Source: Eutreptiella sp. 'Long Island Sound 2002'
Taxonomy: Eukaryota > Protista > Euglenida
DNA length: 64,000 bases
Direction: 5' to 3'
Assembly (NCBI GenBank): GCA_964036045.1
Contig: OZ038378.1
Span: 193,254,001-193,318,000 of the forward strand
Shown here: one piece after another, positions 1-64,000 of the stretch
How positions within the stretch are numbered: the first letter of the stretch is position 1
How the letters are laid out: each line of letters starts with the position of its first letter
Made by a program: the position numbers and the translations under genes
Notes under the pieces: generated by a model
Told to the model about the DNA's origin: nothing
Databases searched by the model: none
Seen by the model: only the letters and a program-made list of their open reading frames with translations

Positions 1-689
1 ATTTCACCACATTTGAGATATTTGGTGTTTTCAATATTGCTTTTAGCACATTTTGGTATGAGACGCGAAATTTCGCTTCCTTTTGGGTTTTGTGTGTTTT
101 GAGACTGTTTCCCACAGGGTATTGTTACATTGCTGCCACCTGTACCACTGATGTGCTATTCATTTTTTTGTGTGATCCAGACTCTCATGATTTTGACTGT
201 TACATTTTGCTGAGACTGTCTTGATGTGTGATTTCAGCTGCTCTGAGCAGAATTCCTAGATTTCCCCTTGCGGAGGCTAAAATTTGAGAATAACTGGTCC
301 GGAAACAAGCAAATCACCGCTGTCTATCAATGTGATCCTTGCCCAGAGCACCCTGATTTCCTCCAGGCCCCCACTGTCATGTCATCTGTACCCCCAAAAT
401 CAAACACCAATGTGCCTGTGGCCCTGGAGCCACCCGTATCATCACAACCCTCGCATGGGGTCCTCTGAGGGCCCCAGTCAGCGGAATTCGCACAGCCGGG
501 GGAACAAGAAGGCCATTGCGAAAACAGTCACACTAGCAGATGCCGTACAGAAGACAGTGGTGTTATCCCACAAGGTCCTGCGGGCGGATGTCAACCGCGA
601 GCATGGGCAAATCCGGAAGGTCAGCGAGACTAGACTAAAGCTGCGGCTGGAGGATTTGGCAAGGGTACCTCCCGTGGGGATCATCAAGG

Positions 690-3670
690 GATTACTGGTC
701 TGGCCTATACCACATCACAACAAGCCCTCCGCATGTCGATGCTTTTACATCAATACGGGGACGGTGCGCTGGTATGCCACCTGGACATTGCAAAAGCCTA
801 CCCCAGCATGCCCCATGAGTGCCTCACCTAAGGACTCCAGTTGATTGGAACCCCATCCCGCATCTACAACATGGTGGCTAGCATCTACGCGCACAGCACG
901 GGGGTGTACGGAGACGTCCGTTTTCCGTTGCGTCGTGGCATCAAGGAGGGGTGCCCCCTGTCCCCAGCCCTTTTTGTTCTAGTGTATGAGGCCTTCCACC
1001 AGACTCTCACTAGGGAATTTCCCAACAGCACCATACTGGCCTATGTCGACGACATCGCCATCATCTCCCCGAGCCAACGGGACATGCAGCACGTCCTGGA
1101 GCGCGTCAGTCAATTGTCTGCCATACTGGGCCTCAAGACGAACCCTTCAAAGACACAGGTGTACCGTTGGGCCCCACCCTCCCGCCGTCAGGGTGTGGCA
1201 CGACGAGAGTCCCCGACCAGGGACACCATCACGTGGGGCGATGCGCGATTGCCGCTGCAACCCCCTATCTTCCACTACCTCGGTCACCTCCTGGCACATC
1301 CGACCTGGGAACAAAAGGCACGTGATGACTTCGTGGGGACGGCCGCACCTGATCTAGCGCGATACCAATACCTGCCACTGAACGCTTTCGAGCGGGTGCA
1401 GCTGCTGAACACCATCTTGATCCCACGGTGGACGTACCGCACCTTGTTTCTCCCCAACGACTCAATGTTCAAAGCCATGGACTCCATGTGCTTGCGGTTT
1501 GTGCTTATGGCGGAGGGCATGGAACTCAATAAGGTCGACGTTCACAAATCATACAACGTCCTCCATGTCACTTCTCCTCACCGACTGGGCGGAATGGGGT
1601 TGCACCAACTGTTCTGGGCCCACAGGGCACGCTTCACCACAATGGTACAGAACACGTTACGTTCACGTCCGGGATCCATTGGCTGCAACCTTAGCAAAGA
1701 ATTGCCCTCCCGAGCGGTGCCTATTCGCAACTACTTGGCTATACTCACCCAGCTAGGTGCTCGCACTGCACTCCACATAGCACTTCCGCCGCGGCCGGCC
1801 GGGGGACCCAACCTCATCGACAGTGAAAGCTCCGATGACGGCGTCCTCTTGTTTGCCGCAAGGAGCAGGTGGGGGATGCCCTCCACACGCGCCACTACAT
1901 TGCCCCACACCGGTACCACGAAGACCCCTCGGCAGGCACGGTACCTGCGGGATACCACCCTGTCAACATCGCGGGCATTCCGTGCTACTCAAACAAGCAA
2001 CCGCCAACCGGAACGTCCCTATACTCCGATGGCAGCCTTCAAACAGTTCAGATTGCGGGCTTGGAATACCAAGCGGCGGGCGCAGCAGTAACAAAAGGGC
2101 CTCTTCGCATCCTCGCCCGGGTGGCGGGCCCACAACAGTCCTACAGGGCTGAAATGTACGGAGCAGCCATCGGCGCGGCCATTGCATCTGACGGTGACAC
2201 TCAATACATCGACAACATGGCCGTCACAAAATGCGCACACCGCCGACCCACGCACGAATGTTCTGACGCTGACATCCGCCACAAAGTGTGTGACCAAGTG
2301 CAGCACAAACGCGTCGCCGCGGAGTGGATCCCCAGCCACCGCCTTGAGACGGAGGCCCGTAACGCGCAAGAACGCGAACAAATTTGACACAATGGGGAAG
2401 TAGACCTGCTCGCCAAGATGGCCACGCGCCTACCCGTGCCGGATTACGACCCCCAGCGCCCCGAAGATATTGCAATGTGCGGCGGGCCCGCCCCCACTCC
2501 GGCGCGGAAATGGATCCTCCAACGGAGGCGCGTTGTCACTTTCGACGGTGCGCACTGGGTATCCTGGCTGCCGATGCGCGGGGACCGACGTATGCTCTGG
2601 GTTAAATGGCTTTGGGGTCAGGTACGATGGGATGGGACGGGTGCGCCGTGGGACCATACCAACCCCAAATGCCCCATATGTCCCCTCCACCACGGTACCA
2701 CTGTCCACAAACGACTCATCCACTGCATGCGTTGGAAAGTCGCATTTCGCAACATGTGGCTTAGCACTTGGGGACCATGGCAAGATACGGTGACGGAATG
2801 GTGGAACAGGGCGTCAGCGGCAGACCTACACCATGTTTCCTGCCTTCGCATACCACAGTCCCTATGGGACCACATCCCCCGAACAATGCGGGTAGACCTC
2901 AGGGAGCGTGTGGCCTGGCACCAGTACCACGCCCTACATGGCGTATGCCAACTGCGCGGCCAACTCACCATGCCCCCCCGTGACCCACAGGTGCCGCCCA
3001 CGCCCTCCACGGCGGTGCCGGCATGGTACACAAAGCTGCGCTTACGAGCTGTACGACCGAACCCCACGGACTCTATCCTCCGCAATCAAGTAGGGTATAC
3101 AGGGCCCCGGGAGAGAACACAGCGGCAGGATGGCCGCGCCTCTCAAGAGACGTCCCACCGTAGAGCTGCGCACATGGGACCGGCCGCAATCGTACTACAC
3201 CAGGTCATGGGCGGTAAAATATCTCGACCAGTGCCTCTGTCCCACTGCCGCGGACCCAGGGGCGCAACACGTAGCTTCGGCAATGCAGTATCTGGCCCAG
3301 CCTTGGTTTCTGCATCAACGTGCCGTTCTCGGGGCCTCACTGATGGTTTCATACCGCGACATGCTAGAGGATCTGGTGCGGCAATCACGGCACTGGCACA
3401 CCCTCCTGCGGCGTGCTAGAGTGTGGACCACCTCCGCAGACCAGCACTACCAGCGGCATGACCGAAGGGTCCAGCTCTTTTCGGTGATGAGCCAGTTGTG
3501 GGCATCCGAGCGCGCGGTCCACTGGGTGGAGCCCCCTCTACCTAAACGCCACTGCCGCACAAGACCCGGCATCCTGGGCCAACGCCCGCCACCAGACATG
3601 GCCCCTACAAAGCGACGAAAGCTTGTCACTCTTGAAGACCTGTGGGGAATGGCACACACGTGATGCAGCA
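690..3670 (+). mobile_element. Decayed, 5'-truncated non-LTR (LINE) retrotransposon: reverse transcriptase + RNase H + CCHC zinc finger
   Basis: RT motifs LDIAKAYPSMPH (781-816), RGIKEGCPLSPALF, AYVDDI (~1040), GLKTNPSKT and FHYLG. RNase H residues LYSDGS, RAEMYG, YIDNMAV, WIPSH and NGEVDLLAK (~2005-2420). Zinc finger CPICPLHHGTTVHKRLIHC (~2670-2730). Disrupted by an in-frame TAA (829-831), a TGA (2385-2387) and frameshifts near 1865 and 3120. Confidence 0.92.
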
Positions 3671-4495
3671 TGTTTAACCCCCTTAAATCTTACGCATTAT
3701 AGGCTTGCCATATGGCGTGGCGGTTTTGCCTACCGCAACAGAGAGCCCTCTGTTATACGCATGTGAACTCTGGGTCTTTGCCATGTGCCCCGCTTTGCGG
3801 GGATCCACTGTATCATATGCTGGAGACGCCCACTTTCCCAAGCACAGTCTTGAGTACTCTTTGAACTTCTGGAGTCGGTCACAAAAAAAAAATTAAAATG
3901 GGGGTGTATTTCACCATACATCAGTGTACTGTTTCACAGTGTGTCATCTCCACACAACAGAACCCCTTCTGTGGACAATGCAATTTGTCCTTGAGTGCTA
4001 TTTCTTTGGATTTGAATGCCTGTTTTGCATGATTTGCCGTGTCCTCAATTGCAGGCAAAATGGTCCAATTGGACAATATGGGGTATGATTTCAGCAAAAA
4101 ATTTCATACGTTGTGCGCTGTGTGCAATTAGGGGGTAGTAATTCACCATTTTTTTCACCCCATGAATGTCCTTCATTTCGCAGACCCCCCCCCCCCACCC
4201 CCCCGGGCAATTAAGGCCGCCTAAGATTTTCCAGACACCAAACCAACCATGCCAACAGTGGGAAAACGCCACTTGGGGTCACAAGGCCCAAGCAACCAAT
4301 CACAAAACTCCACATTACTGTTTTATGAGCTTTGCACATTGGTTGAGCTGTTGAGTGGCACCATCCTTTTCTTAAATTTACACTTTTTTGAAGGAAATTT
4401 ACGCCACTTTTGGGAAAAATTACACCAATTTGCACAAGGTGGGGGCCAGGGGCCAAACGCACTATAAACCCCCGTAAATCCCCGGCTTGGGACTA

Positions 4496-7400
4496 CTATC
4501 TGTGTATTCCCCGTTTCCATTGGAACTAAGTCATTCCTGACCCGGGTATTCCTGATCCGCAGTTTAGCCGGATCCGGTAGAAGCTGTACACACGAGGAAA
4601 ACAGAGTTGCGCTTTGAGAATTTTTGTCCTTCCTCATCGATTCCTCCGAAACCCACCCTTCTTGATGTTTGAATTCGTGAGGACATTTTGGGGCTTGGGG
4701 ACGAGGATTTTTTTTTGGGGACAGGAAAGCGCATAAAGCTGACTAATTTTTCCGGTTTGTCGTGTCAATTGGTTGTATTGAGCAAAAGCCGGTTACTCCC
4801 TGTGCATTGGGAAACACATTCCTTTCCACCCTTGATGACCAGCCGCCAGCCCCTCTTTTTTTTTGTGGCGAAAACAAGGAATGGAGCTTATTGTCGGCAA
4901 GGATGCCGCTAATCATAGGGGATGTATTTCAATGCATCGTCACCGGTGGCTGCTGAACAGTCCCTCATAACGACATTTTCTAAAACGATTTTGGAATCAT
5001 TTCGCTGACAGGGAGCAAGCTACCGTCCTTCGTCGTTTGCAACATGGCAAAGGGAACCTTTGTACATTCAAAGACGAGTCCGTGTTGAACGGATGGATGC
5101 CTGATCCATTCATGTTTGGCAGTCGAATTTTATGTACCTTTTTCATTTCGCCAGATCCGGTAAAAGGTGTTCAAATTCTTCCCTGTTTGCCAATGATGTT
5201 TCCCTGCATTTCCTGGAGTGGCTGGAATTGGTAACTGCAATATTCTATCATTTTGGAAGCAGCTTTGACACCATCCCCAGCAAATCAGCCAACGCATATC
5301 CCTTGGTGGATTCGAAGGACATGTCGGCAAAAGAGCTACTAAACCCCTGAAGAAGGTCTCGTTCACGTCATGTCGTATGATGGTTTTGTGCAACTAGTTT
5401 CTAAGACCATTGGAAGTTGTAGAGTACACAAGACAAATATAATGTAATGCAATGCAAATTTACCATACCGGATCCGGCAATCCCCCAAGTACCGTCTTCG
5501 GTCACTTGATTTGCATGACTCCTATGATCAGGAAGAAGCCTTGCCTGTTGCATGCTCACTTGTTGCACCACTTCCTGTGAACCCGTGAAGAAGAAAACAA
5601 GAACGTGAGCTGTTTAACCTACCAGAAGGAATCTATCCCCCGCAACACGCGATTTCCCCCCTTGTCTTCACCTCCCGGTCACACGTACCTCTTTGTTAGG
5701 GACTGCAGAGAAAATGTCCCCAAGTCTAGGATGAAGCTCTTCCGCAACCCAGCGTGCCCTTGTTGGTGCACCTTCGCTAAGCGCGCACGGTTTTGGGGGG
5801 GGCAGACGTCGTTGTGTATGGACAATGCATTACCGAAGGTTTAAGTAAAAGGAGTGATGCACTCTTTTGCAATACCGATAGGTCATTCCAACATAGAACT
5901 CACCTAATGAGGCTATGCACAACACCTTGATCATGATCTTTTTGCCGGATGCAGTGAAAATTAATGCTCTTGCATACGAACATGTTTCTCTTTTCACAAG
6001 GACAACATTGGAATGTGCCAATTGTTTTAGACTACACAGAGCGACACAGTGTCAGGTCACAAATCAGATCAGGTTTCATTGCGTTCTCAACTGTATTTTT
6101 GGTGCTTCCGCGATACACAATGCTTTCCCCAAAATTGAAGTCCGTCGTTTGTGCAACGCTATTGTTCATATGCCTTTCTTTCCCAAACTATGTGATTGGC
6201 ATGCATGCATACATTGTTACTGCCCTTCCGTGGTGTTATCTTTCCCGCCCCTACATGTAGTTTGCTCTTGTAGATGTCATAGAGGACCACCGCATTTATA
6301 CCACTACCTGCCCCCCCCCCCCCCTTGCAAACTCCCCCCCCTTGCAATCTCCCCCCCCCCCACCTGGGAGACCGTCACTTCCATGTTTTTCTAGTTAACA
6401 TGTATTGTGCTGGTTTGTGTTGCCCATCTGCTTTACGCATGGCCTTGCATTGCTTTTCCATTACTTCAAATCAAGCACCTGTGTGTGTTCTGTGATATTC
6501 TCTCTCCAAAGGCGTTGTATGGGTGTGTTGTGTTGCTACTTCAGACCCAAGATGTTCACTCCGGTGGATCATGAGAGTGCTCAACTCTCAAGGCTAGAGG
6601 CTGTGGCGGTTGAATCACCCAAGTCTCCAAAGTCACTGGATGTTACCCCCATGGCTCCGCAACCCCAAACACCGGCACAGCCCACACACGTACCCAGAAG
6701 TTCTTTACCGTTCCTTTGGATCCTCAATAACATTTGTGTTGGATGAAGCACATTGGCATCAACGCGAAAGTCGCTTCACACGTGTTCTCTTTGCTTGCAT
6801 CAATGGAGGGTACCATACTTTGCCTTGAAATACCCTTACAATCTCCCCCCCCCCCGGGACTTGGCGACCGTCTCCCCCCCCTACCCGGGAGACCGTCGCG
6901 CGCTAACCCGGGAGTTTGCAAGGGGGGCGGGGGGTACAATACGTATAGACATATATACATTATGCATGTTACATACTGAGTACGGTATATTGAATGGTAC
7001 GCGTAATACATATCTGAAAGGTTATGTTTTTAAGCCCATTCAAACATCAATGCAGCGGTATTTCAACTACATTACGGGTTAGGACCTTACACTTTCGCTG
7101 GATCCGGGTAAAAATACACTTGAGTGAATTCAACACATAAGAGCACTGGACATGTGTATGAATATGTCACATGCTATGAGATGGGTCACCTACAACGGCA
7201 ATGTTACAGTGAAACATACACAGTCCAGAATATACAGTACAATATGAATACGGGGATAGCATACACGGAACCTGATTATTTTAACGGATATCCGCCGTTT
7301 GAACGGATCCGGCGAAACATTGTCTGTTACCGTAGTGTCTGACAAATGTGCTTTTTGAGAAAACGATAGAAGGCAAAAACTGGAAAATTCTTTTCAAATG

Positions 7401-7547
7401 TCGAGATCACCCAAATACTCCTCTTTTGAGCAGGAAAAACGGGGGAAAATTTCTGGAAAAAACATCCGGTCAAACAAAAAATCAACCTCCTTGTGTGGGT
7501 TTCGTGGCTCTGGGACTGCCTGGTACGCATTGACTACCCCAAGATAG
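4496..7547. mobile_element. Possible AT-rich DNA-transposon relic (TA-flanked, 6-bp TIR, internal GGATCCGG motifs)
   Basis: TA|CTATCT at 4494-4501 and AGATAG|TA at 7542-7549. CCGGATCCGG or partial copies at 4568, 5154, 5468, 7100 and 7304. No recognisable transposase motif. Confidence 0.3.
6304..6936. mobile_element. MITE-like element with poly-C/poly-G terminal inverted repeats
   Basis: CCCCCCTTGCAAACTCCC (~6319-6336) is the reverse complement of GGGAGTTTGCAAGGGGGG (6910-6927). Internal direct repeat AATCTCCCC...GGGAGACCGTC at ~6346 and ~6841. TA on both outer flanks. Confidence 0.6.
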
Positions 7548-8300
7548 TACTGCCCTGCAGTGTGATGTTTGCATGATGAAGCAGTACACGGCTGTACCGA
7601 TGTATCGTATGGAGCAATGCATGTTGTGGCAGGGGAGTCAATTCAAAACCAAAGTGTCGCAAGAAATTTATGTTTTGATCCCTGCTTAGATCTTTTCTGA
7701 TTTAAGCCCACCCACCCACCCGCAGGCCGGGTCGGGACTCTCCTCACCCCACCCACCCACCCACCCACGGGCTGTGGCACCCTGAGGCACAAGTGCAGCA
7801 CTGGCGCCTTCCAGTCATGGCATGACCCACCAGTGTCGTGCGCGTCTTCTGCTGTGCAGGCAGGGAGAGGCAGACCTGGCCGACCTGGACGAGTGCTGCC
7901 GACCGCGAGTCAGCACTGGGCACCTGCGTGCGCAGGTTCCTGACTGGGGACCCGGCTGTGCGGTCGGCCCCATAGCGGCCCATGCCGTGCGGCATGGACG
8001 GCGACAGTGCGGGGCCAGGGGGGGGGGGGGGTTCGCGGAGCGTCGCACAGGGTGTTGCACTTGCTGCGGTATTGTGCCACCCTGGCCCGGCCGGGACCAC
8101 GGGCAACTGCCTCCTGCGGGAGGTGGGACCTGGCGTTGACACCATGACACCACGGGCTGGGTGTGTCTATTCGTATTTCTACGGAGGCACAGGCAGTACA
8201 CTGCAGCATGGTGAAGCAGTACACGGCCGTCCCGATGATTGTATCATATTGAGCAGTGCATGTTGCGGTAGGGGAGTTAAATCAAAACAGTATTTCCACA
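7548..8300. repeat. Diverged ~110-bp direct repeats flanking a GC-rich ~530-bp core
   Basis: GCATG(A/G)TGAAGCAGTACACGGC...GAGCA(A/G)TGCATGTTG...GGGGAGT at ~7570-7650 and ~8205-8290. Confidence 0.55.
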
Positions 8301-9835
8301 ACACAGCAGAGCAAGTAGTTCTGCCAGTCACTACAGATTGAAGGGTTGGGTGGGCTTTCAGAGTTCCACCAGTCGATACACTCAAAAAGGTTTTTGGGCT
8401 GTTGATCAGGGACTAGGTCACATTCCATGCCCTCTGAAATATTGCATGGCGCTGTGTGTGCACTAAAAAAAAGAGTGTGCTAAAGATAAAGACTGCCAGG
8501 CAGCAGCGTATCAACGTATGCTCTGGGGAGGAGTTCTGGTTTGCACGGTTCAGGGGATGGGGACACCGCTCGCCTGGGCATGCCAGTCTTGTGCGTCAAC
8601 TGAACTGGCGACTTCCTCTGCTTCTTGCAGTTCTCATGGCTGTTGCAGAGGCTCCATTCTATCCAGGCTTGGGCTGCTTTGGCACAGATCAGAGAGGGGG
8701 CAGTGGGAGGAGGAGCGAGACTTAAGTGTCTTTGCAGGCACCACCACGTACTCTGTGTTGTGTTCCGCACATGTTGTATTGCGCACAAACCCTGGTGTAG
8801 TGTTCCACAACCCTGGGCACACCCTCCCTTGTATGCCATCCTCCAAAAGGTATGATGTGGTAATACTGGTCCCAAAACAATCAATTGTGGGCACAGCGGA
8901 GGCTGTACATACCGAGAAAAATGTAATTTAGCCTAGGAACACACGCAGGCAGGTAAGGGGAACAGCTGGACATGGCTTCACAACCTCCCCATGGGGCTCG
9001 GCGGTTCGCATCACTGTGGTCACAAAATTTTTCAAAAGAAAGCATAGCATACCTTCCCAGTTATAAGTTTGTGTTGGCAGCATGAATGCATGCACACGAA
9101 CTGCTTTGTATTCTGTACCCTAGTGTTCCTGTATTGGGAAAATGTATCGGCAAAATCAGAAACTGAATGAAAGTCAGCTGCTGAAATGTGGGCTTGGTTG
9201 TATGCAGCACACACGCCATTCTGCAAGATGCCACCCAGAACATCCTTGCACAGCTGAAATAGGGCCCCGGGGGCATCTTTTTTTTGTTGGTGTGGCATAC
9301 CTTGGGCTAAATACCAGATCGCTTACCAACAAAGCAAAGTGTGCACATGGCGCGCTCAGGGCCAACACGGACACAAATGACGCAGCACAATGGAGCTCTG
9401 AGGGACTCCACTAACGATCCCGTGATTGGAACGAACCTGTGCATGTGGTTCTGATAGAGCCACACGATGAACCACCAAGGAAGAGGCCCAAGCAGGACCA
9501 TCAGAGCTTAGGAATAAGGGAGAGCCCACCGGATGCGTGTGTGGCTGTGTGGGGGCAGCTAGTGTTGATTTGGGTTGAACGGGGGCACCAACCTTGTTGC
9601 TGTACATCTATCTACTGTACCTTCTTCTGGACTTGGCCGACTCCACCTTACGGTGCACGCCTCTGGCATAGGTTCGCCATGTAGTTTAGGAATGCTGTAC
9701 ATATGGACTCAACGAACACTGTTCTTCATTACAAAATAAAAAGGGACTCCGAGGGGCTCTGCTCATTGTCACCATCGAGTCAACTACGGCTCATTGCAGA
9801 CAACCAGTGGTCAGTGTGGGTTTGCTCTGTGACTC

Positions 9836-9865
9836 TGCCTTGCCGCCCTTCGCTCTGCCTCTCAG
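9836..9865 (+). promoter_or_regulatory. Pyrimidine tract + AG upstream of the first ATG (candidate spliced-leader trans-splice acceptor)
   Basis: CTGCCTTGCCGCCCTTCGCTCTGCCTCTCAG ends 47 nt before ATG 9913. Euglenozoan mRNAs are SL trans-spliced (established). Further AGs at 9885 and 9910 are alternatives. Confidence 0.3.
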
Positions 9866-9912
9866 CTGTGTGTCTTTTTTGCTGAGCCTCTGGTGTTGCC
9901 GTCTGGTGCAGT

Positions 9913-10490
9913 ATGGGGCGCACTGCTGCCGGGTGCGCGCTGAAGGATGAGTGCACCCACCTGCGACCACTGCACCCCGGCACCCGTCCCCAACCCCACA
10001 TCTGCAGCTTTCACCTCATAGCCCTCGCCGCTGTGGCGTTTGGCGTTGCCTTCTACGCAAGCCTGCTCCTCCGCAGTCCTGTAGGTCCAGCAGCTCCACC
10101 CGCCGCTCCAGCCTTCCATTTTGCGAGAGTCAGCAGGACCACCCAGCCCGACGGCATGGGGTCCGCTCAAAACATTGCGACCCGAACCCCCACCGTGGGA
10201 TCCGCTCATCCCATTGCGATGGAACACGAATTTGGCCCGCGAGCGACAGGCAACCGCCGGACGCAAGCGCGGTCGGGCGCGCACGCGGCAGCCAGCCCCG
10301 TGGCAGATGGCCCGCGCGTGGGGCTGCAGGCGTTCGGTGCAGTGCTGCCCTCTCCGACGCGTTTGGTTGAGGGCGTGTTGCTGGCCGTGGGGGCCCTCGT
10401 CCCAGCGTTGTGGTTGGTCTTGCGCCGCCGGATTCCCCCACTGCAACGCCCGGTTCTGCCGGCGGAGGCCCAGTGGAGAATGGCTGCGCT
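9913..10490 (+). other. Euglenid class-I plastid-targeting presequence (signal TM - transit peptide - stop-transfer TM - basic residues)
   Basis: TM1 HLIALAAVAFGVAFYASLLL; then ~95 aa rich in A/P/S/T/R; TM2 VLLAVGALVPALWLVL followed directly by RRR; then ...QWRMAA. Confidence 0.8.
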
Positions 10491-13400
10491 GGTGGAGGAC
10501 TCTGCCGCGTCCTCACCACGTCGTTTTGCGTTCAAGGTCAGTCGCAGAGGCTGTGCTGCGCTGTGGCTGTCCTGCGGCTTTGAGATGCCCCGTACTTTGG
10601 CAACACGTTGCTGTGCAGGTGGGGGGGGGGGGCAGGAACTTGAAGCGCAGCCCACCCGCATTTGTACGCTGGGAGCCCAAGCTAAATTGCACAGCACTGG
10701 GGTAGCACTCTGGAGCCACGCCAGGGGTAGACACCATGTAGCACACACAGGAGAAGTTTCTGCCCTGGAGAAATAAAAAAGCAGTGGAGCCACTACGGCA
10801 AGCCCAAAGCGCCATGGCCACTGCGTACAGAGGGACCCTGAGGGCACCTACTCTGTCGACCCCCCCTGTGGGGAGAGAGGCGGTGGGGGCTCTGTTGGGG
10901 GGCCAGGGGCCAAAGTGTGTCTGTGTACCAAAAAATACATGAGAAGTGTGTGCAAGGTGCAGCCAGCACAGACGGTAAAGAGAAGACAAGTACTACATAT
11001 AATAAATACAAAGAGACGAAAGAAAGACATTGATGAAGACACATGCCATTGGCATAGGAGGTGAAACTGTGTTGGCACGAAGAGGACCAGGGCATTATAG
11101 GAGCAAGCATCTCTTGATTCTAGTTCTCTTTTGAGGATCGTTTCAGCTCCCATACTCGGGCTCCACCGTGTGACACGTGGGATCGTGTGGTATGGCAATT
11201 TTCCCATTGCGTTTGCAGGTGCCAGACTTTTTTTTTTTACTATGGCTCCACATAGAAAAAAGGGAGGCGGAAAGGCGCAGACGAAGAGCACAGAAGACAC
11301 GCAGATGCTGCGGAAAAGGAGGCGGAGGGAGACATGCGATGAGCCTGCGGCCACTTGGAGCGATTCACGGTCGGTGTGCTACTTGATAATGTCGGACGGA
11401 GCGCACGTTGCAACCGTTGGGTTGCATGCATCGCGCCGAGTTTTGTGCAGAGGGACTGCATAACACCCCTTCGATTGTGCTACGGGGTACGGTAGTAGGT
11501 GATGCGGCCTCGCGCTCGCACCCCTGTCATCTAGGGGTCCCCAAAGCGAGGAAGACATGTGGCCACATGACCCCCGGCATTTTGGAGTCCCCAAAAGCAG
11601 GGAGAACACAAACAGCTACGCAATCAAAACTGTATTTTGGGATCGAGCTCATGAGCAAGGCGCACGGTGCAAGTGCCCCCCCCCCCCCCCCAAGTCACCA
11701 CACCAAAGCACATGATAGCAGCAGCGTTGGACATCGCACCAGCCAACCCCATTCTCATTCCTTCACTACTGAGTTCGTGGGTAGACTTTGTAAAGGACGT
11801 TTGTGTCGTATCTATGAGGCTCACATCAGAGTTTAGATGTTTGGTTTTCTTTGTTGTAGGCCGAGGAAAGTCTAGGGACCCGTTCGAGGGACAGACGCCA
11901 TTGGCATAGTGTAGCAGAACTCTAATGCCGTCTGCACCAACCTCCGATCTGGGACAGTCTCAAAGCTTCATTGGACGCAAGGTTGGGTAGATAATAAAAA
12001 AGGAAAATTTTAGGGATCTAGTTTGGCAGTTGGCGGTCAACCGCTGGCAGTTCCTTTTTATGACAGGATACCATGTGTGAAAGAAGCTGGGGCGATTGAA
12101 GTTGAGATGTTATGGCAACAATGCTCCCCCACACCAGCATGCGACTTGGCATGTCTACCAGGTCAAATGCACACCTCGGAGCTTCCTGTCGGCTCTGGTT
12201 TATCTGCTGGGGCTGGCTCTGGCGAGTGCGTGTGCAGTTGTCAGATACTAGAGGCAGTCGGAGGGTGCAGCACAAGGACGGCAGGAGGGCAGCAGGAAGG
12301 TGGCAGTGGAGCGGGCACGGGGGCGGCAGGAGGGCCAAGGGGCGCGGCAGTAGCACGAGGGTTGCAGGAGCGTGGCAGGAGGGTAGCCGAAACGGCGGCA
12401 GCAGGGCACAAAGGCCTTGGGTTTCCCCAAATGCACACCGACCGGAAGGGAAGTGTGTGTGGGGGGGGGGGGGGGGGTATGGTGAGGACGTTGGGGGCCA
12501 AGCGCGCATGTTGGCGCTGCTGTCGGGTGCAGGGGCCCAAGCCAACCGGCAAGTGGAAAATCGTGTGCGGCATCTTGCATGTGGAACAAGGTGCTGCCCG
12601 TGAGGAAGCGGATCAAACTGGCATGTGCAGCTTCATCGCAGCGGTGGAGTAGACTCTGTCGGTCCATTGTATTCACGGGTATTCCTCGGAGCGTTGCCTC
12701 AACTACTGTCCCTCAAGGGATGTCCCGGCAGCCCCCCCCCCCCCCTGCCTCTCCCCCTCACACTTGACAGGTGCGACGCTCTGCAGTGCTGACCTCCCGG
12801 GCCCCTGGGGCGTCATCCCGGGCCCCTCCGTCAACGTCCCAAGTCCCCGGAGGCTGCGCGTGCGCTGCCCCGGGGGCGACGGTGCATCCGGCCGGGTCGC
12901 CATCAACGCGAACATTTCGGATCGGAGACGTGGTGGCGCACTGCGTCACCGACGGGGCCGTCACTTGCGAGGCCGCGTGGATGTTCAACCGCGACGAGGA
13001 GCGCGTGACGGCACAAGAGATTGCCAAGGCCTTTCCGAACGGCATTGCGGGTGTGCCATTGCTCGTGAGCGGAGGATGGGGTGTGAGGGTTGCGCACAGG
13101 CCATTGCTTAGTGTGGCGGACAACCTACCCCCCGGGGGAGGGGGGGGGCACACAGCCCCCCTTGCCACCACGGAGGCGCGCACGACACCCGCGTCAACCA
13201 CAAAGGAGCGCACGTCACCCGCGGAGGTGCGCACAACACCCGCGGAAACCATGAACGTGTGCGCAATGGCGCGGGCACCGCGCGGCGAGGTGGAGTAATT
13301 GGGCCCCACGCACGTGGCAGCGTGGGGAGGCAGGTGGCGGACGACCAGGAGAACACGTGGAGGGGTCGAGCAATTGGGCCTCGCGCACACGGAAACGTGG

Positions 13401-16400
13401 CGAGGCATGTGGTGAGCAACCTGAGTGCGGAGGGGAGTGGGCAGCAAAAACCGTAAAACGACCCCTGCAACAACCAGCACACCCCCAGTGCGCCAACTAC
13501 CGGGCCCCGCTGACGCGGAAACGACACGACAAGGAACACCAGCCGCAGCGGCCGTTAGAAAGCATCGACCCGACGCAGCACGCAAAGGGAAGAAGGGGTG
13601 GCTTTCCAGGGCTCAGTAAAGAAACCATGAAATGTCACACAGGGGTGGGGGTTGGGGGGGTTCAGAGGTTAGCATTCAACATCTGCATCCCACAGCGGGG
13701 TGGAAAAAGTTTTACCTGCCTCAAATTTCTGGCCCGTATTGCAAATCACCTCGATTTCTTTTTTTTTTTGCCCGAAGAAGATATTTCTGATGTGGGTGGG
13801 TGGGATCACTAAGGTGCGAGGGGTTGCAGACAGTCAGAGAGGCTCTTACCATGTTATACTAAGGACCGCCCTTTGGGCCAGCGGTGGTTGACCGCCAACC
13901 GCAGGCGGCCAATGGCCATGTCTCCGCTCATTAAGCACCGCCTGCGGATGAAGGTCCACACGTCTTCTCTTCAACAACGTCCTTCCCCCCCCCCCCCGTG
14001 TCCAAGGAATGCGTTGTGCAACGAACACTTCATTTGGAGCGTACTTTTTGGGACCTAATTAATTAGGCACCGGTCTTAGGTGCCGAATTAATTGAGTACC
14101 GAACGGTTTGTCCAACAAACACTCTTGTTCGGACCGTATTTTTGGAAGACTTTGTTGTTTGCTTGACACGGGGGAAGGGGAGCATTCTTTCTGAATGATC
14201 TGAAATTTTGCTGCGGGTAGTGCCGGGTTGCCTTGTCCACAGGCGGTGTGCACATTTGTCAGGTCAAGTTTCATTTTTTCGTGACAACGTTTTTGTTTTG
14301 TGAAGGACCAGCGAATGGGGGAGAACAGACACTGGGGTTGTGTCCTGGGTCTGAGTTTCGCGGGATACGCAGAGGCGTTGTCACTCTTTGAAGGCCTGCC
14401 ATCTTCTCCTTCTCCTTCTTCTGCAGAATTGTCCTACGGGTGCTGTCTCCTACAATGCCCCGGGGGCGTCAACATCCTGCTGGACACAAGCCTGGGCTGC
14501 ATCCAGCCTCCCATCAGCCCAGCCATGACTGTGACCAGGCCCTTGCAGGATTTGCGTGTGCTGCTCAAGGAGGCTGCCGGGCTCGCCCCAGAGGACATCT
14601 CGGTGGTGGTTCACACACATCTGCACCGGTGTGTGCCCCCTGCTCCGTGCACCTGCGCCCCTCCCCTTCCACCCTGCCACCCTGCGCCACCACCCCTGAT
14701 GTGCATGCCACCCTCCCCTTCCGTGGCCTCTGGATTGAGAGGTCAGCATTGGATGCTGAAGAGTGAGTCCCCCTGAAGAGGGGAGGCACGAAAGGGGCCT
14801 AATGCCCCCTGCAGGTGTGAGCGCATGCGAGCAAGCCCAAAAATCCAGCCCGTCTCACGCTGTATAATATTGCTTTTTTTTTTAAACGATTGTGGCCACC
14901 TGCTGGTGTGCCGCTGTTGTTTTGTGTCAGCTCACGTCTCCTTCTGAGGGCCCACGGGTGCGGACCAGAGCTAGTCGCTCCAGAAATCACCTCCATTTGT
15001 GGTGTTCTGCATGTGCTCTAGGGGTTCAGGGTGCTTTGTTTTTCCAGCAGTTGTGCGGCCCTTTTTTCGGAGGGGTTTCTGTAAATGCTGAGTGTGCTGA
15101 TTAGTACGTCCGGGTGTCCGTGCTGCTTGGGTTTTCAGGAATAAATGATTGAATTGCTTTTCCGCAGCCACTGGGGAAGTGTTTTTGGCAGGTGAAAGTT
15201 GGGCAGTTCTCCCTCTGCTCACAAGCGCTGCTTCTGCAGTTTGGCATCCCTCCCACACCGGCGCCGGCGATGCTCCACATGCAGCCATTCCCAATACAGT
15301 GAAGTTCGGAGGGTGCTCACCACTACCTCTGATGTGGGTGGGACATGTAACACAGGGGCAGGGCGTTCCGGATTATCAGGTGTTACCCATCGGTGGTGCA
15401 CAGCATTTTTAGGGCATTGTGCCTTTCTTCTTGGGGGGGATGGCCATGAAGTAAGCGTGTCTCAAGTCTTTCGGTTTCATGCGCATTTTGTCGGAGGTAC
15501 TTGGGCTCCGTAGAACACACCTACAGCCGGAGGTGGGCAATTTGAGACAGTGTGCTGGTTGGGGATCTTGGATTAACCCCCCTTTGTTAACGACGTCACG
15601 TGGCTCAGCCGTCATAGCACGCCTGCCCAAGAGGTACCAAGTTCGAGTCCCTGACGGGGCGTTAAGACATGCGCTAAGCCGTCCCAGGCGCCAGGGTGTC
15701 GTTGGTGACCCCGTGAGTTGGACGGGACTACCAACGGTTTGCTGGTGCTTGAAGATCCCCCGGTTGTTCTGCCTCTACCACCACCACCACCACCACCACC
15801 ACCACTTCCCCTCCATTAGGGATCACACAAGTTGGAACGTTGTCCCAGGCGCAGACGGCCGGCCGGTGCCGTTGTTCCGCAATGCGACACACGTCGTGCA
15901 ACGCGTGGAATGGGCCTATTGGACCTCGACGCCAGCCCTCAAGGAGCGGTGTGGGTACGAGGACTACTTGGCGCCGATCGAAGCAGCAGGTGCACCCGTC
16001 AGGGTCCACCTCCTCTGCCACGTGGCGAAGGATGCGCACTTCGTTGTTGAGTAGTCCTGCCCACCCTTGGTCCCACAGCAGCGCCATCTCTAAAATGTGT
16101 GGTCCCCGGTCACAAAGCCAGGCTTGCCCGTTAGCAGGGCTTTGGGCTTTGGGCTAATCTTCCCAGTCCGAAGAGGGCCTTATGGGCCATGGCTTCCTCT
16201 TCGAGGAAGCTAGGCAAAGGTGCACCTCACACACCCGGCTGCCAGGTGGGCAGGGCACACACCTCCTAGTGCAGTGTGAATCGTGCTGTGCTATGCTGAG
16301 GGCCTGGGGGAGGGCAAGCAGGGGGTCGGGAGAAGGGGTCTGGTGGAGAGGGTGGGACTGATGTATAGCCGGTAGACATTACTCAAAAATACGCACACAT

Positions 16401-19400
16401 ATATTTTTACTCACTCACTCATACATACATACACTACACTACACTCACTGGTGACCCTATTACCACTGGCACTGCAAGGGAGGGAGAGATGGCCAGTCAG
16501 GGGGTTCCATTCCCCCTGACTGGCCACACGGTAGTACATGGGGTTGACCGCTCGGCCATACAGCCGGCATTGTGGGGTGGTGGCCGGAGGTACAAGGCGT
16601 GGAAGGTCAGGGAAGGGAGAACCACTTGCCGGGTACTTCTGGGCTCCCGGTTCCCAGTGTTGGTGTCGCCGACTCCCCCATCCGCCGGGGGGAGGGCTCC
16701 GCTGTTGCCTCAACTTGCACTTGCAGGGGGAATAGAAGTGGCAAGAGGGTGGGAATGGAACCCCCGACTCATCACATGGCAGTACATGGGGTTGCCCGCT
16801 CGGCCATACAGCCGGCAGTGTGGGGTGGAGGTTGGAGGTACAAGGCGTGGAAGGTCAGGGAAGGGAGAACCACTTGTCGGGTACCTGTGGGGTCCTAGTT
16901 CTTGGTGTTGGTGTCGTCGACTCCCCCATCTGACAGGGGCAGGGCTGCACTGTTGCCCAGACCTGCACGGGGAATAGAAGTAGCGTGAAGGAGGGCTCTA
17001 GGATGAGAGGGGGGTGGGGAGGGACTGGGGGGAGGGCAAGTAGGGGGGTCGGGAGAAGGGGGCTGCACCACTGGATTGCTGTACGTCGTGCAGGGAAGGC
17101 GGAGAGGGGGGGACTGCTGTATAGTGACGGCATACATTACACAAAAACACATGCATACATACATACACTCATACATATATGCATATACATACATACGTGC
17201 TTTACACTCATTGGTAACCCTATTACCACTGGCACTGCAAGGGAGGGAGAGAGGTTGGGAATCGAACCCCCTACTAATCACACGGCAGTGCATGGGGTTG
17301 ACCGCTCGGCCATACAGCCGGCGGTGTGGGTTGGTGGTCGGAGGTACAAGGCGTGGAGGGGCAGGGAAGGGAGAACCACCTGCCGGGTTATTCTGGGCTC
17401 CCGGTTCCCAGTGTTGGTGTCGCCGACTCCCCTACCCGCCAGGGGGAACGCTGTTGCCGGGACCTGCAGGGCGAACCGAGCGGTCATGGTGTGGCCCACC
17501 GGGTTGTTTGGTTCGGTGCCCAGAGCGCCATGCAAAGTGTCGGGGGCTACGATTGGCTGCACTACCTGTGATGATGGTGGTCTGTGGTTGCAGTCCGCTG
17601 CCCCATTCCATTGTTGGAATTTGCGATTACTGGTGCGGCAGTGGTGCAAAACAGAGCCACGAATCAGTATGGGTGTGGCATACTGGCCACTATTTGTTGC
17701 TCTTGAGTTGCCAATATGCAGGATCACCCATTTTCCTGATTCTTGCCCTCCAACGCTCTGTATGCAGCCTCGGCCATATTGACCCCAGCTTGTCTACTGT
17801 GAGCGTCTTGCAAAAAGTGACTGCACCCACACTAAACAGCCAGTGTGCTTGGGGTTACCGAGCGCGCTTCTTGTGCGCTCCGCAGACGCCATGCGTGCGC
17901 TGGTGCAGCAACTGGGCTCTCAGCACCGCAAATGTTTGCAATCGGACGGAAAGATCCCTCAAGTATGGTATCACAAATGTGTTTGTTTGTACATATCTTC
18001 ATGGTGATGATCATTAAGGGTTTGTCGACGGAGGCATGCAACTCGAGCGCGCGCGTGCGCGCATGGGCGGCCGCACATGCACATGCACGTGGCCATTGGA
18101 GGCGGGAGGGGCTCTTCACTTCCGTGTTTCCCCGGATTGGCTCAAGCTCGTGTATACAACTGCCCGAGTGCTACTAGGACTAAGGGGCCTCGAATTCACT
18201 GTGTATAATACGGGTTCTGGGGGCTACAATGGAGCCGAACATCGATCATGCGCTGTTGGGACAACCCGTTCAAGATGTGATACCTTTTTTGTGTGAAGGA
18301 TCGCCCTTGGAAACAGGAACCGCGGTTGGTTACCGAAAGGGGATATGATTATGTGACCATATGTCCCGCATACGTAGGGATGCTCCGGCTGGTGGATGGA
18401 GACGAAGATCTGGGGCCTGAGGTGCGACTGATGTGCCTCCCGGGGCACACCCCAGGACACCAGGCGGTCCGGATCCACAGCCAAGGGGACTCGGGATACT
18501 TCATTGGAGATGCGCTGCACCAGACAGGTCTGCTTTATGAGGGCAGGGCAGGGCAGGGCACCGCAGGGCTGGGCAGGGCTGTCATTAAGAACCCCAATTT
18601 TTTTTTTTTGCTGAGGACAGCCCCCGAGGACCACCAACCGCCAACCGCCAGCCGCCAACCGCCAACCGCCAACCGCCACCAACCACTGGCTGCCAACCGC
18701 CATCCGCCGCCAATCGCCACCAACCGCCAACTGCCGCCAACCGCCAACCATTCTTCAATACTGTTTCTGTGGTGCTGTGTCTTGCCCATGTCTTGACAAT
18801 GAAGCAGAATGCGTCGTTACGAACCCTTTTTCCCCTTGTTTTTTCCGGAAGGACAGCCCTGGGGCAGGGCTGTCTGGTATGGCAGCTGTCCCTTGTGGCC
18901 TTTCGTGTGTGCCTGGGCGCATGCACCTGACGCTGGTGCTTGGCAGCATGTGATAGGAAAAAGCCTTTGCGCTGGCAAGTGTGTGCGAGGCATGTGGGCA
19001 AGAGTGTGCTGAGGTGAGTACATTTGTGCGCACCATGTGCATTTGTTTGAGGATATGCCAGGGTGCACCAAACTGCCCCCGGTGCACTTTTGGTCCCCCC
19101 CCCCCCCTCCCCCGGCGGGAAACGAAGTTGCGTGTGGGCTCAACGGGGAATCAGAGGATGGCGCGCAGGGCTGTCCTTAAGGCCCCAGATCTTCCTTTTT
19201 TTACTAAGGACAGCCCGTAAGGACAGCCCCCAGGGACCACCAATCGCCAACCACCAACCCCCACCAACCACTAACCGCCAAGCACCAACTGCCGCCAACC
19301 ACCACCAACCGCCAACCGTCAACTGCCATGGGCACTCCTCCAAACTTATGTTGTGCATGGCGGCATTTGGCCTGCCAACTGTGGATCTCAGGTCTGGGGA

Positions 19401-20681
19401 GGGCACTTTTCGCGAGGCCTTGTTTCCTGACGCCGTTGCACTCGCGAGTGACTGTTGTAGGCCGATCGGGCCCAGGACACGTCCCGGTCCGGCACCCGGG
19501 GGCCCATGGCTGCGGGTCTGGACAGCGGGCCGGCCGCTCCACGATTGGGTAGGGAACCCCCCTCCTTTCCCTGCCTGAAGGAGGGCATCCCTGGAGGCTA
19601 CCTGATGCACGTGCCTCCAAGTCAACCGGGGCCTGAAGCCCCTGGTGGACCGGCCTTGCTACACGAGGTCAGTGGTCCGGAGGCTCCGTCTGCACTGTCT
19701 GTCTGCCGGCCGGCCCGCGGTTCAACAATGTGCATGTACCATCCCCCCCCCGTGTCCATCCCCCCCCCCCCAGGGGGGGAACCGTCCTTTGGCCCATGAA
19801 CAATAAGAAATCAATAGGAAATCACAGGCGCCGAAGGCGCTGAAGAAAATTTTTGGTTGGGTTATACTAGAATTGGCTGGTCGGGAGTGGTGTACGGTTC
19901 CCCCCGGGGTGGGGGGGAACCGTCGTCCCTTGGGGGGGGATGGACATGGGGGGGGGGATGGTAGTTGAACCCAGGGCATTTACTGGCTTCCTGCGGTGCC
20001 CTCCCCCCCCCCCCCCCCCGTCCCCCCTCTGCACCCTCGGCAGCAGAGCAGAACCGGGCTGCGTTTATAAGAATTATCTTGCAAAGGGGGGCAGCAACAG
20101 GATTACGGCATAGAACAGAAAGAAAGAAAGAAAAAAAAGCAGAAAATGCAGGTCACCTTTTAGGCTGTTGGCTTCCATTTAATTATCAGAGGGGCGGGGG
20201 GGTCCGGGGGGGGTCCAAAGTCGGGTGGGTGAGTCTCATCCAAAGTGCCCCCCTCTTATCAGCGCAGCCTGAGCAGAACAGTCGCCCTCCGTTGAACTTT
20301 GCATTTTGTGCTCTGATCCAATTCTTTCTGGCCCATTGCACCCTCCCTCATCCTTCCCACATTGCCTCTGCACCCTTGCATACCCATCCACCACCTGCTG
20401 CATGGATGCTGTCTATTGGCAACGCCCTGTCAATTGACTTCTCCTTTGGCGACCCTCTGCCTTGTCATACAGCACAAGTGTCACATCCGTCATGGTGCCC
20501 GTGGTTCGACTGGTCCCCCAGAGTCAGCGCACTGTCCCGCACGTGGCTGCTGCAGTGCGTCGAGAGTGATGGGGCGTTGCTGCTATCCCCACACTTCCCC
20601 TTTCCCGGGGCTGGAAGGGTCACACGGGGTGCGGACAAGGGGTTCATCTTCACAGCCGAAGAGAGCACTGCAACACCGTGA
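9913..20681 (+). CDS. Plastid-targeted MBL-fold metallo-hydrolase (N-acyl-homoserine lactonase/YtnP/methyl-parathion-hydrolase-like), 6 exons, ~544 aa
   Basis: join(9913-10536,12771-13050,14427-14628,15820-15989,18378-18527,20473-20681). All five introns are GT-AG and the phases match (total 1635 nt). The spliced product has ILLDTSLG, HTHLHRDH (split across exons 3/4), PGHTPGHQAV, FIGDALH and HFPFPGAG, the metal-binding motif set of this MBL subfamily. Confidence 0.93.
14057..14093. repeat. AT-rich hairpin (15-bp arms, 1 mismatch) within a dispersed repeat in intron 2
   Basis: AATTAATTAGGCACC-GGTCTTA-GGTGCCGAATTAATT. Related ATTAATTTGG(T/G)AC motifs at ~29575, 50395 and 50630. Confidence 0.8.
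15597..15755 (+). mobile_element. tRNA-derived SINE-like element, family S2 (second copy at 35676-35820)
   Basis: A-box-like TGGCTCAGCCG (15601) and B-box-like AGTTCGAGTCC (15640). Shared body GCCGTCCCAGGCGC...GTGACCCCG...GGACGGGACTA...TGGTGC(T/C)TGAAGATC is also found at 35735-35818. Confidence 0.65.
16445..17460 (-). mobile_element. Three near-tandem copies of a ~270-bp element with an internal tRNA-like segment (family S1) and microsatellite tails
   Basis: Copies at ~16445-16720, ~16735-16960 and ~17205-17460. On the minus strand: TGGCCGAGCGGTCAA (A box, 17302-17312) and GGTTCGATTCC (B box, 17258-17268). (TGAG)/(TATG) tails. No closing acceptor stem, so not a tRNA gene. Confidence 0.75.
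18576..18874 (+). mobile_element. Helentron/HINE (DINE-1)-like non-autonomous element: subterminal IR hairpin + (CAACCGC)n + 3' subTIR stem-loop
   Basis: GGGCTGTCATT (18576) pairs with GAGGACAGCCC (18613). The 7-mer array spans 18634-18749. AAGGACAGCCC-TGGGGCA-GGGCTGTC stem-loop at 18849-18874. A second head + array lies at 19168-19330. Confidence 0.5.
19490..19715 (+). repeat. Dispersed GC-rich repeat shared with FAHD intron 3 (41790-42150) and 61765-61830
   Basis: AGTCAACCGGGGCCTGAAGC...GGTCAGTGGTCCGGAG...CTGTCTGCCGGCCGG at ~19620-19715 and ~42003-42100. Confidence 0.8.
19737..19963. mobile_element. ~227-bp MITE with ~27-bp near-perfect TIRs and TA flanks
   Basis: TA-CCATCCCCCCCCCGTGTCCATCCCC ... 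GGGGATGGACATGGGGGGGGGGATGG-TA. Confidence 0.75.
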
Positions 20682-22207
20682 TGCAGAACACGTCATCTGC
20701 TCATGCGGCACCCGGGACTATGGGATGATCGGCAGCCAGACGTGTCTGCATGCGGCTGCAATCCTCAGTGAGAGCAGCCTGCCAAGAGGGACTTGAAGTC
20801 TGCCCTCACTCAGAAGCGTGCGGTCAATCACTTGCCACGTGCCATACTCCATTTCCTTTTCCGGTGACTGCTGGAAGCCAGAAGGGTTTCCGCGGGATTG
20901 GTGGGGCATTGGAGGTTGAACTCGCCATTTGTGCATGTTGTGAAGTGTTTGGGCGCCACACACAACGGCCACGGTCTCTGAGAGTCTCTCGGGCAACCTT
21001 CCACAGCCTTAGGCCGTTGCTTAGTCCCCCCCCCCCCATTAGGTGGGTGGGCCGAAAAAGGTTTGTCTCAAATCGGCCTCCAACCTCAGGCTCCTTGAAT
21101 ACATTTCGTTTTTCGTTTTTGTCCTGAGGGACATTTTTCTGATGGCGCGGGGCGGCGCAGGGGGGGGGGGCGGTTGGTCAGCTGCCGGTTTGCTAGGGCC
21201 CTACATGCCTCCCCCCCCCCCCCAACACCTCCCAAGGGAAAGGGAAGTAGAGAGGGAAAGATAGGCCAAGGAGGGAGAGGAAGGACACAGGGCGGTGAGA
21301 GGTCGATGGGCACCACCGCCTGCGGAGGGAAGGGGAGTAAGTGGCGATTGGCCAATTGGCGCCGCCGGCTGCAGACCACAACACGCCAAGGTGTCATCCC
21401 CCCCCCTCCCCCCTGGGCAAAAGCCAAAGAGGGAGGTGTCCGTACGGGTTCGTCGAACGTGCATGTAACGTAGGAATAGATGAGTTCTCAATGTACATAA
21501 TGGGGCAGGGGCCTTGCCTCCGCGTTGAAGCCCCCTAGCTTAGGCCTTCCCTCGAAGGCAGACCGAAGACTCGGAGGCGGTTTTGCCGTGTGATTGGCAG
21601 GTCGCTTCGCATTCCTGTTTCTGAGACTTACCTCACTCAGGTCAATCAGGAGGATCCTAGACATCAATCAAGTCATCAAGAGATGCCCCAATGCTTGGTT
21701 TCTACCCCGTTTCAACCTCATATTGGTCCGATGCCATCCCTTTTGGTTCATGGGGATATTCATTGTACGAGTATGTTATATATTGTTGGTCTTGTAAACC
21801 AGGTGATTTATGATATTTGCCTGATACGCCCAATACCACTCCACGTGTCTTTATACATTTTGCTTTGTTGTGGGTGATGTTGGTGGGCGTTCTCGTTTGA
21901 TTTGCCCATTCACGTCGCCCATTTCACATACATCCCAGCAGCCTTTCCAATCACCAGTTTTTTCAGATACGTCACAAGTTTATAACACCTGCTGCGATTG
22001 CGAGAAGAGGAGGGGGTTGCAAGCAGGAGGAGGCGGCGGAATCGGATTCTGTTTTTTTGCATTGGTTGATTTCACATTTTTTCCAATGTTTTATGTTACT
22101 ATGTGTTGCCGTCAATTGGCACGGGAATGATACGGGAAAAATCTGAATTTTTTGGCATTCGGGGTACGGCCAGCCTTTGTACAAGCCCGCAGTATGTGTC
22201 ACCGATG

Positions 22208-22208
22208 G

Positions 22209-22240
<32 letters not shown>

Positions 22241-22605
22241 ATGTGGCCTATGTTCTCCCTTTTTTGTACCGTGCTCTTGCATTCTGATTGTGTTGCGTTC
22301 GGTTGTATCACGTCCTGACACTCACGGAGCTGTCCAATCCAGGCACCATGCGCCGTGAGGGGTATTGGTGCTACAACGTCACTGACTTCTGCGGAGCCCT
22401 CGAGGACATCAGCAGGGCCCACAACTGCGCCCTGGTGGTGATTCTGCAGGCCGTCGAGGCTGGAGGACGGGTACCATCTGAGCTGGACAATGCGACCAAA
22501 AGGCAGGAGACTCACCGGGATACGCAGCCTTAGGAAGAGGATGGCGATGCGCGAGTTGGTTGATGGGCAGGGGTGGGGGGGCAGGCGTTTTTTTTTGGGA
22601 GCCTT

Positions 22606-22642
<37 letters not shown>
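22208..22642. repeat. Two (GT)n microsatellites
   Basis: (GT)n at ~22208-22239 and ~22606-22642. Confidence 0.95.
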
Positions 22643-22644
<2 letters not shown>

Positions 22645-24293
22645 AATGTTGAATGTTCCATGCTGAATGTTGCCATTGGCAGCTCCATGAGTACCCAACA
22701 GGATGCTGCCCTGAATGCTGCCCTCCTACGCGTGTGGCCTGATGTTCTGCGGGAGAGCCATACTGCCTTCCTCGCCATCTGCCGCCGCACAATACAAGAT
22801 CGCGTTCTTCATCCATTCATCCTGCAGCACCCAAATCAGGGACAAAGACAGATAAATTCACATTCAATGGTAGTCCCACGTAGCAGCAAGAAAGAAAGCA
22901 AATCGCAGAAGTTCACTGATAGTAACCATTCCCGTTTAACCACCCATGGAAATCTGCACCATCACTCATTGCACCATATTTCTTCTCGTCCTACCAAGCT
23001 TCAAACAACAGCCATGGGACACCATCCACCCATGAATACGTTTCACTGGCAGAGGCAGGGGCAGGGGCAGGCGTTGGGCCCGAGGCAGGCTCCTCTTCAG
23101 GGTTCAGAAGGTCAGGGCTCTGGAAGGAACGGGTAGGATCCTGACTCCTTCCCGCTGCCATTGCACTTTGCAAAACACATCGTCACCTTAACCTGGAAGC
23201 AATGAAGACCGTGGTGGCAGGTGCGGTTGTTGCTACTTGCAGTCAAGCAAACCCAACCCTTTGTGGCCAGAGGCTTTGACAGTCGGAGGCTTGCACAGGA
23301 TGTGCTCTCTTTGTGATCTTCGATGGATGTTTGCCCCGTGTGCAAGCGGAAAAACTGTTGCATACATTTGTGGTCGGCACAAGGTTTAGGGGGGGAGTAT
23401 CAGACACACTGCATGCACGGTGCGTGCGCAGTGCGTCTTCTGGGGTTGTTTCGTAGACCGTTTCAGCCAAGGAAGAGTTTACTGTGTCCAGCCGGGAGCC
23501 AAACGTTCACGATATGCATGTGCACCTCAGTTTTCGCTTGTGCGATGTCCTTTGCAATGTTCCCTGTTTGCAGGCGTGTTTATTGCAGAATTCTGTCCCT
23601 TTGTCTCCATAGAGCAATCTCTCTCTCATGGCATTTCTCAGGAGTGGTACCCAACCCTCCCCCCTGCAATGCTGGGCTTCCCCCCGGAAAAAAAAACCCT
23701 CGAATTATTCCTCCCCTGGTAGACCATTTCAGAGAGAAGTTGTTCAAATACCTGACGCGGTGCGCGCGCGGTTCGCAAACTCCCCCAGAGTGTGTGTCAA
23801 TTTAAATACACATGCCTCAATGGCAATCATGTGCTCTATGTGGTTCCTACCGAGCTTGCACGCTTCAACAATGGAATGTATGTGTGAATAGTGGTGTGCA
23901 CAGTGAACGATGTTGCTCAAATAAGAACGCTCCCCCTTCCCAATATTGCCTCTTTGTGTCTACAAAAGACAGAACCCCACTTGCAGCTGCTGATCATCGC
24001 GGTTTACAAATCTCGATCCTCTTGCATGTCACCACCCACGCTGCTGCATAGCGCCACAAGTGGTGGGTGTTGAGCACCCTCAATAGTCCAGGCTCACATT
24101 TTGAAAAGACACCGCATTTTCTTTTGACCCATTTTGGACCCATTTTTGGGCCCAGAGGTGATGACTGTATCAATGTGCATGGAGGATGGACATTAATAAA
24201 TGAACAGGGGGGTGTTAGAAAAATTTTGCTCCCAGAAAAAATCCCCCCCCCAGGGGTTGCTTGCGAAAAAATCTGGAGGCAAAGCTCGGGAAG

Positions 24294-26842
24294 AGCCACT
24301 TCTGATTTCGTTTCCCTTTGTTGGGGACCACTCCTAATTCCGCTCTCTGCGCTTGGCGTTGGGGATCCCCGAGAATGCAGGAGTGACGTAGCATTTTCGC
24401 CCTCTTTTGGCCCCCCCAAAAGGCAAGGGTGAAGCAGCCACTTCTGATTTCATTCCGCTTTGTTGGGGACCACTTGTGATTTTGCTCTCCGCGCTTGGCG
24501 TTGGGGATCCCGGAAAAGGCAGGGGTGGCGTAACATTTCCGCCCTCCTTTGGGCCCCCGAGAGGCAGGGTTGAGGCAGCCACTTTTGATTTTGTTCCTCT
24601 TTGTTGGTGATCCCCAAGAATGCCGGGGTGCCATAGCATTTCCGCCCTCTTTTGAGCCCCCCAAAAGGCAACGGTGAGGCAGCCACTTCTGATTTCGTTC
24701 CCCTTCTTCGGGAACCACTTGTGATTTTGCTCTCCGTGCTTGGCGTTGGGGATCCCCGAGAATGCAGGGGTGACATACCATTTCCGCCCTCTTTTGGCCC
24801 CCCCAAAAGGCAAGGGTGAGGGAGCCACTTCTTATTTCGTTCCCCCTTTTTAGGGACCATTTGTGATTTTGCTCTCCGCGCTTGGCGTTGGGGATCCCTG
24901 AGAATGCAGGGGTGACGTAACATTTCCGCCCTCTTTTGGGCCCCCGAGAAGGCACGGGTGAGGCAGCCACTTCTCATATTGTTCCTGTTTATTGGGGATC
25001 TCCGAGAATGCAGGGGTGGCGTAGCATTTCCGCCCTCTTTTGGGCCCCCCAAAAGGCAAGGGTGAGGGGGCCCTTTCTTATTTCGTTCCCCTTTGTCGGG
25101 GACCATTTGAGGTTTGCTCTCCGCGCTTGGACTTGGGGATCCTTGAGAATGCAGGGGTGACGCAACGTTTCCGCCCTATTTTGCGCCCCCCAGAGGGAAG
25201 GGGTGAAGCAGCCACTTCTGATTTTGTTCCTGTTTGCTGGGGATCTCTGAGAATGCAGGGGTATTGTAGCATTTCCGCCCTCTTTTGGGCCCCCCAAAAG
25301 GCAGGGGTGAGGCAGCCACTTGTGATTTTGTTCCTCTTTGTTGGGAACCACTAGTGATTTTGCTCTCCGCGGTTGGCGTTGGGGACCCCCAAGAATGCAA
25401 GGGTGACATTGCATTTTCGCCCTCTTTTGGGCCCCCGAGAAGGCAAGGGTGAGGTAGCCACTTCTGATTTTGTTCCTCTTTGTTGGGGATACCCGAGAAT
25501 GCAAGGGTAACGTAGCATTTCCGCCCTCTTTTAGGCCCCCCAAAAGGCAGGGGTGAGGCAGCCACTTCTTATTTCATTCCCCTTTGTTGGGGACCACTTG
25601 TGATTTTGCTCTCCGCGGTTGGCGTTGGGGACACCCAAGAATGCAAGGGTGACATAGCATTTCCGCCCTCCTTTGGGCCCCCGAGAAGGCAAGGGTGAGG
25701 TAGCCACTTCTGATTTTGTTCCTCTTTGTTGGGGATACCCGAGAATGCAAGGGTAACGTAGCATTTCCGCCCTCTTTTAGGCCCCCCAAAAGGCAGGGGT
25801 GAGGCAGCCACTTCTTATTTCATTCCCCTTTGCTGGGGACCACTAGTGATTTTGCTCTCTGCGCTTGGCGTTGGGGACACCCAAGAATGCAAGGGTGACA
25901 TAGCATTTCCGCCCTCCTTTGGGCCCCCGAGAAGGCAAGGGTGAGGTAGCCACTTCTGATTTTGTTCCTCTTTGTTGGGGATACCCGAGAATGCAAGGGT
26001 AATGTCGCATTTCCGCCCTCTTTTAGGCCCCCCAAAAGGTAGGGGTGAGGCAGCCACTTCTTATTTCATTCCCCTTTGCTGGGGACCACTAGTGATTTTG
26101 CTCTCCGCGCTTGGCGTTGGGGATCCCCGAGATTGTAGGGGTATTGTAGCATTTCCGTGGTCTTTTGGGCCCCAAAAGGCAGGGGTGAGGCAACCACATC
26201 TGATCTTGGTCCCCTTTGTTGGGGATCCCTGAGAATGCAGGGGTGACATAGCATTTGCGCCCTCTTTTTGGCCCCCGACAAGGGAGGGGTGAGGCAACCA
26301 CTTGTGATTTCATTCCCCTTTGTTGGGGACGCCCGAGAATGCGGGGGTGACGTAGCATTTCCGCCCTCTTTTGGGCCCCCGAGAAGAAAGGGGTGAGGGA
26401 GCCACTTCTAAGTTCAGTCCCCTTTGTTGGGCATCCTCGAGAATGCAGCGGTGACATAGCATTTCCGCCCTCTATTGGGTCCTCGAGAAGGTAGGGGTGA
26501 GGTAGCCACTTCTGATTTATTTCCCCTTTGTCGGGGATGGCCAACAACGCAGGGGTAACGTGGCATTTCCGCCCTCTGTTGGACCCCCGAAAAGGCAGGG
26601 GTGAGGCAGCCACTTCTGATTTCGTTCCCCTTTGTTGAAGACTAGTTCTGATTTTGCTCCCCGCGCTTGGCGTTAGGGATCCCTGACAATGCACGGCTGA
26701 CGTAGCATTTCTGCCCTCTTTTGGGCCCCCAAGAAGGCACGGGTGCGGCGGCCACTTGTGATTTAGTTTCCCTTTATTGGGCCTCCCCGAGAATGCAGGG
26801 GTGACATAGCGTTTCCACCCTCTTTTGGGCCCCTGAGAAGGC
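24294..26842. repeat. Complex tandem satellite of 104-bp and 142-bp monomers with a local 246-bp higher-order repeat
   Basis: Anchor AGCCACTTCT at 25456, 25560, 25702, 25806, 25948 and 26052 (spacings 104/142/104/142/104). The long monomer carries an extra ~38-bp module (ACCACTTGTGATTTTGCTCTCCGCGCTTGGCGTTGGGG). Confidence 0.95.
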
Positions 26843-27841
26843 CAGTATGAAGAACGGGTGGCAAAGGTGTGGAGACCAGATTTTAGGTTTGCCAACGCAG
26901 CCAACGCAGATGACTTCACACTAGAGCCCGGTGATTGTTACCCGGATTTTGACCGCTGCCTGATGGTTGGCATCTGGTTCTTTGATGGCGAAATCAGAAA
27001 CGAGATGGATCTACGCAGCTACCCATTTGACATTGATGATATCGACATCCGGATCAATTCCATGCACCTTGAGAGGTACGGCTACGTGGGTTCCGACCTT
27101 GTACTGGCGTACGAGGACTACGGTGACAACACGATCTTGTTCATGCCTGGCTTTTCACCAAACAATGGCGGGTTACTGGAATGGAAAATTCTTGAATTGC
27201 GGACAGAACGCGAGCAATTTGGCAAACAAGCCGGCTGGTCTGAGTACTACGAAGTAAATTTTAAGCTTCGCATCCAGCGCAGGCCTGAGGCAGTCATTGT
27301 TAAAATTGTCCTTCCACTGCTCTTGGCCTCAGTCATGACGTTTGCCTGTTTTCAATGGGATTTCTCTGAGAATCTTATCGACAGAACAAATTTTGTGGCA
27401 ACCATGTTCCTGGCAATATCTGCATTTTTGTGGGTCATTGACGCAGAGACCCCTCGCACGCCCTATTTGAAAAGCCTAGATAAGGTCACTGTGATCGCGA
27501 TCGCTGCAACGGTCCTCATTGCCATTGAGACCATTGCAATCAAGCAGCTTACTCTATGGGGCCTGGCAGAAACTGTTGCTGAGCCTTTAGACGCGGGCCT
27601 GGGTGTCATCATGTGTTGTATCATGAATTGGAGATTCTGCCAGATTCTGTGGAACGACTCTGCGGAGTGGAGGAAGCTGCGCGGGAAAGCTCCAGCAACT
27701 GACCAATCGGGCGAGGAAGCATTAAAGAAATTGGTCCAATCTCAACAGAGGTACTCAAAAGTCGGCGCCTCAGTGGAGGACTACGTGGAGGACCCAGTGG
27801 AGGACCACGTGGAGGACCTCGCGGAGAAGAAGAAGCAATAG
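26843..27841 (+). CDS. Cys-less (Pro-loop) pentameric ligand-gated ion channel subunit, ELIC/GLIC-like; N-terminus missing
   Basis: Uninterrupted frame from the satellite edge to TAG at 27839-27841. Loop A WRPDFRFAN; loop 7 MDLRSYPFD without flanking cysteines; pre-M1 IQRRP; M1 VIVKIVLPLLLASVMTFACF; M2 DRTNFVATMFLAISAF; M2-M3 TPRTPYLKSLD; M3 and a short M4. Confidence 0.85.
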   Translation, partial: QYEERVAKVWRPDFRFANAANADDFTLEPGDCYPDFDRCLMVGIWFFDGEIRNEMDLRSYPFDIDDIDIRINSMHLERYGYVGSDLVLAYEDYGDNTILFMPGFSPNNGGLLEWKILELRTEREQFGKQAGWSEYYEVNFKLRIQRRPEAVIVKIVLPLLLASVMTFACFQWDFSENLIDRTNFVATMFLAISAFLWVIDAETPRTPYLKSLDKVTVIAIAATVLIAIETIAIKQLTLWGLAETVAEPLDAGLGVIMCCIMNWRFCQILWNDSAEWRKLRGKAPATDQSGEEALKKLVQSQQRYSKVGASVEDYVEDPVEDHVEDLAEKKKQ

Positions 27842-29769
27842 GATGCAGGCTGCAGCTTTGACCCATGTACAAGAGATTTGCGGGGGGACTGGTGGAGAAG
27901 TGCGGGCTTGAGTTAAAGCCACTACCCTGTACCATGGAGCGTTGTCCCAACGCTTCGCTCCAGTGAACAGGCTGGCTGTCACTCCAGTGAACAGGCCAGT
28001 TGTAGGGCTTTGAACTCAGTCCCAAATACAGCTCTGCTTAAGTGTGCCTGGGCTCCCTGACTGATGTGTTGACCACCTGCATTTTCCAGCACCAAGATGT
28101 GTTTGAGTTCGGGTTGGTTTGAGCATGGTACCAATGGTACCAATTGCCTGCTTTCCCAAACAGCAGAAACTGCATCTCTGGATCCATAGGTTCAGAACTG
28201 TTTATACCCATATATTGTCACGAGCAGCCTTTGCTTTTCCGATACGATGTGTACATAACTCAGTCATCTACTGTACATAGTTGGATGCACTAGTGTGAAC
28301 ACAACATATTGGACTAACGGCTGGAAGTGCCTATGGTGGGGGCATCCAGTCAATGAGAACCGACCATTGCTCTCTCTGTTGTCCCCCTCAGCCCTGAGAG
28401 CCTGGAAGTGACCCTGTTGTACATACATAGCTTACCCGGAGCTGTGGGTGTGGAGTTTAGTGTTCGGGCGAACCACAGTCTGTGTGAGATAGATGATACG
28501 ATTCGATGATAAGCCCCCCTCGATGATAGGGCTCGATGATAGGGAGGCAATGTTATAAAATAAGATAAGTTGAGATAGATAGAACAAGTTAAAGATAAAT
28601 GTTCGCTTGACACTCCTTTGGTCTTAGAGAAGAAAAGTCGAGTTTTCAGGCATGCGTAGCTCCAGTGTGAAAAGGAAAAATGATTGATGATGACGGCCGG
28701 TGCGGTGTTAAAACAAGGACTGCGTACTCCTGACCCCCGTGAAAAGCAACAACCGTGCACCTGAATGTAGAGGATGGGGGGGGGGGGGGGGGGCTGGGCT
28801 TAAATGCTGCTCAAACTGCGAACGGAGGTGATCACCCGCGTGTGGCCTCAGGCCATCGTTTGCCCTTTGCTGCAGACCCGGCGACAACCTGCCCTTGCCA
28901 GGGAATGAGGCAGCCGATGAGCAGGCGGAACCGGGCAGGGACCTGCACCCGAGCAATCTGCTGCCCTTGTCGCAGCGACACCGAGTCATGGAGTGGGATG
29001 CCTGCGGACTTGAGCCCATGCATGAATCCGGGGATCAGCGAGATACGTCTGATGTGGACTCAGGGGGTGGGGACTCGAGCGACCCCAGTGATGCCTTGTC
29101 AGCAGATAGTGGGGATTGCAGTTCGGACGGCTGCAGCTCCGACAGCAGGGTACAGATATTAGTGAAACCCGGCTAAGGGGGTTGTTGGGGGACAGTGACA
29201 GTGGCAGCTTCAGCGGCGGCCCAGGGTGGTGAGGGTAGGGTGGATTGAGGCCTGAATGTGACCCAGTACCCGGCACAATATGGACAACTGGTGTGGTGCC
29301 TGCTGGTGCCATGCTGGACAATGCGAACAATGTGTGTTGCGGCTCCGCTGTGTGATACTTGTGCTGTTGGAATGCAAGAGTGATTCTGGAGGATGACCAC
29401 TATTGTCGATTTACAGCCAAGATATGGCACTTGATAGTGCCTTGTGTGCACTGTGTGTTGCGCCTTGAAGTGAGATGGATGCCAGAGTGGCCCTGGAGGT
29501 TTGCAACCATCATTGTTTTGTGGCCAACCTACAGCTCGTCCAAGATATAAGGGGGCAAATGTACTGTAGTAATTTAGGACCAAATTGAATTAGGCCAGGT
29601 CCCAATTTCCAAATGTGAGGATACGTGCTCTGTTTGCCCGAATTCTAGTGGTATGTGTGGGTACGTAAAAGATTCATATGGAGGGGGGGGTTCCTGCACC
29701 AGTAAAAAATGGGGGGTTGGGGTTGGAAAAGGCGTGCCTTGACCAAGAAAGCCTGCTTGAAACCGCAGC

Positions 29770-29950
29770 CCGGAGAAAATCACCGAGAGGAGACATTGTT
29801 AGATCAAGCGCAGGTGCCATGCACCCCCCCTTTTTTGGGGGTTATTTGCGTAGCATAACCCAATGTATGATATCCCATGTTTAAACCCTTTGTAAAATCA
29901 TTATTTTAGGAGAGAATAATATCCCCCAATGAATTTTTGGTTTCAGCACT
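29770..29950 (+). repeat. Dispersed repeat, second copy at ~63505-63690
   Basis: TTGTTAGATCAAGCGCAGG...GCGTAGCATA...TGTAAAATCATTATTTT...CCCCCAATG occurs in both places. Confidence 0.8.
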
Positions 29951-29994
29951 TTAACCCCCCCCCCTTGTACCTGGGTAACAGTTTTTTTTTAAGT

Positions 29995-30515
29995 GAGCTC
30001 AGGGGGGGGCGTCCGGGCCCGGTCCTTGTATGCGACCCCCCCCCCCCCCCGGGGGGTTTGAGAGATAGTGGTGTCGGGGCCATGGCGCCAACGGCGCCGA
30101 AGGTTTAGTGTGCATCCTTCCCTTTCATCAAACCATCCATGTTTTGAGCGCCAGATTAGCAAGACGAGGCGCTAAACAAATGTCGTTTGTTGCAAATTGA
30201 AGATCACCACAACCACTGTGGACACACCAACCAATCTGCAGCCCCAGCTTCATAACAGCCACCAGCAGCTTCCCCACACCCACCCCAGACACAGCTCCCC
30301 CCTAGAGGTATGCATGTGGTTGTTGTGGGTCGCGCATAGGCCCCCCCACCTTGGGAACCCCCCCCCCCCGCCGAACCCCCAAGACCTCCAGCCCCCCCCC
30401 CCCCACCCTCTAGCCGACCCCCCCCCCCAAACCCTCCAGCCCCCCCCCCAAGTTATGACAAATAGGGGGGGTCGCATCAGGACCGGTTGTAGTCCCCCCC
30501 CCCGTGGGTGAGCTC
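29995..30515. mobile_element. ~520-bp element with imperfect TIRs containing G/C runs
   Basis: GAGCTCAGGGGGGGG...CCGGTCCTTGTATGCGACCCC on the left is approximately the reverse complement of GGGGTCGCATCAGGACCGG...CCCCCCCCGTGGGTGAGCTC on the right. Confidence 0.55.
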
Positions 30516-31789
30516 TTCCCCCTCTCTTAGGTAGTGCCATTACCCCGACACATGCTATCGTCCTAAAGATGAGGAAGCCCGATGATACTGGAAACACAAC
30601 GGCATCAAATGCCTGTGCTTCAGCCATTGTTGTCGCGGCAGTGCGCTCACCATGTCGGACTCCACCAGAGGCGGTCATGTCAACGCCGGAAATTTTCTCT
30701 TCGTAGTCTTCATGGGCACCAACACCGATCGCATGTCGTGCTCGCACCACTCCCGCGAGACATCACACCCCAAGACCGATGGCGCGACGCGCTAGAGCGG
30801 AACACAGGTTACGAAAGATACACGGGACATGCACCGCGCTCCAAGACACACACCAAACGTGAAAGGATACACCGTGTAGGTGCCCATAGTACGCGGCCGG
30901 CCAAGCGCAGATGCCTAGAGACCACGGAGCTCAGTGACGTGCCTCCGGCGGTCCCCATCCACTCAGCACGCAAGTATAGACGCCACCCAGGGCACCCATG
31001 ACGGCAAGGGCCGTACAATACCTTATGCGACTGGGGTTTTTGACCCCTGAGACAGCGGCACGCATGCCCACAAATGCAGTACGAGTGGCTACGCCGTAGG
31101 CGTAACCGTATCCGGAGGCTGCACCTGACAGGGCAGTTCCCCCTAGGCTAATAAGATAGATGCAGATATCCACAAGCGCCATGGCGACAGGTTTCGGTCG
31201 TGGAGCTGCGCAAAGTACAACGATGAGCGTCGGTTCACCGGCCCGGATGCAATCACCACTAATACCCCCGCTGCCCACCCCCCGCCCCCCTTGTGTCGCA
31301 GGCGACGCTAGGCACGAGCCGGCTGGCGGCCCTGCCTTTGGTGCCCAACAGTCCTAATGTGCCGCACACGCAACCAACACATGCGACACCCAGGGATGTG
31401 TCTGATGTGTCGTGCAGGTCGCCCGCGGTCACTTCTAGTTGGAAGGGTGCCCTCTCCCCCTCGCCAATGGACCCCATGTGGTTGCCAGCATCCACCTCGG
31501 GAAATGCCACAGATGATGATATGCAGCCAATGCGTGAGGATGATCTCCTAGCTTGTGCAAGGAACCCCTCTGCCATGCCGTCCAGACGGCCCTCTCTACC
31601 TCAGGACATCTGGAAAGTTCCCATTACCTCAAGCCCCATTGCAATTAGCCCTACCCCAGGCTCTGCGAATCAACACACTGCTGCCAAGAGAGATAGCTAC
31701 GAAGTACCGACGGTGCCCCTAGAAAGTGTGTTGTGCAGCGGTGCCCCCCCCCCCCCCCCAACCCTCCTTTCCTGATGGAGATGAGGCCG

Positions 31790-32040
31790 AACTCTTATGG
31801 ATTTGTCCGGGATTGCCACGCGGTACCCGGGATGGCGCGGGTGAATGGGTGTCCGCGCATTCAGCCTATAATGGAAAACGCATCAATAGGTCCAAGGCCC
31901 CAGTGAGGCACGTTGACCTTTGGGAGAAAATACTCTGGAGTCTAGAGGTGTGTCGCCACGAAGTGCATGGGCTCCAGTAGCCCTCACACATCGGAATCAA
32001 GGGCACACAAGGGAATCAACTAGCGGACATGGGCCGCTGC
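31790..32040 (+). pseudogene. RNase HI-like C-terminal remnant of a retroelement
   Basis: Translates as ...KAPVRHVDLWEKILWSLEVCRHEVHGLQ*PSHIGIKGTQGNQLADMG, matching the RNase H pattern (N/H)xDLW...PSH.GI.GN..AD, with an internal TAG at 31978-31980. Confidence 0.7.
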
Positions 32041-32344
32041 CACTCAGCCCCCATCAGCTTGGTGAGTAGGGTGGAAGAAGAGGATGAACAAGAGGAGGCA
32101 AGTGTGACTGTAACAACAGGACGAGTGGGCAAGAGAGGAGGGAAGTGGGACAGAGGATGCAAAGGATGCTACCAAGGTTTTGGAGGGAAGGGGAGTGTTA
32201 CTTGAGTTAAGGAGTGAAAGAGTAGTACTCGAGAGAAATGAGAGGTATATGTACGAGGCCGAGGACCAAGAAGTCCCAGCGCCTCATTGAGATGCGTGGT
32301 TGATAGGGCATATCCTGATGGTTACAGGTACCACTAGGCGGCCC

Positions 32345-32733
32345 GAAAATTGCTTTGCGGGGGGGGGGGGGGGGGGATGGCATGGGCGCCCGGCGAAGGA
32401 GGGGGGGGGGTTCCAGAAATGGGCTTCCGTGCCGGGCCCTTTGTTTTGTGTAAGGACGGATGTTGCCACCAAAGGCGCCGGAACACAAATTTTGGCCCGG
32501 AAAAATTTTTTCACAAAAAATTTCCCCCCACATATGTGTAGTCAAAATGATCAGCGCGACGTGGGGATCATTTTGAGCCATGTATGTTGGGGTCGGACCC
32601 CCCCCCCCCCGGCACGGCAGGTAGGGCAGCCCCAGCCCAAACCCCCCTCCCGGCACGGCGACCAAGGAGGGGGAGGGGGGGTTTGGGCATCAGGCTTCCG
32701 TGCCATCCCCCCCCCCCCCCGAAAGCAATTTTC
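32345..32733. mobile_element. ~390-bp MITE with poly-G/poly-C TIRs (copy 1)
   Basis: GAAAATTGCTTTGCG(G)nATGGCA ... TGCCAT(C)nGAAAGCAATTTTC. Internal GTAGTCAAAATGATCAGCGCGACGTGGG is shared with copy 2. Confidence 0.8.
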
Positions 32734-32769
32734 TTCCCGCCCTACTGGGAATATGAGGGAATGTTTCGT

Positions 32770-32862
32770 CAAACGCCCCAAAAGGCAGGGGTGAGGCAGC
32801 CACTTCTGATTTCGTTCCCCTTTGTTGGGGACCACTTGTGATTTTGTTCCTCTTTGTTGGGG
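32770..32862 (+). repeat. Dispersed monomer of the 24-27 kb satellite (others at ~56565-56700 and, inverted and degenerate, ~11520-11600)
   Basis: CCCCAAAAGGCAGGGGTGAGGCAGCCACTTCTGATTTCGTTCCCCTTTGTTGGGGACCACTTGTG matches the array consensus. Confidence 0.85.
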
Positions 32863-34740
32863 TTGAATAAACCAACCATTCGCCTTGAAACAGCTTTGTT
32901 TAATGGAAATTTCGGTTGTATGTCTCAGGAACAAAATTCTGTACCTCCCCCCCCTTCCGGGGGTTGCCTGCGAAAAAAACGCTGTATGCCGTTCCCAAAA
33001 GAATTTTTTTCTGCACCCCTCCCCCCTTTATAAATGAAGGCTAATTAGGGAGGGAATGTTGAGCTTTTGCAGGTTAAGCAACCTGTGCTCAATTTCCTGT
33101 TCCCCACATGCCCGTGGTGTTCTTGAGGATTCTGTGCGGGCAAGCCTCCAAGGGAGTCTCTGCGCCCAGCCCCCAAGTTGTGTAAAGTGTAAATCACAAA
33201 TTGTAGATTATCTGCATGAACAACCCACAGTCCACAGCCCCTCACACGATAGCCCATTACTCCACCACGGAGCACATCACGAACCAGCCTCGCGGTATTA
33301 AGGGCAGCACATCACTGCCCTTCTTCCAGCCCCCTCCCTCATCCACGGCGCCACAACCCCCCCCCCCTGCCCCTGTGACATGGGGTATATGCGAGCTCTG
33401 ATTCTGTTGCTTCATGGCTAGTGGGCTGGATTTTGATGTCTTCCTAATCACACAATTGTGTACCGAGTTCCCCAATACCCCTTTGTGGGAGCCATGATCT
33501 CATTACAATCTCTGCTCAAACTGCAAGCTCAACTAGTTTCAGCAATGGGGGAGGGAGGGTACACCAGGGTAGTGCAGTTGGTGCTATTTGTGTTCAGGGG
33601 TACACAGCCCCCTGTCAACTCCGGGCATGCAAAACAAAAGCACTTGCATGCAGCTACGCTTGCACATGTGTGTAGTGCTTTGTGGTTACAATTGATGCAT
33701 GTGCAAAGGGGTATGACCTGTAGTGTTGTACCGGTGCACTAGTACTGAGATGCCATGGAGCTGTGGAGAACAAAGCATAGCGACTACCAGCGGCAGAGTA
33801 GAGAGGAGTGGGGGCGGGGCGGAGGGCATGACTGCAGGTTTTGAAATGACCAGCATGATCCTGACCTCATGCCAGACTCAATCAGCTCAGCTTCAACCAG
33901 CACCGAATGTTGCCTTGAGTTCGCCCCTCATCTGTGGCTATCGAATGTCGCTTAGCCGGGTTGAGGTCAGCTCAAGGATAGGGCATGCCCAAAATTAGTA
34001 GCCCCAACACCCGCAGTTCATTCATTCATAAAACTATGATCGCAAAAATAGCCGCTGCAAGTTCTTCCTCGTTGAATACCAAACGCGAGAGCATGAAAAA
34101 ATCCATCCATGTGTTGATAAGGGTTCTACACCGACAGTGTGAGTCTGCTGAAGCTATTCTCCATATAGTTGTGTTTGTTTCTCCATCAGTGGTGGGTCCA
34201 TGTCACAGACACATTGTACATACCCTCAATGGTCAAAAAGTGGCATTTTAGGCCATTTAAGCACATATTAAACCCTAACATGCCACTCCCTGTTGCCAAT
34301 GGGGTGCTGAAGGGTATTGTTGGCGTGCAAGTGGCCTGCTGGCATTTGTATTGTTTCTCTCTCATTGGTCATTGCTACATGGTCCTCAATGCAATATGTG
34401 GTGTTTGAAGTGGGCAAAAGTCGGTAAATATTCAAAACCCCAGGCATCATAGGTGCCTTTTAGAAGTGTTTTTGGTGATCTTTGCCCCCACCCCCCAGGA
34501 GTCGTTGACACTACTGGTAAATCAAAAGGTGTCTCAATAGTGCCCCAAAGTGTTTCTTTCATCAAGCAAAAATACATCGTTAAAACAAAAGTTTGTGTGT
34601 GGTGGTGCCACGCCACCGCAACCACCGCACACCTGCTTGGTCATGCCACAGTTCTTTGACGATTTTTCAACCCAAAGGGAGAAAGGGATGTACCTGGCTG
34701 CGATCCCCACATCCATTGTTCCTAGGGCCAGTGTTGGATC

Positions 34741-37700
34741 ATGAGATGTTTGGTGTCCGCAGCCGCTGCAACGTTGCGGCGCTGCCGGACATTCAGTGCA
34801 TGTGCAAACCCCATGGCACTGATCCGCTTCAGAGCCGAGGATGGCAGCATCATGTACGGCGAGCCCACTGATAGCAGCATGCAGGCAGCGAAAGTGGTGA
34901 AGGGGTTGCTGGATGTGCAGTGGACGGGGGAGACGGCCCGTGTCTCCCAGTTGCTTGGTACGCCACTTGCTGCATGCTCACGCCAGGACCGTCTGAGGGC
35001 CATGTGTCAAGGTCAAGCTGCTGGATGCGGGTGGGTCCACCGGGTCATTCTGAGTCAAAAAAATTATTTGGGTATCGAAAATGTCAGATGGGGATGCTGA
35101 GCTCCCACATGGCATTTTACAACAGAGCACGTGAGATTGCCACAGAGGGGCATAGTGCAGACAAGCATCATGTTTAGAACAACCGCTACCAGTGGTTGGC
35201 CAACCACCACGATGAATGTGTCACCAGCCGCTGCCAATAACTGCCGGCCACGTGGGGCGGAGTGGGTTAAGTTATAACGAATCAAACGCACGCCTAACGA
35301 CCTTCTTCTGGGCACCAGAAAAGGGGCATTTTTTGGGGGGGTTTTACTGCCGATGGTTTGCCACCAGTCAGTCTAACCAGCCACCCATCGCTTGAATTGC
35401 CACCAACAGCCGTGTCCAACCTACCACTACCAACGCGACCAACCACCACCGTCACCTGCCACCAACCGCCGTCCGCCAACTGTACCACCCAAGTTTCATC
35501 TCCATCATCTATCTCCAGGCCACTGCTCCTCCGATGAGGCTAACAGCCCCGTCCCCAGCCCTTGTCAATGCCCGATCCACCCCCCCTGTCCACAGCTCTT
35601 GTCAATGCCTCAGGCCCCTGTCCTCATCCCTTGTCCCCTTCCCCGTTTCTTGTCAACGCGCCCCAACCACCGAGGCCACATGGCTCAGTGTACCGAGTTC
35701 GAGCCCCTGAGGGGACATGAAAACTATTACGCTCAGCCGTCCCAGGCGCTCTCGGTGTCCTCAGTGACCCCGCGTGCCGGACGGGACTAGAATTGGTTCG
35801 CTGGTGCCTGAAGATCGCCCACGTAGTCTGCCTCTGCTCCAACGCCATGCCCAGCCCTTGTTAGGGCCCAATGCCCCCTGTCCCCTGCCATACTCAACGC
35901 CCAAGGTCCCCATCCCTAGGGCATGTGAAAATCCCCTTGAGGGGCAGGGCGAGGGTGGGTCCGGTATGAAGGATGTTCTGTAGTGTGTCTTTTGATGCGT
36001 CGTTTGAACGAGCCAGCTGTCCAACGGGTCCTTCTTCTGTCACATCGAAAGGCGCCTCTGGCAATGTCACTGAAGAGCTTATTGTTATCCCTTTTGCCCT
36101 GCAGCCTTGTGCCTTGCAGCGTACAGGTTAGCATTCAACAGCTGCATCCCACAGCGGGGGGGGGGGGGGGGAATTTTGGTCCATTTTGGGCCGCCAAGTC
36201 GGCCGATTTCGGGCCGTCGGGACAGCCAAAACCCCAATTTTGGCCATTTTTGGGGCGCCGAGACCCCAGATTTTGGTCAAATCTGGACCACTGAGCCGGC
36301 CCATCTTGGTCGATTCTGGGAGCCCAAAACGGTCGATTTTGGTCAATTTGGGGGCGCCCAGACGGTGAATTTTGGTGCTCCTGTGACGGGGGTGGGGGGC
36401 GGGTTGAGTCCCATCTTGGGCCTCGTGAAGGCCGCCTTGGGAAGGAATTTCGGGGGACAAGCCAATTGCTCCCTTGAAAACGCTTCCCCGCTCCGGGACC
36501 CCGACATGGCAGGGCTATGCAACTATTTTGACGGGTCCCCACTCTGGGGGACCCCAAGCCCGCAGGGGTCATGCAGCCGCTTCGACCCTGTCTCGCGCTG
36601 CTTTTCCAAGCCGATGGGCTCACAAGCAGGCCTCAGAAATACCCGTTTCCGGAACGTTACCGTGCACTTATCCGAAATGGGCTGATGGAGGAAAAGTGGG
36701 GGAAAACGGGGAAAAGTGTAGGAAATTTTTGGATGCTCGATGGAAAAATGGGGAATTTGGGGGCTGAAATTTCCCCCCATTTCCTCCCATTTCCCCCTCA
36801 TTTCCCCCTATTTTCCCCCATTTCCCCCCATTTTCCCCCATTTCCCCCCATTGTTCTTGGTACTGGGTACATTTCGGGTACGTTGCTGGGTATATTACCA
36901 CCCACCTCGTCCGGGTATTTCTGAGGCCTGCACAAGCTGGTGCCAAGCGTGTGCAACGGCATTCTTCTCATTCATGAGTCCAGTGGCCTGCAACCTCAGG
37001 TCCACCCATGCAAGCAGTGGACGTCCACACATGGCGATGGCCATAGAGAGACGCCATGGCAGCTTGAAATCTCTTGCATCTCCTCGCCTTGGACACCGAT
37101 GGGCAGGCGTGGGGCCACAGGTCTGGCTTGGCGCTTACCAGGGATGTCAATAAGAATCGCGCCATTTGGGGGGTGGGGGTGAAACGGGGGGGGGGGGGGG
37201 GTTGGCCAACCATGGACATGTCCACGGGTTGATGTTCCTGGTATGTCCATGATTGGCTGCCACAGTATGGACATGGATGCTATGGACGGGACGGGACGGG
37301 ACGACCATGGACGAGACAGGAGGGGGGGGGGGGGAGACCAAAACCCCCGTCTTATTGACAACGGGAGCACCTACTAGAACCAGAACAGATTTTTGGGTCG
37401 GCGGTTCGAATCCTTGCCGGTCGACTGCTTATTCTGGGGTAACCTGTCCTCCCCACTGGTTGAAGCCGAGTCTGCCACTGACAAAGAACCCAAACTGTGT
37501 GTTTCTGTCTGACCGGACATAAATTCCACCACTGCCCCCCCCCCCCCCTCTTCAATGGAAGTTCAACTTTATTTGCCACCATCTATGACCTTTTTCAAGG
37601 CCCCGTCACAGGAGCCAAGGAGGGGGGGGGTGTCCGGGAAAGGGGCTCCAACAACCCCCCTCCCGCCCACCCCGTGGGGCCCCCCAGCGCCGCTGTGTTT

Positions 37701-40700
37701 GCATTCCCAACTGTAACTCAAACGTCATTTTGAGGTGGTCGTACCGGGAGAGAGGGGCCGTTTGATGGTTGTGAGGGCTGTCCCCGTCTGTCTGCAGCTC
37801 CGGTGGACCCTCCGGTGGTCTGGGCCTTGGGCCTCAACTACGCGAAGCACGCGGCTGAGGCACAGTTGGCGCCCCCCAAATACCCCGTGGTCATCCTCAA
37901 ACCCCCCACCGCCGTGACGGCCCCCCATGGGGCCATCTGCATCCCCAAATGTGCCGCGGACCCGCCGGAAGTGGACTACGAAGTGGAACTTGCGGTGGTC
38001 ATCGGGCGTGCCTGCAAAGATGTCCTGCCGGAGGATGCCCTTCAGGTGTTGTATCGCTCCCACCCGCAACACCCACATTGTGTCAACACCCTGTGCTGTA
38101 CCGTGACTGTGCACGCAAGTCTACACTGCAACTGTGTCCTGTAGCTGTGCACTGCACCTCTGCACTGTAATTTTGCGCCGTACCTCTGTATTGTGATTAT
38201 GCGCTGCCACTCAATTCTTTCACTATGCTCTGGCTGGCTCTGCACTGCCACTCTGTCGTGTAATTCTGTACTTTCACTCTGTTCTATCTTTTGGTCTCTC
38301 TCTGCAAACAAAAAAAAAAGGATCCCACCATACGTGTGTTGCGCCGTACCTCTGTATTGTGATTATGTGCTGCCACTCAATTCTTTCACTATGCTCTGGC
38401 TGGCTCTGCACTGCCACTCTGTCGTGTAATTCTGTACTTTCACTCTGTTCTATCTTTTGGTCTCTCTCTGCAAACAAAAAAAGTATTCCACCATACGTGT
38501 GTTCTTGTTTCCTTCATTGGACAAGGCAGCAACATGTTGGGACAGTCTGTTCAACAACACTCATTGTCACTGGAGGGTTTACTGCCCTTACGCACACACA
38601 TATTTCACACACACGAATATTTCGGAATGAGACCAAAACCAAAAAGTCTGAAAAATCCGAATGGTTCCGAAGCGTTCCGCTTTAGGTCAGCCACAAACCG
38701 CTGACGGTTAGACAGTGGTCAGTCTCATGGCCACCCGCCGTCACTCCCCACCAACCACCGTCCACCAACTGCCATGAATCGTCGTTCACCTCCCACCAAC
38801 TGGCTGCTGTCTCCCAGCCTCGATTTCGTTTGGCCTTGAAAGGGTGGTTGTACCCTGTAGTGCCTTCGCTCCACATTGGGAGTGGCCCCTCGGACGTCCC
38901 GGGGGACGAGGTTTCGAGGCATGTAACGGAGGCAGGTAAGGGGCTCAAGGGAAGAGCAGCGCCTGTTGGCTGCCAAGCTGCAGCGCGGCCGCCCCACCCG
39001 GCCAAGAGCTACGTCGCAACTCGGGGGGGGGGGGGGGGTTGCGTGAAGCATACCCACAGCAACCCCAGCACTGTGCAATCCGTGAAGAAGGCAATCAAGG
39101 AGTTGCATGCGGGGACGGGAGTAAAGAAGGAGGAGGGGCACCACAGAATGGCGCAATGACTGACCTGAGCCATGGCCACTTGGAGACAAAGAGGATGACT
39201 CATGGCGCGGCAGACACTCTCTGCACAACACGGCCCTGGACCATGGATGCCCAAAGTGATGTAATCTTGAGATCACGTTACTGTGGAGTGACCACCATGT
39301 CAGGACATACCCATGGTTTGATTCATTGATGGTCTGCGAGGCTGCACCAGACCAGAACAAAAAAGAATGCGCCTCAGGCGCGGCTAAGTTTCACAGCTGT
39401 GGTGTTTCGTGGGAACTGGTTTCTGCTGCAAAGGACCCCGTGCCCCCACAGTTGCTGTTCCATCTGCGCTTGTAGTTTTACCCCCAAGAGTTTTTTTCCC
39501 TGCGCATCCCCCCTTCCAAGATGGCCATAAAGGCTGAGTAAGCGTGCCGGTTGGTAGTTCCAAGTGTATGCACTGGTCTTGAGTCTTCAGCAATAAATTA
39601 TTTACATTGCCTGTTCCACGGCAATGGGGGAAAGCATTGCCAGCAGGTGAGAGTGGCACAGTTATCCCTCTGCACACAAGTGCTGCTTCCGCAAGGAGGT
39701 TGGGGGGGGGGGGGGGGGTTGGGGGGTATCATCGTGGGTGGGTGAGTCAGGGGCGCTCGACTGTCCCCCTTTGCTTGAACCAACCGCCTGTCCTTGGCCG
39801 CCCCCTCTCCAGTCTTTACCAGTGTGTATCCCAAATCAGTGTTCTCCTGTGTGCTTTGTATCCCAAAGGATAATTTTGTGTATGCAGTGTGTATCTAATG
39901 GGCTAATTTGGGAACTGTTAAAAGTTAATTGAAAATCGAGTTGAGTCAGGGTAAAAACAGCCATATGCAAACAAATGCAGAAATCAAATAATTGGCTGGA
40001 CAACAGTGCAACCAGGGAGGATACAAAAAATGATTAACGAGGAAATTTCATTCATATAGACATTGAGAGAGCAACAGGTTATGAACGAAGAGACCCAAAG
40101 TGGAGCAAGTTTCCAAACAACCTTCCAAAGTCTTTCCATATAGGGCTGCAGGACAAAAGCGGATTTTGCTGCAGGAATGTGCTGAAAGGTATGAAAGGGT
40201 AAAAAACAAATTTTTTGTTTCTCAATTTTCAGTATTTCTGCTGCCCAGACAACAGAAAAAAAACAAGACACAAAACTTCTAAAATGGAAAAAATCAATGT
40301 GGGCCATTCTGAAAAGAACAAGTATAATTTGGTTGAATCAGCGTGGTTTAGGATCAGACTTTTGCTTAAGGTCGGTCGGGGGGTCTGCGGCATGTGGGTG
40401 GGTGGGTCAGTTTGGTTTCGGGCAATTTGGGCCCAAGGAGCCTCCTCCCCCCTTGGCATAAGACGGGATGTTGTGAACAGAACAATTGGGAACAAGCCAA
40501 GAACGCTTCATGACCTCAACTGCATGTCTCCTGCATGTTGTGTCACTTTTCAGATCATGAATGCCAAACAGCTTTGTGATTCTGGTGCTTTGGTTGGTGC
40601 AGGCAGTGTTATGCGTCTGAAAAGTGGTGACCATCGAAAGATTGCTTGCATTTGGGGATGAGGGATGAGGGGTTGTTCTGCCCCCCCCCCCCCCTACTGG

Positions 40701-42771
40701 GGGGGTGGGGGTGGGGGGCTAGGTGGGCGGGTGGGTGGGCCAGCTGGTCCCTAGGAAGCCCCAGAATCCCCCCCCCCCCCAGTTGGTAAGCAATGGTCTG
40801 CATAGGACTACAGGACCATAAGACCATAGGACTACAGGACAAAATGACCTCAGTGGGATACCGTGGTAAGTTTGAGTTCCAATGAGGCAAAGTCTGGGGA
40901 CACGCTGGGCATGTCGGTGTCATGGATCCCACATGGTCTTTGTGTGTACACTGTGTATGCCGAAGACTTTTTTTTGGCGTATCTTGCATTTGCTGCCCCT
41001 CTCCCGTGCGCAGTACGTCTTGGGCTACACCGTGGCCAACGACGTCACCGCGCGCCGGTGGCAAGGGAAGAAGGGTGGTGGACAGTGGGTGCGCAGCAAG
41101 GGCTTCGACACCTTCCTGCCCCTCGGCCCCGCGCTGGCGCTGGCACACACGATCCCGAACCCGAACAATTTACTGCTGGAATCCCGCCTCAATGATGTTG
41201 TAATGCAGAGGGCCAACACGTCGGAGATGATCTTTTCCGTGCCAGAGCTGATCAGTTTTCTGTCGCAAGGTGTGTGCCCTTCGCCCCCCTTGCCCCTCAC
41301 CCGCCCTGTGACGACGTCCAAATGCAGTTGCTGTTGGCAGACTGCAAGAACGAGGACATAAATAACGAACCGACTGCGGAATGCCTGGAATTCTGCGCAC
41401 CACCGATGGGTAACACTCGGTGACCGGAACCCCCAGGCCCTGTGTTGCATGTGCCAAATCGTTTGTGGTGGTGCATGGGAATGACTGAATGTGAAGCATG
41501 CGGGCGGCGGCGTGGGACCCATAGGCCCGTTGGTCCCATTGCTCCTCCCTGGCTCGGGCTAGAGTTGTGGGCTTCTTGGCTCTGGGCGGGGGAGAAGGGG
41601 TTGCCCTAAAGCTCAGTGCCATTTGGTACTGCCGGTATTGCCGGTGTGAACATTGAATTGAGTCTTCAGGAGGAAATTCTCTACATCGTTTGAAATGAGT
41701 GTGGGGCAGTTGTCCCTCTGTGCACAAGCTTCAGCCCCTTGGCGTCCCTCCACAGTCAATGGCCAGTCGCACAAAAGTGGGACTGAGAAGGCGATGAAGG
41801 CCGTGTGAAGGCAGGCGCGGCTGGAGCACAGTGGCGGGCCCGGACCTGACCTTTTGAGCCCCCTTCCGCTGTTCGGGCCCTGGGGGATTCCTCAAAGGGC
41901 GGTCGTCAATGCGTGATGCATGGCGTGTGTCGTGCCTTGCGGTCCGGAAACGCTGCCACACGCAAAAGGCCACACGCCCTGTGCCACAGGTACGTACCTC
42001 CGAGTCAACCGGGGCCTGAAGCTCCTCCTCGTGGACTCGCCTTGGCGCACACGGGTCAGTGGTCCGGAGAGCCCCTCCACACTGCCTGTCTGCCGGCCGG
42101 ATATGTCTGGACCCGACTTGACAATGTGCGTGCCGGGTGTACCGTAAATTCGTTGCCATAAGTAGGGGGGCTCCCGGATTTGGCAAACCCATTTTGGGCT
42201 GACCCCTACAACTCATTGCTGCCCCCAACTCAACCTGCAAATCCCTCTTTCGGATGATCCCGGCAGTAGAAATCTCAGGCACAATGTGGGGCGGCACGGC
42301 CGCCGTGGTGCCCCCTTACAGCATTGCGCTGCCCCCTATTGCACATGTGAACGCCGAACAACCCCTCCAAACCCTGCCGCCTACTTGGCTGCGGCCCCTA
42401 CTTATGGCAACGAATTTACAGTACACCCCCGCTTCTGCGCATGCCAGTGTGCCCCCCCCTGCCCCCGCTTCACACCCCCACTTCAGCGCATCAAGCCTCT
42501 GCCATCGCACCAAGCCTCTGCCATCGTACCACCGGTCGCTGGTGCGGTCCCTCCCGCATGCCGTTCTCCGCGCGCACATCGCGTGGCGCCGTTGCACCCG
42601 TTCCCCGCGCTCCCAGGCACCACGCTGCTGCCCGGCACCGTCATCCTCACCGGCACCCCCGAGGGCGTGGGGTACTCACGCAAACCGCCGGTATACCTGC
42701 AGCCTGGTGACTGCATTGTCTCGTCCATCGAGGGCATCGGGGACCTCTTGAATACGGTGCAGTCCGCATGA
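34741..42771 (+). CDS. Fumarylacetoacetate hydrolase family protein (FAHD-like), 4 exons, ~291 aa, probable mitochondrial presequence
   Basis: join(34741-34957,37798-38045,41014-41269,42617-42771). GT-AG introns with consistent phases (876 nt). Motifs [54 protein letters not shown] and [13 protein letters not shown]. The N-terminus [20 protein letters not shown] is R-rich and lacks acidic residues. Confidence 0.95.
36674..36852. repeat. Purine-rich/pyrimidine-rich foldback minisatellite
   Basis: Degenerate GGGGAAAA units (36674-36763) followed by about 8 ATTTCCCCCC-type units (36768-36852). Confidence 0.75.
37145..37360. mobile_element. ~216-bp MITE-like element with perfect 11-bp TIR
   Basis: TGTCAATAAGA (37145-37155) and TCTTATTGACA (37350-37360). 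Subterminal G runs; internal ATGGAC repeats. Confidence 0.6.
38175..38502 (+). repeat. Near-identical 166-bp tandem duplication in FAHD intron 2
   Basis: GCGCCGTACCTCTGTATTGTGATTATG at 38175 and 38341. Each unit ends in an A-run. Confidence 0.95.
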
Positions 42772-42834
42772 CCGATGCCCTGTCCCGACCCCGGCCGGAC
42801 CACAGGCGCTGCAGCTTCGAAGCCTCGTGCCTGT

Positions 42835-42902
42835 GACCCACCCTGGCTCCAACCGGGGGCCTCTGGTTCACGCAGCACACGCCATGAGCCACTCGCCCTC
42901 GT
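42835..42902 (-). mobile_element. tRNA-like SINE head just downstream of the FAHD stop codon
   Basis: Minus strand GGGCGAGTGGCTCATGG...GGCCCCCGGTTGGAGCC: degenerate A and B boxes, no cloverleaf. Confidence 0.4.
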
Positions 42903-45900
42903 GGAACACTACACATGGCAACGGGTGGAGCATCATATTCGGGAGGAAGGCACACTGGCATCGTGGAGTGGGGCTAAAGGACGGCCTGTCCCTCCCGAGG
43001 GCTCATCAGTGCTGGACTGTGATGCCCAGGGGATGGTCTGTGTGAGCCCCTCTGCGAGGAATGCAGGGCGGGGGTTTGGCAGTGGTAGGGTGGACCCTTG
43101 GCTCTGGGTCAACGGCCAATTCCGTCTTGACTGCCCCCGCGTTCGCACTTGTGGTGGAGTGCTTTGCCGGGGAAGCAGCGCCAGCGGAGGCATCTTCAGT
43201 TCCAGGCTGGCCCTCATTGGATTTGCTTGGGGTCTCCGCACGCTTCGTGGCATTCGCACTGGAGGTCCCGGGGGTGTGGACATGTGGGTGTCGCAGCTAC
43301 CTTTCTGTAAATAATGCAATAGCCTCAAGCTAAATTGGAATCGCACGCTTGCACAGCTGTTAGTCTCATGCGCAATCTTCGATCACCACTGAAATTTTGA
43401 TTTCGTGGATTTTTCAACCGTGAATTTCTGAAATCGTTCAACTGTGAATTTCTGAAACGATTTCACATTATCAATTCTGAATTTCTGAGATTGATCCCCA
43501 TCCCCCAAAATTCTCACATGTTCAATTTGTGGATTTGGCGTCAATCTGTGCTTTCTTCTCCTTGTCCCTTTCACGCCACGCTCAAAGGGGTTGGGTAATG
43601 AACAAAGCAAGGGTATTGCTTCCTCTCCTTCCTTCCTCAAACAAAGAAAGGTCAAGGGTACCAAACCAAGGTCAACAAGGTCAAAAGGTTTAAGGTTAGA
43701 AATGATGTTTGACATTGTGTGTATTTGTCGAGAAATGAAAGACCAACACTCTGAGTTGAAACTCAGTTAGTGTTGAGGCATCCTAAACAGAAACAAATAA
43801 GCACACATTTGATATACAAATATATCAAATGCACATGCACAATGTTGTTGCTTGCTCCGCGTGTGCTTATTGGGGTTTACGTGTTCCTTTCCCAGCTCGA
43901 ACAATCACGAGTTCAACGCTCTAGGGTTGCAAATAGCCGCAAGCGACACGGGGATACGGATATGCGCTGCTTTTTGCACACATCCCCTTCTTGAACAGAC
44001 TGAGTTGAGTAGTGGAGGCAAAGGGCATGTGCGAGGGGCGCAGCACGGGACTTGCCACTGACCCCCTAAGCACCACCCTTCGCACGCGGCAGGGCGCACG
44101 CCCTCAAGGCGAGGGCGTCTCATGTACGATGGGCTCAGTGCCTGGGCCGGCCCACCGCTCCATGAGCCCGCGTGCCACGGCACACCGCCATATCAGTAAC
44201 AACGAGCCAAGTGCTAAGCGTGTTCCCAGGGCCGTGCAGTGCGGCACACTGGCGGCTGCGGGGGCTCGTGCGTCCCTATTCGGGGGGGATGCTGCGTGCA
44301 GGTGGGTGACCGTCCGGAGTGGGCGGGCGTCGCTCAGGAAGAGCCACGCTGCTGCCGTATGGCAGGCTCTTCTTGCTGCTCCAGCGGAGGCCATGGCGGG
44401 ATGCGGGGCACAACACTGCGCATTCAACCGACCTGACATGCCCTTTAAGCTGTCCTTCCCCTGCCCCTGAAACATGCCACGGAGCGCTCTTGTCCCCCCC
44501 CGAGCGGGGGGGGGGGGGCGGGGGTCAGGGAGGTCAGGACATATGCTCGCGCTGCAGAGGGAGAGGGGGGTTTGTTGTGCTATGCGGGACCCATGACAGA
44601 CCATTTGCAGAGGGTTTGCGCATTCTGCGGACACCGATCCGCCTTGGGACTCCGTCCACGTGGCGACCTCCGGCCCATCTCTGCCCTCTATCTGACCCTG
44701 CATGCACAATACCTCACCGGCCTGGGGCAGGCTGTTACACTCAGTGTCATTTAACCCACCTGGGGCTCAAACCAGGATTCTCTGGTCCAGGCGTCGTGCG
44801 CTATGACAGCGGAGCCAAGTGCCATGAGAAGGGCAATGAGTGGAGCAGCACAAATACAGCCTGCGTCGTGGCATGTCAAGAGCATGGGTATGAATGGGAC
44901 AACCTCATGCCGTTGACACTGTTGGCCTGCTGGAAGATCATAGAAACCACCCCCTGTGCTGCGCCCCCCCCCCCCCCCCCCACCCCCCTACAGACACCTT
45001 ACGGGTGGCTACAGGCAGGCCAGGCCTGGCAGGATACTTTTAGGGTTGCCCCATGTCCAGCAAGAAAGCAGGGCAAGGAAGCGCCACACTACACCTGTGG
45101 CAAGGGATTTGTAACCGACACCAACCACTGCGACCGTTCTGCCAACCCCCTCCAACTGCTTACTAACCCTCCCTGACCTCCAGCTCTGGGCCCCCTACCC
45201 TTCCAATGCATCCTCACTCGTGGACCACCCCAGCCCTATTTCACCTTGTTCCTGTTTCTCAGGGATCCTGGCGGGATGGCAGCAACTGTCGAAACACACC
45301 GAAGAGACCCAATGCGGGGGGCGGGGCGGGGGGGTGGGCTCAGGTGAAAGTCCATTGAAACTGTGCTCCAGGCAGCAGAGCCCAGCTGTGACGCCGTGAC
45401 TATGGCGCGGTGGGGGGCGGGCTGTCAATTGCCGCTTGATGGCCCCGTGGGCAGTTGAAGGCAATGTTCGGTCGTGTAAATGCCCAAACATGCTGTGCAA
45501 CACATTCAAGGCTTTTCATTGCTGTGCACAAAGCATTGCTGCGACCCCGAATACAGTGAGTGTGTGCTGTTGCTCGACAGCTTGGCGGTTGGGCTTGCAC
45601 GGAATCTGCCATAAGGCACCCCACCTTGTTTATATCAGTGATGACTGCAGCGCATGTGCTCTCATTTGTGTTGCGATTGGTCAAAGGGGGGCGAGATTCT
45701 GTCTTTACCCTAAGTTGTGCTTCGACGGACCGGCGCGGTCGTTGCCTGCGACCGCTGCAGTGCTTCAGCCTGTCAGGCGGTGGCGTTCTCTTCCTCGTGC
45801 ACTTGTCTGTCTCACTGTTGCTTCCAATGGCCTGGAGCTGACCCTCGGCGGAGGGAGATCTCAGCTTCATCATCGCCTTGCACTTGGGGAGCATTTCAAA

Positions 45901-45904
45901 TGCC

Positions 45905-46110
45905 TGGTGTGGTGTGGTGCTGTGCGGAGTGGTGCGGTGTGTGGTGCTGTGCTGTGCAGTGCGGTGTGTGGCACGGCACGGCACGGTGCGGTGCGGTGCG
46001 GTGCGGTGCAGTGCGGCGCGGCGCGGTGCAGTGTGGTGTGGTGTGGTATGGTATGGTGTGGTGTGGTGTGGTGTGGTGTGTGCCGAAGGCGCTGTTACCA
46101 GATGGCAAAG
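45905..46110. repeat. Compound pentamer microsatellite (GTGTG/GCGGT/GCACG) plus a conserved flank; related copy at ~48080-48145
   Basis: Both copies end in GTGCCGAAGGCGCTGTTACCA. Confidence 0.85.
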
Positions 46111-46229
46111 GCTGGGATGTCTACCCACGGGTGCAGGTAAACGGGAGGGCTATGTGTGTTGCATGCGCGCTGTGTGCGGGTATGTTTTCTGCAGCGGAAA
46201 GTGGGAATAGGTAGACCTGGAGGCTTCCC

Positions 46230-47505
46230 ACCAGGCCATTGCTGTTAGCCCAGGAGCTCCCGCAGGACCCCCTCCCGCTCTGCCTGCTAGTGCAGGCGTA
46301 GCTCCTGCAACACCCGTGCCATCGTGCTGTTCGGGCCCAGCTGGGCCTTCAGCATTGTGGCGCGCGCCTTGGTGTGGGCGTACCAGACCCTGATGGACTC
46401 CTCGATGACATAGCGCACGAACTCTGTCCCTAATGTATGGGGCCTGGAGCAATCCATGTGGGCCTGCTGCATGGAGGGGGTGCGCATTGCAGTCGCCTGC
46501 TGCTCCAGAACAGCCCGCTCCCACAGCTAGTTGCGCAGAGACGCAGCCCGGCGCCCCACACTTCGGTCAAGCCACGCTGCGAGCCGCCGAAGGGCCGGCC
46601 GCCACTCCTGGGACTGGGCCGAGCAAGCCTAGAGGTGGGGCGCTGTTTCCTGGTGCGCCCCACACAGGAGGCATGTCGTGTCCGGTATAGTGTCACGGTG
46701 AGACGACCGGTGCGCCAGGACAGTCATCGTCGGGATGTTGTCCATGCGGTGCGCCGATATGTGGCGATGTTGGTCACTGTCAAACCAGTCAAGGGGGGGG
46801 GGGGCGGGCACCACCCGGTGTGTAGTTAGCTTCCCAACGAGCCTCATATCCAACCCGCGCTGGAATGGAGGCCTGTGCCTGCAACCAGTCGCCCACCGCT
46901 GTGGGGGAAAGCTAGCACTGGCCCCGGTAGGTTGCCGGGGGGAGGAAAGAGAAGGGGCGGCGGAGGAGCCACGTCAGGTCCACCTCAGGCGGATCTTGCA
47001 TCGCCGCATCCACACGGGTGTTAAGGTCCGTGATCCAGTGCGACGGCGTGGTGATCACGTTGATGGCGGAGGTGGGGACCAAACGGCTCCCCCCCACGAT
47101 CGTGGCATACAGATGGTGTATGCCATCCCCACAGTGACCTCCCTCCTGGTAGGTGCAGAGGGCCCCCAATTGCCGCCTCCGAGTCTAGCACAAGCCAGTA
47201 CACCCCCGGCTGTACGGCCAGTCGCGGGACGTAGGACAGGAGGATCATGGCCTCCCCTTGTTGGGAGCGGAAGCGACATGGGCCTCGTTCGCTACAAGCT
47301 AGCACAGGCCAACCCCTGCCATAGCCATGCCCGCCGGCGTCGTCCCAGCATCCACCGCGACGACGGTGCCATGGAGGGTTGCCAGCGCTGGCAGGTCATG
47401 GAACCACATTCCTAGCTCGGTTTTAGGGGCCAAGACCCGGGGAGGGTCGGTAGCCAGGCCGTGCGGCGCAAGTAGCGCAAGGTCCCCATGGTGTTCCCGG
47501 AGATG
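46230..47505 (-). mobile_element. 3' fragment of a second non-LTR retrotransposon family (divergent RNase H + zinc finger), pseudogenised
   Basis: Minus strand VVAVDAG...QQGEAMI...LVLDSEAA...TTPSHW...RVDAA (RNase H D-E-D-H-D order), then CLLCGAHQETAPHL*AC. Several TAG stops and frameshifts. Confidence 0.8.
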
Positions 47506-47508
47506 TCA

Positions 47509-47634
47509 TGTGGTGTGGTGTGGTGTGGTGTGGTGTGGTGTGGTGTGGTGTGGTGTGGTGTGGTGTGGTGTGGTGTGGTGTGGTGTGGTGTGGTGTGGTG
47601 TGGTGTGGATTGAGTGAGTGAGTGAGTGAGTGAG
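47509..47634. repeat. (TGGTG)n followed by (TGAG)n microsatellite
   Basis: About 20 perfect pentamers at 47509-47607, then TGAG units at 47611-47634. Confidence 0.95.
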
Positions 47635-48639
47635 GACTGTGCTGTCACAGTCGGAGGATCACTACCAACCCAAGGCCGCTGATTGCCCTTGAAGGTACAT
47701 CGTGCATCTATCTAGGGGTGTTCGGGAATACAAGGGACTACAAGACAGTGCCCTAGGGAGTGGCAGGGGAAGGAACTTGGCATGCAGAGGTTCACTTCCC
47801 GGGGTACTTGACATGCAGAGGTAGGCTCGGCTCAGTCGCTCTCAGCATCAACCTAGTTTTGGGGCCTGTCATTAGACTCCACCGTCTGCACAGAGTTGAC
47901 TGTGTTCATGGTGTGCACATTCGGCATGGTGTTCATCCAACTCGCTTCGTCACTCCTGGAGAGAGTTTGCATGGCAAAGCAGTCCAGCATGGCACACAAA
48001 AGTGTATGCAGATGAAACCGGTGCATGCCCTTCTACGTTGCACATGCACCTTGCGTGTGTGGATAGCCCACCTGACCATGGTGGTGTGGTGCAGTGTGGT
48101 GCAGTGTGGTGCGGTGTGCCGAAGGCGCTGTTACCAAAAGGCAATGGCGGGATGGTCTTGGACATGGGAAAATGCAAGGCGGCAGGGTTGTGTGTCTAAG
48201 CAAACTGTGTGTGGTGTGTGGCGCACCCGTAGCAGAGGGCCGTCATACTTGGTGTGGTGCGGTGTGGTGTGATTTGGTGTGGTGAGGTGCAGTGGGCTGT
48301 AGTATGCCGTGGTGCTGTGTGGTGTGCAATGTGCCGGGGCGTGTTGTACTGCGTAATGCTATCTAGGTGTGTGTGTGTGTGTATGTGTGTGCGTGCGTAT
48401 GTGTGAGCACAACCGCACACACCACCGCCCCCTGCAGCAGCTCGCTACGCCACCGGCACTGCCGGCCGCGGTAGGTGCGCCTCGCCGTTTTTTTGGAAAA
48501 GACCCCCAGCCCCCTGGGACACGAGAAAAATACACACCACCGCCCCCTGCAGCAGTGCGCTCCGCGACTTGCTCCGTCAATCGCTCGCGGCAGCTGCGCA
48601 TTCGCTGCGCCTTCTCTTCGGCAGCAGGGCCATGCAGGC

Positions 48640-48705
48640 AGAGGGAATCGAACCGGCGCCTTCACGGCACGAGCCCGGTGACTCAACCACTGACACAGCA
48701 CCCAC
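48640..48705 (-). mobile_element. tRNA-like SINE head
   Basis: Minus strand GTGCTGTGTCAGTGGTTGAGTC...GCCGGTTCGATTCCC: canonical B box, A-box-like start, no acceptor stem. Confidence 0.5.
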
Positions 48706-51179
48706 CACAACACATTACATGCACACCGCCACAGAAGGCACCTGACACAAGTACCCTGATCGTCCCTCTGGCCGTTGTTGCTGTTGACGGGACCGGGTAC
48801 AAACACGAACACAGCACCCACAAAGTGCTAGGCCTCTGACCCCTGCTACCCCTGCACCTGTCCAGCCCATGCCCACCCCCCTTTACCAAAGCGTGTATGT
48901 TCTTAGTTTTTTTGTGTGCGTGTGGCAGGGTGGTGGCACCCAGCACACGGTAAACTTAGGCTGTGGCAAAGGTAGTTCACGAGCTCCTCCGCGGGCGGTT
49001 TTTGTGGTCTGTTGCACAGTGTAGAACTGAATGCGGGAGTAGGTGAGGAGACAAGCACATGCTGCGCCGCGCTGAACCCACTGTCCAGAACTGCATTTGC
49101 TCATTCTCTACCAACAGACCGAAAGACGTCTAGGACAGCTTTGCTGTTCCTGAGGAGTTTTCTTTCAACCGCTTTTCTTGCTTTGTTCTTGTCTCGTGGT
49201 TCTCAACGTGTGTGAGCCAGGTCCCACCACGCTTGGCTCTCAAGGGGTCTACATCCCCCTTGGTGTCCAATGTACATTACACACAAACTTGGCACTGCGA
49301 ACTGGTGAACGTTGTCGGGGGGCTATTGTGGTGCCACCGGGGATTTTGGAGGAACTTTTTTTTTTTGCACAATGACCCTTGAGAGATGCCAAAAATGAAA
49401 ATCAATTTCCTTCACAGGTGGTTTTGCACCTATTTTGAGCTATTGTGGACGGGGGGGGGTCGACTGGTTCCCTACTAAAAATCTGAACTTCACATACAGA
49501 TTTTTGCGCTACTCAACTGCAACCCACGCCCGGCCAGAACAAGGGGTGTGGTCCTATCAAGTGATGAAACGAGCCCTAGGAGGTACAAAGCCAATGCAAA
49601 GCTCGTTGGCAGTTCTTTTTCTGCACCCCCAGGGGTAGTACCCCCCTGCGTGCAAACTGAATATCATACACAGATTTTGCACTCCTGACCATCGAGTGAA
49701 CGGATCAATGTAGGAGTGGGTACACTATGGTGCTGCGACACCAGCATTCCAATGGGTGGGCCATTTTCAGCACAAAGTATAGACCTACACACATTGTGGA
49801 AGGTAAAGAAAGCAGGGAAACGCCTCAAAGCCTAGGGAATCCTAGGTGTTTTTGACGAAGGGTGCATTTATTGGCAGCGAGGTGCAGTCTAGTTCAGCCT
49901 CTGCCACTTCCGAGATAATGTACTGGCGCTATCAATCGGCCACCCATGGTTGACACCCCATGACACCCCATGACACCCTAGTAGTCCAAATGATTTCTAA
50001 AACCCTATCAGAAATATGGGACCTAGAGGTGCTCTGCCCTTGTCTTGATGCAGGCGACCGAAAATGTGAGGGTAAATGTTTTTCCCAAACAGCACAGGCG
50101 CTTGGCATCAGCATGACCGTGGGGGGCGCGGTCGGAATCAACTCTACCCACCGCTCCGCCCCAAAAGCTGACTAGTCACTGCATTATGGGAAGCCGCTCA
50201 TATCCCCAGGCTAGGCAGCACTAGAATATTTGTCTTGCATCCTTACAAGTAGTCTTACAGTAGCACTACCGTGGTAGCACAACAGGGCATCCCAGATCCT
50301 ATCTGCACGGTCCCAGACACAGGTGGCACTGGCTAGCAACTACGCACGTATCCCCTCCCCCCCTTGTCCAAGCTACAGCGGGTGTAGGGACTGTATTAAT
50401 TTGGTACCTAATTTGTTTGGGTACAGATGTAGTGCGGCCACATAAGACATGGGTTTGGTGACAAATTTGCTAGTTACGTAGGGTCATGGACACATTTGTT
50501 GTGAGTGTTTGCCCACTTGAACCCACACATCTCTTATTTTGGGGATATTTGTGCATTATATTATGCAATCTTCTCTTTTTGAACCCGGGTGTCTACGGCC
50601 TTGTCCAAGCTACCATAGGCGTAGGGACTATATTAATTTGGGACTTTTGCGTAGCTTTTCCAAGGGGGTGGCGGGGCTTATGGCCGTGATGCGCGCGTCG
50701 CATAAATCGGTGCGCCGTGTGTACTTAGCGTCCCCAAGGCATGCAGAAGACAATACGCGCACGGTATACACAGTTGCCCACCACCAACCGTGTGTGCAGC
50801 GGGTCATCGTCACACGATTCATGCAGTGGCTGCCCCAACATGCAAAGTGGCAGGGCTCAGCCTATACTGACGCCGTCATGCTTGATGCCCTACAGCCGGA
50901 AGAGTACGACCCCACTTGGTGCACCAACATACACCTCCGGCGGGTGCGCAATGCCGCCTCCTAACTTTATTTCGCGCCAATCTTTTGTGTGTGTGCGTTT
51001 AGGTGGGAGCACCTAACACAGGTTGCACTACTTGGGCTTTCAAGACACGAACTCCTCCATGGGTGAATTTATTGTCTGTCGAAGCACAATTGATGTGGGT
51101 GCAGGTTGGGGCGCAAGGGAAGTAGTGCAACCATTTTTCAGAGCTGCACATTGACGCTTCTATCAGTAGAACGAAAGAT

Positions 51180-51332
51180 GTCTAGGGCTGCCCTGCAGCT
51201 CGTGAGGAGTTTTCTTTGACCGCTTTTCTTGCTCCGTTCTTGTTTTCGCGGTTCTCATCGTGTGTGTGTGTATGTGTGTGTGTGTGTGAGTGTGTGTGTG
51301 TGAGTGAGTGAGTGAGTGAGTGACGCGCGGGC

Positions 51333-51394
<62 letters not shown>

Positions 51395-51410
51395 TGACAC
51401 TGTGTGTGGG
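51180..51410 (+). repeat. Dispersed repeat (second copy at ~49130-49215) with a long (GT)n/(TGAG)n tail
   Basis: TGAGGAGTTTTCTTT...ACCGCTTTTCTTGCT...GGTTCTCA(A/T)CGTGTGTG occurs at both loci. Confidence 0.8.
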
Positions 51411-54400
51411 AGGGCGGCAGTGTGTCGGGGATAATGCACTGTTGGGATAGAGGGTGCCTCATGCGCGGTGCACCGGCGCGGTGCGACTTTAGCCCGGTTG
51501 GCGTAGAATGGCGGCACCATGGAATGTTGTGCAAAAAACGGTCATAGGAGCCTTAGCATCACAAATGGGTGGCTCATTGTTGTGTTTGGGTGGAATTATC
51601 AATGTCGGGGTGTAAGAGTGGATAGCAGGGCACCTTGTGCATTTGAAAATATTGGTGTGATTTCCTCCTTTGCTTTCCACGGGACACATGGCAATGAATG
51701 CTGACTTTTTTGCGCCAGGCAGATATGTCTTTTACCTGAGAGGCACGAGAGGCACCATAGGGGAACGTGTGCCTGCCACTGTTGTGGTCCTCTTATCCTT
51801 CCCGGAGTGTGTCGCCACTAGCTACGAGCGCTCAGGCCATATGCAGCTTTACTGTGATTGCCCCGTGGAGCGGCTCACCTTCCCCATTGTGCGTGCAGAG
51901 TCCCCCGATTCCGAATGTTGTCCGTCCCCACCGCCTACCGCTGCCGTTAGGTCCGGAGCAGTTGCTGCCGACGTTCAGGATTGTCCTGAGACTGAGAGCC
52001 TAAACTTTGCACCGCAGGATGACACCAACCATTTTCAAGTTGCACTTATCATTTCACAAAAACCCTTGGGCCACCGCGTCCCTGTCTGAAAAAGTTGTGC
52101 AGTACCCTAAGTGACACGCCGGCGTGCATGGTGCGGCCCGCGGTGCGTTGAGGCACCCTCATATGTGTGGGGGAGGGGTGGCTACGGGCGGGGGGAGACG
52201 TGTCATATCAGTCTACAATGATTTTGTTGACAGTGCAAGTGAGACATATAGTGCAGGCAGCCCAACCGACCGAAAGGCGGACCCAGTGCTTGCCACCCAA
52301 GACAACGATGCTCCACCACCACCCCGGTGTGTGTTGGGCCCTCCGCACAATGGAGCCCCTTAATCACAAGGTTTTTGTGAGTTTCACTCGGGACAGCCTC
52401 TTGAGGACTGCCCTGTGGGCCAGCGCTGCTTGACTGCCAGCCGCTGGCGGTTAAATGGCCATCGGGTGAAGGTCCACATGTCGTCTCTTCAACAACAACA
52501 CACTTCAGACGGATGTTGAGTGATCTGAAATTTTGCAGTATGTCATACCCGGGGGGGCTTCTCCAATGGCGGTGTGTGCGTTTGTTGTGGTGTGAGGCGT
52601 ACATCAAAAATTTTTTTTTGTTTTTCAGGACAGCCATGCCCCAAAGCCGGGTCATTTCTTTGTTCATTAAGTACCAACTGCGGGAGACGATTCATATGCC
52701 TCCTCTCACCAATGGCACATGGGTTTGTTACTGGATCTTGCTTATGGCGAGGCGGGAGGGGGTGCTTACAGGTCAAATACTTTCAGTTCCTCATTGAACT
52801 CAAATGCACGCTGCATTGAAACCGTATTCACATTTCTTCAATTCAAACGTTGCATCATTCTTAAGCGACATAAATACAACAGTAGTACTTTGACCTTTTT
52901 GTCTCCCTAACCAATTTTGCAGCATTTGATACCCTCCCTCCCTGTGGCAGAAGCATGATAATAGAGTAATGGACAGCAGAAGCGGTTTGGATGACAAAAC
53001 TGTTCCATCGGGGGTTAGGGGTGGGGTTTACATATCTCGACAGAAATCGCTCCAAAGTTGGGGACCTGAAAGCTGTGTGAGTGGGGCATCCCATCTCAAA
53101 TCCTTACAGGGGGCAGGGACCTTTTCGTACAGGGGGAGGAGGGGGGGGGTCAAACACGCTGAAGTGTAATGCCTCCCCCCCTCCCCTCCAATCAGTTGCA
53201 GCCGGCCCTGTGTGTGGTGTCCCTATGTCGGGTGTGTGCATTTATTGGTCAATGGTCAATCAACGGGATTTTTTTTTGTGCGTCTAGGACTCCCCTGCCA
53301 CAGCATAAGCAGCCCATTAGAACATTGGCAGTTCGGTGGTGGACCCATGGCCGGCCTCCTCTGTGGGGCCGCTGGTGGCAGACAAGGTCACGTGCCTCGT
53401 CTCTTGATCAAATGTTGCAACATGGCCTGTGCACACCGTCTCCCTCATGTCGCTTCAGAGGTGCGTGTGCCATGTGGCGACGCGGGTCCGCAGTGTAGCA
53501 CGCTGTCCTCGCCTGCGCTCCGTCCTTGCAAGCGGACATGATGTCATGGTAGGGGCCCCGGGTGCACTGCACTCGGCAGCGCGGACACAAAACAGTGGAT
53601 GGCACAACGGGTCTTGCAGTACTTCGTAGTCATCGTCGTTTGCTATGTCGTGGTGCAGGTATCCCTCAGCGTACATGTCCCCTGCCTCCAGGTCAGCGGT
53701 GGGACGCTTGGCCTCTTGCATACGTATTTGTGTCATAGTGATCACCCACCAGGCTATTGCTTGGTGGCTGGTTGGCTGGGGGGCGGGGTGGGGGGGGGCT
53801 GAGGCCACCAAACGGTTTCTGTACCTACAATCGACCTCCAATTTCCAGCCCCTTTGATAAATTTCATTTTACCCCCGAGGAAGCTATTTCTGATGTGGTG
53901 GGTGGAGGAGTGGGCCAAAATCCCAGGAAGGCCAGAATCCCCCCCCCCCCCCAAGTATCACTAAGCAATCCCCTGCCACCCAGCCTGCGCCTTGTGTTGC
54001 ATTCCCCCCCATCATTTGTGGTGGAGAGCGCCCTCCAAGCTTCATAGTCTGGGAATGACTGAAAGTGAATGCCACCGGCACCTGCAGTGAAGGATGTTGG
54101 AGCAGAAGCAGCTCTTGTGGGCAGAGGGACAACTGTCACACTCTGACCAAAATAGCGTTTCCCCGTCGTCCAGGGACAAACTGTGTAGGCATTTTCCTCT
54201 AAGACTTGAACAATTCTTTAAGGCCCCTCCTCCCCGTCCACCCCTAGCGAGAACATGAACTTGTCTGAGGACAGCAAACCCGTGGTACCAACGTTTAAGG
54301 GGCTGTCTTGGGGCCGCTGTTTTGTGATGCTAAATGCTGGTGAACATCATTTTGAGGTGATTGTAGTTGGAAAGAGGGCTGTTTCATGGTAGTGAAGGTT

Positions 54401-54429
54401 GTGTAGGGGCATGGCAACGTTTTGCCTTC

Positions 54430-57400
54430 ATGTCACAGCCACGCGTTCATGTTTTGCTCTGGGTTGTGGCAACGATGCTGCTGTTTGCGGCATGGCTGTA
54501 CACAGACAAGTTGCTTGTCCTAGCACAATGGCTCTGTGGTACCGTCGTTTTTCGAAATGCCTGTGCTTGTACAGCTTGTACAGAGAGGGTGGGAGAAGTG
54601 CCAATCTGCCTCTTTCTTTTTGCACCAACGTCTTGGTCTGGGTGGTGCCTGTGTGCCCATGTCCCGGTTCCGCTGCTACCAAGATTGAATATTGGGACCG
54701 AGCTGGTGGGGGAAGGAACATGGTCTAGGAGACTTCAACGACAAATGAGGTACGCACTAGAAAGTGGATGAGAGCGGCTCAAAAGGGGCTCAAAATGAGC
54801 TGTATTCATCCGTTTGGGCACCACAACTGGACTAGGATCCTGTTTGGAAAACCATGGTTTTGACCCGTTTTTGAGCCATTTGTGGTCAAATTGGCCTATT
54901 TTCAAGGCCCTTTCGGCCTTGAGAGGGGCCAAAATTGCTCAACATGGGCTCAAAATGGGACCATTCCACTTGCTTGTGCAACCCAAATAACCCAAAAGTA
55001 TCTTGGGAAAAACACATTTTTTGATCCATTTTTAACTGATTTTTTGGTCCCAAAACAGCCCATTTTCAAGGCATTTTGTGATTTTGGAGTGGCCAAAATG
55101 GCTTGCTATGGGCTCAAAAAGGGCTCATTTCGCTTGTTTAGGCACCCCAAATGGTCTAGGATCATTTTTGGAAAAACACATTTTCGACCCATTTTTGGTT
55201 GCAAAACAACCCATTTTCAAGGCATTTTGTGACTTTGGAGGGGCCAAAATGGCTTGCAATGGGCTCAAAAGGGGCTCATTTCACTTGTTTAGGCACCCCA
55301 AATGGTCCAGGGTCATTTTTGGAAAAACACATTTTTGACCCATTTTTTGTCCCAAAACAGCCCATTTTCAAGGCATTTTGGGATTTTGGGAGGGCCAAAA
55401 TGGGCCACCACGAGCTCAAAACGCGCCGAAAACACTTGTTTTGGCATTCCATGTGGTCCAAGATCATTTTTGAAAAAGTCATATTTTTGCACCCGGTGGA
55501 CCTTGTTGACCCATCTTGGCACCCACCTCTTTGGGCTACCTCTTGCAGCTTGCCGCGGCCCACTGGGCCTAGGTACGGGGGTCTAGGTGTCGGTTAGGGC
55601 AATGTTGAGGGGTGGCCACCACCAAAAGTGGGTGGTTGCGGGTGGATTAGGTGCGCTCGAAATCGCGTTTTGAGCCACGTAGCCCAAGATATAGTCTGTT
55701 TTTGGTTTGGGGCTGTCGGCAGCCAATGCGCACAAATTCTGGGGCTTTTGGGGGCCTTTTGGGGGTGGTTCGTGGACATTTTGTGGAGTTAGAGCGCCCT
55801 AGAGGGCCCTTCGGCACGGGGAAGTCTAGCTGCATGTGTAGAGTAGCCAATATTTCCCTATGTTTGGCCATTTTCAGCAGGTTCTAGGGCGGTTTTGGGC
55901 AAAAAAAAAAGGCTGATTTTGGCCCTAAATTGCAGATTTGGAAATGGAGGTCCGGCACTTGCGACACCCGTTCCCGGCCGCCACTGTTGAGTTTATGGCT
56001 CATACTTTGTGTGGTTGTCCCTCACACCCATAGGTAGCATCCACCAAAATTTTGGCTGAATCCGAAGCACCACGATGGAGCTATGATTTTCCCCATTTCG
56101 CGCGTGCTTGCTGCTTGCTGCTTGCTGCTTGCTTGCTGCATGCTAAACCTGTTCGGTCCACCCTAGACACTAAAGAGGGTTATAAAACCAAGACGGGTTT
56201 CACCAGCTTGGTAAACCTAACCCTAACGTGCCCCTGTGTGTGCGGTGTGATATGACTTGAATATGCGGCGTTTGTTTTTTGTTTGTTGCTGCATTGAAGT
56301 CGCCTGGTCCATAAGTGCAGAGGGCTCATTCACCGCACCTGAACATTGACTAAGGTGTCGCTTGTACTCCTTGGGACACAATCAATAATGGGGGGGGGGG
56401 GGGGTGGTACCTTGCACTCTGCGATGTGCGAAAAGTAGGCTATTTCTGATACTAGGGGCATCATTGTTGTTTGAAAACGGGTATTTTGATGCTTCCGTCG
56501 CATTGGGAATATGGTATATTTGGGTTTTCACCCAGTTTCACTCATTTTCACCCTTTCTCACCTGAGAAGGCAGAAGGCAGGGGTGATGTAGCCATATTGA
56601 CCTCTTCCCACCATGGGGACCCCGAGAAGGCAGGGGTTAGTCAGCCACTTCTGATTTTGTCCCTATGTGGGGACCCCCGAGAAGGCAGGAGTGATGTATC
56701 CATTCCGCCCACACGTGGGCCCCGCTACCATGTCCCTCAAACTGTCTAAGGCACCACCGGTCAGCCTGGATTACTGGCAATACAAACCCAAGGACTAAGG
56801 GCTGAAATTGCCTATGGTGGGGGCATTCAGTCAATGAGAAGCGACCACACAAAACTGCCATGTACACCTGTGCTTCCCCAAGGGTGGGTGGATTCCAGGG
56901 TGGTCATGGGACAGTAGCATAATTATTGGGTGCTGTGCGCGCGCTGTGCAGAAACACCCTCTGTGGGGTACCCGGACTTCGACCCTGAACCCACCCCTCG
57001 GAGTAGCCGAAATGTTGAGGAGATGCGGACCACACTTGGCCCCAACTTGGCACCAAAGGTGCCGTTAATTTTTTTAGCATTTGTATTTGTTTTTTTTTTG
57101 AAAACCGCACATATCTGTGTTCAAAATGATCCAAAAGGTGAGGAGGGTGTTGGTGTCAGGTCTGAGTCCGAGTACCCCCCATGCGGTGAACCCATGTCCC
57201 TGTTTCCTGGGGTGTCCCCGCTGTACCAGTGTCTCGGTGCCGGTGGTCCTCCTGTGGTCTGGTGCTGGTGCCCCTCTGTGCACTTATGTCGTGGTGCACA
57301 TGTCCATTCCCCCGTGCCCCCACGGCCTGGTGCGTCCTTCGTGCCCCGTCCTGCTGTGTGCCCCCTTGAACCCATTGTGTCTTGGGGTACATTAGAATGG

Positions 57401-60400
57401 CTGACAACCCTCAGAGGAGGGGGTGCCCCCCCCCCCCCCCTTGGCCCCCCAGGGAAACATGGTGCGCTTGCTACAAGGACTCAGCGCAGGAAAGGGCAGG
57501 CCAAAGGTGGGGGGGGATTTGGCAGGTGCAAAATTCGGAACGGCGAAATGTGGCACAGCAAAATTGTACCACATTTTGCCGTGGTATTTAAGGACTGAAG
57601 CCACGTTCTTCCATTTACCAAATCTATGCACATTTTCTCTCCATTACAATCCAGGGCACTGGGGACCTGTTTTGGCAAAAAATAATTTTACTTTGAACCC
57701 CGTTTCACAGATGATTCATAACATAAGCAGTTAGCGGAGTTGTTAAATTACTACACTGTCAAACTGCATGTCCTGGGATCAATTTCCAGTGTGCCCACTT
57801 TATGGAAAAATTGTACCACATTTTTCCGTGGTATCTAAGATTTTGTACCAAAATTTCCCCTCACCGAATTTTGCCTTCCCAAAATATGCCCGCACCCCCC
57901 CCCCCCCCGGTATGTGCCCCGTCGGGGAGGTCATCCCGCAAGTGGACATCCCAGGGCCCAACAGCTGCCGTTGGGGAGGGTCCCCCACCGCCGGTAGGGA
58001 GTGTCTGCCTGGACGCACCTGGCCCAGTGGCGAGGGCCGTCGCCCTCCTCCATGTAGATCCGACACAGAGCAGTGAAACAGGGACCGTCCAGGGGGTCTG
58101 TTGGCACACCCTACCAAGGGAATGGAATGGGATGCAGGGAGGTAGGGATGGGCCAGACCGGTAGAGCAAGGGCACGAGGTGGCGAGATGCCGATGGGCAC
58201 CGTTGCCTATGGAGGGAAAGGGTTCAAGGAAAGGACTGTGTCCCCACCACTCCACCATGCGGAAGGGGAATGGGCAGGAGGACGGTCCTTCTGCCTACCC
58301 CCGCACCACAGGCACTGCTGTTCACGGAGATGGGGCAGAGCATACTCGCCGGGGAGGCCGGACTTGGCGAACTCTTGCCTCACCATGACCCCGGCGGAGT
58401 GGTCTTCTCCACCATAGTGCACACCACGTACGAGGTGACGCCGCTGCATCCACTGCGCTCTGTGTCTCTGTGCCCGACTCAGTGCCTGTGTGGGATTGCA
58501 CTCCCTTTTACCGCCCCACGCTCAGGCAAAGGTCTGACCCTGCTCCCCCCCCAGGGGGTTGCATGAGCGGAGGGGGGACGGGGGAAGGGTTCTTGGGGAG
58601 GGGGGTCTGCACTATGTACCATACTGACCCATTCAGCATGTACATTTGTCATGATGCCTGAAGTCAGGCAATGCAACTCATCTTTTTGGGTCCATACATT
58701 GTGCCCTCACCTAAACACCACCAGGCAACACAAACAGGAAATGCGGGGGAATGCTCATCGTCATCGAATTCTTTGTCAAAGATCAATCAGAGTTGGACTC
58801 ACCTGAGCTGGACTCACCTCGCGGTCTTGTTATGGCTGCTGATCTTACAAACTCGCACAGAGTTGCCATTGGAGTGTTAGAAAAAGTGTGGAACATGCTT
58901 TCTGTGCAGCATTGTATGCCCCTTGCCTTTTGAGAGTACGTTAGCGCCCCGGGCACACGCCGGGTGCGCCGGACAGAGTTTTCCCACGCTTTGGTATGGC
59001 CCCTCGAGTTGGGGTTAAGGACTCCCACTCTTCAGTGTGGCCACTTGAGTGGTCCGTCACGCATCAGAAGGGGATTCTTTGATTTTGAGGTGGGTGGCCA
59101 TGATGCGGCCTACAAGGGCAGGGTGCATGTGATCGTCCCATTGGTTGGGTGAAAAATGGGAAGTTATTTGATTGCCAACAGTCATACAATGTGCTTGTGC
59201 TTAGGGTTCCTGGGCCAGAGGAGGGAGCGATGTCTGGGGGTAAAGCATTGTGATAGATGGCCGGAACATTCATTTGGATGCTGGGCGCGTACCGAGCAAA
59301 CGTACCCTCTTTCTTCCCACTCCATCCATCTTGAAAGCGAAAATAGAGCACCACAGTTGTAATGTCGTTGCGTTTTGCGCGGAGGCACGGTTGGACAGGG
59401 TGCCAAAGAATGTATTTATGGACGCTGTGACATGATATTTGCAACACAGGGAAGACGTGATATGAGTGGAATGACCAAAGAACCCTACTATAGGTGCGCC
59501 GAAAGCGCAGGCGAAACAAGGTTCCCAGAACCCTGATTCTTACATGATTTGGAGCCGGGGGGGGGGGTCCAGGGGAGGGAGGGAGGGGGGAGGGGTCCCC
59601 CCCCCTGCCATAATGAAAATTAAAGCAGCGCCCTGCTCCCCCCCTCAGCCAGCCCAAATTCAAGCCACTGCAAAGTGAGGGTGCTGGCTGTGGGCTGATA
59701 CCCCCCAGGCATCGTTTATAAGAGCTATTTTGCAAGGGGGGGGCGGGGGGGCTGGGTGGGTGGGTCTTCAGCCGGGTGGGTGGGTCTAAAGGTCTGGACC
59801 CCCCTCTTATAATTCCGAGGGTTTCCTGGGTTGGGCTCCTGCCACACCTTCTTTCTTTGGTCACAGGAGCCTTGTCTGGCTGTTTGCTGGTGCCCTTTTC
59901 TGCTTTGTCGTTGTGCAGGTGGCAGGTGTGCAGGTGGCAATTTTTCAGATGGCGGACCTTTTTGTTTTATAACATCTTAAACCTGTGGACCTTTTGTTGC
60001 ACAAAGCTATCAGAGCTGGTTCATAGCCCAGTTGTCAAGGTACTTGATTACAATTCCAATGACCCCTGGTTCAGATCCTGGTAATGTAAAGTTTTTGGTG
60101 TGTCAACCTTTGGGGTTGCCTGCCTTGGCTTCAGTTTGGTTCACAAAAAATGCTCCCCACAGATTTATAAGAGGGGGGGGGGGTCCTGGGTGGGTCCAAA
60201 GTTGGGTGGGTGGGTCCAAAGTTGGGTGGGTGGGTCTTGTCCAAAATACCCCCACCCCTCTTACAAACGATCCTTGTACCCCCCCTTTTTGGGAACCAGA
60301 AAAAAGGACCCAGAGAATGCATGGTCAGAGCAGCCAAAACTGGTGCGATCATGCATGAGGGCCCAGCACACAAAAAAGCCCACTGACTGTGATACCAGAG

Positions 60401-62133
60401 TGGCGTCAACCCTTGCAGTATTGTGTGAGCGGGTTACTGGAAACGCACGGGTTCCTTGGGGAACATAGAGCCGCTTCGGTCTTCATCTCGCCGCTGTTTC
60501 TGGCTTTGTGATGTGGCTGTGTCCGTTTGTGCCTCTTTGATACCATGTTGCACTTTGTTGTTTGGTTGGTAGGGCCAAACATGTCTTGTCTTGCAAACAT
60601 GTCTTATCTTGCGTGCGTTCCCCCCAATGTTCCTTTCCCCCTGTTTCCCAAAACAACCCAGACCCGCAGGTTCAATAGTCCCAAAGAAATGAAACACATC
60701 AACAAGGGGAGCGACGCGGGAGGACAGGGGGGAAGGGGGAGCCCAACAATCGGAGCAAAGGAGCGAATTAAGAGCCGAAGAACCTGATGATAGATCTAGA
60801 TCTCTTGGAAGACCAAGGATGCGTGGTTCAGGGGCAGACGTCCATGTCTCCAAGTGAACCAACATGTGAGCACGACACAGCACATACAGAGCACAACGTA
60901 GAGAGCCACAACGTCAGAGCCCGTGATCCTGGTGGCTAGACACTCCCGATGTCAGGGGGGTGCGTCCAGCAGGGGAGGACATCCCTACTTGGAGATACCT
61001 AATGCTTGCATTATACTGGCAAAGGGTATTGCAAGGAGAGTGTCACAAACCCATTGTCCAGTCCAACACAATCGGCATCATCAGTTCGGAAGGAGGGCCA
61101 TAAGGATGATTCTAGGCTGCTTTCGACAGGACTTGAGTGTACGGCTCTTGCTTACCACCACCTGTCAGGCTCGTCTGGTGGACGTTAGTAGGCCCCTGCT
61201 TCCATTCCTTTTTTGCCACAACAGACCCGGAGTACCTACAGCAAGGTGGAGCTCGCTGGGTCCAGATAGCTTGAGGGTATTTCGCACAGTGCTAGCCAAG
61301 CGGCTATCAAGGGCCGTGTTGCAGGCCCTCCTCCTCCTCCTCATCCTCATACCCCCAGTGGTGCTTCGCAATGCCAGACCCCCCCCCCTGAACCCTCCAA
61401 ACTTCACTGTCTTGGGAACTTTGTGTGCATTGCCGGCGCCGGCGTGGGAGGGACGCAGGGGGCAGAAGCCCTTGTGAGCACAGAGCACAGGGCACAGAAC
61501 ACAGGGCACAGGGCACAGAACACGTTTCCACAGTGGCCGGGAACAACAAATGTAGACCATTTAATCGTGACAGCCCGCAACAACGTGTGCACCTGGAATC
61601 GCCAACCGGCACACGCACTGAACCTCGATCGCAAACCTCCCGCTTCCCAAGGAAGGTCCAACAGAATAATTCTTGGGGGGGGGGCAAAGAGTAGTATATG
61701 GGTGACAAAAGGTGGGCTATTTTGGGGGCACTGAAAACACTGAGCGGTGCCGCTCACAACCGAGTACGCCCCGAAGGCCGTGTGAAAGCGGATGCGGCTG
61801 GAGCACAGTGGCGGGCCCGGACCTCACCTCCGGAGGCCAAAGGGGGGGGGGGGGTAATCCACGTCACCGAGCAACAGCCTGACCCTCAGAACGTCGCACC
61901 ACGTGCCTGTGTCGTTGTTCGCTGTGCCTGCCATGCGACGGGACCCGTGCGTTGGCGCTGCAGATGGACGGCGCGCTGGTGCTGGGCGAGTCCCTGATGC
62001 AGAAGTCGAACTGCACCGCCAGCCGGACCTGCACGATGGTCCTGGTCGCCACGAGCACCGACATCACGAAGCTCATGCGCATGCGCCTGTCGGACGTGGG
62101 GTGGCAGGTGTACACGCAGGACATGTTCGACAC
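54430..62133 (+). CDS. GT8 (glycogenin/galactinol-synthase-like) glycosyltransferase, 5' portion; type II membrane topology; continues beyond the window
   Basis: Best supported: exons 58312-58434 and 61964-62133 (AG/GT, phase 0), giving VFSTIVHTTYE-MDGALVLGESL...MVLVATSTDITKLMRMRLSDVGWQV, which aligns with the GT8 pattern FVTL.T.D.Y..GALVLG.SL...LV......R..L...GW.V. An alternative donor lies at 62108. Tentative upstream exons 54430-54538 (signal anchor VLLWVVATMLLFAAWLY) and 56167-56210 are phase-compatible. The DxD motif exon is not in the window. Confidence 0.65.
54745..55900. repeat. Intronic repeat with three imperfect ~150-165-bp internal units
   Basis: AAAAACACATTTT...CCCATTTTCAAGGCATTTTG...GGCCAAAATGG...GGGCTCA recurs at ~55010, ~55172 and ~55322. 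Confidence 0.85.
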
Positions 62134-62255
62134 GTGCGGGAGTGACGCGAGGTCTGCACTGCTCCCGCAAGGGGGCGCACCCGGGGGCCAGGGTGGTCTT
62201 CGAGGCTTCAACCCAATGATGGCCCTGAAGCAGCGCCCGAGCCACAGGGCAACCT

Positions 62256-62642
62256 GAAAATTGCTCTGCGGGGGGGGGGGGGGGGATGGACGCCCGCTGA
62301 AGGAGGGGGGGGTTGGAGAAATGGGGTTCCGTATCGGGCCCTTTGTTTTGTGTAAGAACGGATGTTGGCGCCAAAGGCACAGGAACACAAAATTTGGCCC
62401 GAAAAAGTTTTTTCCACCAATAATTCCCCTCCCCCCCCCACATTTGAGTAGTCAAAATGATCAGCGCGACGTGGGTATCATTTTGAGCCATAGATGTTGG
62501 GTTGCCCCCCCCCCCCCCCCGGCACGGCAGGTAGGGCAGCCCCCGCCCTGAACCCCCCCCTCCCGTCACGGCGGCCAAGGAGGGAGGGGGGGGGTTGGGA
62601 AAATGGGCTTCCGTGCCCCCCCCCCCCCGCAGAGCAATTTTC
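62256..62642. mobile_element. ~390-bp MITE with poly-G/poly-C TIRs (copy 2)
   Basis: GAAAATTGCTCTGCG(G)n ... (C)nGCAGAGCAATTTTC, a perfect inverted pair. Body homologous to 32345-32733. Confidence 0.8.
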
Positions 62643-63814
62643 TTCCCGCCCAGGGTGCAGGCACGCGGGGGGTGACCCCTCGGGTCTGCCCCCCCAAAAC
62701 AAACTGTTGGCCGGTAGCCCCCTTGGGGGGGTTTGACACGAGGCCATGATTTTGGTTTGTTTGCCTTTGGCGGCGCCTATTGGCCTCTCGCCAAGGAGGG
62801 GGGGGGGGATCCGGAGGAGCGGGTAGGGGCGGGTCAAACTTTTTGGGTTGTTCTCCTTTCGGTGGCATGTGTCACGTCCCCATTTCCTTTTCCATCTCCA
62901 TTCCGTTCCTTTCGACAGCACACGAGTGCGGGGGAACAAACGGTTGACCACTCACCACGAGAAGAAACAAAAAAAACCTGGAAACTCTCGCGCACGCATT
63001 CAGTGCGCCTTGCGCAGCACCCGATGGGCCGTCATGCGGTTGTCGGCCCCAGGGCGTCGGCGACCCAAGCGCCGCTCCCCATGGGCGTGGATTTAGGGGC
63101 CTGAAGGCAACAGCCCGTCTCTCGGACACGGTGCTGTTCACGCGGTTTGCTTCCGCCATCAGCCCAGAAGTAGCTCGTTGATGCATGAGGCCGAGGCCGA
63201 GCGCGGCAGCTCTGCTGGCGGAGGGCTCAGGGAACGGGGGGCGTTTCAGTGTAGTTCTGGACTCGAGCACCCGCGGTGTGCTGGATGGCCAGGGGACGAC
63301 CCTTGACACAGGCCTGGGCCCACTTCTTTGGCCCACGAATGCAAACTCAGCAAGTGCAAACGCCAACAAGGGGCCCGCCTGGTTCCAGACGGCCAGACGC
63401 GCCAGAAGACGCCAAGCGGTCCCCCTGAACCCCCCCCAAAGTTTCAAGCGAGGTCCGACATGTGGACAGTTGAACCACATTTGCTCCCAGTGTTGTGATG
63501 GAATGGGAAATCACCTCGAAGAGAGGTTGTTAGATCAAGCGCAGGCGCGGGCGTCATATACCCCCCTTTTTTGGGGTCATTCGCGTAGCATACCCCAAGG
63601 CATGATATTGGATGACCAACCCCTTGTAAAATCATTATTTTGCCCAATAAGAGCATCCCCCAATGGATTTTTTGATTTTGAGGCCTCTACCCCCTAAAAC
63701 TGGATATCACTTTTTTGAGGGGGGGGTGGGTGGGGGTGGGTGGGGGGGGGTGGGGGGGGGGGTCAAAAGTTTTTGCTTAATAGGCTACCAGCAGTGGGGA
63801 CGCACGGTGCTGAT

Positions 63815-63992
63815 AGCACGGCCAGCGGTCCAATGGTAACGCAGCCGATACCAGATGTGCGGGCGTCGGTTCGAATCCTGATCCACTGACTTTTAGCGCC
63901 GCCGGCGGCGGCGGCGCCAAAGTGGGCAGATTGGGCTTCGAACCGCCAACCACGGGGATGCCGGTCAGCTGCATTACCATTCGGCCACTACT
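63815..63992. other. Two convergent, inverted tRNA-like heads joined by a GC palindrome
   Basis: + strand: CAGCGGTCCAATGGTAACGCAGCCGA...GGTTCGAATCC...ACTTTT. - strand: TAGTGGCCGAATGGTAATGCAGCTGA...GGTTCGAAGCC...ACTTT. Centre: GCGCCGCCGGCGGCGGCGGCGCC. Confidence 0.7.
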
Positions 63993-64000
63993 TGCATTGC

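Follow-up and report, generated by a model that had tools for sequence, protein, structure and literature searches.

Ion channels of the pentameric ligand-gated class (pLGICs) canonically carry a signal peptide and place both the ligand-binding domain (LBD) and the carboxy terminus on the extracytoplasmic side. Catalogues of protist Cys-less pLGICs go back to 2016; to our knowledge, none has been characterized for ligand, location or role. One inventory of such channels in unicellular eukaryotes covers stramenopiles, chlorophytes, opisthokonts, alveolates and haptophytes (Jaiteh, Taly & Henin 2016, PMC4795631), and its text makes no mention of 'euglen', 'excavat' or 'signal peptide'. The gene fragment described here, found in a 64-kb stretch of DNA (the window) from a Euglena gracilis-type genome, nests among these channels, being likewise eukaryotic and Cys-less with a short M3–M4 loop. 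Its best single-sequence and structural match is GLIC, the proton-gated channel of Gloeobacter violaceus (PDB 3EAM). The two share a lack of Cys-loop cysteines, a short M3–M4 loop, a PxTPY M2–M3 loop, A at 13′ and an acidic cytoplasmic pore mouth, but are only 17–20% identical; GLIC has a signal peptide and almost nothing after M4, whereas in the Euglena family no signal peptide is detectable, the tail measures 43–62 residues and the K/R bias is opposite. ELIC, the amine-gated channel of Dickeya/Erwinia (PDB 2VL0), is similar in being Cys-less with an acidic −1′, R 0′ and L 9′ (profile E 3e-12), but is no closer than GABA-A rho1, GlyR or nAChR delta. Metazoan Cys-loop receptors (nAChR, 5-HT3, GABA-A, GlyR) share the fold, the Pro-loop FPFD, the pre-M1 Arg and the 0′ and 9′ residues of M2; unlike them, the Euglena family has no disulfide pair, no long M3–M4 intracellular domain and no detectable signal peptide.

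The frame follows a TGA at 26834–26836 and closes with the stop at 27839–27841. Its features are as follows.

26837–27841, + strand: open frame of 334 codons plus stop, a 5′-truncated pLGIC coding sequence spanning loop A to M4 and followed by a 62-residue C-terminal tail ending KKKQ
26870–26881, + strand: WRPD (loop A)
26999–27043, + strand: Pro-loop NEMDLRSYPFDIDDI, the Cys-loop equivalent, containing YPFD and cysteine-free
27290–27358, + strand: M1
27383–27439, + strand: M2 pore helix (R 0′, N 2′, T 6′, L 9′, A 13′, W 16′), with D(−1′) ahead of it at 27380–27382
27440–27484, + strand: M2–M3 loop with PRTPY
27485–27541, + strand: M3
27593–27652, + strand: M4
27653–27838, + strand: hydrophilic post-M4 tail, K/R-rich beside the membrane, with a KKXX-type end

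At the Pro-loop positions that hold the two cysteines of Cys-loop receptors (13 residues apart), the frame has N and I, and the relatives mostly carry N and I/L/V in these columns; the loop's P and D are invariant and its F nearly so (94–97 aligned relatives). M2 prime numbers were counted backward from the PRTPY proline, which is 23′ in GLIC. The tail contains a 12-nt tandem repeat (27773–27826), and a C-terminal KKXX is found in all three of the window frame (KKKQ), a paralogue on contig C13 (KKYQ) and a Tara homologue (KKEQ).

The window frame is a member of the pLGIC superfamily. Searched alone with phmmer, it picks up GLIC chains (E 2.6e-7 to 1e-5; frame residues 8–216 against GLIC 70–259), and nothing in it corresponds to the first 65 or so residues of GLIC. 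A profile for the family of Euglena, Tara and metagenome sequences retrieves more than 300 solved pLGIC chains (E 2e-13 to 1e-10, LBD through M3), and HMM alignments to GLIC and GABA rho1 extend through M3. Characteristic features of the superfamily are present: the Pro-loop with its invariant proline, four transmembrane helices (pLDDT above 93 in predicted structures), R 0′ and L 9′ in M2, and a proline-bearing M2–M3 loop. A complete N-terminal ligand-binding β-sandwich is absent from the frame, judged by Pfam Neur_chan_LBD and by the missing strands β1 and β2. Because it starts in the middle of the LBD, the frame alone scores 18.6 bits against a Pfam cut-off of 26, over profile positions 127–216 of 216 only. 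This sub-threshold score does not amount to a refutation of pLGIC membership, which the paralogue decides together with the PDB and family-profile searches.

A preliminary description of the locus had proposed a pLGIC homologue without Cys-loop cysteines in a euglenid-like genome, encoded by an open frame of about 332 codons at 26843–27841 on the + strand. The frame has that length when counted from 26843 and contains every motif named; GLIC and family-profile matches bear out the homology, and the E. gracilis spliced leader (SL) has 5,458 occurrences in the genome at up to 1 mismatch, in line with a euglenid. In the HMM search that the description proposed, the frame alone stays below the Pfam cut-off but the C13 paralogue passes Neur_chan_LBD. 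The cation-selective signature it read in M2 is also there: the acidic −1′, R 0′ and L 9′, with no Pro-Ala at −2′/−1′, form the pattern conventionally taken to predict cation selectivity. Calling that signature 'ELIC-type' does not hold, since GLIC comes top in both sequence and fold, and ELIC (49.5 bits with the family profile) is no nearer than GABA rho1 (53.2) or nAChR delta (50.2). Nor is the M2 pattern ELIC-specific, because −1′ D, 0′ R and 9′ L are the consensus of about 120 relatives. The term 'prokaryote-type' fares no better. Our tree places the gene in a large Cys-less, signal-peptide-less protist clade, away from ELIC and bacteria-like sequences and apart from most signal-peptide-bearing sequences of bacterial type. 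Among named members of the clade, the single one checked comes from a diatom: an MMETSP transcript of Corethron pennatum clusters with a relative at E 1.6e-33. The chemosensing or flagellar role that the description put forward is speculative.

The C13 paralogue (P0001) is a complete-looking gene of 394–400 codons on another chromosome-scale contig. It scores 43.6 bits with Neur_chan_LBD (cut-off 26, profile positions 10–216), and its predicted structure (pLDDT 87, pTM 0.83) superposes on GLIC with a TM score of 0.85–0.87 and an rmsd of about 3 Å; Foldseek with this paralogue model (E 4e-21) confirms a subunit fold like that of solved pLGICs. Strands β1 and β2 comprise residues 32–47 and 52–64 of the model. 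No in-frame ATG lies ahead of residue 51, and a polypyrimidine-AG acceptor is located 36 nt inside the paralogue's own frame. The genome also holds a second, distant pLGIC on contig C2266. A third family fragment, on C13, is shattered and partly inverted, a birth-and-death context for the family. In the Tara transcript (L007), a frameshift or stop separates two ORFs, and these pieces were used separately, unjoined.

The window copy corresponds to paralogue residues 85–394 only (73–78% amino-acid and 83.7% nucleotide identity), and its 5′ end abuts a satellite.

24290–26845, no strand assigned: satellite array of about 2.5 kb (TRF; 104-bp unit, 246-bp higher-order period) adjoining the 5′ end of the gene fragment
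26843–26849, + strand: breakpoint, with satellite match upstream and paralogue match (from codon 85) downstream, from blastn, tblastn and a three-way alignment

Both blastn and tblastn homology begin at 26849, which is paralogue residue 85. A DNA contig from run X10 (26813–28311) spans the junction with 0 differences, although X10 may derive from the assembled sample. The satellite is very high-copy in X10 DNA contigs (summed word depth about 2×10^5) and is present in RNA run X2 too; lone units also occur downstream of the C13 paralogue. A bacterial promoter and terminator scan was set aside as irrelevant to a euglenid, the 'terminators' it reported being satellite units. ORFs at 18–36 kb on both strands are repeat-derived or featureless, with no informative neighbour gene among them.

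Searches for the missing residues 1–84 drew a blank outside C13. With P0001–P0003 as queries, tblastn gave no match to them in the 64-kb window, and neither a six-frame search with P0001 nor one with a profile built on the N-terminal 100 residues brought up a second N-terminal half in the 2.28-Gb genome; genome-wide, the profile detects the C13 locus at E 3e-50 and its next match at E 0.9. This N-terminal part is conserved as well as the remainder of the protein. One half adjoins the other in both the paralogue and the Tara transcript, and no intron interrupts them where the window copy breaks off.

Transcript evidence for the locus takes the form of assembled contigs, which identify two SL addition sites within the frame.

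26923–26924, + strand: AG trans-splice acceptor giving an mRNA start at 26925 (run X4 contig; genome ...actAG/agccc)
26963–27841, + strand: reading frame from the first AUG past the 26925 acceptor, in frame, for a 292-aa product starting at strand β6, just ahead of the Pro-loop
27383–27384, + strand: second internal AG trans-splice acceptor, giving an mRNA start at 27385 (genome ...cgacAG/aacaaa)
27404–27841, + strand: reading frame from the first AUG past the 27385 acceptor, in frame, for a 145-aa product starting at M2 position 7′
27842–28272, + strand: 3′ untranslated region covered by RNA contigs (X1 to 28272, X2 to 28058)

The contig from run X4 (presumed RNA) matches 26924–27314 with 0 differences and carries 23 loose 5′ letters, TTTCTGAGTGTCTATTTCTTTTC, which agree at 22 of 23 positions with the E. 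gracilis SL primer sequence (PMC5654406); the G at 26924 is compatible with both the last SL base and the genome. At the second site, a metatranscriptome contig (run X2) begins at 27384 with loose letters ATTTTTTTTC, the 3′ end of the SL, and run X1 contigs start at 27402. Runs belonging to at least three studies contain transcripts of the locus, as do EukProt and UniRef. The 292-aa product is identical to P0007, a gene call from another assembly, and the 145-aa product to UniRef entry P0006, which shares a cluster with the 168-aa EukProt entry P0004 (start 27335). AlphaFold models the transmembrane domain of the 292-aa product at pLDDT 93–98; its LBD remnant is partly unstructured (residues 40–70, pLDDT 58–65). 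With SL addition at two AG sites inside the frame, mature mRNAs can therefore encode only N-terminally cut proteins of 292 or 145 residues. The preliminary description had looked forward to a full-length cDNA of a receptor, an expectation that fails here: residues 1–84 are missing, no exon for them exists at the locus or elsewhere in the genome beyond C13, and the mRNAs start inside the frame. It had also considered a dead fragment with neither transcript nor intact paralogue, and both exist, as SL-joined transcripts and as a C13 gene with a whole LBD.

Despite 16% nucleotide divergence from the paralogue, the window copy has no stop or frameshift across 334 codons; after about 75 neutral substitutions, a frame would be expected to stay open in only about 6% of cases. 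Pairwise dN/dS is 0.34 (0.23 for the LBD remnant). Of the polarized amino-acid changes, 10 fall to the window copy and 13 to the paralogue, rejecting a threefold faster window branch (p = 0.0012), and tree branch lengths are 0.10 and 0.14 for the two copies. On these grounds (intact frame, dN/dS 0.34, symmetric branches) the copy does not resemble an old pseudogene. The dN/dS value and the similar branches indicate that the copy was constrained until recently, or still is; from the intact frame and the constraint it follows that the 5′ part was lost recently, unless selection acts on the shortened product. Set against the usual marks of a pseudogene, the locus is not untranscribed (SL-joined RNA contigs) and shows neither disabling stops or frameshifts nor relaxed selection, but it has lost an essential part relative to its intact kin, residues 1–84.

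We consider the window locus, a 5′-truncated pLGIC duplicate, to be more likely than not the transcribed relic of a recently disabled gene, with the C13 paralogue as the candidate working channel. The copy of this Cys-less pLGIC gene begins at the parent's codon 85, and its 5′ end is fused to the satellite array. By starting there, it has lost β1, β2, the β1–β2 loop and the complementary-face loops of the LBD sandwich. What it keeps starts with loop A and takes in the Pro-loop, all four helices of the pore domain and the C-tail. Transcription persists, the RNA being trans-spliced to the SL at the two AG sites. We infer that the window product is incapable of ligand-gated receptor function alone.

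How the copy arose is a separate matter from what it does at present. A 5′-truncated retrocopy of the C13 gene's mRNA, inserted into the satellite as a processed pseudogene, is an improbable origin, albeit one compatible with the relic reading. Truncation at the 5′ end is typical of retroposition, homology to the paralogue's 3′ flank extends through roughly the first 130 nt of the 3′ UTR and the genome contains thousands of SL copies; however, neither a poly(A) remnant nor a target-site duplication was seen at the locus, and the satellite does not resume on the downstream side. A retrocopy dead on arrival is disfavoured by the signs of selection. Because the parent is intronless in the shared part, retroposition and DNA duplication cannot be told apart. 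That the fragment belongs instead to a complete, functional cation-selective receptor, with 5′ exon(s) elsewhere or a junction produced by assembly, is very unlikely. Introns can occur in euglenid genes, one of them might in principle harbour the satellite, and the acceptor 36 nt into the paralogue's frame hints that the family may use an upstream exon. Yet the match to residues 1–84, though as conserved as the rest, is absent from the window and occurs in the genome only at C13; paralogue and Tara transcript are intronless at the break; SL addition at 26925 and 27385 places mRNA 5′ ends downstream of the breakpoint; and the DNA contig crossing the junction speaks against an artefact.

A stronger rival, still on balance unlikely, is that the truncated copy is a working gene whose 292-aa product is made and selected, perhaps as an accessory or dominant-negative subunit assembling with the full-length paralogue or as a ligand-independent cation leak channel. 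The dN/dS of 0.34, the symmetric branches and the intact frame favour it, as do the in-frame first AUG after each SL site, the retained KKXX end, the breadth of transcript sources and the confidently modelled transmembrane domain. Weighing against it, the better-supported mRNA start is 27385 (runs X1 and X2, the UniRef 145-aa entry), which falls in mid-M2, so the 145-aa product would form no pore. The β-sandwich of the longer product is without two core strands, and the model shows no structure for β6. That a locus is transcribed says little about function, and no other family member of this architecture could be established as real; P0009 and P0002 start at similar points, the latter because of a frameshift in its contig. 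We retain the disabled-relic reading. Cloning the window locus as 'the Euglena receptor' would be a mistake.

The family also raises a question of topology. No signal-peptide-like segment was detected in P0003, the Tara transcript or some 80 full-length relatives, using a heuristic that succeeds on bacteria-like relatives; gene-model N-termini may be incomplete. The LBD-side K+R bias averages +4.4 and is above 0 in 96% of 83 sequences, versus −1.5 in 15 signal-peptide-bearing relatives (p = 4e-7), and the post-M4 tail has a median of 52 residues, versus 2 in the signal-peptide-bearing relatives. An inverted topology is suggested by this combination of no detected signal peptide, no need for a disulfide, LBD-side K+R enrichment and a long C-tail. 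We tentatively propose, from sequence features, that the large protist clade may be built 'inside-out', with LBD and C-tail in the cytosol; its members would be cation channels of endomembranes, gated by a ligand in the cytosol, and the KKXX of the Euglena and Tara proteins could be a COPI ER-retrieval signal. The literature searched yielded no report of a cytosolic-LBD or signal-peptide-less pLGIC, its coverage being incomplete and hence no proof of novelty.

These data add Euglenozoa to the groups carrying Cys-less pLGICs and place in one species a full-length-looking gene on C13, a truncated expressed copy, a shattered fragment and a distant pLGIC on C2266. Were the inverted topology correct, the window copy would belong, in truncated form, to an inside-out channel family, the textbook topology of the superfamily would have a major exception, and the protist channels would be intracellular ligand-gated channels, not surface chemoreceptors.

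The forward strand of the window (C1:193,254,001–193,318,000 of a 2.28-Gb assembly) carries an open frame with the hallmarks of an ion channel of the pentameric ligand-gated type (pLGIC) that lacks the Cys-loop cysteines. Every motif that the preliminary description named for 26843–27841 was recovered, namely WRPD, YPFD without cysteines, four helices, PRTPY and the D, R and L of M2.

Features of the window locus
24290–26845: satellite array of 2.5 kb (104-bp unit, 246-bp higher-order period), directly upstream of about 26845
26837 to stop 27839–27841, +: open frame, preceded by a TGA stop at 26834–26836
26870–26881, +: WRPD
26963, +: first AUG after the 26925 splice site, in frame; 292 aa from strand β6
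26999–27043, +: Pro-loop with YPFD, N and I at the Cys-loop cysteine positions
27290–27358, +: M1 hydrophobic helix
27383–27439, +: M2 hydrophobic helix
27404, +: first AUG after the 27385 splice site, in frame; 145 aa from M2 position 7′
27485–27541, +: M3 hydrophobic helix
27593–27652, +: M4 hydrophobic helix

Counted backwards from the proline of the M2–M3 loop (PRTPY) in the GLIC convention, M2 presents D at −1′, R at 0′, N at 2′, T at 6′, L at 9′, A at 13′ and W at 16′. Used alone, the window frame matches chains of the bacterial channel GLIC (E 2.6e-7; frame residues 8–216 to GLIC 70–259). Pfam Neur_chan_LBD, at 18.6 bits, stays below its cut-off of 26, and the match is confined to the final 90 of the profile's 216 positions, a first hint that the frame begins mid-domain.

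A word-based protein search retrieved P0001, a 394-residue paralogue that maps with 100% identity to contig C13. P0001 clears the Neur_chan_LBD cut-off (43.6 bits, positions 10–216), and a small-family profile built from P0001, the window frame, the metagenome relative P0003 and pieces of a Tara transcript matches more than 300 solved pLGIC chains from the ligand-binding domain (LBD) through M3 (E 2e-13 to 1e-10). An AlphaFold model of P0001 (97-sequence alignment; pLDDT 87, pTM 0.83) retrieves GLIC first in Foldseek (E 4e-21, TM 0.85–0.87, RMSD about 3 Å), followed by GABA-A receptors. Pfam match, family profile and fold together make pLGIC membership of the window and C13 genes secure.

Relatives of the window copy
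C13:23920851–23922032 (L002 1501–2685; L001 10001–11185): full-length-looking paralogue, whole LBD and transmembrane domain (TMD), 400-codon open frame
C13:23781730–23782121 (L004/L005; P0005): third copy, shattered and partly inverted, ~140 kb from the paralogue
C2266:7916–11464 (L006 649–2865), −: second, distant Cys-less pLGIC-like frame, 738 codons
L007 (Tara Oceans run ERR1711871, 1759 nt): marine transcript contig, closest non-Euglena homologue

The C13 paralogue is the candidate working gene. No ATG stands in frame ahead of its residue 51, and 36 nt into the frame comes a polypyrimidine-AG acceptor (L002:1535–1536), followed by an out-of-frame ATG. The third copy pairs 68 LBD residues, 76% identical to the paralogue, with an adjacent inverted piece of 40 residues, and its similarity is a mosaic of the window copy and the paralogue. 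The C2266 frame has an FPFD Pro-loop, D-R opening M2, an N-terminal extension of ~180 residues and a C-tail of ~200, matches Pfam Neur_chan_memb at E 1e-3 only and, lying on a small unplaced contig, could be contamination. In L007 the N-terminal half of the LBD (ORF 84–455) and the remainder (ORF 457–1392) fall in different frames, changing around 405–456 through an error in the contig or a true frameshift; its 5′ end bears no Euglena spliced leader (SL).

The window locus is a 5′-truncated, still-transcribed duplicate. What had been described there as a Cys-less pLGIC homologue with a predicted cation-type pore in a euglenid genome stands; a complete receptor it is not. The window copy aligns to P0001 residues 85–394 only (73–78% amino-acid and 83.7% nucleotide identity). 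In the model, residues 1–84 include strands β1 (32–47) and β2 (52–64), which in pLGICs carry the β1–β2 coupling loop and complementary-face binding loops. The 64-kb window holds no counterpart of this part, and a profile made from the 100 N-terminal residues, searched against the whole genome, finds the C13 locus alone (E 3e-50; next match E 0.9). Because the N and C halves are contiguous in both the C13 paralogue and L007, an intron is not expected at the breakpoint. A DNA contig of run X10, perhaps the assembly's own sample, covers 26813–28311 with 0 differences. Homology with the paralogue runs ~130 nt beyond the stop at roughly neutral divergence, placing the 3′ UTR within the duplicated unit; the duplication may have gone by DNA or by RNA.

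The 104-bp satellite reaches extreme copy number in DNA contigs (summed depth about 2×10^5), also occurs in one metatranscriptome run and bears long spurious ORFs on the minus strand of 24290–26845. Segments 28316–28416 and 29326–29426 (DNA-contig depth about 6,900 and 1,400) are dispersed repeats within or just past the 3′ UTR; the former is also found in RNA contigs, which run on into several different flanks. Reads or contigs are apparently cut at a ~21-G run (28776–28796).

Part of 26849–28300 is present in 12 sequencing runs from six studies; three of the runs are recorded as RNA. We aligned four runs, as contigs and not reads, to window 26700–29700 (3,001 letters). A contig of X4, a run guessed to be RNA, lies on 26924–27314 and is headed by 23 loose letters, 22 of which match the SL; a contig of the metatranscriptome X2 begins at 27384, headed by ATTTTTTTTC, the 3′ end of the SL. 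Contigs of X1 tile 27402–28272. A genomic AG precedes both junctions (26923–4 and 27383–4), and since the junction G fits SL or genome, 26925 and 27385 are the first exon positions. A genome search found no second copy able to supply an SL-headed DNA version, so the junctions represent RNA. The transcript and intact paralogue sought by the preliminary description thus exist, as SL-joined contigs at the window locus and the whole-LBD frame on C13. Both predicted products recur in identical form in public sets, as P0007 (292 aa; called on a different assembly) and P0006 (145 aa; UniRef), alongside P0004 from the window locus (168 aa; EukProt). A model of the 292-residue product has a pore domain at pLDDT 93–98 and an LBD remnant that is only partly ordered.

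The 24-nt Euglena gracilis SL, taken from the SL primer (PMC5654406), occurs 5,458 times in the genome at up to one mismatch (reversed control, 0), from which we read the genome as that of E. gracilis or a very close relative. These copies are spread along the chromosomes and far exceed the number to be expected from an array of SL-RNA genes by itself. Estuary metatranscriptomes X2, X3 and X5 contain contigs identical to the window locus (0 differences, 27384–28058), which points to an E. gracilis-like organism, or its carried-over RNA, in those samples.

Window copy and paralogue differ with a pairwise dN/dS of 0.34 (dS 0.37); regional values are 0.23 (LBD remnant), 0.37 (TMD) and 0.46 (tail). 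With the relative P0002 as outgroup, unique amino-acid changes number 10 in the window copy and 13 in the paralogue; maximum-likelihood end branches are 0.10 and 0.14, and a threefold faster window branch is rejected (p = 0.0012). Under ~75 neutral substitutions the frame would stay open ~6% of the time. The low dN/dS, the symmetry of changes and branches and the open frame argue that the window copy spent most of its history under constraint, which leaves a recent truncation or selection on the truncated product. Selection of the product would make the copy a functional truncated subunit, a serious rival that we nonetheless consider rather unlikely: the best-supported mRNA start falls mid-M2 and half a β-sandwich is unlikely to fold, both of which, like birth-and-death decay in the gene family, favour recent loss. 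The window copy is thus probably a recently lost member of its pLGIC family.

With a ceiling of E 1e-3, an exhaustive profile search returned 3,905 proteins, 11 of them at E 1e-30 or lower. A 95-row tree (quick IQ-TREE search with SH-aLRT supports) groups the window frame and P0001 with the Tara transcript protein (support 99); a metagenome group including P0003 joins next (support 99), and all nest within a 58-row clade (support 97). The cluster of one relative includes a transcript from the diatom Corethron pennatum (MMETSP). The label "prokaryote-type" is not specific, as 15 of 16 rows with bacteria-type signal peptides fall in the opposite part of the tree, away from this clade. Nor is the M2 pattern an ELIC mark: D(−1′)/R(0′)/T(6′)/L(9′)/A(13′), shared by the window copy, recurs as the consensus among these relatives, and the top Foldseek match of P0001 is GLIC. 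In no specific sense is the locus ELIC-like or of prokaryotic derivation. An acidic −1′ residue without Pro-Ala at −2′/−1′ is the rule for cation selectivity, and from M2 a window-type pore is predicted to be cation-selective.

The closest relatives have short hydrophilic N-termini, with β1 following 10–60 residues on, and no signal peptide by a simple hydropathy test that does detect classic ones in bacteria-like relatives; gene-model N-termini can be wrong, a caution that also touches P0001 given its lack of an early in-frame ATG. In two contigs an in-frame stop lies upstream of the start, and another sequence stems from a transcriptome. We compared 83 full-length rows without a signal peptide with 15 that have one, taking the pre-M1 segment, M2–M3 loop and post-M4 segment as the LBD side and the M1–M2 and M3–M4 loops as the opposite side. 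Mean K+R excess on the LBD side is +4.37 without a signal peptide versus −1.47 with one (Mann–Whitney p 3.6e-7), and the median tail after M4 is 52 versus 2 residues (p 4e-6), both p values overstating independence among related rows. The K+R difference exceeds 0 in 96% versus 20% of rows; P0001 has 10 such residues on the LBD side versus 2 opposite. Despite unequal tail lengths, KKXX ends recur in the window copy (KKKQ), P0001 (KKYQ) and the Tara homologue (KKEQ). Read through the positive-inside rule and what di-lysine motifs at the C-terminus are known to do, the missing signal peptides, K+R bias, long tails and KKXX ends together suggest that LBD and tail may face the cytosol in these relatives and that the Euglena subgroup may reside in the ER. 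In the literature covered, which was incomplete, we found no paper stating or refuting a cytosol-facing LBD. Two to four prolines immediately precede β1 in relatives P0008–P0153, both those without signal peptides and bacteria-like ones with them.

The window and C13 genes fit among the "Cys-less protist" pLGICs of Jaiteh and colleagues (2016; PMC4795631), whose inventory includes no euglenozoan. They provide a new host group, the euglenids, for a known but uncharacterised kind of Cys-less pLGIC.
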